Below are positions 1-64,000 of a stretch of 64,000 bases of DNA, in pieces. Location: NCBI GenBank assembly GCA_001949185.1, contig BDGG01000002.1:5198448-5262447 (forward strand), written 5' to 3'. Positions within the stretch are counted from its first letter, which is position 1, and each line of letters opens with the position of its first letter. The stretch is from Ramazzottius varieornatus (lineage: Eukaryota > Animalia > Tardigrada). The notes beneath the pieces were generated by a model. It was not told the DNA's origin. It saw nothing but the letters and a program-made list of their open reading frames with translations, and ran no database searches. The position numbers were made by a program, and so were the translations under genes.

Positions 1-1659
1 ATGAAACCTATAGTGGGCGGCATCCTGTGTCGGAATTATACTCGCTTAAAAGTCTCGAGCTAGACGCTACAGTACCTGTGTACGCAAAGGTTATGGCCAG
101 CAGTAACATCTTCAGTGTCATTAACAAGCGAAATGACTGCCTTATTTCCCTCAGCCATACCCACTCCCTCCATTTTGTGGTACAGTGGAGGCATCTGACT
201 TTGGTGCTGGTCGATCGAGACGTTGCTGTTCGTCCCCGATCCCTTTTCCCAGGGTATCTGCAAACGAAGAAGTTCAGAAACCATCGTTAGGAGACATCGA
301 AAAAGGACGCGTATAGCTCACCGTAACACCAGGAAGAGCAGGACACCCAAGATGGCTGCACAGAGCAGTCCGACGAAGAGGCGGGTTCTTAGTGCGGAGT
401 CAATTGACTTTTGACCGGATAGTTCCACAGTAGCAAAAATATTGCCCCACAGGTTACTGAGGATAGTCATATTATATACAGATACATTGAAGGTTCAAAC
501 AGTGATGACCTTCGAAATACCTTAATTGCAGAATAGCCCAGAACATTCCCGCGTTCCTTGCAATTGGGAAACAAGATCCTCGGTATGTATCACCCTCCAA
601 ATATTGCCAGTTGAAAACTACTAACCTTGACATCGTCTGGTCTGATGAATTGATAGTCAGAAAGACTCCTTGAGAAGTCCACAGCACAGCAGCACCGATT
701 CCCAACAGGATCGAGCTGGCGTACAAAGTCCCCAAGTATGGCCGGAAGAAGACCGCCATAAAGAGGCAGTAAGGTACTACGAACCAAGAACAATCAGTCA
801 GAATGGTCCTCGAGCGCTAGCCTTACCACATTGTAGTCCTTACTTCCTCCTAACACCATGCCAAATTTCGGACCAGTATAAGCTATCTGAAAGAAGAGAA
901 GCCATATTACGCAACGGTGCGTTTCCCACAGCGGAGTGCGGGAAAAATATGCAGTGTAGAAAATGCATCCCTACCCGTGCAAAATTTTGATTGGTTTGTT
1001 AGTTTGTAAGCTATGCACGGCCATGGTAGTCAGAACTTTGCACGGGTAGGGATGCATTTTTACACCGTATGACTATTATTACTGTACCACAGAAGGAGCT
1101 ATCCAGTTGGAGATCGCCATCACAGCTAGGAAAGAAATATCTCTGTTGACGATTCTTGTGGAGGCGTTTCACAGCGTTTTTGTGAGAAATAAGGGCGTAC
1201 TGTATATGGCAGCAGAGCTATAGTAACCTTCTTTCCCGGTGCCATTGAAGTGCTCATCGTGGACCTCGCTAAGCACCGAAGCCTGCGAGCAGAGCCAAAT
1301 TTGGGCTAGAAGCCTTTGGATTAAAATTATGTCCAGATTTCTCGTTCGTAAATTGAACGTTGTTCATGAAGACTACTAATGAAGTGGTTCGAAAACCGAG
1401 AAGCTGTGGAAATCACCTGGAGCATACCGCAAGTATGGAACGAGCTGAAGAGAATCATGAAGGCCACACTGACACCAATCACGTTCCATAGTTGATAGTC
1501 CTGGAAGAAAGGCACGAATCCGCGAGACGTCCGTTTGGCCGACTTGGCTGGTTCCGGCTCTTCCTGTTGAGGTGTCAGATACGCCGAAGATCCCGAGGAA
1601 ATTGCCCACCCGGAAGTGGTACGTTGCGACAAAGGGGGAACCATTTCGACGGGCTCCAT
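1..1659 (-). CDS. UNC93-like MFS membrane protein (MFSD11-like), multi-exon, 3' end runs off window
   Basis: Exon translations LWNVIGVSVAFMILFSSFHTCGMLQ, LYASSILLGIGAAVLWTSQGVFLTINS and RNAGMFWAILQ are typical of the UNC-93/MFSD11 family; GT-AG introns lie between them. Confidence 0.8.
954..1065. repeat. Intronic inverted repeat / MITE-like hairpin
   Basis: Arm 954-990 (gtgtagaaaatgcatccctacccgtgcaaaattttga) pairs with arm 1030-1065 (tcagaactttgcacgggtagggatgcatttttacac) across a 39-nt spacer, inside a ~200-nt intron of the UNC93-like gene. Confidence 0.8.
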
Positions 1660-2612
1660 TCAGTAAAAAAGACTAATAGCGTACAGGTGCTTTTCATGAG
1701 CAGATAGGATTCTGATACAGTTAAATTGGAACCGGACCAACAGTGCGTAGTTACCGTTAGAAGCTGCGAAAGCTATCAATTACTGCCAAGTTTAGATGAT
1801 AAATCGCCCTGAGCCACACCTTGACACTACTTTCTGCGCCACACGCAGTCTTCACTGCGGCCTTGTAATCACAATGGACGATCGTTAGTACCTTAAAAAG
1901 ACATACCAGGTTGATCAAATTGTGTCACAAATTGCGTTTGACATAGGACAAAAACCAGAATACAAACGATCAGAAATTGTCAAAGTTCACTTATGGCATA
2001 TATATATACGACTGTCCGGCACCTCGGTGTCCACACTGTCTGCTCATTCTGTGAGTTCGAAGCTAGAAACTACGTCGTCGTCGTCTTTCATAACAATTCA
2101 TTATGCTCTCATCCTGGCACCAGAGGTCCAGAAAATGAAGCGGGAACATGAACTGGCGACCCGATTAGGATTGTGGTTGTGATTGTTATCGTTAGGCTGA
2201 CAATCAAAACTACACACTAGATTTCAATCAACAGATTGTTTGCGCGTGATCGGAAATGACCAATGTTTGCCAGTTGGCCCCCTTGGTAGGTGTATTCTCC
2301 AAGGCCCCGCCTTCTGGCCCATGCTTATCTGGGATTGGGAAATTCCAAATTAAATCTGCTGAATGTTTCCTTAACAGCTCGTGCTCATTCAGTTCCCTCA
2401 CGGATTCCTGTTTCTTTACACAACATTCGCTTGTAGCGGTCTTGGAGTCGCATGACTGGAAGCCTGTAGGCTGTTTGGAGAAAGTTAAGACAATCCGTAA
2501 GTGCTCCAAAGTCATGTGTTTCTCAGTTCTAACTCAAGGTGCGGCGTTGTATATAAGGTGCCGTCATCACCTCCTTACATTGCAGCTGCTCTCCTGCGAG
2601 CCCACCTCTACA

Positions 2613-3583
2613 ATGTCCAGATACCTGCTGCGCGATGTCCAGGCTGTATTACGCGGAGTTCGCAAAGTGGCCGAGAGTAGCTTAAAGCTGGAGACGGAGA
2701 AAGTCAGTCTGCGGCTTGGTGACTTTCGGTCACAGCCTTCCCTTCGCAGTGTGCCTGCTTCCCTCACAAGTCGATCACAGGTAAGACATTCAGTCTCTTT
2801 GATAGTTTAATGGTGTCTTTGATAGTTTACGGTGATGCGTAAGTTGCAGTACGTGCGGCAATTCTAAGGGAAAATTGAGCCCGTATCATCTGATTGTAGG
2901 CATTTAGCCTACAGGAGATAGCTGCTCGTGCCGGAGTTGTTCTGCGAGGAGTGCAACAACAGTTCCGAAACGTCACTGGAGTGAATGCCGCTCCTGTTGT
3001 AGCCTTTGATAATGGATCAGTTCTATACAGTGAAAGAATCCACTCGCAGAGTTCGCAGAAGCAGGCCCCGACTACAGTACCAACAGGATCCGTCAGCAAT
3101 TCCCCTCAACCGGAAGGAAAGGCAAACGAAGCTGCTGAACGCGCAAAACAGTTTGTAAGGCATATCACCTTTAGCTTCATCATTTCATTATCTTGAGACG
3201 CTTGATGTTGGCAGATGAATCCTCCAGTTGCGCCAATGGATCCTGTCGACAAGAATGAATTTGTCGCCATGCCGGAGATGGGTCGTAGTAATGGAAATGG
3301 AGAAAACAAACAAGCTGCTGATTTCGTAAGAAAAAATATTAGTCGGGTTGCTCTTCCTGCTTTCCTCAGTTATTCAACTACGAACCTGATCATTCTTTCT
3401 TTGCAGATGAAAAACCAAGGTGACACCGATATGGATTCCCAGTACGCGCCTGATTCATCGAAGAACACGAAATCGGTTCCCACGAAGGAAATCGTTGCTG
3501 AAGATGGTTCGATGAGCATTGAGGATATCAAGAAAGCTACGCAGGTTACTCCTGGAGTTGCAGTTAAAAACGAGGGTGTTTAG
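2613..3583 (+). CDS. MAHS: Mitochondrial-abundant heat-soluble protein (tardigrade MAHS), 236 aa
   Basis: Exons 2613-2780, 2900-3154, 3215-3325 and 3407-3583 (all phase 0, GT-AG) give MSRYLLRDVQAVLRGVRKVAESSL...AFSLQEIAARAGVVLRGVQQQFRNV...IKKATQVTPGVAVKNEGV*. This is recognised from memory as Ramazzottius MAHS: basic amphipathic N-terminus with a hydrophilic low-complexity C-terminal half. Confidence 0.92.
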
Positions 3584-3606
3584 ACGATCCTCTTTCATGA
3601 CTGCAG

Positions 3607-6054
3607 ATACGAGTACGCCACTATTCTTCACAAGCTGGAAAACGTCCCGATAAAGAGCCAAAGAAAGTAGCCGAAGCTCTTGAGCACCAAACGGTAAACT
3701 TTTTTCGTCCTTTTTGCAAGCTGTCAGCAGCACCGTTTGGTATATGAAATATAGCATTGTGTATTCGTTTTTAGTAATACGGAGAGATTAAGGCTTCTCT
3801 TATGTGCGCCGATATGCACAAAACAGCGGACAAGCTGTCTTTCTTTCGAACTTTGTTGTGCAAAGATTTTGCTTGTACATAGGGAAACATTTTGCTCAGA
3901 TGATTTTCATGGTGTGATTGAGTTCTCAAATTTCAAGATGCTTCTTGCATTCACGAAGAACACACTTTTCGCTATCTTCAATGCCAGACGGTGATGCTTG
4001 TCAGCAGGCTTCGTTTCTTCGAATGGCTCTCTCTAATAGTACTTCCTGGTTGTAGCTTGGCGCGAAATCCCGGGAACGAAGAGTTCCGGCTTCCAGGACA
4101 GCTCGGTAGGTCAGAAAGTGTACATCTTCCGTCTCAAGTACTTCGCAATCGCCGATCGGACTAACGTGTAGGCTGGCGACATTCGGAGGCTTGGCGGCAG
4201 GGCTAGGTTTGGGTGCTGTGGCTGAGGTGACCAGGCGAACTCTCGGAATGGGACCGAAAGGTAAGTGGATCTTCTTATCTGGGCTACGCTTGTGATGCGA
4301 CTGGAAGTTCTTGCAGTCCTTATTCACAGATGGTCCGGCTACGCTTCTGGACAAGTCAGCTTTCCTCACGGAAGCGAATGCGGAGCGCATTGTGGAAACA
4401 CTGTGCCGAGTGCGTGGAGCTGCACTCAAGCTGGGCCAAATGATCAGTATTCAGGGTACGCATTCCGTCAAGAATTTGCCGTCACCTTATAACAGATGTG
4501 ACTTCGAGCAAGCAATTTCGGTTTTCTGTGTTGATGTCCTGTCCTCTGCAGATACTTCCTTGTTGAGACCTCAAATTCGTGAAATTTTCGAACGTGTCCG
4601 ACAAAGTGCGGACTTCATGCCAAAAAGCCAGATGGAAGTGGGTATCGCGTTATTTTGTTTCGTATGGTTGGGGAGGAGTCTGGGCTTCTTTCGATTGTCT
4701 TGTGCGAAGTTCGAACGCTAGCTCTCTTTTGTTTTGTAGAAAACCATGCAAAGAGAGCTTGGGCCTAACTGGAGAACCCACCTTCCGGAGTTCGATGACA
4801 AGCCTTTCGCCGCCGCGTCCATCGGTCAGGTTCATCTGGGTAAAACCAAGGACGGAAAGGAGGTCGCTGTGAAGATCCAGTACCCTGGTGTTGCCGACAG
4901 TATCGATAGCGATATAAGGAACCTGATGGGTATACTGAACATGTGGAACATCTTCCCTAAAGGAATGTACATGGACAACCTGATGCGAGTGGCCAGGTCG
5001 GAGCTGGCGTGGGAATGTGATTACGTCCGAGAAGCTGACTACATGCGGCAGTTTAGGTATGTCCTATTTTTGATAACGTGTGCTGATTGTCTGCTTTGAA
5101 GAGAAGAATATTCATTGAAGGGACATTTATGCAAACGACCCCGTCTTCGTGGTGCCGAACGTGGTGGATGAACTGTCGAGTAAGCGGGTCATAACAACGG
5201 TATATGTTTATGGAGAAACACTCGACAAAGCATTGGCACTGGACCAACCCACTCGTGATTACGTATGTCCTGTATTTGTCCTGTATAATAATTACTGATA
5301 TAATCAATCAGCCAGTATGACTGTAGAGGACCCGGTTGACACTCAGTTAATTGTTTGCAGGTTGCCACGAACTTTCTCCGGTTATGTTTCGAGGAGCTCT
5401 TCACGCATCGCTTGATGCAGACTGATCCCAACTGGGCGAACTTTCTCTATAATGACTCGACCAAGAAGGTACACGTATCCCTAAACGATCTGATGTTCAT
5501 GGCATCGGGACGAAGTTATCCAAGACAAGTTCACACGATCAAGGTTCCTCTCCAGATTTACCTGCTGGACTTTGGCGCCAGTCGAACGTTCGACAAGAAA
5601 TTCACAGACAGCTATATTCAGATTATCAAAGGAGCGGCAACAGGAGATCGAGATCTGGTACTGACAAATTCGCAGAAGCTTGGTTTTCTCACTGGGATGG
5701 AGACCAAGGTTAGTTCATTTCTTTTACAAGAAACTTTCTGATGAAGTTTGAGGTGCTTTCTGCTGATAGGCTCTGGCCAATGCACATATTGACGGAGCAA
5801 TGATTCTTGGAGAACCTTTCAAGACGAACGAACCGTTCGACTTTGGCACTCAGGATATCACAACGAGAATCCACAAGCTCATACCTCTACTGGCCGAACA
5901 ACGGCTGACCCCGCCACCGGAAGAAAGCTACTCCCTACACCGCAAACTTGCCGGCGCTTTCTTATTATGCTCGAACATGAAAGCGCGAATCAGATGCAAG
6001 GACTTCTTCGACGATATCTACAGTAAGTATCAAAAAGATGCTTCAGGGAGATGA
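3607..6054 (+). CDS. COQ8: Atypical UbiB-family kinase COQ8/ADCK3-4 (coenzyme Q biosynthesis); 5' exons appear to be shared with MAHS (start 2613)
   Basis: Exons 3607-3693, 4056-4105, 4172-4260, 4330-4455 etc. encode [24 protein letters not shown], the KLGQ motif, A-rich loop [34 protein letters not shown] and [18 protein letters not shown]; stop at 6054. Confidence 0.93.
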
Positions 6055-6185
6055 TCTCGACCGATTGTGCCCGTCAGAGTGTGGGATATTTGGGTTTTAG
6101 TTGTTTGTTGGTCTTTTTGTTTTATATATATTATGTGATACGCTTCTGTTTTGGTGAGCAACTTTTAGTACCATTTGTATGAAAA

Positions 6186-8814
<2,629 letters not shown>

Positions 8815-9261
8815 CTTGGAGGACCTCACTCAAGCTACAGAAAAAAACCCAGGTCTTCTGGAAAAAGACCTCAGTAGCATAAGACCAGTTTACATGCGCA
8901 AGCTGATGAACAGTACCTGCGTGGTTTATTCCTTCCGTTTTCCCTACGGCAAGATATCTGGGTCAGCAAAATTTTGTAAATAAATACGAATCAACCACGC
9001 ACCGTCAGTCACATGAGGGAAAGCAAAAGGTTGGCCAGATTTAATCATACGAGGTTCCTTCGACATTGCGGTTGTCTTGTTTGCGATCTGTCAGACCTTA
9101 TCGCGGATCGGCCATAAGCTTTTCAAGAGCCTTATTGGTTTACTAACACATCCATAAAGGTTGCGGCTCGACTTTACGGTTTTAATCCGTGGGGAATCAT
9201 ACTAAACGTAATGTGAAACAAGAATAGATAGACGATAAACAAAAAACAAAAGAATGTTTTA

Positions 9262-11639
9262 TTATTTCACAGCGATGTTCACTATGGCTATATCATCATA
9301 AGGTTTGTCAGTTTTCGGGTGAGTCTTCACCAAGCTAATCTTCTGACAAACTTCCATACCTCTAGTAACCCTTCCGAAAACAGTGTGCTTGTTATCAAGC
9401 CAAGGAGCCGGTACTACGGTTATGAAGAACTGGGAGCCGTTGGTGTTCGGTCCGGCATTGGCCATACTGAGCGTGTAAGGATGATCGTGTCTCAGCGTCG
9501 GATGGAACTCATCCTCAAATTCCCCTCCCCAAATGGACTCACCACCCGTCCCATCTCCCTTCGGATCTGTAAGAGATTGCCAAAATTAAAACCCGAATAA
9601 AGTTCAGACTGGTTGGCGGAAACTTACCGCCAGTTTGGATCATGAAACTCTTGATGATACGATGGAAGATGTGCCCGTTGTAGTATCCATCTCTCGCGTG
9701 CACACAGAAATTTTCCACGGTCCTTGGGCATTCTTTAGCGAAGAGGTTGACGTGAATATCGCCCAGCGTTGTATGGATGACGGCCGTGCTGGAGATCCGC
9801 TTCTCACCCTTGGGTTCGATGGCCGTCATAGCTTCCTCCTTGCTGGGCTTCTCGTTGAAGACATCCCGGTCGTTCTCCTCGGTTGTAGTCTCCAATGGCG
9901 CTCGTCTAGTGAAGAGGAAGAAGCGGTTCTTCTTGAAGACGGTCGCGAACAGCGTAGGGTCGGCTTCGACGTTGTCCAGGGCGGGGTTGTCGGAGGCTTG
10001 TGCTTCGACGGTCGTCGCAGCTTTGATATGGCGAACCTTGCCTTGGAATAGACCTAAGTTTAGAAAGCGAAATCCTTCGCATTTCCCGAAAGTTCGGACG
10101 GCTTTGTTCGTCTTCAGGTTAATCAGCTTCACACCTGGAAGAACAAAACCAGATCGTATCCGAATTACAGTATAAATTCAGGTATATCATGTCAATGTCA
10201 TGCTGGTTTCTTGAATTTCAGAACCGAAAGCGAAACGCGTTTATAAAATTCGGATTGTTCTGAACGTGGAAACTAGTTTAATTACCCATAAGTGTGGCGT
10301 ACAGGATGAAGTTTCCACTGTCATCGAAGATGACATTGGCGTTCATTCTGGCGTCTGACTTGTCCAGTTCCTTCTCGACAGCCAGCCGTCTTTCTCGCTC
10401 GACCATGGAAATCTTCTTGTCTTGTTTCTCCTGAATCCCAGTGTATTGACTGTTCGATTCGTCAAAGACTCTGAATAGCTTTCCGGTCAGGAATCTAAAC
10501 ACGCGGACTTTCTTGTCTGTGGAGATTGTAGCGAAGAGCTTTCCGTCCTTAGAAACTTCGATGGCAGTAGGAGAGCATTTCGCCGATGCAAATTCGTAGA
10601 GATCGGTGTCCGATTTGAACTCAAAGTCTACTACCTTCTCTGGAAACTGGTAGTCACCTGTTGCACCATGCCAGTACTCTAGGATGCCATCTCTGTCCAC
10701 GGAGATCACCGTGTTGAATATGTGGTTATACCTGCAACACAAGCACACAACTTGACATTAAGATATACTGTGAGGTAATGTCACGTCATACATGTATTGC
10801 TAGTAATTGTAATCTGAACCCAAAATCCATCTTGCGAACTATTCAGTCGTCTATTCTTATAGATGATTTCCTCCTGTTTTACCTCATCGCAGTGACAGTT
10901 TTGGAATGGATATTATCCAGCACACGAAGAGGTTCGCTTGGTCCCCTTCCATCGTAGATCAGGATACGAGGGGAAGCTTTGTCGGAGACGGCGATGGTGA
11001 AGATAGGTTCGCCGTGGGAGTGGATCCACTCACAGCAGAGAGGTACGAAGCCCAGCTTGATCATGTTAATCATGTCGAAATTGATCACATCAAAGACTTT
11101 CATGCTCTTATCATCACTGATGCTGGCGCAGAAGGTTCCGGTCGCATTGACGCTGACGAAGAGGATAGTTCCAAGATGTGCGCGGAAATGCTTGACGAAT
11201 TCGATGCCTCGCTCCATTTTCTAAACGACATGCACCAGCAATCGTTTAAGATCAATTTTACTTTTCACAAAACTCATCCGAATGGTTCTCTATTACTGCA
11301 CTGGAATAGTATTTTATCTGTTGGACAAACCTTCCAGAACTTCAAGTGACCATCCGAACTGGCAGTGATGACGAACTCCGTTTTCGTTACTCGAACGAAT
11401 GCCACAGGCTCCTTGTGCATGTAGCTCCTCTCGTAAGCGTCCGAGCTCGGTAGCGCGTCCAGGTACACATGCTCGAATTGAAGAACCTTGGCTTTCTTGG
11501 CTGGAGCAGCTTCGGAGGGTAAAGGTCCGATCACATCATCGTCGTCGTTATCCACAGGAGCCGATCCATTCGTGCTCGCTAGCGTTGTTCCATCGGCGGG
11601 ATCCAAAGCAGACCGCTTTCCGGACATCCTAACGTTCAT
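9262..11639 (-). CDS. PPWD1: WD-repeat cyclophilin PPWD1
   Basis: [35 protein letters not shown] repeats, then the cyclophilin domain ([48 protein letters not shown]). Confidence 0.95.
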
Positions 11640-12600
11640 GACCCTTTGCGGATAGTGGCTATAACCAGAAGTCTTGTTACTCTTGTAGCGAATCTAGCGG
11701 TCTCAACAGGACACTCCAGTCTAGCGGAATTTTATACGAGTACAGCCATCTTTAGGACTTTAACAGACTTCAACAAAAAAATTAATTTCACCGTCAGCGA
11801 TGGACGGGTGATTCACTCAGTGAATTATCCAAAACACAGAACGGCTTCGCAACATCAGACGCATCCTATCTTTGTAACGGCAATCAGTCAATCAATATTC
11901 TTCGCATGAAAAATGCTGTTCTGAATGCCGTTCGAACATCGGGTTTCCTATTCAGCAAAGGTAGGATTTGCGCATTGATGACAAAATTTCCCTGTTACAC
12001 CGGTTCTTGGCGGGTCGTAACTGACAGTCCCGTGATTTTGGATTTTAGGCTGAGTAAATCACCCGTCCACCGCTGTTCACCGTCAGCCACTGCATAGTGG
12101 ACGGCTTGCTATACCGATGAGAGCTGCGTGGAATAGGTCAATCAATCAAAAATCAATCGAAGTTAACGGCCCAGAAATTTCGTTCATAGTTTTGGCGAGC
12201 TGCACAGTGAAGCCTGCTGGAACTGGGTGGTAATTTTCGCAAATCGCAGTCTTCATCTCTTTCGTTTTTCTTCCAGAAAGTCTTGTGTGGAATTCATCCT
12301 GAAACTCCGCGAAAGCCTTGTCCGAAAGTGAGTAAGCTCTGTGCCATCCACCACTAATCGTGGGAACTGTGTACTCGTCTGGAGGACGCGCTTTGACTGA
12401 CAGGTGAGTAACTTCATAATCGGATGTTGGTCACATTAAGCCATTACGCAGCAGTATGAAGGCGATCGGACCACCATGATCCCCTGTTCCTGGCTTCCTG
12501 TGAACCCTGTCAGTCCTTTAGGAAGAGCTGCGGTCATTTTGACCATCATCGAGATTCGAGCGGATGCTTCCGTAGGCATGATGTTTTCCTTGCTTGCAGA

Positions 12601-13043
12601 ATGGCTTCGTCTATCGCTCGTGCCAAACATCTCCTCAGCCCTACATCTCTACGCCTCTCTCAGACACGAAACATCAACCCCAGGACTGGTCACCTAGTTC
12701 CACTTCCACCTACAGTAAAGATTCCTTTCATAGAGAAATTAGGACTGGGAGTATTTATGTGCGCTGGTTTGGTGTCCATCCCTGTATGGGTGCTTTACAA
12801 TCTGGAATACTATAAAACAGGTATGATGAATTCCCTTATAAGTCTTAGTTATTCTGGTAACCAGTACTCACTGTGCGGATGTCACTTTCTGTTTTTCCAG
12901 GTGGGGCAAGAACTGAGCCTTCGAAAACCGCTCAGCGCGAGATCGATATCCGCAAAGAAACGGAACTGGAGATGGACAAGATCCAACAAGTCGCGGAAGG
13001 CAAGCACTCGTTTGAAGGCCTCGGCATTACGCCCAACAAATAA
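12601..13043 (+). CDS. COX8: Cytochrome c oxidase subunit VIII-like protein with extended C-terminus
   Basis: Exon 12601-12820 has a basic presequence, PP..KIPFIEKLGLG, one TM helix and PVWVLYNLEYYK. After a phase-1 intron (12821-12900), exon 2 adds GARTEPSKTAQREIDIRKETELEMDKIQQVAEGKHSFEGLGITPNK* (stop 13041-13043). Confidence 0.62.
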
Positions 13044-13463
13044 CCATGAGGAAGTGTACAAGCCGAAGATTGTCGTTTTATTTGTAAGTGTGCTTTGCGT
13101 TTGAAAATTTGATGTCGATAACTATGTGGAAGTTGGTATCGCACATATTGCTTTACCATCGACAATGATACATCTTAGCCCTTGGCTTCGAGTTTAGGAG
13201 AGGATTCAGTGTTTGCCTTCTTCACTTTGATATAAGAAAGCGCTCGGGAGAACAGGCGAATGTCATTGTGACTGATTAAACCTACTAACGCACTCCGCGA
13301 AGCGGAATTCCGTATGGTTGGTCAGCATATTGGAGACCTCAAGAACTCACTTGAATATTTTGGAGTGGCTCAACGTGACGACGGAAGGAAAACTATACCG
13401 CGTGTGCTGCCCGCGCTCGCAGACGAACTGAGATAGGCAGTCTTGAAGGGTTGTCATTTCGAC

Positions 13464-14911
13464 ATGATTGTTCACTTCTTCATCATGGCCCTGACAGATA
13501 TCTTCATCGCAAAATCACACTCGATATTGGGAATTCTTCTGGTATCCTTTATCGTAGCAGTTTCTGGGCGAGTGAAACAGTACCAGGGTTTTGCCCCATG
13601 GGAAGCAGCTCTGGTGCCTGCTGGGACCTTCATCCCTTTATCCGAGGTTGCTCATAACCTTCCAGGTTTTCCAGCTAGCCTAAAACCGTCCGCTCTTGCT
13701 GCACAACTGGATGCAGATGCCGCCCAGACCATTGTTGAGAGTGTTGTCGAGGAGGTCTTCACCCATGGCGTTCACAGACCAAGTCCGTCGAAGCGCTACT
13801 TGGCAGGTATCGTACCATTAGGAAGCATGAGACTACCCATGGGTATCTTCGTTCCGGAATCGGCGGCAGATGACATACTGGCTTCCACGAACACGAGTAC
13901 GAGGATCCGGAAGAAGGTGTCGGCTAGCGTGAGGAAAGTCGTCCGACGGCTGCAGACGGAGGTCTCGGCAGTGAAGGACAACCGAAGGGCCTTTCAGTAC
14001 CGACGCGCTTTCAATGGGCTTTCGCCTTTGGAAGCCGTGTACATCCCTCGAGGATACTATATCCCGTTGACATCTCTTACCAACGGTCTTTCTGGTCACT
14101 CGGTGCATTCGGCCAAAGCTATTGTGGACCTGAACTATCTGTCGGGCATCAAACCACTAGATGTGATATCACTTCCGGGTGGCATCTTCGTGCCGCATCG
14201 GATGAATGGATTTCCCGACGCACTACCGGAAATCATTCCAGCCAAACCAACAGGTACAAAACCTCTGCCTGAGCACTATCAACCCCATCGATAAAGAAAT
14301 CTTGCTCTGTTAAAGGCGCTCCTCTTGGCAATGGAGATATTGTCGCAACCTTTCCACCTGACGCTACTACAGTTTCATCCACCGCAGCAACTTCAACTCC
14401 CACATCAGGGAACCCAGGAAATAACAATAACACCAACGGTGATCCTACGATGCCACCAGAAGAGCCGCCTGTAACAGACGCGCCAGCGACAACGCCGAGT
14501 TCCTCGGCCACGACTCCGTCCGGAAATGGCAATTCGACGGGCTCTCTCGAATGTGTTCCGGGACCCAACCTGATACCGGGCTGCACGACTTCAAATTCCG
14601 GTACGTTATCCACGATTGCAACTGCAGCATCACCAGCTGCAAACTCGTCTGCAACCACCCCGGCTGCTCTTGTGGAAGATTTTTCTCTTGGTTCTACCGC
14701 TACATCTGTTAATGTAACCACTTCTACTGTTGATGCTTTCCCCTCTGTTCTTTCGCCTAACACTAGTGCAACTTTTGGTCCTCAAGTAACTCCTCAGAGT
14801 AACGGAGATACCCCGCCAGTACCTTCCGGGAGTATCACGGCTCCTCCACCATCACTTCCGAGTCCTGTAACTCATGGAACTTCCGCAATCCCCGATGGGG
14901 CGTCGGCGTGA
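13464..14911 (+). CDS. Secreted protein with four G-x-x-P-x5-hydrophobic-P-x-G-x-F/Y-x-P repeats and a mucin-like Pro/Ser/Thr tail (possible extra exon to 15227)
   Basis: Hydrophobic signal SILGILLVSFIVAVSG and four ~20-aa repeats; intron 14254-14315 joins in frame to the P/S/T-rich ORF ending 14911. The final exon is uncertain. Confidence 0.7.
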
Positions 14912-15588
14912 ATGCCTCGCTTTCGCTTCTGCTTTTCTTTTGAAGTTCTCTGGGTTTGAGCTGGTGGTCTGCTGCAGTTGTAAAGGATTTCCCCGCATAT
15001 ATGGGGGTTGTTTCCAGTAAAGATAAATGCTCTTTATAGTCACTCCCACTCCACCCCCGCCTGCTCCGCTCGAGACAATTAATCCTTCGCTGCCTACGCA
15101 GAAACCGGTCGGTCCTTCGCATTCTGTTCGTTTCGAAGTGCTTTTACCGCCAGGAACACAGTACGAAAGAAATCCTCCGACAGTGTGGGTTGTGGCGCCC
15201 GGCCCTGAGGATGGACCACAGTTTTAAATTTTGTCGCAGACCTTCTAATGCATGTTTGCAATGCACAAATATGCGATTGAGTTTTACTTTCAGTTCTTCT
15301 GCTTTCCAGCGATAGCGGTACCATTGTGACGTTGTAGAGAGAGAATTGTTTTTCTCCTTCAAGTGCCACTTTCGGCGAGCGCGACAAGGGGTTTGCTGAC
15401 ATCTTCACAATTTCTGCGAAATCCACTGGTCTGAGCACGTCTCGGTGCGTACTTGGGCGCGTGCTTGTGAGTCCTCATCGAGAAAGATTGCATTCCCGTT
15501 TTGAATACGTCGTAGCAAATGAGACCTGAGTAAAGTCCAGTAGGTTTCCTAAGGACCGGAAACCCGACTTCCGATAACTCGTTTAGAC

Positions 15589-18500
15589 ATGCAGCATCCG
15601 GATCCCAGTTTTCTTCTGGTCCATCTTTTTTCTGTAGCGTTCCAGCTCGTAGAGGTTCTAAGTCTGAAAGCAGGTTCGAAGCCTGGCGGCATTTCACCGC
15701 TAGCCGCGAGCTTTCATGCGAAAAAGTTTGATGGGTTCCAGTACCTCGATCCGGTGTTGATCCCTGTAGGAACTTACATCGCTTTGGATTCTATTCCATC
15801 TAACTATACGCTATATCACCATGGCGGTAACTCTAGCTTTGATTTGGGATCGCTTGTGGCCGATATTGTGGAGACGGAAATCGGCGACGCGGAAGAAGAA
15901 GCCAAGGAGCTTTCCCCGCGCGCGCGTGCGGCTTCCTTGTTCGACAACGCCCCGATAAAGGTACACCTGGCGTCATCTTTTAATATGGCCGTTCTGAATG
16001 TCATCTGCAAGCTTTCGGTTACCATTATTGTATGGATGAGAATGATATCTTTCGTATTGTAGGGTCTTGCCGGTATTCGACCGTTGTCCACCACTCGATT
16101 CCCCATGGGTATCTTCATTCCCGACAGGCTTGTCAACGAAACTCTGACTGGTGGCGCCGATCCGCTTGCGGCCGGGATTGAACCTGAAGGGAAGATCGCT
16201 CGGGCTGTCCAACTGAAAGTATTCAGGGGCATTCGCAAAGTCGTCACCAAACTGAAAAGCCTGGCCCGTCAACGTCAAAGCCGACCTCAACAGCCACTGG
16301 ACTACAACGCCACATTTGGTGGGATCTCTCCGTTCGAGGCGTGAGTCGGTTGTGCATTTTTGGAAAAGCAGTGTGCCTTCCATATTGACAAAGTTCTTTC
16401 TTTGTTGCAGGGTGTACCTTCCAAGTGGGCTCTTCATTCCGCTTTCAGAAATCCCGGGTAGAAAAAGCGCTTTGCTATACAGAGCGGCTGCCAGTACCAG
16501 CATGTTTGAGGGGATCCGTCCACTCAACGTAAGACTGTAGCCAGTTGGGAGGAAAACATCGGTAGCTGCCCAATCTTCGTTGCAGGTCATGCAAGTATTT
16601 CCGGGAGTTTTCATCGGACACAGCCTGACAACCCTTCCCTCATTGCCACCCAGCGTTGTTCCCGTTCCCCCACCAATTGCACCCGATTCTGGTGATGAAG
16701 AAGAAGAAGAAGACGTTACGCCCACACCGCCACCACCCAATATAACAATGTAAGTTATGCTTTGATTACTCAGAACAGATTTCTCGACCCTTGAATCTTT
16801 TCCGGCGTGCTTTTGCTCATGGTGGTGCACGGTGATTCGTTCGTACCATTTTGCAGGACAAGGCCGGCGGAGACCGGTACGACTAAGGCCGCAGTAGCAA
16901 CAACTATACCACCGAAGATGTCTGATAGGTTAGCCAAGAAACGACTCTGAGATTCTACGAGGGTTTAGCAAAGAGATGAATTGACATTTGTCGACGTTTG
17001 CAGCGATATTGAAAAAGCGTTTATCACATTCGTGGAAGAGGAATACAATAACGTTGCGGAAACAGTTCTCAACCAGAACGCGGAAGCTACCTGGAAATAT
17101 GAAACCAATGTGACTGACTACAACAAGGCGGCAATGGTATAAGAAGTTATTATCCTAGTTCCTCTCGATGAACCATGGTAATTTTGTGATCCGAATTTTC
17201 CCGTAGATTGCTACAGAAGCAGTGATGGGCAATTTCACAGCGACCATCGCTTTCGGCATCCGATCCTACAAGTTCGAGGCGATCAAGAACGTGACGTACA
17301 AACGGTTGTACCTCAAGATCAGCAACCGTGGAGACTACAGCTTGTCCCCGGCAAGACTAGACGAGTTGACCAAAGTCAAAGCGAAGATGCAGGAAATCTA
17401 CTCGACCGGCGTTATCTGTGGCGACACCAAAATTTCAGTCGCCGACATCGCTTCTTGTCCGAAGGACAAACTTTGGAGTCTGTCTCCGGAAATCACTCGG
17501 CAGATGACGAGTTCGCGGAACACCTCCTTGTTGTTGCATATCTGGAAGTCTTGGAGAGACGCAACAGGAAAGAAGATGCGACCAGATTACCTGAAGTACC
17601 TGGAACTCAAGAATGAGTCCGCCGTAAACGATGGTAAAATTCATCCCATTGTTTTGATCTTTTCATAAGCTTGTTAAGTGGTAAACTAACCCTACTGAAT
17701 CTTTCAGGTTATCCTGACACTGGAATGGTTTGGCGAGAGCCCTATGTGGAAACCGACTACAAGTACTCCGATATTGATTTCATACAAGATGTGAAAGAGC
17801 TGTGGAACAGAACTCTTCCGGTAGGAGTTATTTTAGTTCTCAACTGTGAGAACCTTGAAGTAATAATATGATGCTTCAGCTTTATATCCATCTTCACGCC
17901 TACGTCAGGAAAACACTCATCAGGAGGTACCCGGAAGCAAAGATCAAGCCTAACGGACCAATTCCAGCACATCTGTTGGGTAACATCACTCCCATCAATT
18001 TTGAGTTGTTTCTGTGCAGCTGGACAGTGTATATTATTTTGTAGGCAGTCAATGGGGTTATGATTGGAGAAACCTCATCGAGTTCGCCAAGCCGTACCAG
18101 AAGACTCCTATTGAGAACCCAACGATAGAAATGAAGAAGCAAAACTGGACCGTCAGTAAGATGGCACGTACGGCAGAAAAGTTTTTGGTGGACTTGGGCC
18201 TGCCTCCAATGCCCAAAGAGTTCTGGGACAAGTCGATATTCGAGAAACCTGCTGACAGAAACATCTCGTGCACTGCTACGCAGATGGATTTCTTCAACAA
18301 GAAAGACTACCGGTACCTATAATCGTCCAAATATCATACCGTTGCGTCAGCAAACGCAATTGGCACTTTATTATTCGCAGAATCAAAATGTGCGCGGATA
18401 CAACGTTCCCTGATCTGATCGAACTCCATAAGTACATACGCCAAATTTTGGGTGATAATACGAACATCCATATCTTCCAAAATAATGATGATGCCTTATC

Positions 18501-19846
18501 TTTTACTTTGCAGTCAAATGGCGCTGGTCGAGTAAGTAATTTTCTTACTTAAATCGTTGTTTTGCAACGCGGAACCGGATTCCAGTGCGAAGTTTTATAG
18601 GCATAACATTCTCTACAAGGATCAGCTCGTGCCTTTCCGGACTGGTGCGAATGTGGGAATAACGTTAGCAAGTAAGTTTAAATAAGATCGATGTTACTTC
18701 AAAAATATTTGGTGCTTGACTCCGGCAAATGAAACAATTATTGTCATAGTGGGAAGTGCGATTACGTTGAGTGTCCAGACACCTGACCATCTTCGCAAAC
18801 TGAAGCTGTCCTCCATTCCCACGAATTTCAACAATGTCGACATGTGTAAGTGCCACTTCCGGGTCTGAGTGCCGGCATGCAGCGAATTCCGCACACGTTG
18901 CTTTTCTTCTTGGCAGTCAAGGATATAAACTTCCTGTACTCAATGGCTCTGCAAGAGGTCGCCCATCTTCCCTTTGTTTATCTGGTCGATAAGTACCGCT
19001 ACGATGTTTTTGCCGGAAAAATCAAAACAGACGAGCTAAACTCCAAATGGTGGAGCAGTGTGTACGTAACGTGCTTTAGGATGTTAATGTATCCATAGCT
19101 CTTACTCTCGCGTTCAAAAACCCATCATTGCTTGTAGGTTGAAAAACCAAGGACTATGTGCGCCGGTGGCTCGCACAGAAGAAGACTTCGACGCCGGATC
19201 GAAGTACCACGTCCCAGCTGACGTACCCTACATGAGGTAGGCTGACTTATATGACTTTTCATTGCGGAACAGACTGCGTGATATGAATCGTTGTGTTCCA
19301 GATATTTCGTGGCCGGAATCCTGCAGTTCCAGATTCACAAAGCATTGTGTGAACGCTCCGGCCATGTTGGTCCTCTGTACGCCTGCAACATTGATGGATC
19401 CAAGCAAGCCGGAAAGCTTTTGCAGTAAGTAGGCTCTTCATGCTGGTTCCCTGCCTATTGTTAGTTCTTTCGCACAGCCAACGCACTTCTTTCCTGTATA
19501 CAGGGAAGTCATGTCGCTGGGATCCAGCGTCCCGTGGCAGGTCGTTCTCGAAAAGCTCACCGGAAGCCCGAAGATGGACGCTAGTGCTCTGTTGGAGTAC
19601 TTCGAACCGCTGACCGACTGGCTGGAAAATTATAATTCCGATGGGAACAGTGTCGGGTGGGACTCATTGGCAGCCAGTGGTAAGAAAAAGAAACTCGGCA
19701 TTTTGGTCAACAGATTTCACTATATTTGAAACCAAGGTACCGAAAATCGACGCCAATCTATTTTATTCCACTTTATAGAGGCGATTTGCCCTCAAGATTC
19801 CTCGAGCTCCTCGGGATCACCGCCTGAACTTACGTCGTTCCCCTAA
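15589..19846 (+). CDS. Secreted four-repeat-domain / ACE-like (peptidase M2) fusion protein, predicted non-catalytic
   Basis: Exons 15589-15960, 16063-16340, 16411-16528, 16586-16749, 16857-16928 and 17004-17136 are phase-compatible and lead into ACE motifs ([84 protein letters not shown]). Stop at 19844-19846; no C-terminal TM anchor. Confidence 0.8.
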
Positions 19847-20809
19847 AAGACAGTCTTCCTAATTCCTATCATCGAGCAAGAACTTTACTTCGTTGACAGC
19901 TTCCTGGCCATGCATTTTGAACAACGGTGCAACTATAGTTATCGCACATCATCAGCTCTGCTGTGTATTGCGACGCAGCTGGAATAAAGTTCGACCGACC
20001 GTTCTTTCATTGCAAGTGCTCATCAGGGTGTCGTAGATTCTTGAAGTGTAAAAAGCAATGCACAGATTAAGCTCATAGTTTGTCACTGTTTGGCTGGAAG
20101 AATGCGCGGTGAATCTCTGTTTGTGGGATATTTTTTCTGTTCAGTTTATTCATAGTCTCACCGGAAGTTAGAAGCAACGCTGACTGTAGCGCACCTGCAG
20201 CTTTCTTCTTGCGATACGGTCACACGGATCACACGACGCCCCGCCATCTTCCTTATCGCGTTTGATCTTGATTGACAAGTTTTATGAATGGGTTAATTGT
20301 GGGCCATTCACAAATTCGTATTGAGTGGTCGTAGTGAGGCACTTTCTGCTCCGGTCCTTGATAGCTTTCCGATAATCGATATACCTCACTGAAGTCTGAA
20401 ACTCCAGCCTGTTCTCTTCATCCTCCCAACGATTACGGTCTGGTACGTCAGCAGACAAGCGAGCTGTTTGGGATATCGTTATCTCAGGCTAGGTTGGGTA
20501 TCAGCAATGACCAAGCTGCCACTTCCGCTGGAACCTCTATCCATTGCATGGTGCGGCAGTCGATGAGGTCGAGCTTCTAGGGAGAGAAGCAGCAAGATCC
20601 ACGCTTGGAGCAGGACGGTCAACTGACCCAGGAGAGGCTCCTGCTGAAAGTACTGGGCCAGCTACGGTTTGGGACGAGGATTTTCAGGTACCACCGTAGT
20701 GTTATTGTGCAACATTAGAGAATAAATGCATTAAAGAATAAGGCTTAGATGCATAAAGAAAGCTCGTACACGTGTGAACTATCTGTTGCAGATAATCCCG
20801 GGCTCCAGA

Positions 20810-22947
20810 ATGTCGATGACGAGTGAAGAAGTCAACCTTCTAATTTACCAATACCTGATCGAGAGTGGTTTCACCCACACAGCCTTCAACTTTGTCAACG
20901 AGAGTCGAGCCAGTCAAACTAGCATCAACACGCAGTACATGTCTCCCGGAGCTCTCATCAAGATTATCCAGAAAGGGATACAGTTTGTTGAGTGCGAGAT
21001 TGCCGTAGCCACCAACACCAACTCCGCGCAGTTTGAGGAAGATCAACTATCCCTGATCGAAGCTGTGTCACCCGTTCTCGTCGCCAACCGACAAAAGAGA
21101 CTACAAGATCAAGCGCAAAGCAGACTGACGCAGTCTCATGCGCAGTCGGAAAGGCCAGAAGGACGCCGTAGCGAAGAGCCGCCGCATCGGGTACCCTTGA
21201 GAGATGATGCTAACCGCATTGGGGATGTGGGCTTGCTTGGATCGCAAGGTGTCCCGGAAAAGACCAAAGAGGAACTTGAGACGACGATATCGCCTTCAAG
21301 AGCCAGGTTTCTCCGAGGACATGAATCGGAGGTGTTCATCTGCGCATGGAACCCCAAAATGGTTTGTTGGATGAAAAATGAGAGCTCGGCGAACGGCGTC
21401 GGCAAGATTGCTTTCCCGAGTGGCGCATGTTTCAAACTATTAACAAATAGTGCGCGCCCCTTGGAAAAAAAACCATCTTGTCGAGTTTCTTTGCGGAGGC
21501 CTTAAACCAATAAGGACTAAAGACTAGGTCGTCTGTTGCCTATTCGTGATTGCTTTTTTCTTTTCGGTTGCAGGATATTCTGGCTTCTGGTTCGGGCGAT
21601 AGCACCGCAAGGATATGGAACTTGATGGATCCGGACAGCAGAGAAGCAAAGAGTTGTGTACTCTGGCATGCTGAAAGAAAGCCAAACGTACAACAAGCGG
21701 AGCCAGTCCAGAAAGGCGTCCACGATGTAACCAGCTTGGACTGGAACAAGGAAGGACAGTGCCTTTGCACAGGTATGCAGGTCCTTCTGTTTCTTTCTTG
21801 TTTATGATTTGTCCGTGAAGACATAATATTCAGTACTCGCTTGGGTGTTGTTGCGGGCTATATTGAAATGAGAGACCGGAAACACGGTGTGGTTACTCGA
21901 TCGTGTACATGCGTACGTTCTAGCTGTAGGTGCTCATGGTGCACATGTAGCCAGGTGTGTGCTGCGCGCTTCACATGTTTTTATTGATTCTGGATGTCTT
22001 TAGGCTCGTATGATGGATTTGCACGCATTTGGTCCAACAGCGGTGAGCTCATGAGTACGTTGGGCGCACATAAAGGTCCGATATTCGCCCTGAAATGGAA
22101 CAAGACGGGCACGCACATCCTGAGTGCGGGAGTGGACAAGTCGACCATCATATGGAACGCTGCTGAAGGAAAGCGAGAGCAGCAGTTTGCTTTTCATTCT
22201 GCACCCGCGCTCGATGTCGACTGGAAAGACGATAAGACATTCGCCTCCTGTTCGACGGACCAGTGTATCTTTGTCTGTCGGTTGGGCTCCGATAAACCAC
22301 TAAAAACCTTCCGTGGACATAACAACGAAGTCAATGCTATCAAATGGGATCCACAAGTAAGACTATCTAGATTACTGGTCATATGAGAAGCTTACTGACG
22401 TTGGTTTTTCTTAGGGAAGACTACTGGCGTCTTGTAGCGATGACCAGACGCTGAAGTTATGGAGTATGGACAGTCCGACCGCCATCCATGACTTGCAAGC
22501 ACACAAGAAGGAAATCTACACCATCAAGTGGAGTCCTTCCGGTCCGGGAACCGACAACCCCAACTGTAACGTCATGTTGGCCAGCGCCTCGTTCGATACT
22601 GTAAGAACAGAAGTGGAACTGGATTGAAGCAGTGTGGTCTCTGTCTTAACGAGCTGTTTTTACAGACTATCCGAATATGGGACGTCGAACAAGGCATCGG
22701 TATTCACACATTGAGCAGACATTCCGATCCAGTATACAGCGTAGCATTTAGTCCAGATGCACGATTATTGGCATCCGGTTCTTTCGATAAGCACATCTAC
22801 GTGTGGTCTACACAAACCGGCGCACTTGTCCATCAGTACACCAGTACCGGTGGTATCTTTGAGGTTTGCTGGAACCACCGCGGAGACAAACTGGCTGCCA
22901 GCGGTTCCGACGGATCAGTAGTGGTCCTCGATATGAGGAAACTATGA
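20810..22947 (+). CDS. TBL1X: F-box-like/WD-repeat protein TBL1X/ebi
   Basis: LisH motif [72 protein letters not shown] and C-terminal VLDMRKL*. Confidence 0.95.
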
Positions 22948-23167
22948 ATAGACTCCCCCTCGATATACATACAGTGCCCTTGTGTAATCACACACCTTAT
23001 GTTTTTAGCATATACTTTTGGCATTTGGTTACCTATGATTGTTCTCGTTTGTTTTTTATACCGTATATATGAAATACCTCTGGTTTTATACATAAACTTG
23101 TCTCGTTGAGTTATGGTGTCATGTGGTTACTGTTGTCATCAATTACCAGCTTTATTCTTCCGAAATC

Positions 23168-25530
23168 TTAGCCGCAACTTTCAGTCGTAATATTCTCATT
23201 GAAATCACGAAAAGACTGGATCATTTGAGGAGTAGTACGAGGTATTATGGACGATAAGCCAGCTCTCAGATGTCTCATAGACACGCGCTCTGCTCTCACT
23301 TCTGACTCTTGTAGGGCAGCCATTGCTGCTTCGGTGACGACTGCCGTAATCTGCAATACAAATTAAGTCAGTAAATAATGTCAAGCCGCAATGGAACCTC
23401 GCCTGAAACGAAGAGATATCCGCTTACCTCGGCGCCAGAGTATCCTTCGGTCCGCGTTACGAGCTCTTCATAGTCCACATCTTCTGCCACAGGCGTTTGA
23501 GCAAATCGGATATTCAGGATCTCTCTCCGCGTTTTACTGTCAGGTAAAGGAACGTAGATGAGACGATCAAGACGGCCAGGTCTCATTAGAGCTTTGTCAA
23601 TGATTTCGGGCCGGTTGGTAGCCGCGACGATGATCACGCTTTGCAGGCTTTCGATACCATCTAAAAAGCGTCATTCTCAAAATTACACGTCACTTACCAG
23701 GTTAGTCAGTCATACTCGATCCTCGAACAAAAACAATACGGACTGACGGACACACCCATTTCATTCAAGAACGTCGCCAAAACGCGATCTCCAACACTGG
23801 TTCCGCCTTTTCCGGATCCTCGAGCTGAAGCAATGGCGTCAATTTCGTCGATGAAGATGATCGATGGCGCGGACTTCCTAGCTCTGTTGAACACATCGCG
23901 TAAAGTCCGCTCAGACTCCCCAACCCACTTGTTGAAAATTTCTGGCCCTGAAAGAAACCATCGCTAGATGTACACCGTTTCGAAGTGATTGATACGAAGA
24001 GCGAGCGAAACATCGTCTAATTCAGATGTCACCTTTGATTGCAAGAAAATTCAAGCCGGCTTCCGTGGCTAAAGCTTTGGCGATCAACGTCTTGGAGTTT
24101 CCCGGCGGTCCGAAGAGCAGTATTCCTCTTGGCGGCTTGATACCCATTCTGACGAAGGCTTCTGGGTGTTGAAGAGGCCATTCCACGGACTGCTTGAGCT
24201 TCAGCTTGGTGTCGTCCTGACCGCCAATGTCCGTCCACCTTACCTACATGATAGAAAGACACTTATGATTTTCTTGCGCTAGGAAAATTGTTCTCCGATC
24301 TGTGATAGTTGGAATCACCTTTGGAACTTCGATTTGAATTTCTCGCAGAGCGCTTGGCTTCACATACGCCATTGCGTCGAGAAAGTCTTTGATGGAAATT
24401 AGAGGACCCGCATATTTGGGCGGAGGTCGACTTTCATCTATACTCAGTTCCTTCACCGCTTCCGATAAGTCCACTTCTTTTGGATGTTGCTTGTGACTAA
24501 GAAAACCCACGGTCTCTGTTAACAGCGTGTTCAACAACAAAATGAAGCAGTGCCTTACCGGTCATAAGCAATTAACCCAGCTTGCTTGCAGAGGTACTTG
24601 ATGTCGAGACCGACAAAACCATGAAGCTTGCTCGATATACTGGCCAGATCCTCCTCTGTAAGAGCACACTTCAAATTGTAAGTTAGAACTTTCAAGATAT
24701 CCAGCCTAAAAAATTCAGTCCCTCGCTGTAGATCTTCACAGACAAAGAAGATTCAATTCCAATGTTTCCAAGCCATGAAAAAGAAAGCTTACCTGTCGTT
24801 TGCAGTCGGAACAGATATCTCCACTTCCGTGTCAAGTCTATCCGGTCTTCTCAGCGAATGATGCAGAAGTTCTGGTTTACTACAAGTCGCGAGTACAACG
24901 ACAGGAGCTAAGAAAAAGAACAGTGTTAGTAAAAATACAAAACTTTGTTACTCAGCCCACGCTTAGAAAAAACGAAGCACAACCTACCGTCCGTTTCGCC
25001 CAGATCGTCCATTAAATTCACCAGCGTTCTGACGGCCTTACTTTCCTGCAAAGTCATATTCCCTGTTTCGTACTTCGGGCAAATGGTTTCTATTTCGTCG
25101 ATGAAGATGATCGAGGGAGTCTTCTCTTTGGCTTCTGCGAACACTCTGACCAGATGTGAGTCCATCTCGTCTCCGCCAGCATTCGACTTCGAACTATTCA
25201 GCACTTCCAAGGGCGAAATGCTCACAGAGAAGACTGACGATTCGGAGATGAGCGTCTTGGCCAACAAGGTCTTTCCAGTACCAGATGGACCGAATATCAT
25301 AACTCCGCGAGGCAGCTGTAGTCCCATACTTTTCCAGACATCAGTCTCTTTCAGCGATATGTTGATCAGCTTCTTCAAGATTCGGATCTGGCCGGACAGT
25401 CCCCCAATATCAGAGAAGTGGAGTTTCTTAGCGGTTCTGTTCTTCTTTGCTGACTGCTTCTTCCCAAATGTTTGAGATTGTGTGCTCAGCGCCATTGATA
25501 TTGTGGATCTCGTAGGAGAAAATTCCCGAA
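23168..25530 (-). CDS. Two-domain AAA+ ATPase, SPATA5/AFG2-like; 5' end unresolved (may extend towards ~26000)
   Basis: D1: [32 protein letters not shown]2: [64 protein letters not shown]. Confidence 0.8.
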
Positions 25531-26485
25531 CTGCAAGTGTAGCACGTAATGGGATACTGACGGCTAACTGTCGCTACTACCAGTCAGTATTTCCGAGTGC
25601 TGTCAGACAATCCCCAAGTTTATCTTCAAGTCCGACACCGGAGCTTAGACAAGCCTCGGTGTCAGTCGGAGCAAGAATATTTCATCATTTGTTTTCTGGT
25701 TAGCAAACCCTAATGAAGTCATACGCTCCATTGGCATAGTTTTCAGCTCTGACATACCTTTGGACGTCCGCAACTCTCCCGCAGTTTCATACGCTGAACG
25801 CTTCCTCCGATCTCTGATCGCACTTTGGATTTATACACAGAAGTGGCCAACCTACGGCATCAAAACCAGATCCGGCACAGGTGGATCTCACGGAAAAAAC
25901 CGGTCCAGACTCGAGCCCCAACCTCCAGAATCCTGCTAACCTTCTGTCGAATTTTGTCCAGGATTTCGACTTCCGGAGAGGAGGGATTCTTGGAGGTGTA
26001 AAGTAAGAAAACTCTTGCAAAAAAATGGTTGGAATTTAAAATAAATTAAATTTCAGTAATGGAATATGCGCTGTATCCGCGCAGTACGTATGCGTACGTG
26101 ATGATGTACCTCCGTAGGGAGTTCTCTAATTCGTGAAACCGGACCGGAGCTGTACTTCACGTGTACGATGACGTAATACGCGGGTGCAGCGAATATTTAG
26201 GGTACTGCGAAAGTTGAAAATCTGGTTATATGATAAATGAGTCACGTACCTATCAGTGGTATCAGGTCTTTACCAGAGAAATTCCCTAATAGTGAGTATT
26301 CGTCCGGCGCTTACGATCACGATTTCGATGCAATCGCAATAGAAATCGCACCGTCTTCGCATCGTAAACTGCTCTGTGTATTCGGTCGAAGCAAAATAAC
26401 GTCAGGACGATCAATGTTCGCTTCGCTTCCGTCCATTTTCATTCCCGATTTGTTTCCTAGCGTTTTCATTTGTATTCCTTTCAAG

Positions 26486-27644
26486 ATGGAGCTTCGCAAT
26501 TTGTATGCTCTTCTTTTCATAAACACATCTAATACAAGCAGTTTATCGTCCTGCGACTGCGTATACGCAAAAGCAAAGCCTTGGAGGAAGACGCTTGGAA
26601 GGAAGAAGCCTTCGACTTGGATCGCTACAGCGAGAAAGAATGTCGATTCTACTTTCGGTTCAAACGGGAACATCTGGATCAGCTGCTAAATGTATTACGA
26701 TTTCCCAAAGTCGTGAAAAACATCTAGTAAAGTGTCAGCTTCAGGAATCGAAGCCTTGTGTATTGTCCTGCGAAGACTTACTTATCCAAACCGATGGACC
26801 GAGCTACGGAAGATGTTCGGTCGTTCCCAAGGATGTCTTACTCGGCTGTTCTACACCACTCTACGGATCATCGACAAGTCGTCTTCTGTGTTACGAACTT
26901 GGGACCATGAATGGCCGAAGGAAGACGACTTCGAACACTTTGCTTTTTCCATTGCAAAGAAAGGTGGGCCAGGAGTAGTGCCAGATGTGTTTGGTTCCAT
27001 CGATGGAAGAGCCAGGCCTGTTTGCCGGCTAAAGCTCTTCCAGCGACGTATGTTCAGCGGTCACAAACGAATTCACCGCACAAAATGGCAGTTAGTTGTG
27101 ATTCCCAATGGTAAACCTATATGCATTTATTCGAATCAAAGAAAACTTTATCGACCGGAAGTGGTGTTCAGTTTCTGTGTTTGCAGGATTGATTGTGAAT
27201 TTGTACGGTGGTCAAAGGGGTCCCATGCATGACAGTCGCTTGCTGAACGAAAGCAGGATCATGGATGATCTACGGGAAAAGCAAAATGGATTCCTACGAA
27301 GGTATCTCTTATATGGTGACAGCGGATACGCGAAGAAGAATGGAGTCCTGCACAAGCCGTTTTCCCGAGTCGAAATTAGGAACTCACGCGCTAAGAAAGA
27401 ACAAAACACGCTGATGTCGACGCTTCGACAGGCTGTCGAATGAAACTTCAAAGAAGTTGTCAAGAATTTTGCTTCTGTCGACTTTCGAAGACAAATGAAG
27501 ATGTACGAGATGCCAGCGACTACCCTCTACCGTGTTGCTGTTCTACTTACTAACTGCCATAACTGCTTGTACCCAAACCAGACAAGTAGATATTTTGATT
27601 TAGAGCCTCCGACGTTGTTTGAGTACTTGTCGAGTTTACCGTGA
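26486..27644 (+). pseudogene. Harbinger DDE_Tnp_4 (HARBI1-like) transposase, disrupted
   Basis: FRFKREHL, EALCIVLRRLTYPNRW, FGSIDG, FSGHKRIH, GPMHDSRLL, LYGDSGY, RQAVE[W>stop]NFKEV, LLTNCHNCLYPNQTSRYF. Frameshifts near 26530 and in the A-run at 26716-26720; in-frame TGA at 27441-27443. Confidence 0.85.
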
Positions 27645-27799
27645 GGAAGTCTGTTGCTGACAGTTCAAATCACGTATTCATATTCAAATGCAAATTCAAA
27701 TCACTTATTCGCCAGCTATGTTTGCATTGGGAAGTAAAGTTGACCATCGGAGAGCACTGGACGATCAGCACCAAAGTGTAGTCGCGTAATCAAGGACAA

Positions 27800-28846
27800 T
27801 CAGAACTCGAGCGGAGGGTATAACTTCTTAGATCCCATTTCGATACGAAACCTTTCGATCTCAAGCTCTTTTTCGTGCAGTTCCAGCTTTTTGGCTTCTA
27901 GATCATCCACTCTTTTTGACTCGGCTCCCTTGAAGGCATATTTGCGCTTAGCAGTCTCCTTGAACAGCTTGATGAACTTATCATCGGACACTTCCATTTC
28001 CGACGGCTTACTAGGACGCGACGTTCGAGGTTTCTTCGGTTTGTTTTCACCGACGTCGGCCTTTTCGTCAGCCTCAGCTCGCTTATTCTCCCGGTAATCC
28101 TTCTCTGTTTCCTAGTCTTGCTCATCACCTCCCATCTCGCGAAGAAATTCTTCCTTTTCTGCTTCATCTGCCCAAAACGAACCGAAATAGAAGTGTATAC
28201 GCAGTGATTCGCAGATGGATCGTTGCAGCAGACTTGAAAAATTTGCACATGATGTCATCTTCCGCCCATCATTGCCAGAGTAATACTCGCATATAATATG
28301 ACGTCATGTGCAGCTAGTCAAGCTTACCATCCAAATTATCAGCTGCTTTGTTGCGTCTCCCCGAACGGCCTTTCTCCCCCTCCACCATTACAGCTTCACC
28401 TGCGTAGTCGCGTTCTTTACTTTTGAAAGCTTCGGCTCGCGTTTTGGCATCTTTCTGCTTCTTGGAGTCATCTATAGCAGCGACGACTCGAGTCAGCAAT
28501 TCGTCGATGTGACCATACTGCTCTTCTGTTCCGGACTTCACCTTCTTCTTCAGATCATCACCACGGAAGGCTGTTACTAGGATGTTCACTCGGTTGATAG
28601 CGGCTCTGCTGTCTAGAGGCTTCTTGAAGATCTAGTACAAGAAACGCGTGTACGCTGTAGGCTGGGTATACAACGTGTTGCGCAAGGAAGGCTTACCTTC
28701 TCCTGGTTCAAGGTTCGTGTAATTCCCTCCCAGACTGCCGAAGGCCTGCTGGCAAAGTACGGATTCTTGGAGTCCACAAGGTCCAAGAGATCCAGATCAT
28801 GGATAGCCTTGGAGAAGTTCTTAGTGGAGGGTGATTCCTTTGCCAT
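27800..28846 (-). pseudogene. Harbinger-associated Myb/SANT-like DNA-binding partner gene, disrupted
   Basis: DLDLLDLVDSKNPY...SAVWEGITRTLN and KSGTEEQYGHIDELL followed by a charged coiled-coil tail (KKLELHEKELEIERFRIE); an apparent in-frame TAG at 28613-28615; convergent with the transposase. Confidence 0.6.
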
Positions 28847-29099
28847 TTTGGTTGTGAGGATCATAAGCGCCGGGAAAATTCTCGAAGACTAGAAGAAACT
28901 GGATGCAAAGGAAAACAAATGCGTATACGCCGTCCAAACTTTCGCTAAAGTGCGGAGGCCGCAGAAGACAAGCTTACGTAGCGACACAGGCTCGCGGAAC
29001 GGGTGACTGGTGATTCCAACAGGAATTCACCATCTGTTACTAGATTTAACTTTCCATACCTCAGCGTGACTGAATCGCAGGGATCAGCGCGTTTCAAGA

Positions 29100-30927
29100 A
29101 TGCACCGGAAGTATCGGACAAGACTGCTGGTAGTGGACATTGGATCTACCAACCTGAAAGCAACCTTGTTCGAGGCTCGGCTCGATGAAAGGACGTCAGG
29201 TGATGCAACTGGGGGGTCTGGAAACATGCTGTCTGTCGCGAATGACGAGGACGAGCAAGATTATTCTGTTTTCAGCTTCGACCGGAAGTCATCCCTGAGC
29301 CCAGTAAAGACCGCCGATTCACCTGCATGGACTATGAAATCTGTCGGCACATTCCGCTGTCCGACTGTTATGACCAGCATCGTCAAGGACAACGGTGAAA
29401 TATGGACGGAGATAGATCCTAACGTCTTGATGCGGGATGTGGTACAACTTATGAGACATTGTTTACGAGAGAGTAATGTAACATGGGAAGAAGTTGATAC
29501 TTTCGGGATAACTTCCCAGCGGAATACGTTCCTACTATATGACATGCTCGAAAAGACGCCCATGCAGCAGTTCATCTCGTGGAAGGATACGCGCTGTAAG
29601 GAGATAGTTCGACGATGGAACAGCAACTGGTTCTTACGAGCCATTCGGTTTGGTGGGCGCTTGATCAGTTCAATCTTTGCTTTCACTTTTGCCGTCCTGA
29701 GTGCCGCCGTCTTCTTCCGGACAACCCACATCCTGCCGAGGCTGTCGTGGTTGAGAAAGCACAGGAAGTTTGATATGAGAACGTCTCGTCTATGCCACAT
29801 AGATGCGTACGTTCTAGCTCAGTTAACAGGATCGGAGGAGTTCCAGATCGACGTTTCGGCTGCAAGTTGCTCGGGATTCTACGATCCAACTTTACTCGGC
29901 TGGAGCTGGCCTTTTCTTTTCTTCTTCAGAATTCTCCGGACATTCCTTCCTACCGTGCTACCAAGCGCTCATTACTTCGGAGACATATGTGACAAGTATT
30001 TTGGGTCCTCGAAACCTGTCACTGCGATGTCCGCAGACCAGTCCGCAGGTAAAGTCTTCCTTCGCCATCGTGTAAACTATGGAGGTGTCGCAACTTCTCA
30101 GCTTCGAATAAACTCAAACGGTCATCTTATGGTTTTTATCCTCAGCGGCATTTGGACACTTCCTCGTCGAACTGGGACAGGCTAAGCTAACTCTGGGGAC
30201 TGGTGCCTTCCTATCCGTCAACACTGGTGGGCGGCTGGTGTTTTCTTCTGCGGAAAATATTTACACCTTGCTTGGGTGTCAGATGAGCAGCAAGTTCGAT
30301 CCTCCTTACTTAGTAGAAGCTCAGGTTGAAGAGTATGGCCAGTTTGTAAGTTGGGTCATCAATAATAAGTTTCCTTTGGGCGGGAACTGCCTGGTGCCCG
30401 AGGTTTTACAGGATAGCATGGAGCACTGTCCTTATTTCCTGTCACCTACTCATGGATTTGTAACGGGTGGAGGGGAAATTTTCGTTCCGGTGAATTTTTC
30501 AGATGTACATACCTATTTTGCAGTTTTAGAAGCTTTATCTTTTATCCTTTACCGACGCGTCACTCGACTAGCCACGATGGTGCACATCGCGTACCCGCTG
30601 CGGGCTGATGGCGGGGTTTCCGCTTCTACGGACCTTCTTGTTTTACTTGCCAGTATGCTCAACCAATCGATAATCAAGCCAAAAGGTTCTCTGGAGATGG
30701 CTAGTTTCGGTTGTGCTGTTCTGGCTGGGATTGGATGTGGCTTCTGGGACCCGGAAGAAGCCATTACTTTTTCTGACTCTGTGGATTATGAGAAAATTTT
30801 ACCTTTAAATCGGCCATGCCGAGACTTTTTACTACGTCGTATTGAACATAGAATGGCTTTATGTGAAAAATTTGCAGTTGGTGCTTGCTTTTATCCTCCG
30901 GATGTTCCTTCCATTAGAGCTGAATGA
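29100..30927 (+). CDS. FGGY-family carbohydrate kinase, glycerol kinase 5-like
   Basis: VVDIGSTNLKA, GITSQRNTF, FISWKDTR, DVSAASCSGFYDP, SADQSA, AKLTLGTGAFLSVNTG, LRADGGVS, EMASFGCAVLAGIGCGFW; a single intron at ~30049-30146. Confidence 0.8.
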
Positions 30928-31367
30928 AACTGTTTTTCTCCGTTCTGCGCATGACGGCGTCGCAAAGTTAATAAACAGGGGCCTTAAGCGGGTAAGCTGT
31001 GACATCATCGCGTGGACAGTGGGCAGCACGTTCTGCCACCTCAGGCGTGACGACATGCGTTGCAACGTCGTGAACCAGCGACAGGTGACAGCTTAGCCGT
31101 TGGGTTTATTTCGGACGTTTTCGGTAGATCTGATAAGTCGAGCTGGATCTCCTCCAGCCTTTTGTAGTTGATCCGCAAGTCCTTGAAAGCGTTTCCGTTC
31201 GTGGTGACGAACTAGCTAGCTGAAGCAGAGGCAAACTGTCCGTGGAGCAAATCAGCTGTTGGGCGACAAATCTACAGGTGGGTTGAGATCTGTTCCTCAC
31301 TGTTTGCTACAGTGGATCTCAGGGTGGTTACCTGTTGTCTTGTGTTCTAGGATAAGGAAAAGTCAGG

Positions 31368-34300
31368 ATGTCGGATACAGCGCAAAATGGATCTCCTTTT
31401 GGATTCATGATGGCGGACGCACCAAAACAGAACTCTCAACCTGGACTTTCGACCGAGAAGTATTGTCAGGTGATCGGCTCTTGGCGCGAACGACTGAAGG
31501 AAGAGCTCGAAAAGAAGGTAAGGTCTGACAGTTCTACCGATTCATCAAGTGCTCCTTTTCCGAGCACGAGGACAATCTCATCCGTCTTTCAGGATTCCGA
31601 GATCGCTGGAAGCAGCTCCACTGACGACATCCTTCTCGGCAAGCTTCATGAGATTCTGAGGAACCAGGAAGGTGTCCGCGGAGCAGTTCTTGAGGAAACA
31701 TCGAAACGGCTGCAGTTTCTCTCCCGGTAAGACGACTGACCAAACGCGGCCGAACACTTGCGTTTCAATCATGTCGAGCTAATCTGGGAATGGAAATTGT
31801 CTCCACTAGATTCAGCCACCTGGAGGATGCACTGGGAGTCATCCGTGAGCATACCGAAGACATGCAAGCCATCTCCGCAGAATGTTAGTTAGAACTTTTG
31901 AATTTGGTGTGTTCTATTATTCTGCCCTGTTTCGTTATGGTCCGAAGTTTGTTTTCACATACTCTTCTCTAGTTATGAAGGTTCAGAAGCTCCGGACGGA
32001 TAAGCGTCAAGTCTTGACTCAAAGATACAAGGTAAATAGGAAACCTCCTTGGTACGCCAGGCGAAATATGAATCAGTCAGAAATTTCATTCCCTGGCAAA
32101 ATGGTTTACCTGAAAACGAAGCAGAGACTGTTAACGTTTGATGAGATGGTTTTTTCGTTCCAGGAAGCGTTGCTTTTCTTGGAAAAACTCGAAGTCGACC
32201 AAGAGACGTCTCGAAATGAGGCAAAAGATCGATGTAAGGTTTTCTTCGATGGCTACGAACGAAATATCCTGACAAATGGTCGTACCTGATCTGATGAACT
32301 AATCGGTGGTAGTGAACGTCCAGCTTCGAAAGAATGCAGAATTCGCTGTCGAAGTCCTCCGTGTGAATAACCAGGTTAGTAGCGCTTCCAGGAGGTCCGG
32401 TATAACCAAGAAAGACCAGCACACACGGATTTCCATAGTCACTTCCGCCTTTGTAGGAAGTAACCGGAAAGTAATGCTTAGTTGTACGAAATACGAGGTG
32501 GTTAGACTAAAGATGTTTACACTTCACAGATGACCATTCACGGCCGCGAGCTAAGCGAAAAGCTTCTTGTTGCGCGTTCGTGGCGCTCTCGTCTCGATGA
32601 ACTGCGCAGCTCGCTGGATCTGGAGCAGAGTACACGAGGTGAGTGGGTCATCACTTCAACTGTGACGAAAAGAAATGGCAGAATGTCAGATCTATCCAGA
32701 TACCAATTTTGGAGAATTACGATGTTCTCTTTTGTTCGCTGCAGACCTGATCGCAAAAGATACCGAGACCATGGATGTTTCCGAACGAGAAAAACAGTTT
32801 TCTCTCGCAGCAATTAAAGAAGCGGAACGCGATCTTACGGTGAGCTCAGCTTAGGTGTTTTGTTAGGGTCAGCTCCTCAGTATGAGTACCGTAGTAGGTT
32901 TTGTTTACGCACAATTCCTTTTTGACAGGAAAAACTGGATAAGTGCAAAGTGGATTCAGGTGAACTGTTCGCCGCTGCTAACACATGTGTGGCAAAATCA
33001 GCCGACATCTCGTCAGCAATTCGAAATCACCAAGAAGATCATTCCACAAAGAAGAACGTCCTTGAGAACCGACAAAACGAAAACGTTCTGCGTGTCGGTG
33101 ACAAGACTTCCAGGTACGTACTCGTACTTCAAAAATATTCATTCTTGAGTTAGCAGTTCTCGAGCTGTGTGACGATCACGACCATGGCAGACTTCTGCGA
33201 TTTTTCGTCCAGTTCTGTAACCGATGATTGAGCTTATGAATCTCGGTACGTTTCATTTCAGAATTGGTGGTTTGGAAGCGGTGAAGCTGAAGTTACAAGG
33301 AGAGATCGCTGAGTACTCTGAGACCAACGGTAAGCTCGTAACTTGGTTCCCAGCTCTGCCTGCCCAATCTGTATGGAATAATACTATCTAGTTTGTGTCA
33401 AATCATCGTAGAATCGTCCCGGAAGTTCGTTGTTGAAGTATCGGAAAGCCTCGCTCGCCTTCGAGTTGAGAAGGTACGATACTGCCGATAAATACAAATT
33501 TCAGCACGATAATTAAGATATAGATTATTTTCTTGTCATCATTCATGCGGTACTGTCTAGGATCGTGCTGTGGCAGCTCTGGCTATGGTCAGTGCAAAAA
33601 GGACCTCTTTGCTTGATGGTGTCGATGTGCAGGACCACGATCGCGTTCAGCAGGTCGACCAGCTGAAGGTACGAGTGACTATTACTTACGGTAGTTCGGT
33701 GTTGTAAAGCATTCTGTTTGGTTTTAGTCGCAAACGCAAATGCTGTTGGCGAAACAAAGGGACGTGGAAAGCAATCTTCAGTCTTTGGCCTCAAAGAATA
33801 AGGAGGAACAGGCTCGTACCGAGGGGCGACAGAGTCTGGAGAACCTCCAGAATACAGTACAGCGACTTCGGAATGCGAACAACGAGGTTGGTTCACTGTG
33901 TATGAAACCTGAGTTTTCCGTTTCGTAACGGTAAAAAATACGATACGCGTGGTCTCACCGTGGAAATTGGAATTTTGGCGTCTTGCAGGGTCTGTCTCCT
34001 GATGAAGCTTCGACCGAACTGCAGAAGCAGAAAAAGAAGAATACCGAGCTAGCGGACGGGCTGAAAGAAGCAGAGGCTGAATTAGCGACCTGGTCAGGTT
34101 CTCGCAAGGTTCTGGATCTTAACTCATCAAAGTTTTTACCATCCTCGCCCTTTGTACTGCTAAGTTTACCGTCACTTTCTATGACGACACACTTGTTTTG
34201 ACATAGTCAAACGAAAATGCGCTCGAGGAACAAAAGAATGAGATCCAGAAGTTGAATGATTACCTGAAGAGTGCAAAGAAGAAACTCGCCGAGACCAAGG

Positions 34301-35309
34301 TCAGTGCGAGTTCTGCTAACAACACTGCACTGAATCAAAGCCGTTGTATTTTTCACCACTATTTTGCTTCAGAAATTTTCTGAAAGACTGGCGCAGTCCA
34401 CAGATGTTGACGAGATGTTTTTGCAAAGGCTGGCTCAACAGGTGAGACTTTTATCGAAATGTGTTTCTTGGAGTAGTTAAGGATTCTCAGGTTTCCCAAT
34501 TGACAGGGAATGGTAACTGGTGACGAGAGTTTATGCGTGAGATCTTTTCTTGTTTCAGCAAGAACTGACGACATCGGTGGCTACTCGCAGATCGAAATGC
34601 GACGAGGAAGTAACGAAGGGAGTTCTTATGGTGAGGTGGCTAGTATGAATGGTTTTCAGGTCGAAACGGAACCTGAGTGTCTTTTCGTGGACACGGGGCT
34701 CTGTGCGAGGTTCTAAAGAATGAGCTATAGCCTATAGGTTTTTACTCCGTACATTCTGTGTACGTAGGTGAAGCATAAAGAATCCACCGAGATAACTTTG
34801 GACAACTTGAACAAGGAAGTCAAGGTGCTGCAGGTAGTGTGATTGATTGCTCTATTGTTTAAAGACTGAATATTCTATTGACAGCTTTCCTCATGTTGTT
34901 ATGTAGGAGGAACGACGAAAAGCCGAAGCTCGAGCGAAGATGGCCGCTCCAATTCAGAGTCCCGTCAAACGTCAGCTCATTGTACAAGGCGCGGCTTCAA
35001 AGTCACCCGCCAAACGCCCAGTTCGAGTTCCTCAACGAACTTACCAAGAAGATGAGGAAGTCAGCAGCCAACCTTCAGTAACGGTAAGAGGCCCTCACAC
35101 TCTCAATCGCAATATTCGGCAGTCTCCTCTTTCTTCCTTAGGACTCGGATGATTCTGCCTTCAGTATGCATCTGCCTATACGAAGTACGCAGCCACCTCG
35201 CCAGCCTCGAGAAGCCCGAGCTCCGCCACCTACTGCGCGACCAATGAATTCCAGAAGGGATGTGGACAACGAACCTCACCGTGGATATCAGACTATGGAC
35301 GACTTCTGA
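31368..35309 (+). CDS. Uncharacterised long coiled-coil protein (many short exons)
   Basis: A series of GT-AG-flanked exons with E/K/Q/L heptad content (WRERLKEELEKK, LENLQNTVQRLRNANNE, ELQKQKKKNTELADGLKEAEAEL) and a Pro/Arg/Ser-rich tail ending YQTMDDF*. Confidence 0.6.
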
Positions 35310-36258
35310 CGTCAGAGGTACTGTTTTCTCAAAGTAGTGCAGTAAAGGATGTTGAGGTACCTTCTAAGCGCGCTAATGTCATGATGTCCTTTCAGAATAA
35401 CGTTCTGGAAACTAGACACAAGCATATAGGGGCGTGGTCGACTTCTTGTTTTCGTTTACGGTTTCTGTTGTTGTGAAAGAGCTCCGGTTTGTGTTTCACA
35501 ATGTACGGTAATTTATTTCCTAGCTTATTTGTTCGGTAGAGCGTTGACAGACCCGCCGCTTCCTCGTTTTACCAACACCATTTCTTGGGGTTCTTCCTGT
35601 TGTCTAGCTGTTGGAGTCTGGCTGTATTCAGTCGGCTTTTTCTCTTCAAAAAACCGATCACGTGATTGAATCCATGTGTCTTCATGTAGTTTGTAATTAA
35701 ATAGACAAACTGGAATGCGTGCGCGCGGTTAATGATCTGAAAGGTTGTCTGCTGGATTATCCTTCATCTGCCCAAAGGTGAGTTTCTTTGGTGCGCCGAC
35801 ATCACTCGGATATTGACGGTGGTAATATTAGTTCGGCTAATCATCCTTCCCGCGTAGGCAGGGTTCCTCACTTGTTGTCGCTGTTCAGCGGAATTGCCCA
35901 ATGGATTGCCCCACCTGTCTTGAAACCCGAGCCATTAATTAGCGCAGATCGATTTCGTGGCATCCGACCGGTAGGCTCACTTTTCTTTCGCTTACCTAAA
36001 AGAGCGTAAATAGCGGAAAACACTTGCTTGATCTCCTTTCCAATAAGTCCCTCGCGGAATTAAAGTGATTAACATCGTCCCCATCACGATCATTTTTCGC
36101 TCACGCAGCAATGTGACGGAAGCTGCACGGAGAGTTTCCTCTCCGAGCATTTCAAATCATTCCAGATTAGTTTTTCACCGCGAAGGCAGTGTATCAGTTC
36201 GTATCCAGACATCTTTATTCATTGTTCTGCCAAAAATGCAATTACTGCTCTACCAAAA

Positions 36259-39200
36259 ATGCGAGCATCATACTTCTCGCTTTTGTTGACTTTCTGTACA
36301 AGTTTTCACAACCCGGAAGCTGCAGTCTTGGGTGTCAATGCCACTGTATTCCGTTCTTATGGCACAGTTTTCCCGCCCCTGGATCCACATACTGTTCCCT
36401 CTCTTGATCCTAACACGGCTACTGTTTTGACTCTTTGTGAGTTGTGGGAAAATGACAGCATCCCGGTGACACCAGGTATACTTCCGTAGCATTGCAGGCT
36501 CAGTCTGTTTACCATGATAATGTACGGCCAGAAATGAAAATCTGTATCGCAAGTGAATAGTGATGCACGCTTCCAATTGATAACAAACTAACAAAGAATA
36601 AGTGCGCCACTTAAGTTACAACAGCCATCTTGTATGTTTTCTTTGCCGACCTTCCACAGGGTTCTCATAGTCTGTTTTGTTTCGATGGTATCTTCAATTG
36701 ATAGGGATAGAATGTGCTCTTCAAAGAATCTCACCGCATCTCGCGCAAAAGAATATCACCTTTCGGCTGTTACGTCGTTCCATACCCAGTGGTTGCGATG
36801 ACAGTACCCTCTTGGCGGTATCTCCCACCCTCGTAGACATGCATCTGAGTCAGTCGCACGGAGGTTGCCACCTAGTCATTGGACCTTCCTGCTCGGAACC
36901 CATGGAGAACATTCGAGGTTTGGTCCAGTACTGGAACATTCCGGTGGTGACTTCAGGAGCCAGCGGGATAAAGTTCTCCGACAAGAAGCGAACGGACGTT
37001 CTGACCAGATTTGGCTACACTCAAGAAGATGTGTCATTCTTCCTCATTAAAGTGCTGGATTACTTCAACTGGACCAACGTTGTGTTTGTAGGTTCTCAAC
37101 TATTTCACTATCAAATGGGGCGTGGGCAGATGAATGGAGCATTTTTTACCTTGTTCTTGACTGAAACTGTGCGCCCCTTGGAAAAACGATCTGGTTCAGA
37201 TCATTTGCCCACATCCTAAATCGTTCTTGAGCCCTCTCGACCTGGATATGATTGCAGTTATATGACGTGGATTCGCCCATGTCTAATGACTTTCAGTCAT
37301 CGTTTCAACAAGTCATACAGTCCCAAAGGACTGATCTGTACAGGAGCATCGAGTTTCTCAAGGTGATGCTGGAAAAAAACGCGGATGTCCGGTGGATGAG
37401 GGACACGCTGGCAACGAGCAGCGAAAGAGCGCGCAGTAAGTACATAGGTATTTAGTCCACTCGTTATTGTGCGAGTACCCAAAGTGGCAACCCAACTGGC
37501 TCAAGTAGTACACACGCAGCGTGCAAAACATTAGGAATTGTTTTGTAGTATACGTCTTGGCTGCTGCACCTCCTTTGGTCAATGAAATCATGGTGAGCTC
37601 GACTGGTTTCGTCGGCAGTCTTATCGGTACGGGATCGTAGCCCTCGAAAATTCATTCTTGACATTATAGCTTGCGGCATCGGAACTGGGAATGTTGACTT
37701 CCGAATATGTAGGCTCGCGAGCTGTTGTCCTATTCGTCTCAAACGCGTCCTCGCGCTTGAGTATTGAGATACACTCGTGGCGTATTTTGTTGGACCTATT
37801 GTAGGTGTACATCACCACGAATCTAATAGAGAGCAGAGCCCATGGGTTTTCGGATTTGGCTTTCTTTGACAGAAAAGCCCAGAACGATACGGTAAGGATT
37901 TCTGACCGTTTTCCCTGTTACACCCGACCGACTTTGTTTTACCATTAAAAATCTTGCAGAAGGCTGGGAGAATTTTCGATAGTCTGTTGCTAATTCGGAT
38001 GAAACTGCCAGCCGACGATCCTTTGAACAAGGAGGAGTATGAACAGTTCGCGGACTCTGTCAAACAGATATCGCGCATGTCGTACAACTATACCTACTCA
38101 CCCGGAGAGCAGGTTTGCCACAAGCTTGTAGGGTTCTCTGTGTGGTCCACACTTACCGATCTTCTCGATCCACAGGTTACACATTTGGTTTTGGGCATTT
38201 GGGATGCGGTGATGTTTTACGGTTTGGTTCGTGGCTTGTTTTTTGTCATGATTCTAACCGAATCGAAATAATATTGCTCTCTTAAAGGCACTGAATGCCA
38301 CGCTGTCTTCGAACGGAGATATCTACGATGGTCGAACCATAACGTCCAAAATCTGGGGTCACAGCTTCAGGGGAGTCGTGATAGAGTGCACTATCAGCCC
38401 GTATGGCGATCGTAACTTTCCGTACTTCCTGGAGGACTACAACACCAGAAACCGAGCATTCCAGGTATGGCGCGCGTTTCACTCTTCTCCTAAGGTGTAT
38501 GTTTATAAGAATGTCTCAATACTGTCGTTCCCTATTAGCCGGTTCTCTGGCTGGACAATGAAAGACAGCAGTTGCTGAAGGTCGACGCGAAGTCCAGCAT
38601 ACACTGGCCGGGCGACCTCAAAGAACCACCGCCCAACATGCCGGTTTGTGGCTACTCTGGCAAAAGGGGGGCTTGTGCACTAACTAGTATGTTGACGTTC
38701 TTGCATTTCCTGCATCATTAAAACAATCGCCATCACATGCTTAATTACAGTCTTATTTTTGCTTCTGCTATTAGCTTTACCTTCATACGCCACAATTCTG
38801 ATTGCGTTGACGTGCCTAGGAATCGTCGGAAGTGCCTCCATCTTTTACCTTTACCGGTAAGTGACTTTCATAATCGTAAACAGTTTCGATTGGTCGAGAT
38901 GACCAATTTGAAAAAAATATCCCGACACAGCAATATGTCAATGCGTTCTTTGATATGAATTTGTTTGTCGCAGGTGGAAGCTAAAAATTCTGAACGATGA
39001 TTCATGGAAGATAAAGATCACTGAAATCGTACTGGTAAGGTTTTATATTGAATTTTAGCTGAACAGGGAAACTCTTTTCGACAGCTTTCTTATGGTTTTG
39101 CATAGAAGGAACGGCGCAACGTAAATGAAAGCAGCTCTAAAGGCATCGGTAGTTCCCTCAAGAGCTTGGGCACAGGAACGGACGATGCCCGTACAGTGGC

Positions 39201-41903
39201 TACCCGCGATTCCCGCGCGAGCTCCATGGCCTACGTTTCCACCGGCTACTTCAGAGAAATGGTAATCGCTGTCAAGGTCCTCCAGTGCGATGCTACGCAT
39301 ATATCGACCCTACATCTTTTCGAACTTCGACAGGTACTGACTGAACCATAGGAATTAACCAGAAACCTTCAGTTCCGCATAATAAACTTATACCGCGATG
39401 ATCACTGTAATGTCCATTAAATTTTGCAGCTACGTCAAATGATCCATGAACATATCGCTCGATTTTACGGTCTTTGTCAGGACCCCGCGACCCCGTGTAT
39501 TGTTACGGTCAGTTCCTCCTCACCACGCTTTGTCCCACTATACTGTACAGCGTCAAAACTTTCTCTCGGCCGATAAAGTCTAACAAGTTACAAATGTGCA
39601 AGTTACTCCTCTTGTTCTATAAAGGAATATTGTGCCAAAGGTAGTTTGACGAACTTGTTAGACAACGATGCGGTAAGAGCAACACGAAAGAGCACGATTT
39701 TATTTTGGTTCGAGTCCATAGTGGCGACCCTCTTCTTCCACAGGTGAACTTGGACTGGGCGTTCAAGTTTTCCCTGTTGAACGATATCGTAGACGTGAGT
39801 GTGTTCGGCCACTAGTGTTTTCCCCTTTGCTATTCCGTATGGCCTTTGCTATTCCGCAGGGTGTATTTTATGTCCACAACTCTCCGTTCAAATCTCACGG
39901 GCGGCTGACTTCCAACAACTGCCTGATTGACGGGAGGTTCATTGTAAAAATCGGCGACCTGGGACTGTCTTCGCTACGGCCATCTACGACGGCCTTGCAG
40001 CGTAGTTCTCTGGTGGACCAGACAGCGGACAGCTACAATGCTTTTCGCGCACTTCTTTGGCGGGCTCCCGAGCTTCTCAGGACTCCCATGCCGGCTAACG
40101 GGTGATTTCTCATTCTTAACTAATAAAAAAATATTTGAGACGTCAGAGAATAATTTCACCCAAATCATTGTCTGAAGTGGCGCATGTTTTCACGGGTTTT
40201 CGCTGAGAATGCGCGCTACTTGGAAAAACAACCACGGTAGATTCATTTGCCCGCGTCCCATGTAATCAAGAGACTTACGGTCATTTCTAGAACTCCGAAA
40301 GGCGACATTTACAGCTTCGCCATCATCTTACAACAAGTCATTCAGCGCACTGGGCCATTCGAACGGATAGACCAAGATACGGATCCGATCGACGTTGCCG
40401 GTAAGTGATACATCGAAAACAAACCACGTTTATTTGCATGCTCCTTCATAATTACGGTTCGAATATGCAGGTGATGAAGACGAACCATGCTTTTCGATAG
40501 ATTTAATTGCCCGGGTGCGTGACTGTATGATACCTCCCTACCGGCCCCGGGTTCCGTTTGATTTGTGTCCGCCCGAACTGTACACCATCATGCTGCACTG
40601 TTGGGCGGAAGAGCCTGACGACCGGTATGACGCACAGCGATTACGAAGCTTATTGAGAGCCGTTCCCGGAAACAAAAACCGAAATCTAATGGACGATCTG
40701 GTACTGTAAAAGACTATAAATCTCACAAACTGTAATCAACTTTTGTAGCTTTGTCATGTATCGACCTTTTGTTATGATTTCAGATGCGGCGGATGGAAAA
40801 ATATGCTAACGGTAATTTGGGAGTTTCTTTTCGCACAATTATATCCACCAGGACTTCGGCCTGAAAACGTGGCTTTTTAGACCTCGAAGACAAAGTAAAT
40901 GAGCGGACAGCAGAGTTTATGGATGAAAAGAAGCGCTCGGAAGACCTGCTGTACCAGATGCTGCCAAGGCAAGTCATGAATGCTACGCCTTAAGTACCGT
41001 AACTGCCTGCTGTACGAGTATATGAAGATACATATGTGATCTTTCAGACCAGTGGCAAATAAGCTCAAACAGGGGCATTTCGTGGAACCGGAGGCTTTCG
41101 ACATGGTCACTATATATTTCTCCGATATCGTGGGATTCACATCCCTATGCATGGACAGCACGCCCATGCAAGTTGTGGACCTTCTGAATGACCTTTACAC
41201 TCTATTCGACGGTGTCATTGAGCACTATGACGTTTACAAGGTTCGCTATACCTCCAATAAACTCAGTTTTTGTAACCAAGACTTTCCAATTGACCATCCA
41301 TTGGGTAGGTCGAAACTATTGGCGACGCATACGTGGTGAGTGAAAGAATTGGTTTTATAACCAAGTCTCCTGAAATCAAACACTGGAAACCGATATCCCA
41401 GCAGACAAGCTCGAATTTATTTTCCGCTTTTGCAGGTGGTCAGTGGCTTGCCGCAACGGAACGAGACGCGTCACGCTCTGGAGATATCGCGTATGTCGTT
41501 GCAAGTCATAGCAGCGCTCAATTCTTTCAGAATGAGACGTAAACCTGACGAACGGATACTCATCCGCATTGGCGTCCACTCAGGACCGGTAGCAGCCGGT
41601 AGGAACTCTCCCTTCTTCAGAACCTTATCCAATGGTCGCATTATGTACACAGACTTTGACGTTTATTTTTGTGCAGGTGTTGTTGGCCTGAAGATGCCGC
41701 GGTTCTGCATATTCGGGGACAGCGTCAACATCGCTTCCAGACTGGAATCCACAAGCGAACCGATGAGGGTTCAGATCAGCATATTCACCAAGCGGTTGCT
41801 CGACGGAAATAAAGACTTCCGGCTGGAGTTCCGCGGGGAGATCGAACTCAAAGGCCGAGGAACTATGGTCACTTACTGGTTGCAGTCGGCCACTGGCTCT
41901 TAA
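36259..41903 (+). CDS. Receptor-type guanylate cyclase (ANP-receptor/NPR-like)
   Basis: Signal peptide, ANF-receptor domain ([18 protein letters not shown]), TM segment, kinase-homology domain ([42 protein letters not shown]), cyclase domain ([46 protein letters not shown]). Confidence 0.93.
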
Positions 41904-42171
41904 TCGGTAACCTCAGCGGAAACTTCTAAAAACCTTCTCGTATTGAACACTGATTTTTCCACAATTTTGGAACGCCGAAAGTCTGACATCAAAGGGACTG
42001 TTAGCTTCCCGGAGCCTGATGGTTAACCCAATCAGTTTTCTTATTCTTGTACGTGGCAATTAGTCGGCATGCTCGAGCTCCTCCATATTTCGAGCCATCC
42101 AGTATCACTTTATGGGACATTTTGTTACAGTAATTCGTTAGTAATATGATGGACAAAGTTGGACAAAAAAC

Positions 42172-43310
42172 TCAGTGATGAATCCGTGACTTCTTCGGCA
42201 CCGGCTCGTCTTCAAGAGGTTCCAGCTCGTGGCTTCTAGAGAGGCCAGGTATAGTTCTCCGGCTCCCTTTGTGTTCCACCGGATTAGTGAACTCTTTGTT
42301 GCCCAGCTCGGTCGATTCGTTGACCAAGAGATGATATGACTCGTCGTCTTCGAGGCTGGCGGAAGAGTCCCTGGCCAAATGTCCGGCGTTCCACCATTCT
42401 TTGGCTTTCTTTGCTCTCCACCACACCAACAGGAATACAAACAAAAGGCCCATCAGGAAATAGCGGTACGCCCACAGGAAGGCCAGCAGTCGTCTCCACC
42501 ACGAACGATCGGGAGACCAATGTGTCAGAATATGCCAGTGCCAACAAACAGGCTTCCATAACGAAGCCACTTCGTCTTTACAGTCATAGGTATGGTGCCC
42601 GTATATAAGCTCTTCGACATCGATACCACCGGAAGCAGGACTTAACAAGAAAGAGAACTTTTGCAAGTTCTGAAGCAACCAGGAAGGCTCTACCTGCACC
42701 GCGTCCGAATACACCCGACGACAAAACATCTTGATCAAAATCAGATTTTAATATTTGAAGTAAAAAATCACCATATACTACAGGTTTCAGAAAGTTTAGA
42801 ACAGACTTTCGAGATCCTGCGAAAGTTAGATCAAGGCCCAGGCTTCTTTTTTCTTTCTTCCTGGGCAAAGAGCTCTCTCGCCAATCTAGGCACGCAGGGC
42901 GCAGCAAAACATTACCAGGTAACCAACACGAAGCCTGGAGCATGGTTTCGGCGAAGAAGAAAGAACAGATCTGCCCTGTACAAAAAGCAACGTGCATTAT
43001 TGCTTCTGGCGGAAGCAAGATCATTTCCGGTTGCACCTCGGACATTCAAACATATGCTTACTTATAAGTATCGAAAATTCCGCTGGTGTCGTGGATCTCG
43101 TGGTAGCGACTCTATGATTTCCTGCAGTCCAAGATCCGACAGCCTGTTATCCTCCGGACGAACAGTTTCAATTCCCGTATCTCCGTCGACATTTCCCTCA
43201 GGAACTTCGTTTGCAGGAATAATGGCATTTTGGTTGGGCAGCATTTCTTTCTTCCAGGAGTCTTCGGTCCCGAACAACGGAGGCAAGTCCACGTAGGCCC
43301 GCCGATCCAT
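42172..43310 (-). CDS. Uncharacterised membrane protein (one C-terminal TM helix)
   Basis: Spliced ORFs 43310-43070, 43045-42810 and 42740-42172; TM segment LLAFLWAYRYFLMGLLFVFLLVWW followed by RAKKAK. Confidence 0.55.
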
Positions 43311-43438
43311 GGCGCACAATGCTCGAACGTCTACATAGAGTCGTACGAATCAAAACATCCTCTCACAGAATACTGTAGAGCGTAGACTGTGGTTTGTGCG
43401 AAGATGTGGAAGACGGAATTAAGAAGCAGGCAGCATTA

Positions 43439-44065
43439 TAGTGCTGGCAACGATACGGTATATCGATATCGTATCGAAATATATCGAATTTTTGCGATAA
43501 AATACGCGGCAGATATGGTATCGAAAATATCGATATGAAGCTCATATCGAATAACGCAATAAAATATTCGGCGATATCGTATCGCGCCATATCGATATAT
43601 TTTCGATGTAACGGTATTTTGCTGAATGGCAAACTCGCCAGTGATATCTCGTTTACGGAAGACCATGGTTGATTTCAAAGACTTGATTTTGGCCATGGTG
43701 TACCGAGCACACTCCGCCCATTCGGTTCCAGTACAAATTCTGTCCAGATTTCCATGTGTTTGAAGTCTTGGTATAGTCATGTCTGTGCTGCATCCGACGC
43801 TTCCGATCTTAATCTTACTAATACTTTATGTGGAAACCGGCCTCTTGAGTTTTTGGGCTTGAACCAGTGAAATTCCGGAAAGATAAAATTCAAGAAATAT
43901 CGATATATCGCTGGGATATAATACGATATATCGAAAATACGGTAACGGAAAAATATCGTATCGAAATATCGATATCGAATGAATATCGAAGACCGCGATA
44001 AAATATCCGCCGATATTGTATCGAAAAATATCGTATCGAATTTTATCGTATTTTCGCCAGCATTA
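43439..44065. mobile_element. Non-autonomous hAT-like MITE with CGATA/TATCG subterminal arrays
   Basis: Imperfect TIRs tagtgctggcaacgatacg / (rc) taatgctggcgaaaatacg; dense atcgat/atcgta/cgatat repeats in both subterminal ~180-nt blocks; near-matching flanks ggcagcat (43429-36) and ggcagcaa (44066-73). Confidence 0.75.
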
Positions 44066-45056
44066 GGCAGCAAATCTGTTTCCCTAAACTTTCAAAAATC
44101 AATAACGGAAGAGCCCTCAAGGGAGAACGAACAGGCGTGCTTAGGCTAGACCCGGGAATGGTGGGAAAACGACCACCCTAAACGGCTCTGATCTACAAGA
44201 CCGGGAAATTCCCATCCTGGAAGAACAGAGTGGGAACGGCAGGACGAGAAAGCTGGGAATTAGGACCAAGATGGGAATGTTGGTTTCTGTGACATAATTA
44301 CAGTACAACCGGAGGCAGAGTAAGGCAGTACCGAATGGGTAACCAGCTGAGGTAGTAAGAACCGAGCAGAATGTTTGGCGGTCCTCATCACGTACCTCCA
44401 AACATTCGGCAGTACGGATAGCCTACAGATGAGTATGTAAGTGGATGACAGGATCGCCGACGGTTCTCGTTAACGTCCGGGTCTAATGTACATTTTCAAA
44501 TCCTGTCTTTGGGTTGTTGTTGCTACGACTGGACATCGCGAATTGAATCGTTACTACAAGCAGAAGCTGTGTCTTATGAAAGACGTAGCGCTGGTCAGTC
44601 GAGGGTCCGTTGTTGCAAAGCTCCCCACAAACAGCTCCCCACATGCAAGCGGCTGAAATATTTTTAGCCACGGCTGAGAACGGCTAAAGCGGCTTATTTT
44701 AGCTTCGCCGAGCCTTCTATATGCGAGAATTGATTCAATGCACTCGCGGTCGAAATCAATAGCAGTGAAGTGTGGCACAAGATCAAATGGCGGTTTTATT
44801 GATATGCGCTACATCGTTCCCTATCGTAGATTGGTTTGCTAGCCGAGGTCTGCGAACAGGCACTCAGTCAGGGGTTTGCCCATGGCAAAACCAGGGATAG
44901 TTTTCTCGTATAGAAATTCAGAAAATCGTCGTCGGTCGCGGATCTGGGGAGGTTCTGAAGGTAATAGTTGGAGTTATACCAGAGATATTAGAGGAGGATC
45001 TCTGGTTATACTGTGATGTTCAAATCTAGTTCGTGAGAATTCTGCTGGGGTAGGGA

Positions 45057-47208
45057 ATGGACCCCACAACTATGTCGCTTTGTGGGAAGCGGATAGTGGA
45101 CAATCTGCGGTCGGAGACGGAGCTCGCCTACGACCACTGCGCCAACAATGCTATGTTTGTCATTAGCACATTACTGGACATCATGGAGGAGCGGTCAGTT
45201 CTGTCGTTGGACCTGCTTACTTTAAAGGTTAGAACAAGTGGTCAGCTGCTTGTAGTTGAAACGCAAAGTCTGGAATCTAAGACAATCGTAACATCTTTCA
45301 GAAACTCCAGCAAGAAATCATCGTTTCGCAGGATAACTTGGTAAGAAACTACGCCTATCTCAGCTTCACGAAACGCTTTGGTTTTAGCTACCTTTACCTT
45401 TGTAGAGTGCGGAAGAAGTTCGAGGAAGTCGGGATTACAAGCAAGCAGTCTTGTTGATGCACGAGCTAGAGTCGTATAGAAAAGGATCCGATAACCGTGA
45501 GGTACTGTAGATATTGCCGGAAGCCAGTTTGGAATCATCGCTGTATGTACAGTGCCGAGAGCTCGTTGACTACGTGTCTTCCAACCGTGGTTTATTTTTT
45601 CAGATGATGTGGCAAGGAGGAAACTGGAATAGGAATAACGATAACTGGAACAGTCCAGTGAAAATTATTTCCTCCATGCAAGATATTTTTGTAAGTTACA
45701 AGCATGTATCATGGACTCGCATATACTGTAGTTGACTTCAGTGCCGAAGCCATGCATCTCACTAACCAAATCTTCTGTGCAGGAAAAAGCGAACCCCCTG
45801 ATACTGCGTGAAGTGGTCGAATATCCGGGAAACGGTAGCGTAGGCGAGTTCCAGTTGGTTGACTTGTTAGCGGATGAACTCCAGTGGGTTCTCCAAAGTC
45901 TCGAACCTGCCAGTCCTTCTTCTGCGTCTCAATGCTCGAACAAAGTTTGCTCACTCCTCCTCGCATCTGCACGGATACAGCCCAAAGCTGTCGACATCAT
46001 CTCATCATCACCGACACTGCGCTCCACGATTTTTCGTCTAATGATGAGGTTAGCTACTCTAGAGCCGCCGCCTACGCTTGTACGGTACAGCTACTCTCAT
46101 CACCCAGGAGGTCGTATCCACAATAACCTGCCTCTTCTGAAGCTGGCTACCCTCGCGATGTCGGCGGCTTTCCGAGAACCAAGTTCACTGGGCGACATGA
46201 TTGACGAAGGTACAAGATGAAACCGCAATTCCAGAATTCTCAGTGAAATTTTTTCTCATTACAGAGTCTGCCGAAGCTGCTTTTCCCCAACTGAAGGAGT
46301 GTGTAGACATGCTGCTCTTTCAGTCGTTCGATTCTTACGATGACACGGTTGTAACAATCCAGCAGCAGTTGGTCGCTTTCTGGATCTCTTTGTCATCGTT
46401 TCTTCCCCTGCCGTTGGTCGAACAAAAGAGCCATCTGTTTTCCTTTCCGAGTTTACTGAACAAGGCAGTTGAAAACCGGATAGCTGCCGGGTACAACGAT
46501 GTCCTCAGGCAGCTGGAAACTGTCGTGGAGACTGCAGTCGACTGGTGGAATCACGAGCTTCAGGGTTCCGTCTTGGACCGTAAGCATGTCATGAAAATGA
46601 GCAACCTACGACATTCTTACGAACGAGCACAGATGCTTTATCCAAGGTTTCGTCCCGCAGGAAACGACCTCGAAAAGGACTTTGGACTCGCCGAGCCTGT
46701 CTCGCTAACTGCGAGATTCTTGGCCGAATTGGTCGTATGTACGTACAATTATGGGTCGAATGGTAGGGACGACATAATCAAGTTCTCCACGGCAAATGAA
46801 GCTACCGAGGATCGCGGTACCTTTCTTGTGTCACGAAGCTCCTGCGACGTGCTGAGAACGATATGCGAGAGGATCATGACTGACCACAGCCCTGAAGACA
46901 AGGTAATGTTGTATCGTACTACTGTAAACGACCTTGCCGCTGTATAGCCAGTTCGAGTGATAATAACGTCCGATCACTGTTCAATTCATGCAGATACATA
47001 CAGAGGCCGAAAAGCTGCTTCAGATAATAGCCAAAGTTCGCTCTTGATCCCGGAGAACCTGGTGAAGATCCTTCTACAATCATACATTCCGTTTACCAAG
47101 ATTAGTGATATCTCAACCACGACGCTAGAGAAGTCTCTCAAAATATTTTGTCTGGTGATACGAACTTCGTCTGCATTGTTATACGATAACAAAAGATATT
47201 CAATCTAG
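45057..47208 (+). CDS. Uncharacterised Leu-rich helical protein (multi-exon)
   Basis: Successive + strand ORFs (45057, 45514, 45732, 46201, 46957) linked by GT-AG sites; no family motif recognised. Confidence 0.5.
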
Positions 47209-47519
47209 TGTAAAAAGTCGATCACAGCAAATCGAAAAGAAGCCATTACCCTTGCGAAAGCGAGAAGACAACTCGAGTAAGTAAAAACGGCTGCGTCAGA
47301 CAAAAGCAAAACGTTACTTCAGCCTTTGATAGCTACACACAACGTCGTATTGAAAAATATACTGGCGAACTTCAGCAAACGAAGCAGGAGAGTAGCCATC
47401 GTTGTCGGAACAAGCTTCCTGCAAATCAGGAAAAAGTCTTCCTGATGACCTGTGTAACGCCATTTCACGAATAAGACACGCAGATTATGGGATGAATCGT
47501 TAGTACCCGAGAAAGGCAA

Positions 47520-49087
47520 TTAGGGAAGCTCGTCGTTGCCGTCCTCGTCGTCTTCCGTGTCGTCACCGCTGAGCGCGTCGTAAGAGTCGTCATACCCCAA
47601 GAACTCGTGGATATTGTCATTGTCGTCCACGCCGTCCAGGAAGTCGCTCAGCTGGAAAGGATGCAGGAAACGAGCGCCCGAGTTGCCGCCCTCGACGATT
47701 CTTTTGGGTCTAGGATCCGGCACTGAAGACGGAGAACATAAAGGACTACATACCTCGAATCATATTTCACAAAACACTACTAATAACTCACAGTCAACTC
47801 TGGTACCATCCTTCGATGTATGAAGGAACCAGCATTTTCCACCAAACGCACATTTTCCTTCTCCCTGAGCAAAGTTCCTGCATGGACGTTTTCTGAAAAC
47901 AAACAACAACATATGAGGCGGGTGAACTTATCAAAAGACTCAGACAACCCTTACCCCATGGCGCTTTTGTAGTCCGCAATGACGCTTTGTCGCTCTTCTT
48001 GAGAATCAGGCCACAAACGGCTCGGGATAACGTAATTCGAGTGTACGCGACACTCGGGGCACGATCTAGCAGGAAAAAGCACCTTATCACAAGCCTAAAG
48101 ATTAACTACACTCTTCCCTATAAATTCAGACCTAGTAATTTCTTCACCTTATAGCCCCCCTGTCGATAGTTTCCTTCGACTGTCTCCGCCAATTCATGAT
48201 ACATTCAAAACAGAACGTATGCCCACAGTTCTCCAGAATACCAAACCGCTGCTTGGACCTATCAGTATTTTCCAGCACGAGTTCCATACAGATCGAACAG
48301 GCCTTCTCCGAACTGCGTTGTACGGCGAACGCCAGTTTCATCTCTTTCTCAAGAGCAGCATTGCACTCCTGGAAGAGATGAAAGATTAGTATGTTTACAG
48401 AATGAGGTAAAACTCGACAAGGAAGTCTTTTTACGCTTTCATGAGCAAGTCTTTGTTCCTCATCGTACGGGTGGAGAACCTGGCATCCACAGGTTTCACA
48501 CAGATCCCCATGGGTGTATTCGCAGTCATCTCCCATAGGACAGACACCGCAACGAGCATACTGGCAAAGTTCGGTTGATCGAACTCTACCCATGGGCTCA
48601 TCCGGAGTCGCAGAGGCTCGTGAAGTCCGCGGTTTCGCAGCTTGCGCGTACGACAGCGGTGGGAACTCTTCTACAAGTATAAACAATTAGACGAAACGTT
48701 ACTTAAATTAACCAGTACTTCAATTTGTACAGCTTATCCCACCATCAGGCTCTTGACTTTCTTCTTCCTCTTTCGAGCCACTGTCGAGCTGCCACGGACT
48801 CTTTGAAGCACCACCGAGTGGGACAAACTTCTCTGGGACATGTCGAACTACGCTTGAACCTTTCGGTCGAACATGGTCGTACCTAAAAATGAGGTCGTAA
48901 AGCGTTTCGTGGATGACGGAAGCTCGGATACGTACCAACACCGGTCTCCATACATGCAGCTTCCAGCAAGAAAATATTCACACGTGTTGTCAACAGGAGC
49001 GTTTCGGTCGTGAAGGTATTGGCAGTCACTTCGATTGCAAAGACCTCTGGTGAAGAACCGACACAGCTTCGTTCCTGATTGTGCCAT
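47520..49087 (-). CDS. MKRN: Makorin RING/C3H zinc-finger E3 ligase
   Basis: C3H fingers CRFFTRGLCNRSDCQYLH and CEYFLAGSCMYGDRCWYDH, Cys-His motif HGDLCETCG..LHP, RING CSICMELV...FGILENCGHTFCFECIMNWR, acidic tail. Confidence 0.92.
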
Positions 49088-50337
49088 TCTGGTCCTGGAG
49101 CGCGCCTAAAGAATGAATTTGACCTAATTAACAAGTTCGACACATCCATATATCGCGAGTTTCACCAGTCTGCCGTAAAACCGTTCTCCTTTATTTTCAA
49201 GAGCATCTTACAGTTCACGAATATAAGCTTGCAATCTCGGGTAACTGATGAGGCCACTTTGAACCATAGACTAAAGACTGTAACGATTTGAAAATCGACA
49301 CTGGTTAACGTCAACTTAAAGACAGAAGCATAAGACCAAAATCGTACCTCGAACGTACTAACGCTTCCACTTCCGGCTGCTGCAGTCTCGGGGCGCGGTG
49401 CCTAAGGTGAGGATCAAAGGTGTTATGGACGTATCGACCAACACCGAATATCTTCCACAATCGCGGCCGGCTTCAGATTTCGAAAGGGATGTGGGAGGTC
49501 GACAGAGCCACCACTCCTAAAGAAAGGAAGAAAATAAACGGAGCAGACTTTTCACTTTCGAAAAAACGCAAAATGAATTTCGAATTTTCTTTGCTCGGCC
49601 CAGATCAGCATGGAATGTGGAACCTATAACGATCTAGCCAGTAGCCTACGCGTTTTGCAGCCAATCTCAGTGTTTCACCTGGGTAATGACTCAAAGTCTG
49701 GTCTCCCGCCGGACGGGGCCCCTTGCGCCCTTCGCAGTAATTGTTGTTTGTGCCAGGAGTTTGACCTCGTCGTTCTGGAGTCTGGACAAATTTTCAGAGG
49801 CAGGTTCTACCGTTTCTGGTGGAAAGCTTCATCACCCCCACTCGGGCTTCATCGTCATCTGGAGTTTTGGACTCGAAAAATTTGCGTTATCATTGTCCCT
49901 CTGGAGCATACTTCTCGAAGCTTGGACGACGCTAGCAGCCATCTCGGAGAAAGAAGGTAATATGTTCTGAACATTTGAACCTACAAGTAGTACTGCAAGT
50001 GCAAGCTGTCAGAGCTGGCTAAAGTGGCTATATGGTCGGGGGCAGTATACAGTACAGGGTCAGGACTTGAATATCGATCCACTCTACTCATTACGAATTA
50101 TAAGCTGTCTTCGCCTTCGCCGAAGTTTGTTAGAGTTCAGCACGGAGAGCTGGACGTCTGTGTCTGGTAAATTCTGGCCTCTGTAGTCTAACTGGCATAC
50201 TGTCTATTACCAACCCACGCTAATTACAAGTCCGGATGAGAGACATCCTGGGTTCACAGACCTATAACTACAATTTTACCACGCTGTTATACCGTGTTAT
50301 TCTTTTGCAGATTTGACTAATCCACTCGAATCTTACT

Positions 50338-52767
50338 ATGGATGAAGAGTACGATGCCATCGTCTGCGGGACGGGTTTGACTGTAAGCCAGTTACCGTTT
50401 GTTTGTGGTGCAGGCTTTTCCGTACTTCATCTTAACTTGGGGGCACGAGTTGCATATATAAGGATCTCTCCTTGCAGGAGTGCATCATCAGTGGAATGCT
50501 ATCCGTTAGCGGAAAGAGAGTCTTGCATGTGGACAGGAACAAGTACTATGGTGGTGACAGTGCTTCCATCACACCCTTGGAAGACGTAAGTTCCGTGGTT
50601 ATCAAAGTTGCTGTCGTCTCATGTTTCGGAAATTAGAAGTTCGTTCTAACCATCTGGAGTTTCTGGCACTCTGTTCATGATCGTTCGTTTATTGTTTCTC
50701 AGTTATACGCGAAGTTCAACGCGGGTAGCATTCTCCCCGAGATGGGAAGAGGGCGTGACTGGAATGTGGACTTAATTCCCAAGTTCTTGATGGCGAATGG
50801 TAGGACTCCTTTTGGGTGGCTCTTCCTGCTTAATAGTTTTTCTATTGATTACATTTGATATGCTGTAGGCGAACTTGTCCGCCTCTTGATCCACACTGGC
50901 GTAACGCGTTATCTGGAGTTCAAGTCTGTCGAGGGTAGTTTTGTCTACAAGCAAGGCAAAATCCACAAAGTCCCAGCTGACGAGAAAGAAGCTCTAGCAT
51001 CTGGTTTGTTGTTGCTCTCTTTGTGAAAGTGATATGATGAATACTTTGGACGATTGTGTACGTTCAACTTTCAGGCCTGATGGGCTTGTTCGAGAAACGC
51101 CGGTTCCGCAACTTCCTCATATTCGTTATGGAGTTCGACGAGAATGATCCCAAGACGTGGAAAGATGTGGACCCGAAACGAACAACGATGAACGAAGTCT
51201 ATCAAAAATACGGTCTGGACCAGAACACGGCGGACTTCACCGGACACGCGCTAGCTCTACATACTACAGACGAGTAGGACCGGATTCGGAATCGCAGTTG
51301 GATTTCCGACACTTTGATAAAAGCTTTTTGTGATATTTTGTTGTATTTTTCAGGTACATCACGCAACCATGTGGACCCACTCTGGCCAGGATCAAAATGT
51401 ATCAAGAATCATTGGCAAGATACGGCAAGAGTCCTTATCTGTACCCGCTGTACGGCTTGGGAGAGCTGCCGCAAGGCTTTGCCAGGTACTTCCTTCGTTC
51501 TAAAGATCCTCGTTTCGTCCTAACTTGTGCGCATTCATAGACAGTGTATCGTTTTGGTTGGCAGGTTGAGCGCCATTTACGGAGGTACCTACATGTTAGA
51601 TAAGCCGGTGGAGGAGATCGTATTTGAGAACGGCAAGGTTGTCGGTGTCCGCAGCGGTAGCGAGGTTGCCCGCTGCAAGCAAGTCTACTGCGACCCATCA
51701 TACGCTCCGGATCGGGTTAGGAAAATTGGCCAGGTTAGTCGGTATAGACTGTGCAGTCATTTTCTCGAGATTGGCTGGCTAATTTCACTAGACTGTTTCT
51801 CTGTGTACAGGTGATTCGATGCATCTGCCTGATCGACCACCCTATCCCGAACACGAACAACGCTCTTTCTACTCAAATCATCATTCCCCAGAACCAAGTC
51901 GGTCGAAAGAACGGTATGTTAGATCCTTAAGGCAACACAATGTCGTATACAGTCCGGTCGATCGAAATCTGGTACCTATTTCTCCGATTTTGTTTTGAAG
52001 TCTGCTATACGTTCGCCATACAGCACGACAAGCCAAGGCCGAAATTACATCACCCATAAATTACACCGTAGCTTTACTGGTGTGATCGAGTAATCAACCT
52101 GCATGTGGACCGGCTGTGTCGGTATGGCTCGCAGCATCGTTAATTTTGCACGATTTCTTTATTTTGAAATCGCAAAATCAGGTACCAGATTTCGAGCGAC
52201 CGGACTGTACAACGGCGTCGTGTATGTATATATTAACTCCGCATACAGTAAGGAACTCCACACACGAGAAGGTATGTAGTCATTCGAATGTTTTTCTCGT
52301 AGATATCTACATTTCGTGTGTCTCGACCACCCATCAAGTCGCGGCCAAGGGCTGGTTCATTGCCATGGTCAGTACAACTGTGGAGACAGGGAACCCGGAA
52401 GCGGAAATCAAGGTCGGCTTGGAACTCCTCGGCCCGATCCGTCAAAAGTGAGTCCTTCCTCTGCTTTTTCATATTTCAAACTTACGAAGGCTATACAGTA
52501 GTTTAATATGCAGTAGTCTCGCCGCACTCTCGCGAAGGAGGTTGCTCATGGGTTTTGTTATTCTTCGGTTTCAGGTTCGTGTCGGTGAGTGACTTGTTTG
52601 CTCCAACGGATTTAGGTCTCGAAAGCCAGGTGTTTGTATCGAAGTCCTACGACGCGACCTCTCACTTTGAATCGACTTGCGATGATGTCCTTGACATCTT
52701 CAAACGAGGAACTGGAGAACAGTTCGACTTCAGCAAAGTCAACCATACCACTCTTGGCGAGGAATGA
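50338..52767 (+). CDS. GDI1: Rab GDP dissociation inhibitor
   Basis: [93 protein letters not shown]. Confidence 0.97.
51950..52207. mobile_element. Tc1/mariner-type MITE in a GDI intron
   Basis: 28-bp TIRs cagtccggtcgatcgaaatctggtacct / (rc) cagtccggtcgctcgaaatctggtacct with one mismatch, flanked by TA on both sides (51948-49, 52208-09); 258 bp, no coding capacity. Confidence 0.9.
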
Positions 52768-53370
52768 TCTTCCATACATATTTTATGTTCTCATTTAGTA
52801 CTCACTAATCATTCATCCATGTTGTGTATGGTACACGAGTCCTGTTTCATCCTCGTCGCCGCGATTTCGAAGACAAATGAATTTTATCGTCATTGTTTAT
52901 GTTCGGTCTTTTTTTGTTAGCTCGCTTTACTAGTATGCATTCCTTACGGTCGAACGAACATTGTTTTTTAACCACCTTTGAAGCTCAGGTTCAGTTATGC
53001 TAGCGTTTTTTATTCGGTCAACAGTGTTGTCGTATACTATTGCCTGTTGGCCCTGTTCAGTAAACTATGCGTTCCGTATCACTTGTCTTATTTGGTTCCT
53101 GCCGCACTTCGGAATCGAGCGTTCCTGTAAGAGCACCAAAGCCAGCAGAAGATTTTGTGATTTCGTAAATTTCTCACAACACACAACGAGACAGCATTCA
53201 AAATATACTAAAAAGACCAGTGACGAAATGCACACAGGATTCCAGACAATCAACGTTTGTTCAAACAAGCTGACGTCTCCAAAAGCCATCCCGAAGATTT
53301 CAGTTACTCAAGTGAAGATAACTTCCACACCATAAACCGCAAAACCAGGCCACTACTGTGCATGCTCTTT

Positions 53371-54009
53371 TCATTTCAGGTGATGAAATAAATCCTTAGC
53401 TACCTACAACGACACGGAAAGGTAAAAGTTAACTCTGAACACAGGGAAGGGAAAGTACAGTATGTAGACTGGTTATATACTGCAGCTGCAGCTGACAAGT
53501 GAGACTTTTAGTGAGAACTTACGCAGTGGTCAACACAGTGAAATAAATCCACAACTTCTTCATGGCAGTTCTCCGAAGTCTTTATCCGACTTCGAACACG
53601 CTCGTTGCATTCGTCCAAACGTGCAGCTAACTTCGAACAGTCTGCTTTAGCACGGCATTTCTCTCTTAGGACAGTCTGGGGATCCTGAAACGACACGGTG
53701 GACAGAATACTAAGAACGGCAATGCAGCCAGGGCGACACACGAGAATGCAACTGAGGTTTTTGTAGGCTTACCACCAACTCTCCTTCCTCATCGCCATCT
53801 CCGTGTGCCGGTGGTGTATCCTGTAAAGACATACACATGAGTGAAGCAGAAGAAGCAAAAGGAGCATGCTAGTAACTTCGCTCATACACATGAGCGAAGC
53901 AGAAGAAGCAAAAGAAGCATGCTAGTATCTTAGGCAAGCGCCAGCTCCATCCGCGCACCGCCATAATCCACGTGCAAACACTTACCTTAACGGGGTCAGC
54001 GTTTCCCAT
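53371..54009 (-). CDS. UQCRH: Cytochrome b-c1 complex hinge subunit (UQCRH/QCR6)
   Basis: Four exons: MGNADPVK / DTPPAHGDGDEEGELV / DPQTVLREKC...LDECNERVRSRIKTSENCHEEVVDLFHCVDHC / VAKDLFHHLK*. Confidence 0.93.
53830..53927. repeat. Two-copy tandem duplication (~45 bp, period 53) in UQCRH intron 1
   Basis: catacacatgagtgaagcagaagaagcaaaaggagcatgctagta versus catacacatgagcgaagcagaagaagcaaaagaagcatgctagta. Confidence 0.85.
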
Positions 54010-54704
54010 GATGCTCCTTTAGGGTTCCCAAAGCTAAAGATATGAACGCTCGTGCGCAGTGCCCGACTACTTCGATGGACGGGATGAGTAGGAATAAGGA
54101 TGTTTCGGAAATAGAATGCAAAACAAAATTCAAGTCCAAAAAGACAAATAACCCAAAAACCCTGCTGGCCACTCCTTCCCCTAGCAGGCTAGCACACCGG
54201 AACCGGACCGGGACCGGGACCGGGGGTTACGAAGGTCACCTCCGGGGATGTTTTCACCCTCACTAGCAGTAGGGAAATTGCGAACTTTCGACAGTTGTCC
54301 TTGTCCGCTCTTTCGAACAGAACAATCCATCCCTGGACCTTGAAGATTCGCACCAGAATCCTATGAGGAAGTCGCCGCGTTGTTGGGAATACATCCGGAT
54401 ACACCTGGCCGTCTAGGAAGCGGAGAGATATCAAGAAGAAAGCTGTTACGAAGGCGCTGGGAGAGGAGTGGGTCCGAATGTTTTTGTCTTTGTTGATTGT
54501 TCGCTGGACCATTCTCCCTTGTTTCGTCATGCCCGGATTCGGACGCTTGAGATAGCGGATTACCCAACCTGATTCGTGTTTCCATCTTGGAACTACCATC
54601 ACCAGAAGGTAAATGGAAAACCGATTTGGTAGGACACAGCAGGCAATTAGCTCAATTTGTCTATGGAATTATGTCTGCTTCTCGTAGGCCGTAGCGTCTT
54701 CGAA

Positions 54705-57700
54705 ATGGACGAAAACAGCGATTGGGACATGACCAAAGAGAATATCCGGCCCATACGTCAAGGACGAGCTGCTGAGTCTGCATCGTTTGCCGAGATAGTC
54801 GATCCAAAGCATTCCACCGATCTAAAGCAGAAGAGAGCCGAGCTAGAAGCGGCCATCGAGTCGTATCAAGGGGATGATCCGTTGGCCAACTGGATAACCC
54901 TGATCGACTGGATCGAGTCGGTTTACCCCAAAGGTGGTGCTCAAGCCGGCCTCACTCAAGTGCTCAAAAAGTGTGCGAACAAGTTCTTCAACGAGGGGAA
55001 ACGCTCCAAAAGATACTTCGACGATCCGCGTTTTCTCAGAGTATGGATCAAGCTGGCTTCTCACGGCGACGCTATAAAGACGTACCAGTTCATGTCTTCC
55101 CACGAGGTAACTTCAGTTTTGCACAGATCGTAGCTTCGAGTTTCTAATACGACCGATTTTACTTTTCCAGCTTGGTCACCTGCGGTCGGAAATGTACATC
55201 GAATGGGCAAGAGAGCTGGAAAGCAAGAACAACATTGCCGAAGCGGAAAAAGTGTTGGAGCGAGGTTTGAGTTTCTGCGCGAGTGACGCAGAGCACAAAG
55301 CCAAGCTGGAGCACGCAAGACGGCTCATCTTCGATCGTAATGCTCGAAACCTGTTCGAATCAAACATTACAGAGGCTCTCGCAACCGAAGAAGACCGAAA
55401 CATGCTTGGGGGACTCCGGCCTGTGGGTAGAGAGAAGAAGACCGCACCGATCAACCGGATCGGCGATAGCAAAATCCGTATGTCAAAATCGTGTGAATCG
55501 TTTCAGTGATATCACCACCTCTTCCACCGTTTCTTTGTAGTATCGAAGCCGGTAGTTTCTTCGCGTCAAACAAAGGTCCAGACCGCCCAGATTTCCATCC
55601 ACTCCACAGAGAATGGACCTTCTCCATCAGCTGATCCCGCACCAGCGCGATCTCCTCCACCAACAGAACTTCCGTTCCTTCTCACCGAACCAGACCGCGA
55701 GAACCTTGTTAGTGCTGTCAAGTTGGCAAAGAGTGCAGCGAACTCAGTCCGAAAACCCCAACAAGCGGCGTCTTCGACACATCTGGGTTTCCAGATCTTG
55801 GCTGACCCCGAAGAGCCGATTCCTTCCGATCATCTTGCAGAACCAAAGGTAGTTTGTCACCTCTATTGGAGATGAACTGGTCGACCCATATAAAAATAAA
55901 TCAACTGGTCAACTGGAAAAGATTCAGCTGGTAGATCCATAAGAGAATTCGTCGAATTTAGGTCTTCTAGGTCTTCTGCTATCTTTTAGGTTATTAAACG
56001 TCCTCTGGCTTATCGTAAATCAGACAAAGAGTCTCCAGCCGCCACGTCAGTTGCGGAAGTACCAGTTGAGAACCTGTGGGACGTTGAGAAATATAACGAT
56101 CCTTCTCCCTCCACTCGGCAACCTTCGAGTCAAGAAGATGACAGAAAAGGAACTGGACAACCTGCTCCTCCACCGTCGACGACGACGATGTTCGCGTGGC
56201 ACTACCAGCTCTTCCTGTCGGGTGCCGATGAGTACACCTTCGAAGAGAACTTGGCCAAGCGAGTGCGGAAGAAGCGTCAAGCAGAAGCAGCAGCTCGTGA
56301 GAAGCAGGTGGAGCAGAACATTGAAGAGAAGGAGCGTCTGCTCGACGAGAAACTACGAGAAGCCGAGGCAGAGCGTCAAGCTGCTGTTGAACTGCGTGAA
56401 AGTTTGGAACGTGAAGTAAAGTCCGCTGAAGAAGTAAGAATGAAAGCCGAGAGTCTGTGGAATGATGCAGAAGAGAAGCTGAGCGTGGCTGAGGAGATCA
56501 GGAACAATGCGGAAACAGCGCAGAGAGAGGCAGAAGCTCTGCGAGAAGAAGCGGAGCAGGCTCGAGCTGAAGCGCAGAGGCTTCAACAAGTGGCCAGTGA
56601 GGAACGCGCGAATTCAGAAACGATGCTGCAGGAAGCTAAGGATCTGCGGGAGAGGGTAAGGGAAGAGCGGGAGCTGTGCGCGAAGATGCGGACTGAAGCT
56701 GAAGAAATGAACAGAACCGTCGAAGACGACTTGCTTTTGTGCGAAAGCATCCTGCAGGTATAGTATTACATCGCAGTTACCTTATTTAAAGCTGGAGAAC
56801 GAACCATGAGATGAACGCATGAAATGAACCGGGAGTTAATAATGTAGAATATTTTCTCAGATCGCCAGCTCCTGCTTGACATCGCTGAAGGCCGATGTGG
56901 AGGACGAAGACGTGAACCTCGTGGTGGGTCTTGACAATTTCTTGTCTCGACTACAGCGGAAACTAGGTAGTGTGGCGGCTGAGGAGCATAAAAGCACGGG
57001 AATCGCCTCCGTCAACATGATGCTGGTCGTGCTCGAGGAACTACGGGAGTCGCTGATGGTGAAGTACGCCCAAGAACCCTCCTCGACAGAAGAGTTTGCA
57101 AAAAACGAGAATCTCCTCGGTAGTCCACTGGCTCGCGACCTGGGGGAAAATTTCGGAAATGGAGCTGCGCTATCCTTCAGAGCACCGCGCGAAGAAACCG
57201 GGGTACTTCATAAGCTTTTTTCCAGAATCGATTAAATTGTAACGCTAGAGTCGATCAAGCACCTGCATACATGGATTCGGGTACTCAAGCTAGCAGAAAT
57301 GTATGCAAACAGTAACTCACCTTGTTATTTTAGAATGCGTCATGTTCGTGGCAGTCCTCGCAACCAGTGAGCATCTTGCCTGAATCACAGCGAAAAGCTA
57401 CGAATTCAAAGATTTACGCCATGTGGAACCAGTCGGTGGTGGGTGATGTCTCCCGGGAAAAGAGCGCTGCAGAAAACTGGCCTTTGCCTGACCCCGAAGA
57501 ACCGCAATACTTGGAACCAGTTCGTCAAGCGATTGCACTAAAGAGAAAAAACGTCAAGAGTCTCCAGACCAGTGCGGCGGCAGACCCAGAAAATGCAAAC
57601 TACAGCGTGGTATGGATTTTCCCAATAAATTTCTGCTGGGAGATACGTAGATTTCTTAAGAAACTAAACAGGCTACAACGCTACCAAGGAGTCTGTCTCA

Positions 57701-60672
57701 GTCATGTTTTCGACTGTTTTGTAGAATATGGAAACTTCAGTAGAGGAGGATCAGCTAATCGCGAACCCAGTCAAAGTCGAACAGCCCGTCTTCCAGATAT
57801 TTCGCGACAAGTCAGTAGAGGACGGCTCTTCGGTGCGAACGACCATTCATCCCTCAATCCAGAAGCCTTCTCCGGTCACTCAGGTACCCGCGTTCGCAAT
57901 ATTCCAGGATCTCTCTTCGATCCGCCACGAAAAGTCGTTCGTCCCGAAGGATCCTTCCGTTTTGTGCCTGTCGGTTTCTCAAGACTCCTTTCCAAGTGAA
58001 ATACCTACTGAAAACACGACAGAAGATCAGCCGTCGATACCTAGTACGAATAACGAGTTCGCCGAACCAATTTCGGAAATATCGAGTTACGACACCCAAC
58101 CTCCAGAAAGCCCTTCCCAGGCTTGGAGAGAAACCGGCGATAACATGCCGGCACATCTTAACGAACCAGAAGGTGCTAAAGCAACATAAACAGCTAAAAT
58201 TTCCTCTGAACTGCAAATTATTGCCTGGATGAAACGTTTCTATTTGGTAGGCATACGTGAAAGTCGCTCTCCAGAGATTTCAGCAGTCTCGAGAAAGAGT
58301 CTCTCACCGGAAGTTCCAAGCACCCAAAATAACACCGCACCTTCGCTGGAAACCAACGTTCCGATACCCCAGCTTGATGCAACAAGTCCGCTCTCCAGTC
58401 AAGAGTCCAACTACACTTGCGCGCCGACGCAACCACTGAGTGCTCCCACCTTCTTCACGGCTAACTGCAGCAACCTCGAAGGACGAGTAAAAGCGCTTTC
58501 TCTCTCGGCGATGTCCGGCGCCATGGAATACCAGAAGGTCAACGAGTTCGCTGAAGAAACTTCGCACGAAGAGGAAGTTGATGCGAGTGAAGTCTTCAAC
58601 AAGACGACCTTCCACGAACCTGGAACTTCCTATACTACCGCTCGTGCAGTGGATGTGAGAGCAACGGAGCGGTCAGTCCTTGAGGTTCAGGAATCCACTG
58701 CTGAAATGGACAACAAGCAAAAAATCGAAGGGACGAAGGACTACATGAAAGAAGACGTGGAGATGGAAGAAAAGCAGCAGGACGATGACGGGGAGAAGGA
58801 AACAGAGAATGGAGTGCAGGAAGACGCGGTAGAAGATGAAAGCATGGCTTACCTTGAACGGCAGGGTCACTTTGCGATGATGCAGGATGAGTTTAACCAA
58901 ACGAGGAAAAGCTTCGGGTTCGCTGAGCAAACCTTTCAGATCGGTAAGAGTTTTCCTGATTCACTTCAGCACTAGTGCTATTTCATCCGCTGATTTGCTT
59001 TCGTTCGTTCGTTCAGGTTCGGAAACACAGTTTGTCAGTGCCGTAAACCAGCGTTACACATCGACACCGAGGGCTCCGGTGATGGCTTTCGATGAGGAAG
59101 ACGATGAAGAACAGATCGACAACGGACAGTTCCGACGACGGCCCCAACCACGTCCGTCCTACGTAGCTTCCCACTACAAGCAAGAGCTGAGTCCTATCGT
59201 CGAACGGAGTCGAGAGAACAAGACTTCGTCGAGCAGCGGTAGCAGTGGTACCGCTACTCATCTCCGTTTCAGCAAGAAGAGCACCATCAACTGTAGTCCG
59301 CTGAAAGAACACGACGAAGCCCACCCGATCGACCCATACAGCCTCGAAACTGTGGCAGGAATGAAAGACCGGATTTTTCGCATGCTAGACGAGGATGACA
59401 ACGTGCAGAGGATTACTGACGAGCAGAGAGTCAAAGAGAAAATGGAGAAAATCGAACCGAAAGTAGTCATCAAGCTGGCTGGCCAGAAGTACAAAATTGG
59501 GGAAGCTTTAGGCGACGGAAACTATGCCGTGGTGTATTCACTCCATCACCGAAGTAATTCCAGCATCTCTTGGGCTATGAAGGTAAAAACCCAATTATGA
59601 GGAGGAAGCTTGGCAAACATAAACTTGACAAGGTCGATCCTTTTAAGTGGCGCACGCCTTCGGCCAGTAACCCTGACAGCGTGCGCCACCTGGAAACGCA
59701 ATCTTGTCGGATTTTTCAAGTGGCGCATGCGTTCAGCCAATTAAAATTCAGTCGTGCGCCACATCGGGAAAACGATTTTCGCGAGTTTGTTTGTTGAGCT
59801 CTTATATGACTCTGAACGGTCGTTTCTTACAGGTACAGAAATCTCACGGATGGTGGGATTACTACATTCACTCCACGATCCTCCGCAGAGTCCACGAACT
59901 GCCAGAAGGCGAACTATACCTCCAGTATATCATCAGAGCCATTTCCTTCCATCAGTTTGAAGACGGCATGACCCTCACGCTTCTTCCTCTCTTCGAAGAA
60001 GGCCACTTGGTGACGTTAATCAACCGCTTCCAGAAAAGCCCAGAGAAGACCTTACCGGAGCTCTTGGCCATGAAGCTAAGTATCGATATTCTTCGAGCAG
60101 TCGAAGGCCTCCACGCAGTCAATATCATTCACGGCGACATTAAAGCCGATAACTTCCTGGTCCAAGATTCTAAGGGTTTGATCTCAGACAAAGTTCAGAC
60201 CATAGAGGACTTGTTAGCTCTTCCCACGCTCGTCCTGACAGATTTCGGTTGCGGTATTGACGTGTCTTTGTTCAGTCCTACTGTTACATTCTCCACTGTG
60301 AAGAAGGGTAAGACTACTTCCGGGTACGAGATTCTCAGCTCGAAGCCCTGGACATACCAGATTGACCTGCTGGGCATCCTGGACGTGATGCACTGCCTGC
60401 TTTTCGGCGACTACATGAAGCTGCACGAGCAAGCCGGCATTTGGAGGATCTCAAAGAGTTTCAAGCGGTCGTGGTCGGGTATTTGGCAGAGAACCTTCCA
60501 GCGACTGTTGAATATCGAGTCGTGTGACGATATTCCTTGCCTGACGGAGCTGCGCAAAGAGTTCGAGCATGAAGCGCGGACGCACTTCAAGAGCTCGGAA
60601 GTTCCAAAGCTTTTGCGTAATGCTCGTGTCTCGTTGTTTATGCAGCGAAAAAGCTGCTTTATCCAGAACTAG
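54705..60672 (+). CDS. BUB1: Spindle checkpoint protein MADBUB (BUB1/BUBR1)
   Basis: KEN box WDMTKENIRPIRQGR, TPR domain (GDDPLANW, RYFDDPRFLRVWIK), GLEBS-like EYTFEENLA, LSPIVE, kinase LGDGNYAVVY / AMKV / IIHGDIKADNFL / LTDFG / KPWTYQIDLLG. Confidence 0.92.
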
Positions 60673-60814
60673 TCCATTATCTTCTTCATCCGTTTATTTA
60701 CGAGTTTTGAATATATCGCGTCTTTTCAGACAAGTTATTGCGAGTCTGAAGTGTTTTCAGTGTTTCAAGGACTGCAAGTTGGGGGTACAGTAATTCAATA
60801 CTAAATTATCATGG

Positions 60815-62627
60815 CTATCTTACTGAGTTTTCGTGAGCTTGTTTCAAGTATTTAAAGACAGTTTCAATGATGAGCTTTTTCTCTTTCCAGTCCAGTTGAG
60901 AAATGTCCTCGTGATCGGGAATTTCAGCTGGGGAATAGCGTTGTGACTGTGCCTTGAGCCTGGTGGTCCGGAGAGCTTGAAGCGGAAGTCGCTTGTCCTC
61001 AGCGTACCACGTAAGCATGAGCTGTGTTTCGTGCCGCTTTCCTCCCTGCATTTCTTTCTGCCGTGAATTCTTTGTGCCTTTTTCTTGTGCTTCAACCAGC
61101 GCATTGACCACGAAACGCTCGACCAAGCTGGATTCGAGTGATGCGGTACGAATGCTTTTTTTCATCTGCTTGATCTCTTGCTTGATTTCACGATTTTTCG
61201 CCTTCCACAGAGACACGTCATGACGGCGATCGAAGAAGCTTTCTTTCAAGCTTGATTGGACCTTGCTAGCATCTATCGTTAGCCTAATTGACACTTTATT
61301 GTCTGTTTCCAAGTTTGCTGTTGCTTGCTTGAGTTTCCGCAACTGTTTCTTTGTTCTTCCTAGCTCGCGAACCCTTGCCTCGCATGCTGATACCTATTTT
61401 AACCCATATTTGAACTACCCCGGCATTTGTAAGATACTTTAAACTGTCAGCCTACTAACGAAGCAAGACTCGCAAACCGGCCACACCAAACTTGGCTTGT
61501 GTTGGGGTGGCCGATTTGAACGTTATGCCCCGTAGCCAAATCTTTCACGTAACATCGATGAAGAAAAACTAGTCTTGTTCTTACCACAGAATCTTGCTCA
61601 ACGATACAGTCTTGCAACAGCTGATTGAGCTGTTCGACATCGTCGCGGTTCTTTCGGACTTCCGCGCACAACCAACGAAAGAGACCTGCCAGACCGGCTG
61701 TCTGCTCGCTCAGTTCTTCACTCTGCCGAGCGATGTTAGCCTTGGCAGCCATGAAGCCTTGCTGAGCCATTTCTTCCAGAGCAGCCTGCAAATCTTCTTG
61801 GTTCTTCCGCTGGGCTTTCCGGCGTTTCTCGTCGGCAGCCATGACGGCTCGCCGATGCTGTTTCTCATTTTCGTAAATGCCGTTCCGCAGTTCTTCGATC
61901 GATAGATGCATACTGTCTCGATCTTCTTCCAGTTTCCGGAGCTCAATGTGCTCCAGAGTTAGGGCGTACAAAACAGCTTCCCGCTCTGGAAAAAGCCTTC
62001 AGGTTCACTGCAACATCAAAATTTCTCTCTTCAGGCTGTTCTCCCTATAGGGCAGTAGAATATTCGATGGGTTTTACCCGCGATCTGCTTCTCGTAGTCG
62101 GTAACCATCCTCCTGTGGTGATCTTCCTTGTCACGGACTAGCCCATTTGTTATCGTCTGAGCTTTCCTGTACTCGCTCTCCAGCTCCTGAGCACGACTGT
62201 ACAGTTTAAGACTCGCGTCATGGAGGAACTTCATGGCTTCGTTGACATTATCCTGGTTTGAGTTCAGAAGCTTTTCGTACAGCTGGTTGAGGTCCTGCAA
62301 CCTGTCTCCGGTGTCGGTTGCTTCCTGCAGCTCCCCTTCAGTTTCCTTGTACCTCTTCTCCCATAACTCGTCCTCCTCAGCTGCCATTATGTCCGCCTGT
62401 CTGATGTCTTGGACCTTCATGTCCGCATTGTCCAAGACAACAGTGGGCATTATGAGACCGACCGAGAAAACGGTGCGAATATGACCCGGAAGTGGATCCA
62501 ACAGCTCTACTGGTTGGACTTCCATCCATGGATCGGCACCGTATGGGTAGCTGGGCATGACGTCATAGTGGGGAACTTTCTTGCCCTTCTTCTTTCCCTT
62601 CTTGGACTTTCGCTTCTTTTTGGCCAT
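60815..62627 (-). CDS. Coiled-coil protein with Lys-rich N-terminus, resembling ciliary BBOF1/CFAP157-like proteins
   Basis: MAKKKRKSKKGKKKGKK followed by three long coiled-coil exons and a C-terminal LDWKEKKLII; the family assignment is tentative. Confidence 0.55.
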
Positions 62628-63665
62628 GGCCCAGTTCTTTAATCAGTTCATCAAAAAACTTTGTGTTAGGAAATTTAAATCGAAGCCGTGGAACACAAGT
62701 ACAGTGGAAACAACGGTACACGACGACGGGTGAGCTGGCAGTCTTTTTGTCAGGGACCTGTTGCTGGGTTTCTAATATAACAGTTACATACGGCCCTATG
62801 GATTTAGGACGGTGGACCTTTCGTACGAGAGTAAACTATCGTTTGCTGCAGCGCGCTACGGTCTGCGGTCAAACCGGAATCCGACCACCGGAATTTGCTC
62901 GGGTGCGTTGGACATTACGTGTCGTACATCCGAATGTATTTCGTCATATTTTATCGTTCGTATCCTTATAAGGAGAACGAGTGGCATTCCATTTGTAAAA
63001 AGCCCCGCGCGTAAAATGACCGTCAACTTGACCGCCGAAATGCTTTACAATTGTCGGACATGGTCGACGAGATGACACAATAAGTCAACAAAGTAACTCA
63101 TGTAGGTCCATATCGATATGCATTGGACTGGGAAATATGCATTTGGTGGTTCTTGGTGTCATGTTGACAGAGCTTGTAGCGCATATATAAGCCCATAAGA
63201 CAAATTTAATCCACACTTGAATTAATTTTCCTGCATGAAGATGAGCGTGGACGATTAAGACGTTTCAAGCTATCGAGCAGGTACCTCAACGACCCAACCC
63301 ATTAGGTCGCTCGCGCTGAGAAGGTTTGATTAGCGGATCTTAACGCCTCCTGAACTCTTGATCTCTGCCACTTGTATCCTGCTCTGCAGCGCTACGTGGT
63401 AGTCAAAGTATAAGAGGGCTGTTCCCGCCTTGTCTTGTCTAAAGCCGCCAGCCGATTGTTGTCTCGAGGATACGTATATCATGTCGACATTGTGGTCAAT
63501 CAGGATGGCAAAGCCATAATTTTCATGGTTTATTAAACTCTTCATCTTTCTGGTCATACCTCCGAAAAGTACCTAAATCTCTGCTACACTTGCCGGACTA
63601 CACTTGAGGACTTCCTCGGAGAAAACACCAGAGCTCGCATTCCCGTTTTTAAATTCTACACCAAC

Positions 63666-64000
63666 ATGGAGATAAGAAACTGCATATTCTCCCTGATCTT
63701 CAGTCTTGTACTTTGTATCACTCCCGCATTTGCAAATTATGGAGGCGGCGGAGGAGGATATGGTGGTGGCGGTGGAAGTTATGGAGGAGGTGGTGGCGGA
63801 TACGGCGGAGGTGGTGGGGGACTTGGTATGAGTTCGACAGGACATTTATAACATTCACTCACACAAACTCACGTTTACGAAACATTCCAGCCTATCATAT
63901 TTCTTCAGTTTCATCGCGCAAAGCTGTTTCTTGCAGGCGGCTTGGGAGGACTAGGAGGACTGGGAGGATTCGGTGGACTAGGCGCGTTCGGGGGACTGGG
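63666..64000 (+). CDS. Secreted glycine-rich protein (cuticle/structural type), runs off window
   Basis: Signal MEIRNCIFSLIFSLVLCITPAFA, four YGGGGG(G/S) units, intron 63826-63936, then GGLGGLGGLGGFGGLGAFGGLG. Confidence 0.8.

Follow-up and report, generated by a model that had tools for sequence, protein, structure and literature searches.

The tardigrade mitochondrial protein MAHS is very probably a short product of the COQ8 gene in Ramazzottius varieornatus

The window analysed here is a stretch of 64,000 nucleotides from Ramazzottius varieornatus (contig BDGG01000002.1, positions 5,198,448 to 5,262,447), and all features are numbered from its first letter. It encodes RvMAHS, a protein of 236 residues whose N-terminal and motif strings are those of RvY_05157 (supplement, PMC13006486). 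MAHS has been described as a separate gene, unique to tardigrades and without similarity to known proteins. It was selected by transcript abundance and studied as recombinant protein or as GFP fusions, is heat-soluble, and is mitochondrial as a GFP fusion (PMC4326354). Downstream on the same strand are the exons of COQ8.

The layout of the locus, on the plus strand, is described here together with the RNA data, which are Logan contigs of four runs (X1, X3, X6 and X8) from four studies. A 5′ UTR exon (2352–2496) belongs to a shared transcription unit and is joined to exon 1 across a GT..AG junction (2496^2586) in X3 and X8. At the loose end of an X8 contig a SMART-type template-switch oligo adjoins 2352, which marks an mRNA 5′ end. 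The MAHS model consists of four exons, all in phase 0. Exon 1 (2586–2780) contributes 56 residues from the ATG at 2613 and is assigned here to both MAHS and COQ8. Exon 2 (2900–3154, 85 residues) carries the "MAHS motif" and exon 3 (3215–3325, 37 residues) begins with MNPP, and the junctions of both are present in RNA contigs. Exon 4 in its full form (3407–3583) ends with the stop codon at 3581–3583, and contains an alternative donor. Its common part (3407–3544, 46 residues) ends ...IKKATQ at this donor, beyond which lies an alternative intron of 62 nt (3545–3606, GTTACT...CTGCAG). When the intron is retained, it adds the MAHS tail VTPGVAVKNEGV and the stop; for the reading frame to continue into COQ8, the intron must come out.

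The short intron is followed by a linker exon of 87 nt (3607–3693, 29 residues, phase 0, donor ACG|GTAAAC), which has no ATG in any frame, and which is translated as part of the COQ8 mRNA but belongs to the 3′ UTR of the MAHS mRNA. Next is a long intron of 362 nt (3694–4055), which encloses the cleavage and poly(A) site of the MAHS mRNA at about 3972–3974. The COQ8 core (4056–6054, stop at 6052–6054) has exons at 4056–4105, 4172–4260, 4330–4455, 4552–4637, 4740–5056, 5121–5262, 5361–5468, 5556–5708 and 5770–6054. They are joined in RNA contigs, all junctions are GT..AG and the frame is open. The core contains a transmembrane segment, a KxGQ motif and an ABC1/UbiB kinase-like domain. A first-pass annotation had proposed the donor, acceptor and enclosed stop of the 62-nt intron, the phase-0 linker exon, the next exon at 4056, and in-frame stops ahead of both exons, and all of these lie exactly where it had put them. 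The COQ8 3′ UTR (6055–6285) overlaps a convergent cathepsin-like gene on the minus strand, at that gene's 3′ end. RNA contigs that run past COQ8 continue through a CT..AC junction of the convergent gene (6285^6344), and the syntenic neighbour in Paramacrobiotus bears Peptidase_C1.

The downstream part was assigned to its family by sequence searches made exon by exon, the joined model being used for length and frame only. PF03109 matches 4740–5054 with E 4.3e-34 and exon 5556–5708 with E 4.4e-4, and identity to animal COQ8 is 55–59% across 7–9 exons. The signature motifs (the KxGQ-type AALKLGQ, the lysine of VAVKIQYPG, MQTDPNW and DFG) are present and fall at invariant columns of an alignment of 34 COQ8 sequences. 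A separate alignment of the conserved exons only took the place of an all-exon one on one scaffold protein, which was misaligned. The transmembrane segment is in exon 4172–4260, at 4173–4259. The best matches carry the names COQ8A and COQ8B, which indicates orthology to COQ8 and not to ADCK1, 2 or 5. A representative-sequence search gave no tardigrade sequence of more than 65% identity. In the 55.8-Mb genome COQ8 is found at a single locus; of the other ABC1 loci, one was aligned to the tardigrade COQ8 and has just 24% identity.

This COQ8 has no start codon of its own. The part from 3607 to 6054 (10 exons) is open for 480 residues, its first methionine is residue 72, and there are in-frame stops 5′ of both of its leading exons (tga 3598–3600, tag 4053–4055). 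The earlier suggestion that COQ8 lacks its own start is thus upheld. Several possible starts were considered and rejected: neither Hypsibius nor Paramacrobiotus conserves Met72, the ATG at 3597 lies in another frame, and the ATG at 3938 (MLLAFTK..., donor 3990|3991) would lead into 4056 out of phase, with no RNA junction to match. Spliced-leader trans-splicing was rejected as well, as no RNA contig has a loose end resembling a leader at either 3607 or 4056; the literature searched held no report of it in tardigrades. When the downstream part is joined to residues 1–224 of MAHS, the model has 704 residues.

The missing N-terminus appears to be located in MAHS exon 1. Against an HMM of 50 COQ8 N-termini, exon 1 scores 35.6 bits (E 1.4e-8 at Z=20000), while the next unrelated ORF has E 5.5. 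A comparison by hhalign of exon 1 with the COQ8 N-terminus gives Prob 96% and E 1.2e-9, with columns 1–50 aligned to columns 1–50 and Met1 to Met1. Exon 1 has the residues M1, D8 and G15, which are invariant in the alignment of 34 non-tardigrade COQ8 proteins. The COQ8 N-terminal motif has one match only in the genome, and that match is in MAHS exon 1. As judged from these alignments, exon 1 is the conserved N-terminus and mitochondrial leader of animal COQ8. The description of MAHS as tardigrade-unique and without similarity to known proteins does not hold, as exon 1 matches non-tardigrade COQ8. Exon 2 has a weak match to the second block of the COQ8 N-terminus, in the same order (hhalign E 0.005, columns 5–30 to 72–97), and in comparison with non-tardigrade COQ8, exons 2–4 stay tardigrade-specific. 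A likeness between SIEDIKKATQ and the vertebrate COQ8A motif TAEDIEKARQ was considered and dropped: such a motif is present in only 2 of 52 COQ8 proteins, where it is differently spaced, and MAHS is not matched by an HMM built from the COQ8 region before the membrane segment.

Animal COQ8 (COQ8A/ADCK3 and COQ8B/ADCK4, of the UbiB/ABC1 family) has a long N-terminal mitochondrial extension, as does tardigrade COQ8. They have in common PF03109, the AALKLGQ motif, the transmembrane sequence FGGLAAGLG, and the motif M..D..(V/L)LRG(V/L)..VA at Met1. Ahead of the membrane segment the extension is poorly conserved; its length is about 250 residues in R. varieornatus, compared to about 130–270 in most of the other animal COQ8 proteins checked. 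The tardigrades apparently differ in that the extension is also found free-standing, with a high mRNA level and a private, intron-encoded tail of 12–14 residues.

The same arrangement is found in two related species. The donor, the short intron with its stop, the linker exon and the long intron are repeated at the corresponding position in Hypsibius exemplaris and Paramacrobiotus metropolitanus, where the short intron is 70 and 90 nt, respectively. The GTT donor, its position and its phase are kept in all three species. Exon 4 ends ...LKKISK in Hypsibius and ...LKKVQK in Paramacrobiotus, the linkers are 32 and 36 residues and both end ..KQT|GTAAAT, and AATAAA is present in the homologous long intron of both. 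On comparative sequence grounds, this recurrence is more than chance. In Paramacrobiotus the RefSeq model of 717 residues (here P0185), named "atypical kinase COQ8B, mitochondrial-like", holds homologues of MAHS exons 1–3, the linker exon and the kinase in one gene model, with the short intron spliced. MAHS exons 1, 2 and 3 match it with E 3e-8, 2e-10 and 5.5e-7, the exon 3 match being at residues 144–180, and what has been published as Paramacrobiotus MAHS, LOC129591308, is its N-terminus. A search with its N-terminal 267 residues returned only the self-match and is uninformative, as a region so divergent is hard to pick up in so large a database. In H. exemplaris, a MAHS gene of 266 residues lies directly upstream of "ADCK4, partial", with the same exon order; its exon 2 is 45% identical. 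The exon lengths sum to 62+89+32+11+40+32 = 266 and the gene ends at 5198, which means that the deposited MAHS model splices the homologous 70-nt intron. MAHS and COQ8 are thus adjoining or fused in both genera, a linkage that had been put forward as a check on the earlier annotation.

All of the MAHS introns and all nine downstream COQ8 junctions are borne out by the RNA contigs. The junction 3693^4056 is seen in two runs (X6 and X8), and it is at 3693 that the COQ8 contig splits from the MAHS contig. Loose poly(A) ends are found at 3972 (X6) and 3974 (X8), within an intron that other contigs of the same runs splice. In X1 and X3 the long intron is read through unspliced, and a single X1 contig covers exon 1 and all that follows, as far as the end of COQ8. 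The abundant MAHS mRNA retains the 62-nt intron, which supplies the stop of the short form, and independent studies yielded complete poly(A)+ assemblies of it. The first-pass annotation offered intron retention or alternative 3′ end formation, the 3′ end to be sought between 3583 and 4055. Both are found, and a more precise description is retention combined with polyadenylation in the next intron. Of the two COQ8 junctions it proposed to look for, 3693^4056 is present but 3544^3607 is found in no contig of the four runs, all of which are unspliced through 3545–3606. This is not evidence of absence, because contigs drop minor variants, and we infer that donor 3544 is used in R. varieornatus.

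There are two ways in which these observations could be read without a junction at 3544^3607. According to one, MAHS and COQ8 are independent neighbours, and the fused models and spanning contigs are read-through artefacts in a compact genome. Gene prediction by BRAKER, guided by RNA-seq, merged MAHS and its neighbour into one model in R. varieornatus and in H. dujardini, and the authors of the genome paper judged the fusion to be a misannotation and split the model by hand (Yoshida 2017, PMC5531438). It is also true that a separate poly(A) site serves the MAHS mRNA, that 3544^3607 is absent from the contigs, and that a contig across two genes does not prove one transcript. However, independent genes would leave the only COQ8 in the genome without a start codon, a leader or the N-terminal motif, which is carried by MAHS exon 1. 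In Hypsibius, the COQ8 model could only be deposited as "partial", and the layout recurs in three species. We regard independence as extremely improbable.

The other reading starts from the fact that all MAHS exons are in phase 0, so that other in-frame joins to 3607 are possible. COQ8 could share only exon 1 (or exons 1–2, or 1–3) with MAHS, with donor 2780, 3154 or 3325 going directly to the acceptor at 3606 and donor 3544 unused. The failure to observe 3544^3607 fits with this, as does the limitation to exon 1 of strong homology to non-tardigrade COQ8. Against it, no exon-skipping junction among exons 1–4 is present in the four runs, in which contigs are unbroken across these exons; the Paramacrobiotus RefSeq and Hypsibius 266-residue models include all of the exons and splice the short intron; and the GTT donor is conserved in position and phase in the three species. 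Exon skipping is thus considered very unlikely.

The tail of MAHS encoded by the retained intron follows the pattern V-[TP]-P-G-V-[AP]-V in all three species. Six of seven third codon positions vary, compared to 2 of 14 first and second positions (Fisher p = 0.003). Because the tail is conserved and the changes are mostly in third positions, the short product looks to be under selection as well. This bears on a further possibility, that the short mRNA is a by-product or regulatory sink, in which premature polyadenylation limits COQ8 and the 236-residue protein has no function of its own. MAHS was chosen from abundant transcripts and was not found in the earlier heat-soluble proteome, and its reported protective effects come from heterologous over-expression, all of which would be compatible with a by-product. 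Such an origin is nevertheless unlikely, given the amino-acid conservation of the tail in three species from two superfamilies, the conserved placing of a poly(A) signal in the long intron (AATAAA in Hypsibius and Paramacrobiotus), and the complete poly(A)+ short transcript in independent studies.

On the basis of these observations, we propose that exons 1–4 of the sole COQ8 gene very probably encode MAHS, as one gene with two products. An ancient mitochondrial gene would then yield MAHS as a shorter alternative product, and MAHS would not be a tardigrade-unique gene. That MAHS is the N-terminal part of COQ8, with the orphan protein derived from the leader, had been suggested earlier, and is favoured by the exon 1 homology, the single copy and the gene models of the relatives; the suggestion of one locus with two products gains from the single COQ8, the conserved structure in Hypsibius, the 717-residue Paramacrobiotus model and the BRAKER fusions. 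The primary transcript would be processed in two ways. In the abundant mRNA the 62-nt intron would be kept and donor 3693 left unused, with cleavage and polyadenylation within the long intron, at about 3973. Translation would end in the retained intron, giving the 236-residue MAHS, which is residues 1–224 plus a 12-residue tail. In the second route both introns would be removed, putting the 224 N-terminal residues in frame with the 29-residue linker and then with the transmembrane segment and UbiB kinase-like domain, in a COQ8 precursor of about 704 residues. MAHS would thus be the N-terminal leader region of COQ8 as a free-standing protein, in which exon 1 is the ancient animal COQ8 N-terminus and exons 2–4 a fast-evolving hydrophilic extension. 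The retained-intron RNAs presumably survive by escaping nonsense-mediated decay, since their 3′ ends precede all further exon junctions.

Intronic polyadenylation combined with intron retention is a known source of truncated isoforms, for example soluble receptor isoforms. As in those cases, a poly(A) site in an intron would compete with splicing, and the short mRNA, which stops ahead of the later junctions, codes for the N-terminal portion followed by a few residues from the intron. The MAHS case differs in using two successive introns, of which the first provides the stop together with a conserved peptide and the second the poly(A) site, and in that the short form is apparently the more abundant. 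Compared with the MAHS family of Tanaka et al. 2015, exon 1 is here homologous to COQ8 of other animals, and the "gene" would correspond to the 5′ portion of COQ8. Yoshida et al. 2017 had the same locus and fused model, but left the neighbour unnamed and drew no biological meaning from it. In the papers searched, there was no link between tardigrades and COQ8.

A more speculative proposal, and on balance a doubtful one, is that the choice between splicing and intronic polyadenylation is a regulated switch between COQ8 (coenzyme Q synthesis) and free MAHS at entry into anhydrobiosis, and that in addition the precursor is cut in the linker, releasing a MAHS-like polypeptide inside mitochondria. 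A putative motif for such a cut, R-[HF]-Y|S-S, is shared by Ramazzottius and Hypsibius, whereas Paramacrobiotus does not conserve it. The first-pass annotation had also suggested that desiccation protection may be coupled to coenzyme Q synthesis. If both switch and cleavage were true, the effects of MAHS in human cells may be mimicry of the homologous N-terminal region of human COQ8A/B.

MAHS is a named "tardigrade-unique" protectant, which has already been put into human, yeast and worm cells. Its identity as the COQ8 leader would take it off the list of orphan genes, and would explain both why there is exactly one MAHS copy per species and why it is targeted to mitochondria. Gene models would be corrected in at least two genomes, in which COQ8 is "partial" and MAHS is cut artificially or hidden under the name COQ8B. 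Direct tests would become available, comparing isoform ratios between active animals and tuns, and asking whether MAHS acts in human cells via COQ8A/B partners or coenzyme Q. More generally, MAHS would be a clear example of a supposedly new protein that arose when an existing disordered N-terminal extension was made free-standing.

The region 2613-6054 was read from the sequence, and a gene model was assembled and frame-checked with a local script. Every coordinate that the first-pass annotation assigned to MAHS and COQ8 is correct. In the model, the four plus-strand MAHS exons (2613-2780, 2900-3154, 3215-3325 and 3407-3583) are all in phase 0 and sum to 236 aa. Inside the last one lies a short intron of 62 nt, with donor CAG/GTTACT at 3544/3545 and acceptor CTGCAG ending at 3606. 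Without it, ...IKKATQ runs in phase 0 into an 87-nt linker exon (3607-3693), which in turn continues in phase 0 at 4056, the beginning of conserved COQ8 sequence. The COQ8 part is a 480-aa open frame with its first Met at residue 72. Given this, the in-frame stops at 3598-3600 and 4053-4055, and the lack of an ATG in any frame of the linker exon or the exon after it, COQ8 has no in-frame start of its own, as had been claimed.

It had also been proposed that MAHS is the N-terminal part of COQ8, and exon 1 is indeed homologous to the N-terminus of animal COQ8. All searches were run with individual exons. The largest COQ8 exon (4740-5054) served as phmmer query and retrieved 150 representatives; in a dozen of them exon 1 aligns to the very N-terminal end, with every alignment beginning at COQ8 residues 1-11. 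An HMM built from 50 full-length animal COQ8 proteins, taking residues 1-60 of each, matches exon 1 with 35.6 bits (E 1.4e-8, 20,000-protein space), against E 5.5 for the best unrelated ORF among 1,452 in the window. Using hhalign, a profile of the exon-1 peptides of three tardigrades aligns with a profile of 34 non-tardigrade COQ8 proteins, columns 1-50 on 1-50 (probability 96%, E 1.2e-9), and M1, D8 and G15, invariant in the 34-protein alignment, are all present in MAHS. Exon 2 (the "MAHS motif") aligns weakly, in the same order, to a second block at COQ8 residues ~72-97 (hhalign E 0.005). Its matches sit at consistent positions in many arthropod COQ8 proteins, with the pattern E-x3-R-x-[GS]-x-V-x2-G in common. 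Apart from this, nothing comparable to MAHS exons 2-4 is detectable outside tardigrades.

Searches of the 55.8-Mb genome with the COQ8 exon, MAHS exon 2 and the exon-1 profile give a single match each, always at this locus. One of the other ABC1-domain loci could be aligned to tardigrade COQ8; its identity is only 24%, which makes it another ADCK paralogue. Thus the sole COQ8 gene has no start of its own, and the sole COQ8-type N-terminus, 1.3 kb upstream, is "MAHS" exon 1.

The MAHS exons adjoin COQ8, in the same order, in both Hypsibius and Paramacrobiotus. A profile search returned P0185, a 717-aa Paramacrobiotus metropolitanus protein named "atypical kinase COQ8B, mitochondrial-like" by NCBI. 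Its residues 1-47 (E 3e-8), 60-143 (E 2e-10) and 144-180 (E 5.5e-7) correspond to MAHS exons 1, 2 and 3 of R. varieornatus, respectively, and its N-terminus is identical to the P. metropolitanus "MAHS" LOC129591308 in the supplement to a 2026 comparative paper (PMC13006486). Its locus (L001) follows the Ramazzottius order: after the four MAHS-like exons come an intron of 90 nt, a linker exon (36 aa, ending ..KQT/GTAAAT), a long intron (797 nt, containing AATAAA) and the beginning of the conserved COQ8 sequence. Convergent downstream, as in the window, is a Peptidase_C1 gene, which also carries Inhibitor_I29. Two tandem phase-0 GTT donors lie 9 nt apart at L001 5497-5512 (AAG/GTTCAA and AAA/GTTACC); RefSeq takes the upstream one, whereas it is the downstream donor that is homologous in position to those of Ramazzottius and Hypsibius. 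VQK would distinguish the two products.

In Hypsibius exemplaris, the deposited COQ8 is a 424-aa "AarF domain-containing protein kinase 4, partial", and its gene lies directly downstream of a 266-aa gene without Pfam domains (2792-5198 of locus L002). The MAHS exons map to L002 2792-2977, 3589-3855, 3987-4082, 4207-4239 and 4913-5032. They are followed by a 70-nt short intron (AAG/GTTCCA...TATAG), a 32-aa linker exon (5103-5198, RFYSSLAG...EKQT/GTAAAT) and a 374-nt long intron containing AATAAA, after which LGPKSRERKVP... begins. Since the exons sum to 62+89+32+11+40+32 = 266 and the gene ends at 5198, the deposited Hypsibius "MAHS" model represents the spliced form; it takes in the linker exon and breaks off at the long intron. 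The 33-nt exon (4207-4239) has no Ramazzottius equivalent, the intron after it (4240-4900) is full of a TGTCTG-rich low-complexity repeat, and the exon 2 acceptor is a NAGNAG (CAGCAG, 3580-3590). That MAHS and COQ8 are two separate genes is very improbable: in all three species COQ8 would then lack both a start and a leader, and the exon-1 homology would be left out of account.

In about 20 RNA-like runs from six studies, ~0.6 of the stretch's words are present, as expected of spliced RNA. Assembled contigs of four runs from four studies (X1, X3, X6 and X8) were placed on 2200-6400. They confirm the three MAHS introns as spliced, and reveal a plus-strand 5' UTR exon (2352-2496) spliced to 2586, with a template-switch oligo abutting 2352. 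The 5' UTR intron is 2497-2585, and the TATA-like TATATAAGG at ~2553 is therefore intronic in this transcript form; contigs of two runs start at 2586/2588, which may be a second start or a mere graph break. From 3407, contigs continue unspliced through the short intron and linker exon and end in poly(A) tails, at 3972 in X6 and at 3974 in X8. The junction 3693^4056 is present in the same two runs. The contig carrying it begins at a graph branch point only 29 nt before the donor and extends over all nine further COQ8 junctions until beyond the stop. MAHS mRNA is therefore polyadenylated within the long intron (3694-4055) that is spliced out of COQ8 mRNA, as the proposal of intron retention or alternative 3' end formation had it, and the two RNAs have sequence in common at least to 3664-3693. 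In X1, a single contig extends from exon 1 to the COQ8 end, unspliced across 3407-4104. Of the two junctions predicted, the other, 3544^3607, is absent from all contigs of the four runs, which neither supports nor refutes it because contigs drop rare variants. Skipping of exons in frame, with an earlier donor spliced to 3607, is conceivable for minor forms but quite unlikely, as no such joint occurs in the contigs and the Paramacrobiotus and Hypsibius models show otherwise. The 40 nt before the poly(A) site contain no canonical AATAAA or ATTAAA (3930-3975), whereas AATAAA occurs in the homologous introns of Hypsibius and Paramacrobiotus. Contigs also pass from COQ8 directly into exons of a convergent minus-strand gene (6055-6400; joint 6285^6344, CT..AC), whose 3' end overlaps the COQ8 3' UTR; read on the minus strand, the loose-end sequence of the contigs encodes a papain-type HGVLIVGYG motif.

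Translation past the unspliced donor yields ...KATQ VTPGVAV KNEGV-stop in Ramazzottius, ...KISK VPPGVPV KADSFS-stop in Hypsibius and ...KVQK VTPGVAV AFDS-stop in Paramacrobiotus; the rest of the short intron does not align among the three. In the seven shared codons, 6/7 third positions vary, against 2/14 first and second positions (Fisher one-sided p = 0.003, our count). Such a pattern marks translated sequence, and the short product is conserved as well. The short mRNA could instead be a by-product without a functional protein, which would fit the gene structure but is unlikely, being at odds with the conserved tail. All three species have a GTT donor, which departs from the consensus at +3 and +5 because it also serves as a valine codon. 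The short introns (62, 70 and 90 nt) have lengths in three different frames and each holds an in-frame stop, so that COQ8 is readable only after splicing. The linker exon opens with R-H-Y-S-S in Ramazzottius (IRVRHYSS, 3607-3630) and R-F-Y-S-S in Hypsibius (L002 5103-5120), resembling an R-3 mitochondrial processing site; the Paramacrobiotus start, PWTSSAAS..., has no arginine at that position.

On the basis of these observations, we propose that a single pre-mRNA has two fates. Retention of the short intron with polyadenylation at ~3973 gives MAHS, and removal of both introns would give a COQ8 precursor of ~704 aa whose first 224 residues are those of MAHS. RNA that retained the short intron but was spliced downstream would have a premature stop before exon junctions and would probably be degraded, which would account for the fact that in the stable short mRNA retention goes together with use of the intronic poly(A) site. 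The targeting of MAHS-GFP to mitochondria in human cells (PMC4326354) is consistent with a COQ8 leader.

Annotation pipelines have produced the fusion of MAHS with its neighbour before, and one publication reports it (Yoshida et al., 2017, PMC5531438), but always as an error only; there, RNA-seq-guided BRAKER joined the two in both R. varieornatus and H. dujardini, and the models were separated manually. MAHS papers up to 2026 label it tardigrade-unique; the 2026 comparison (PMC13006486) likewise describes the family as unique to tardigrades, without any mention of a kinase, and the literature searched contained no paper on tardigrades together with COQ8 or ADCK. Intronic-polyadenylation isoforms are a known kind of mechanism, to which the MAHS short mRNA belongs; what is new here is the identity of the two products, MAHS and COQ8.
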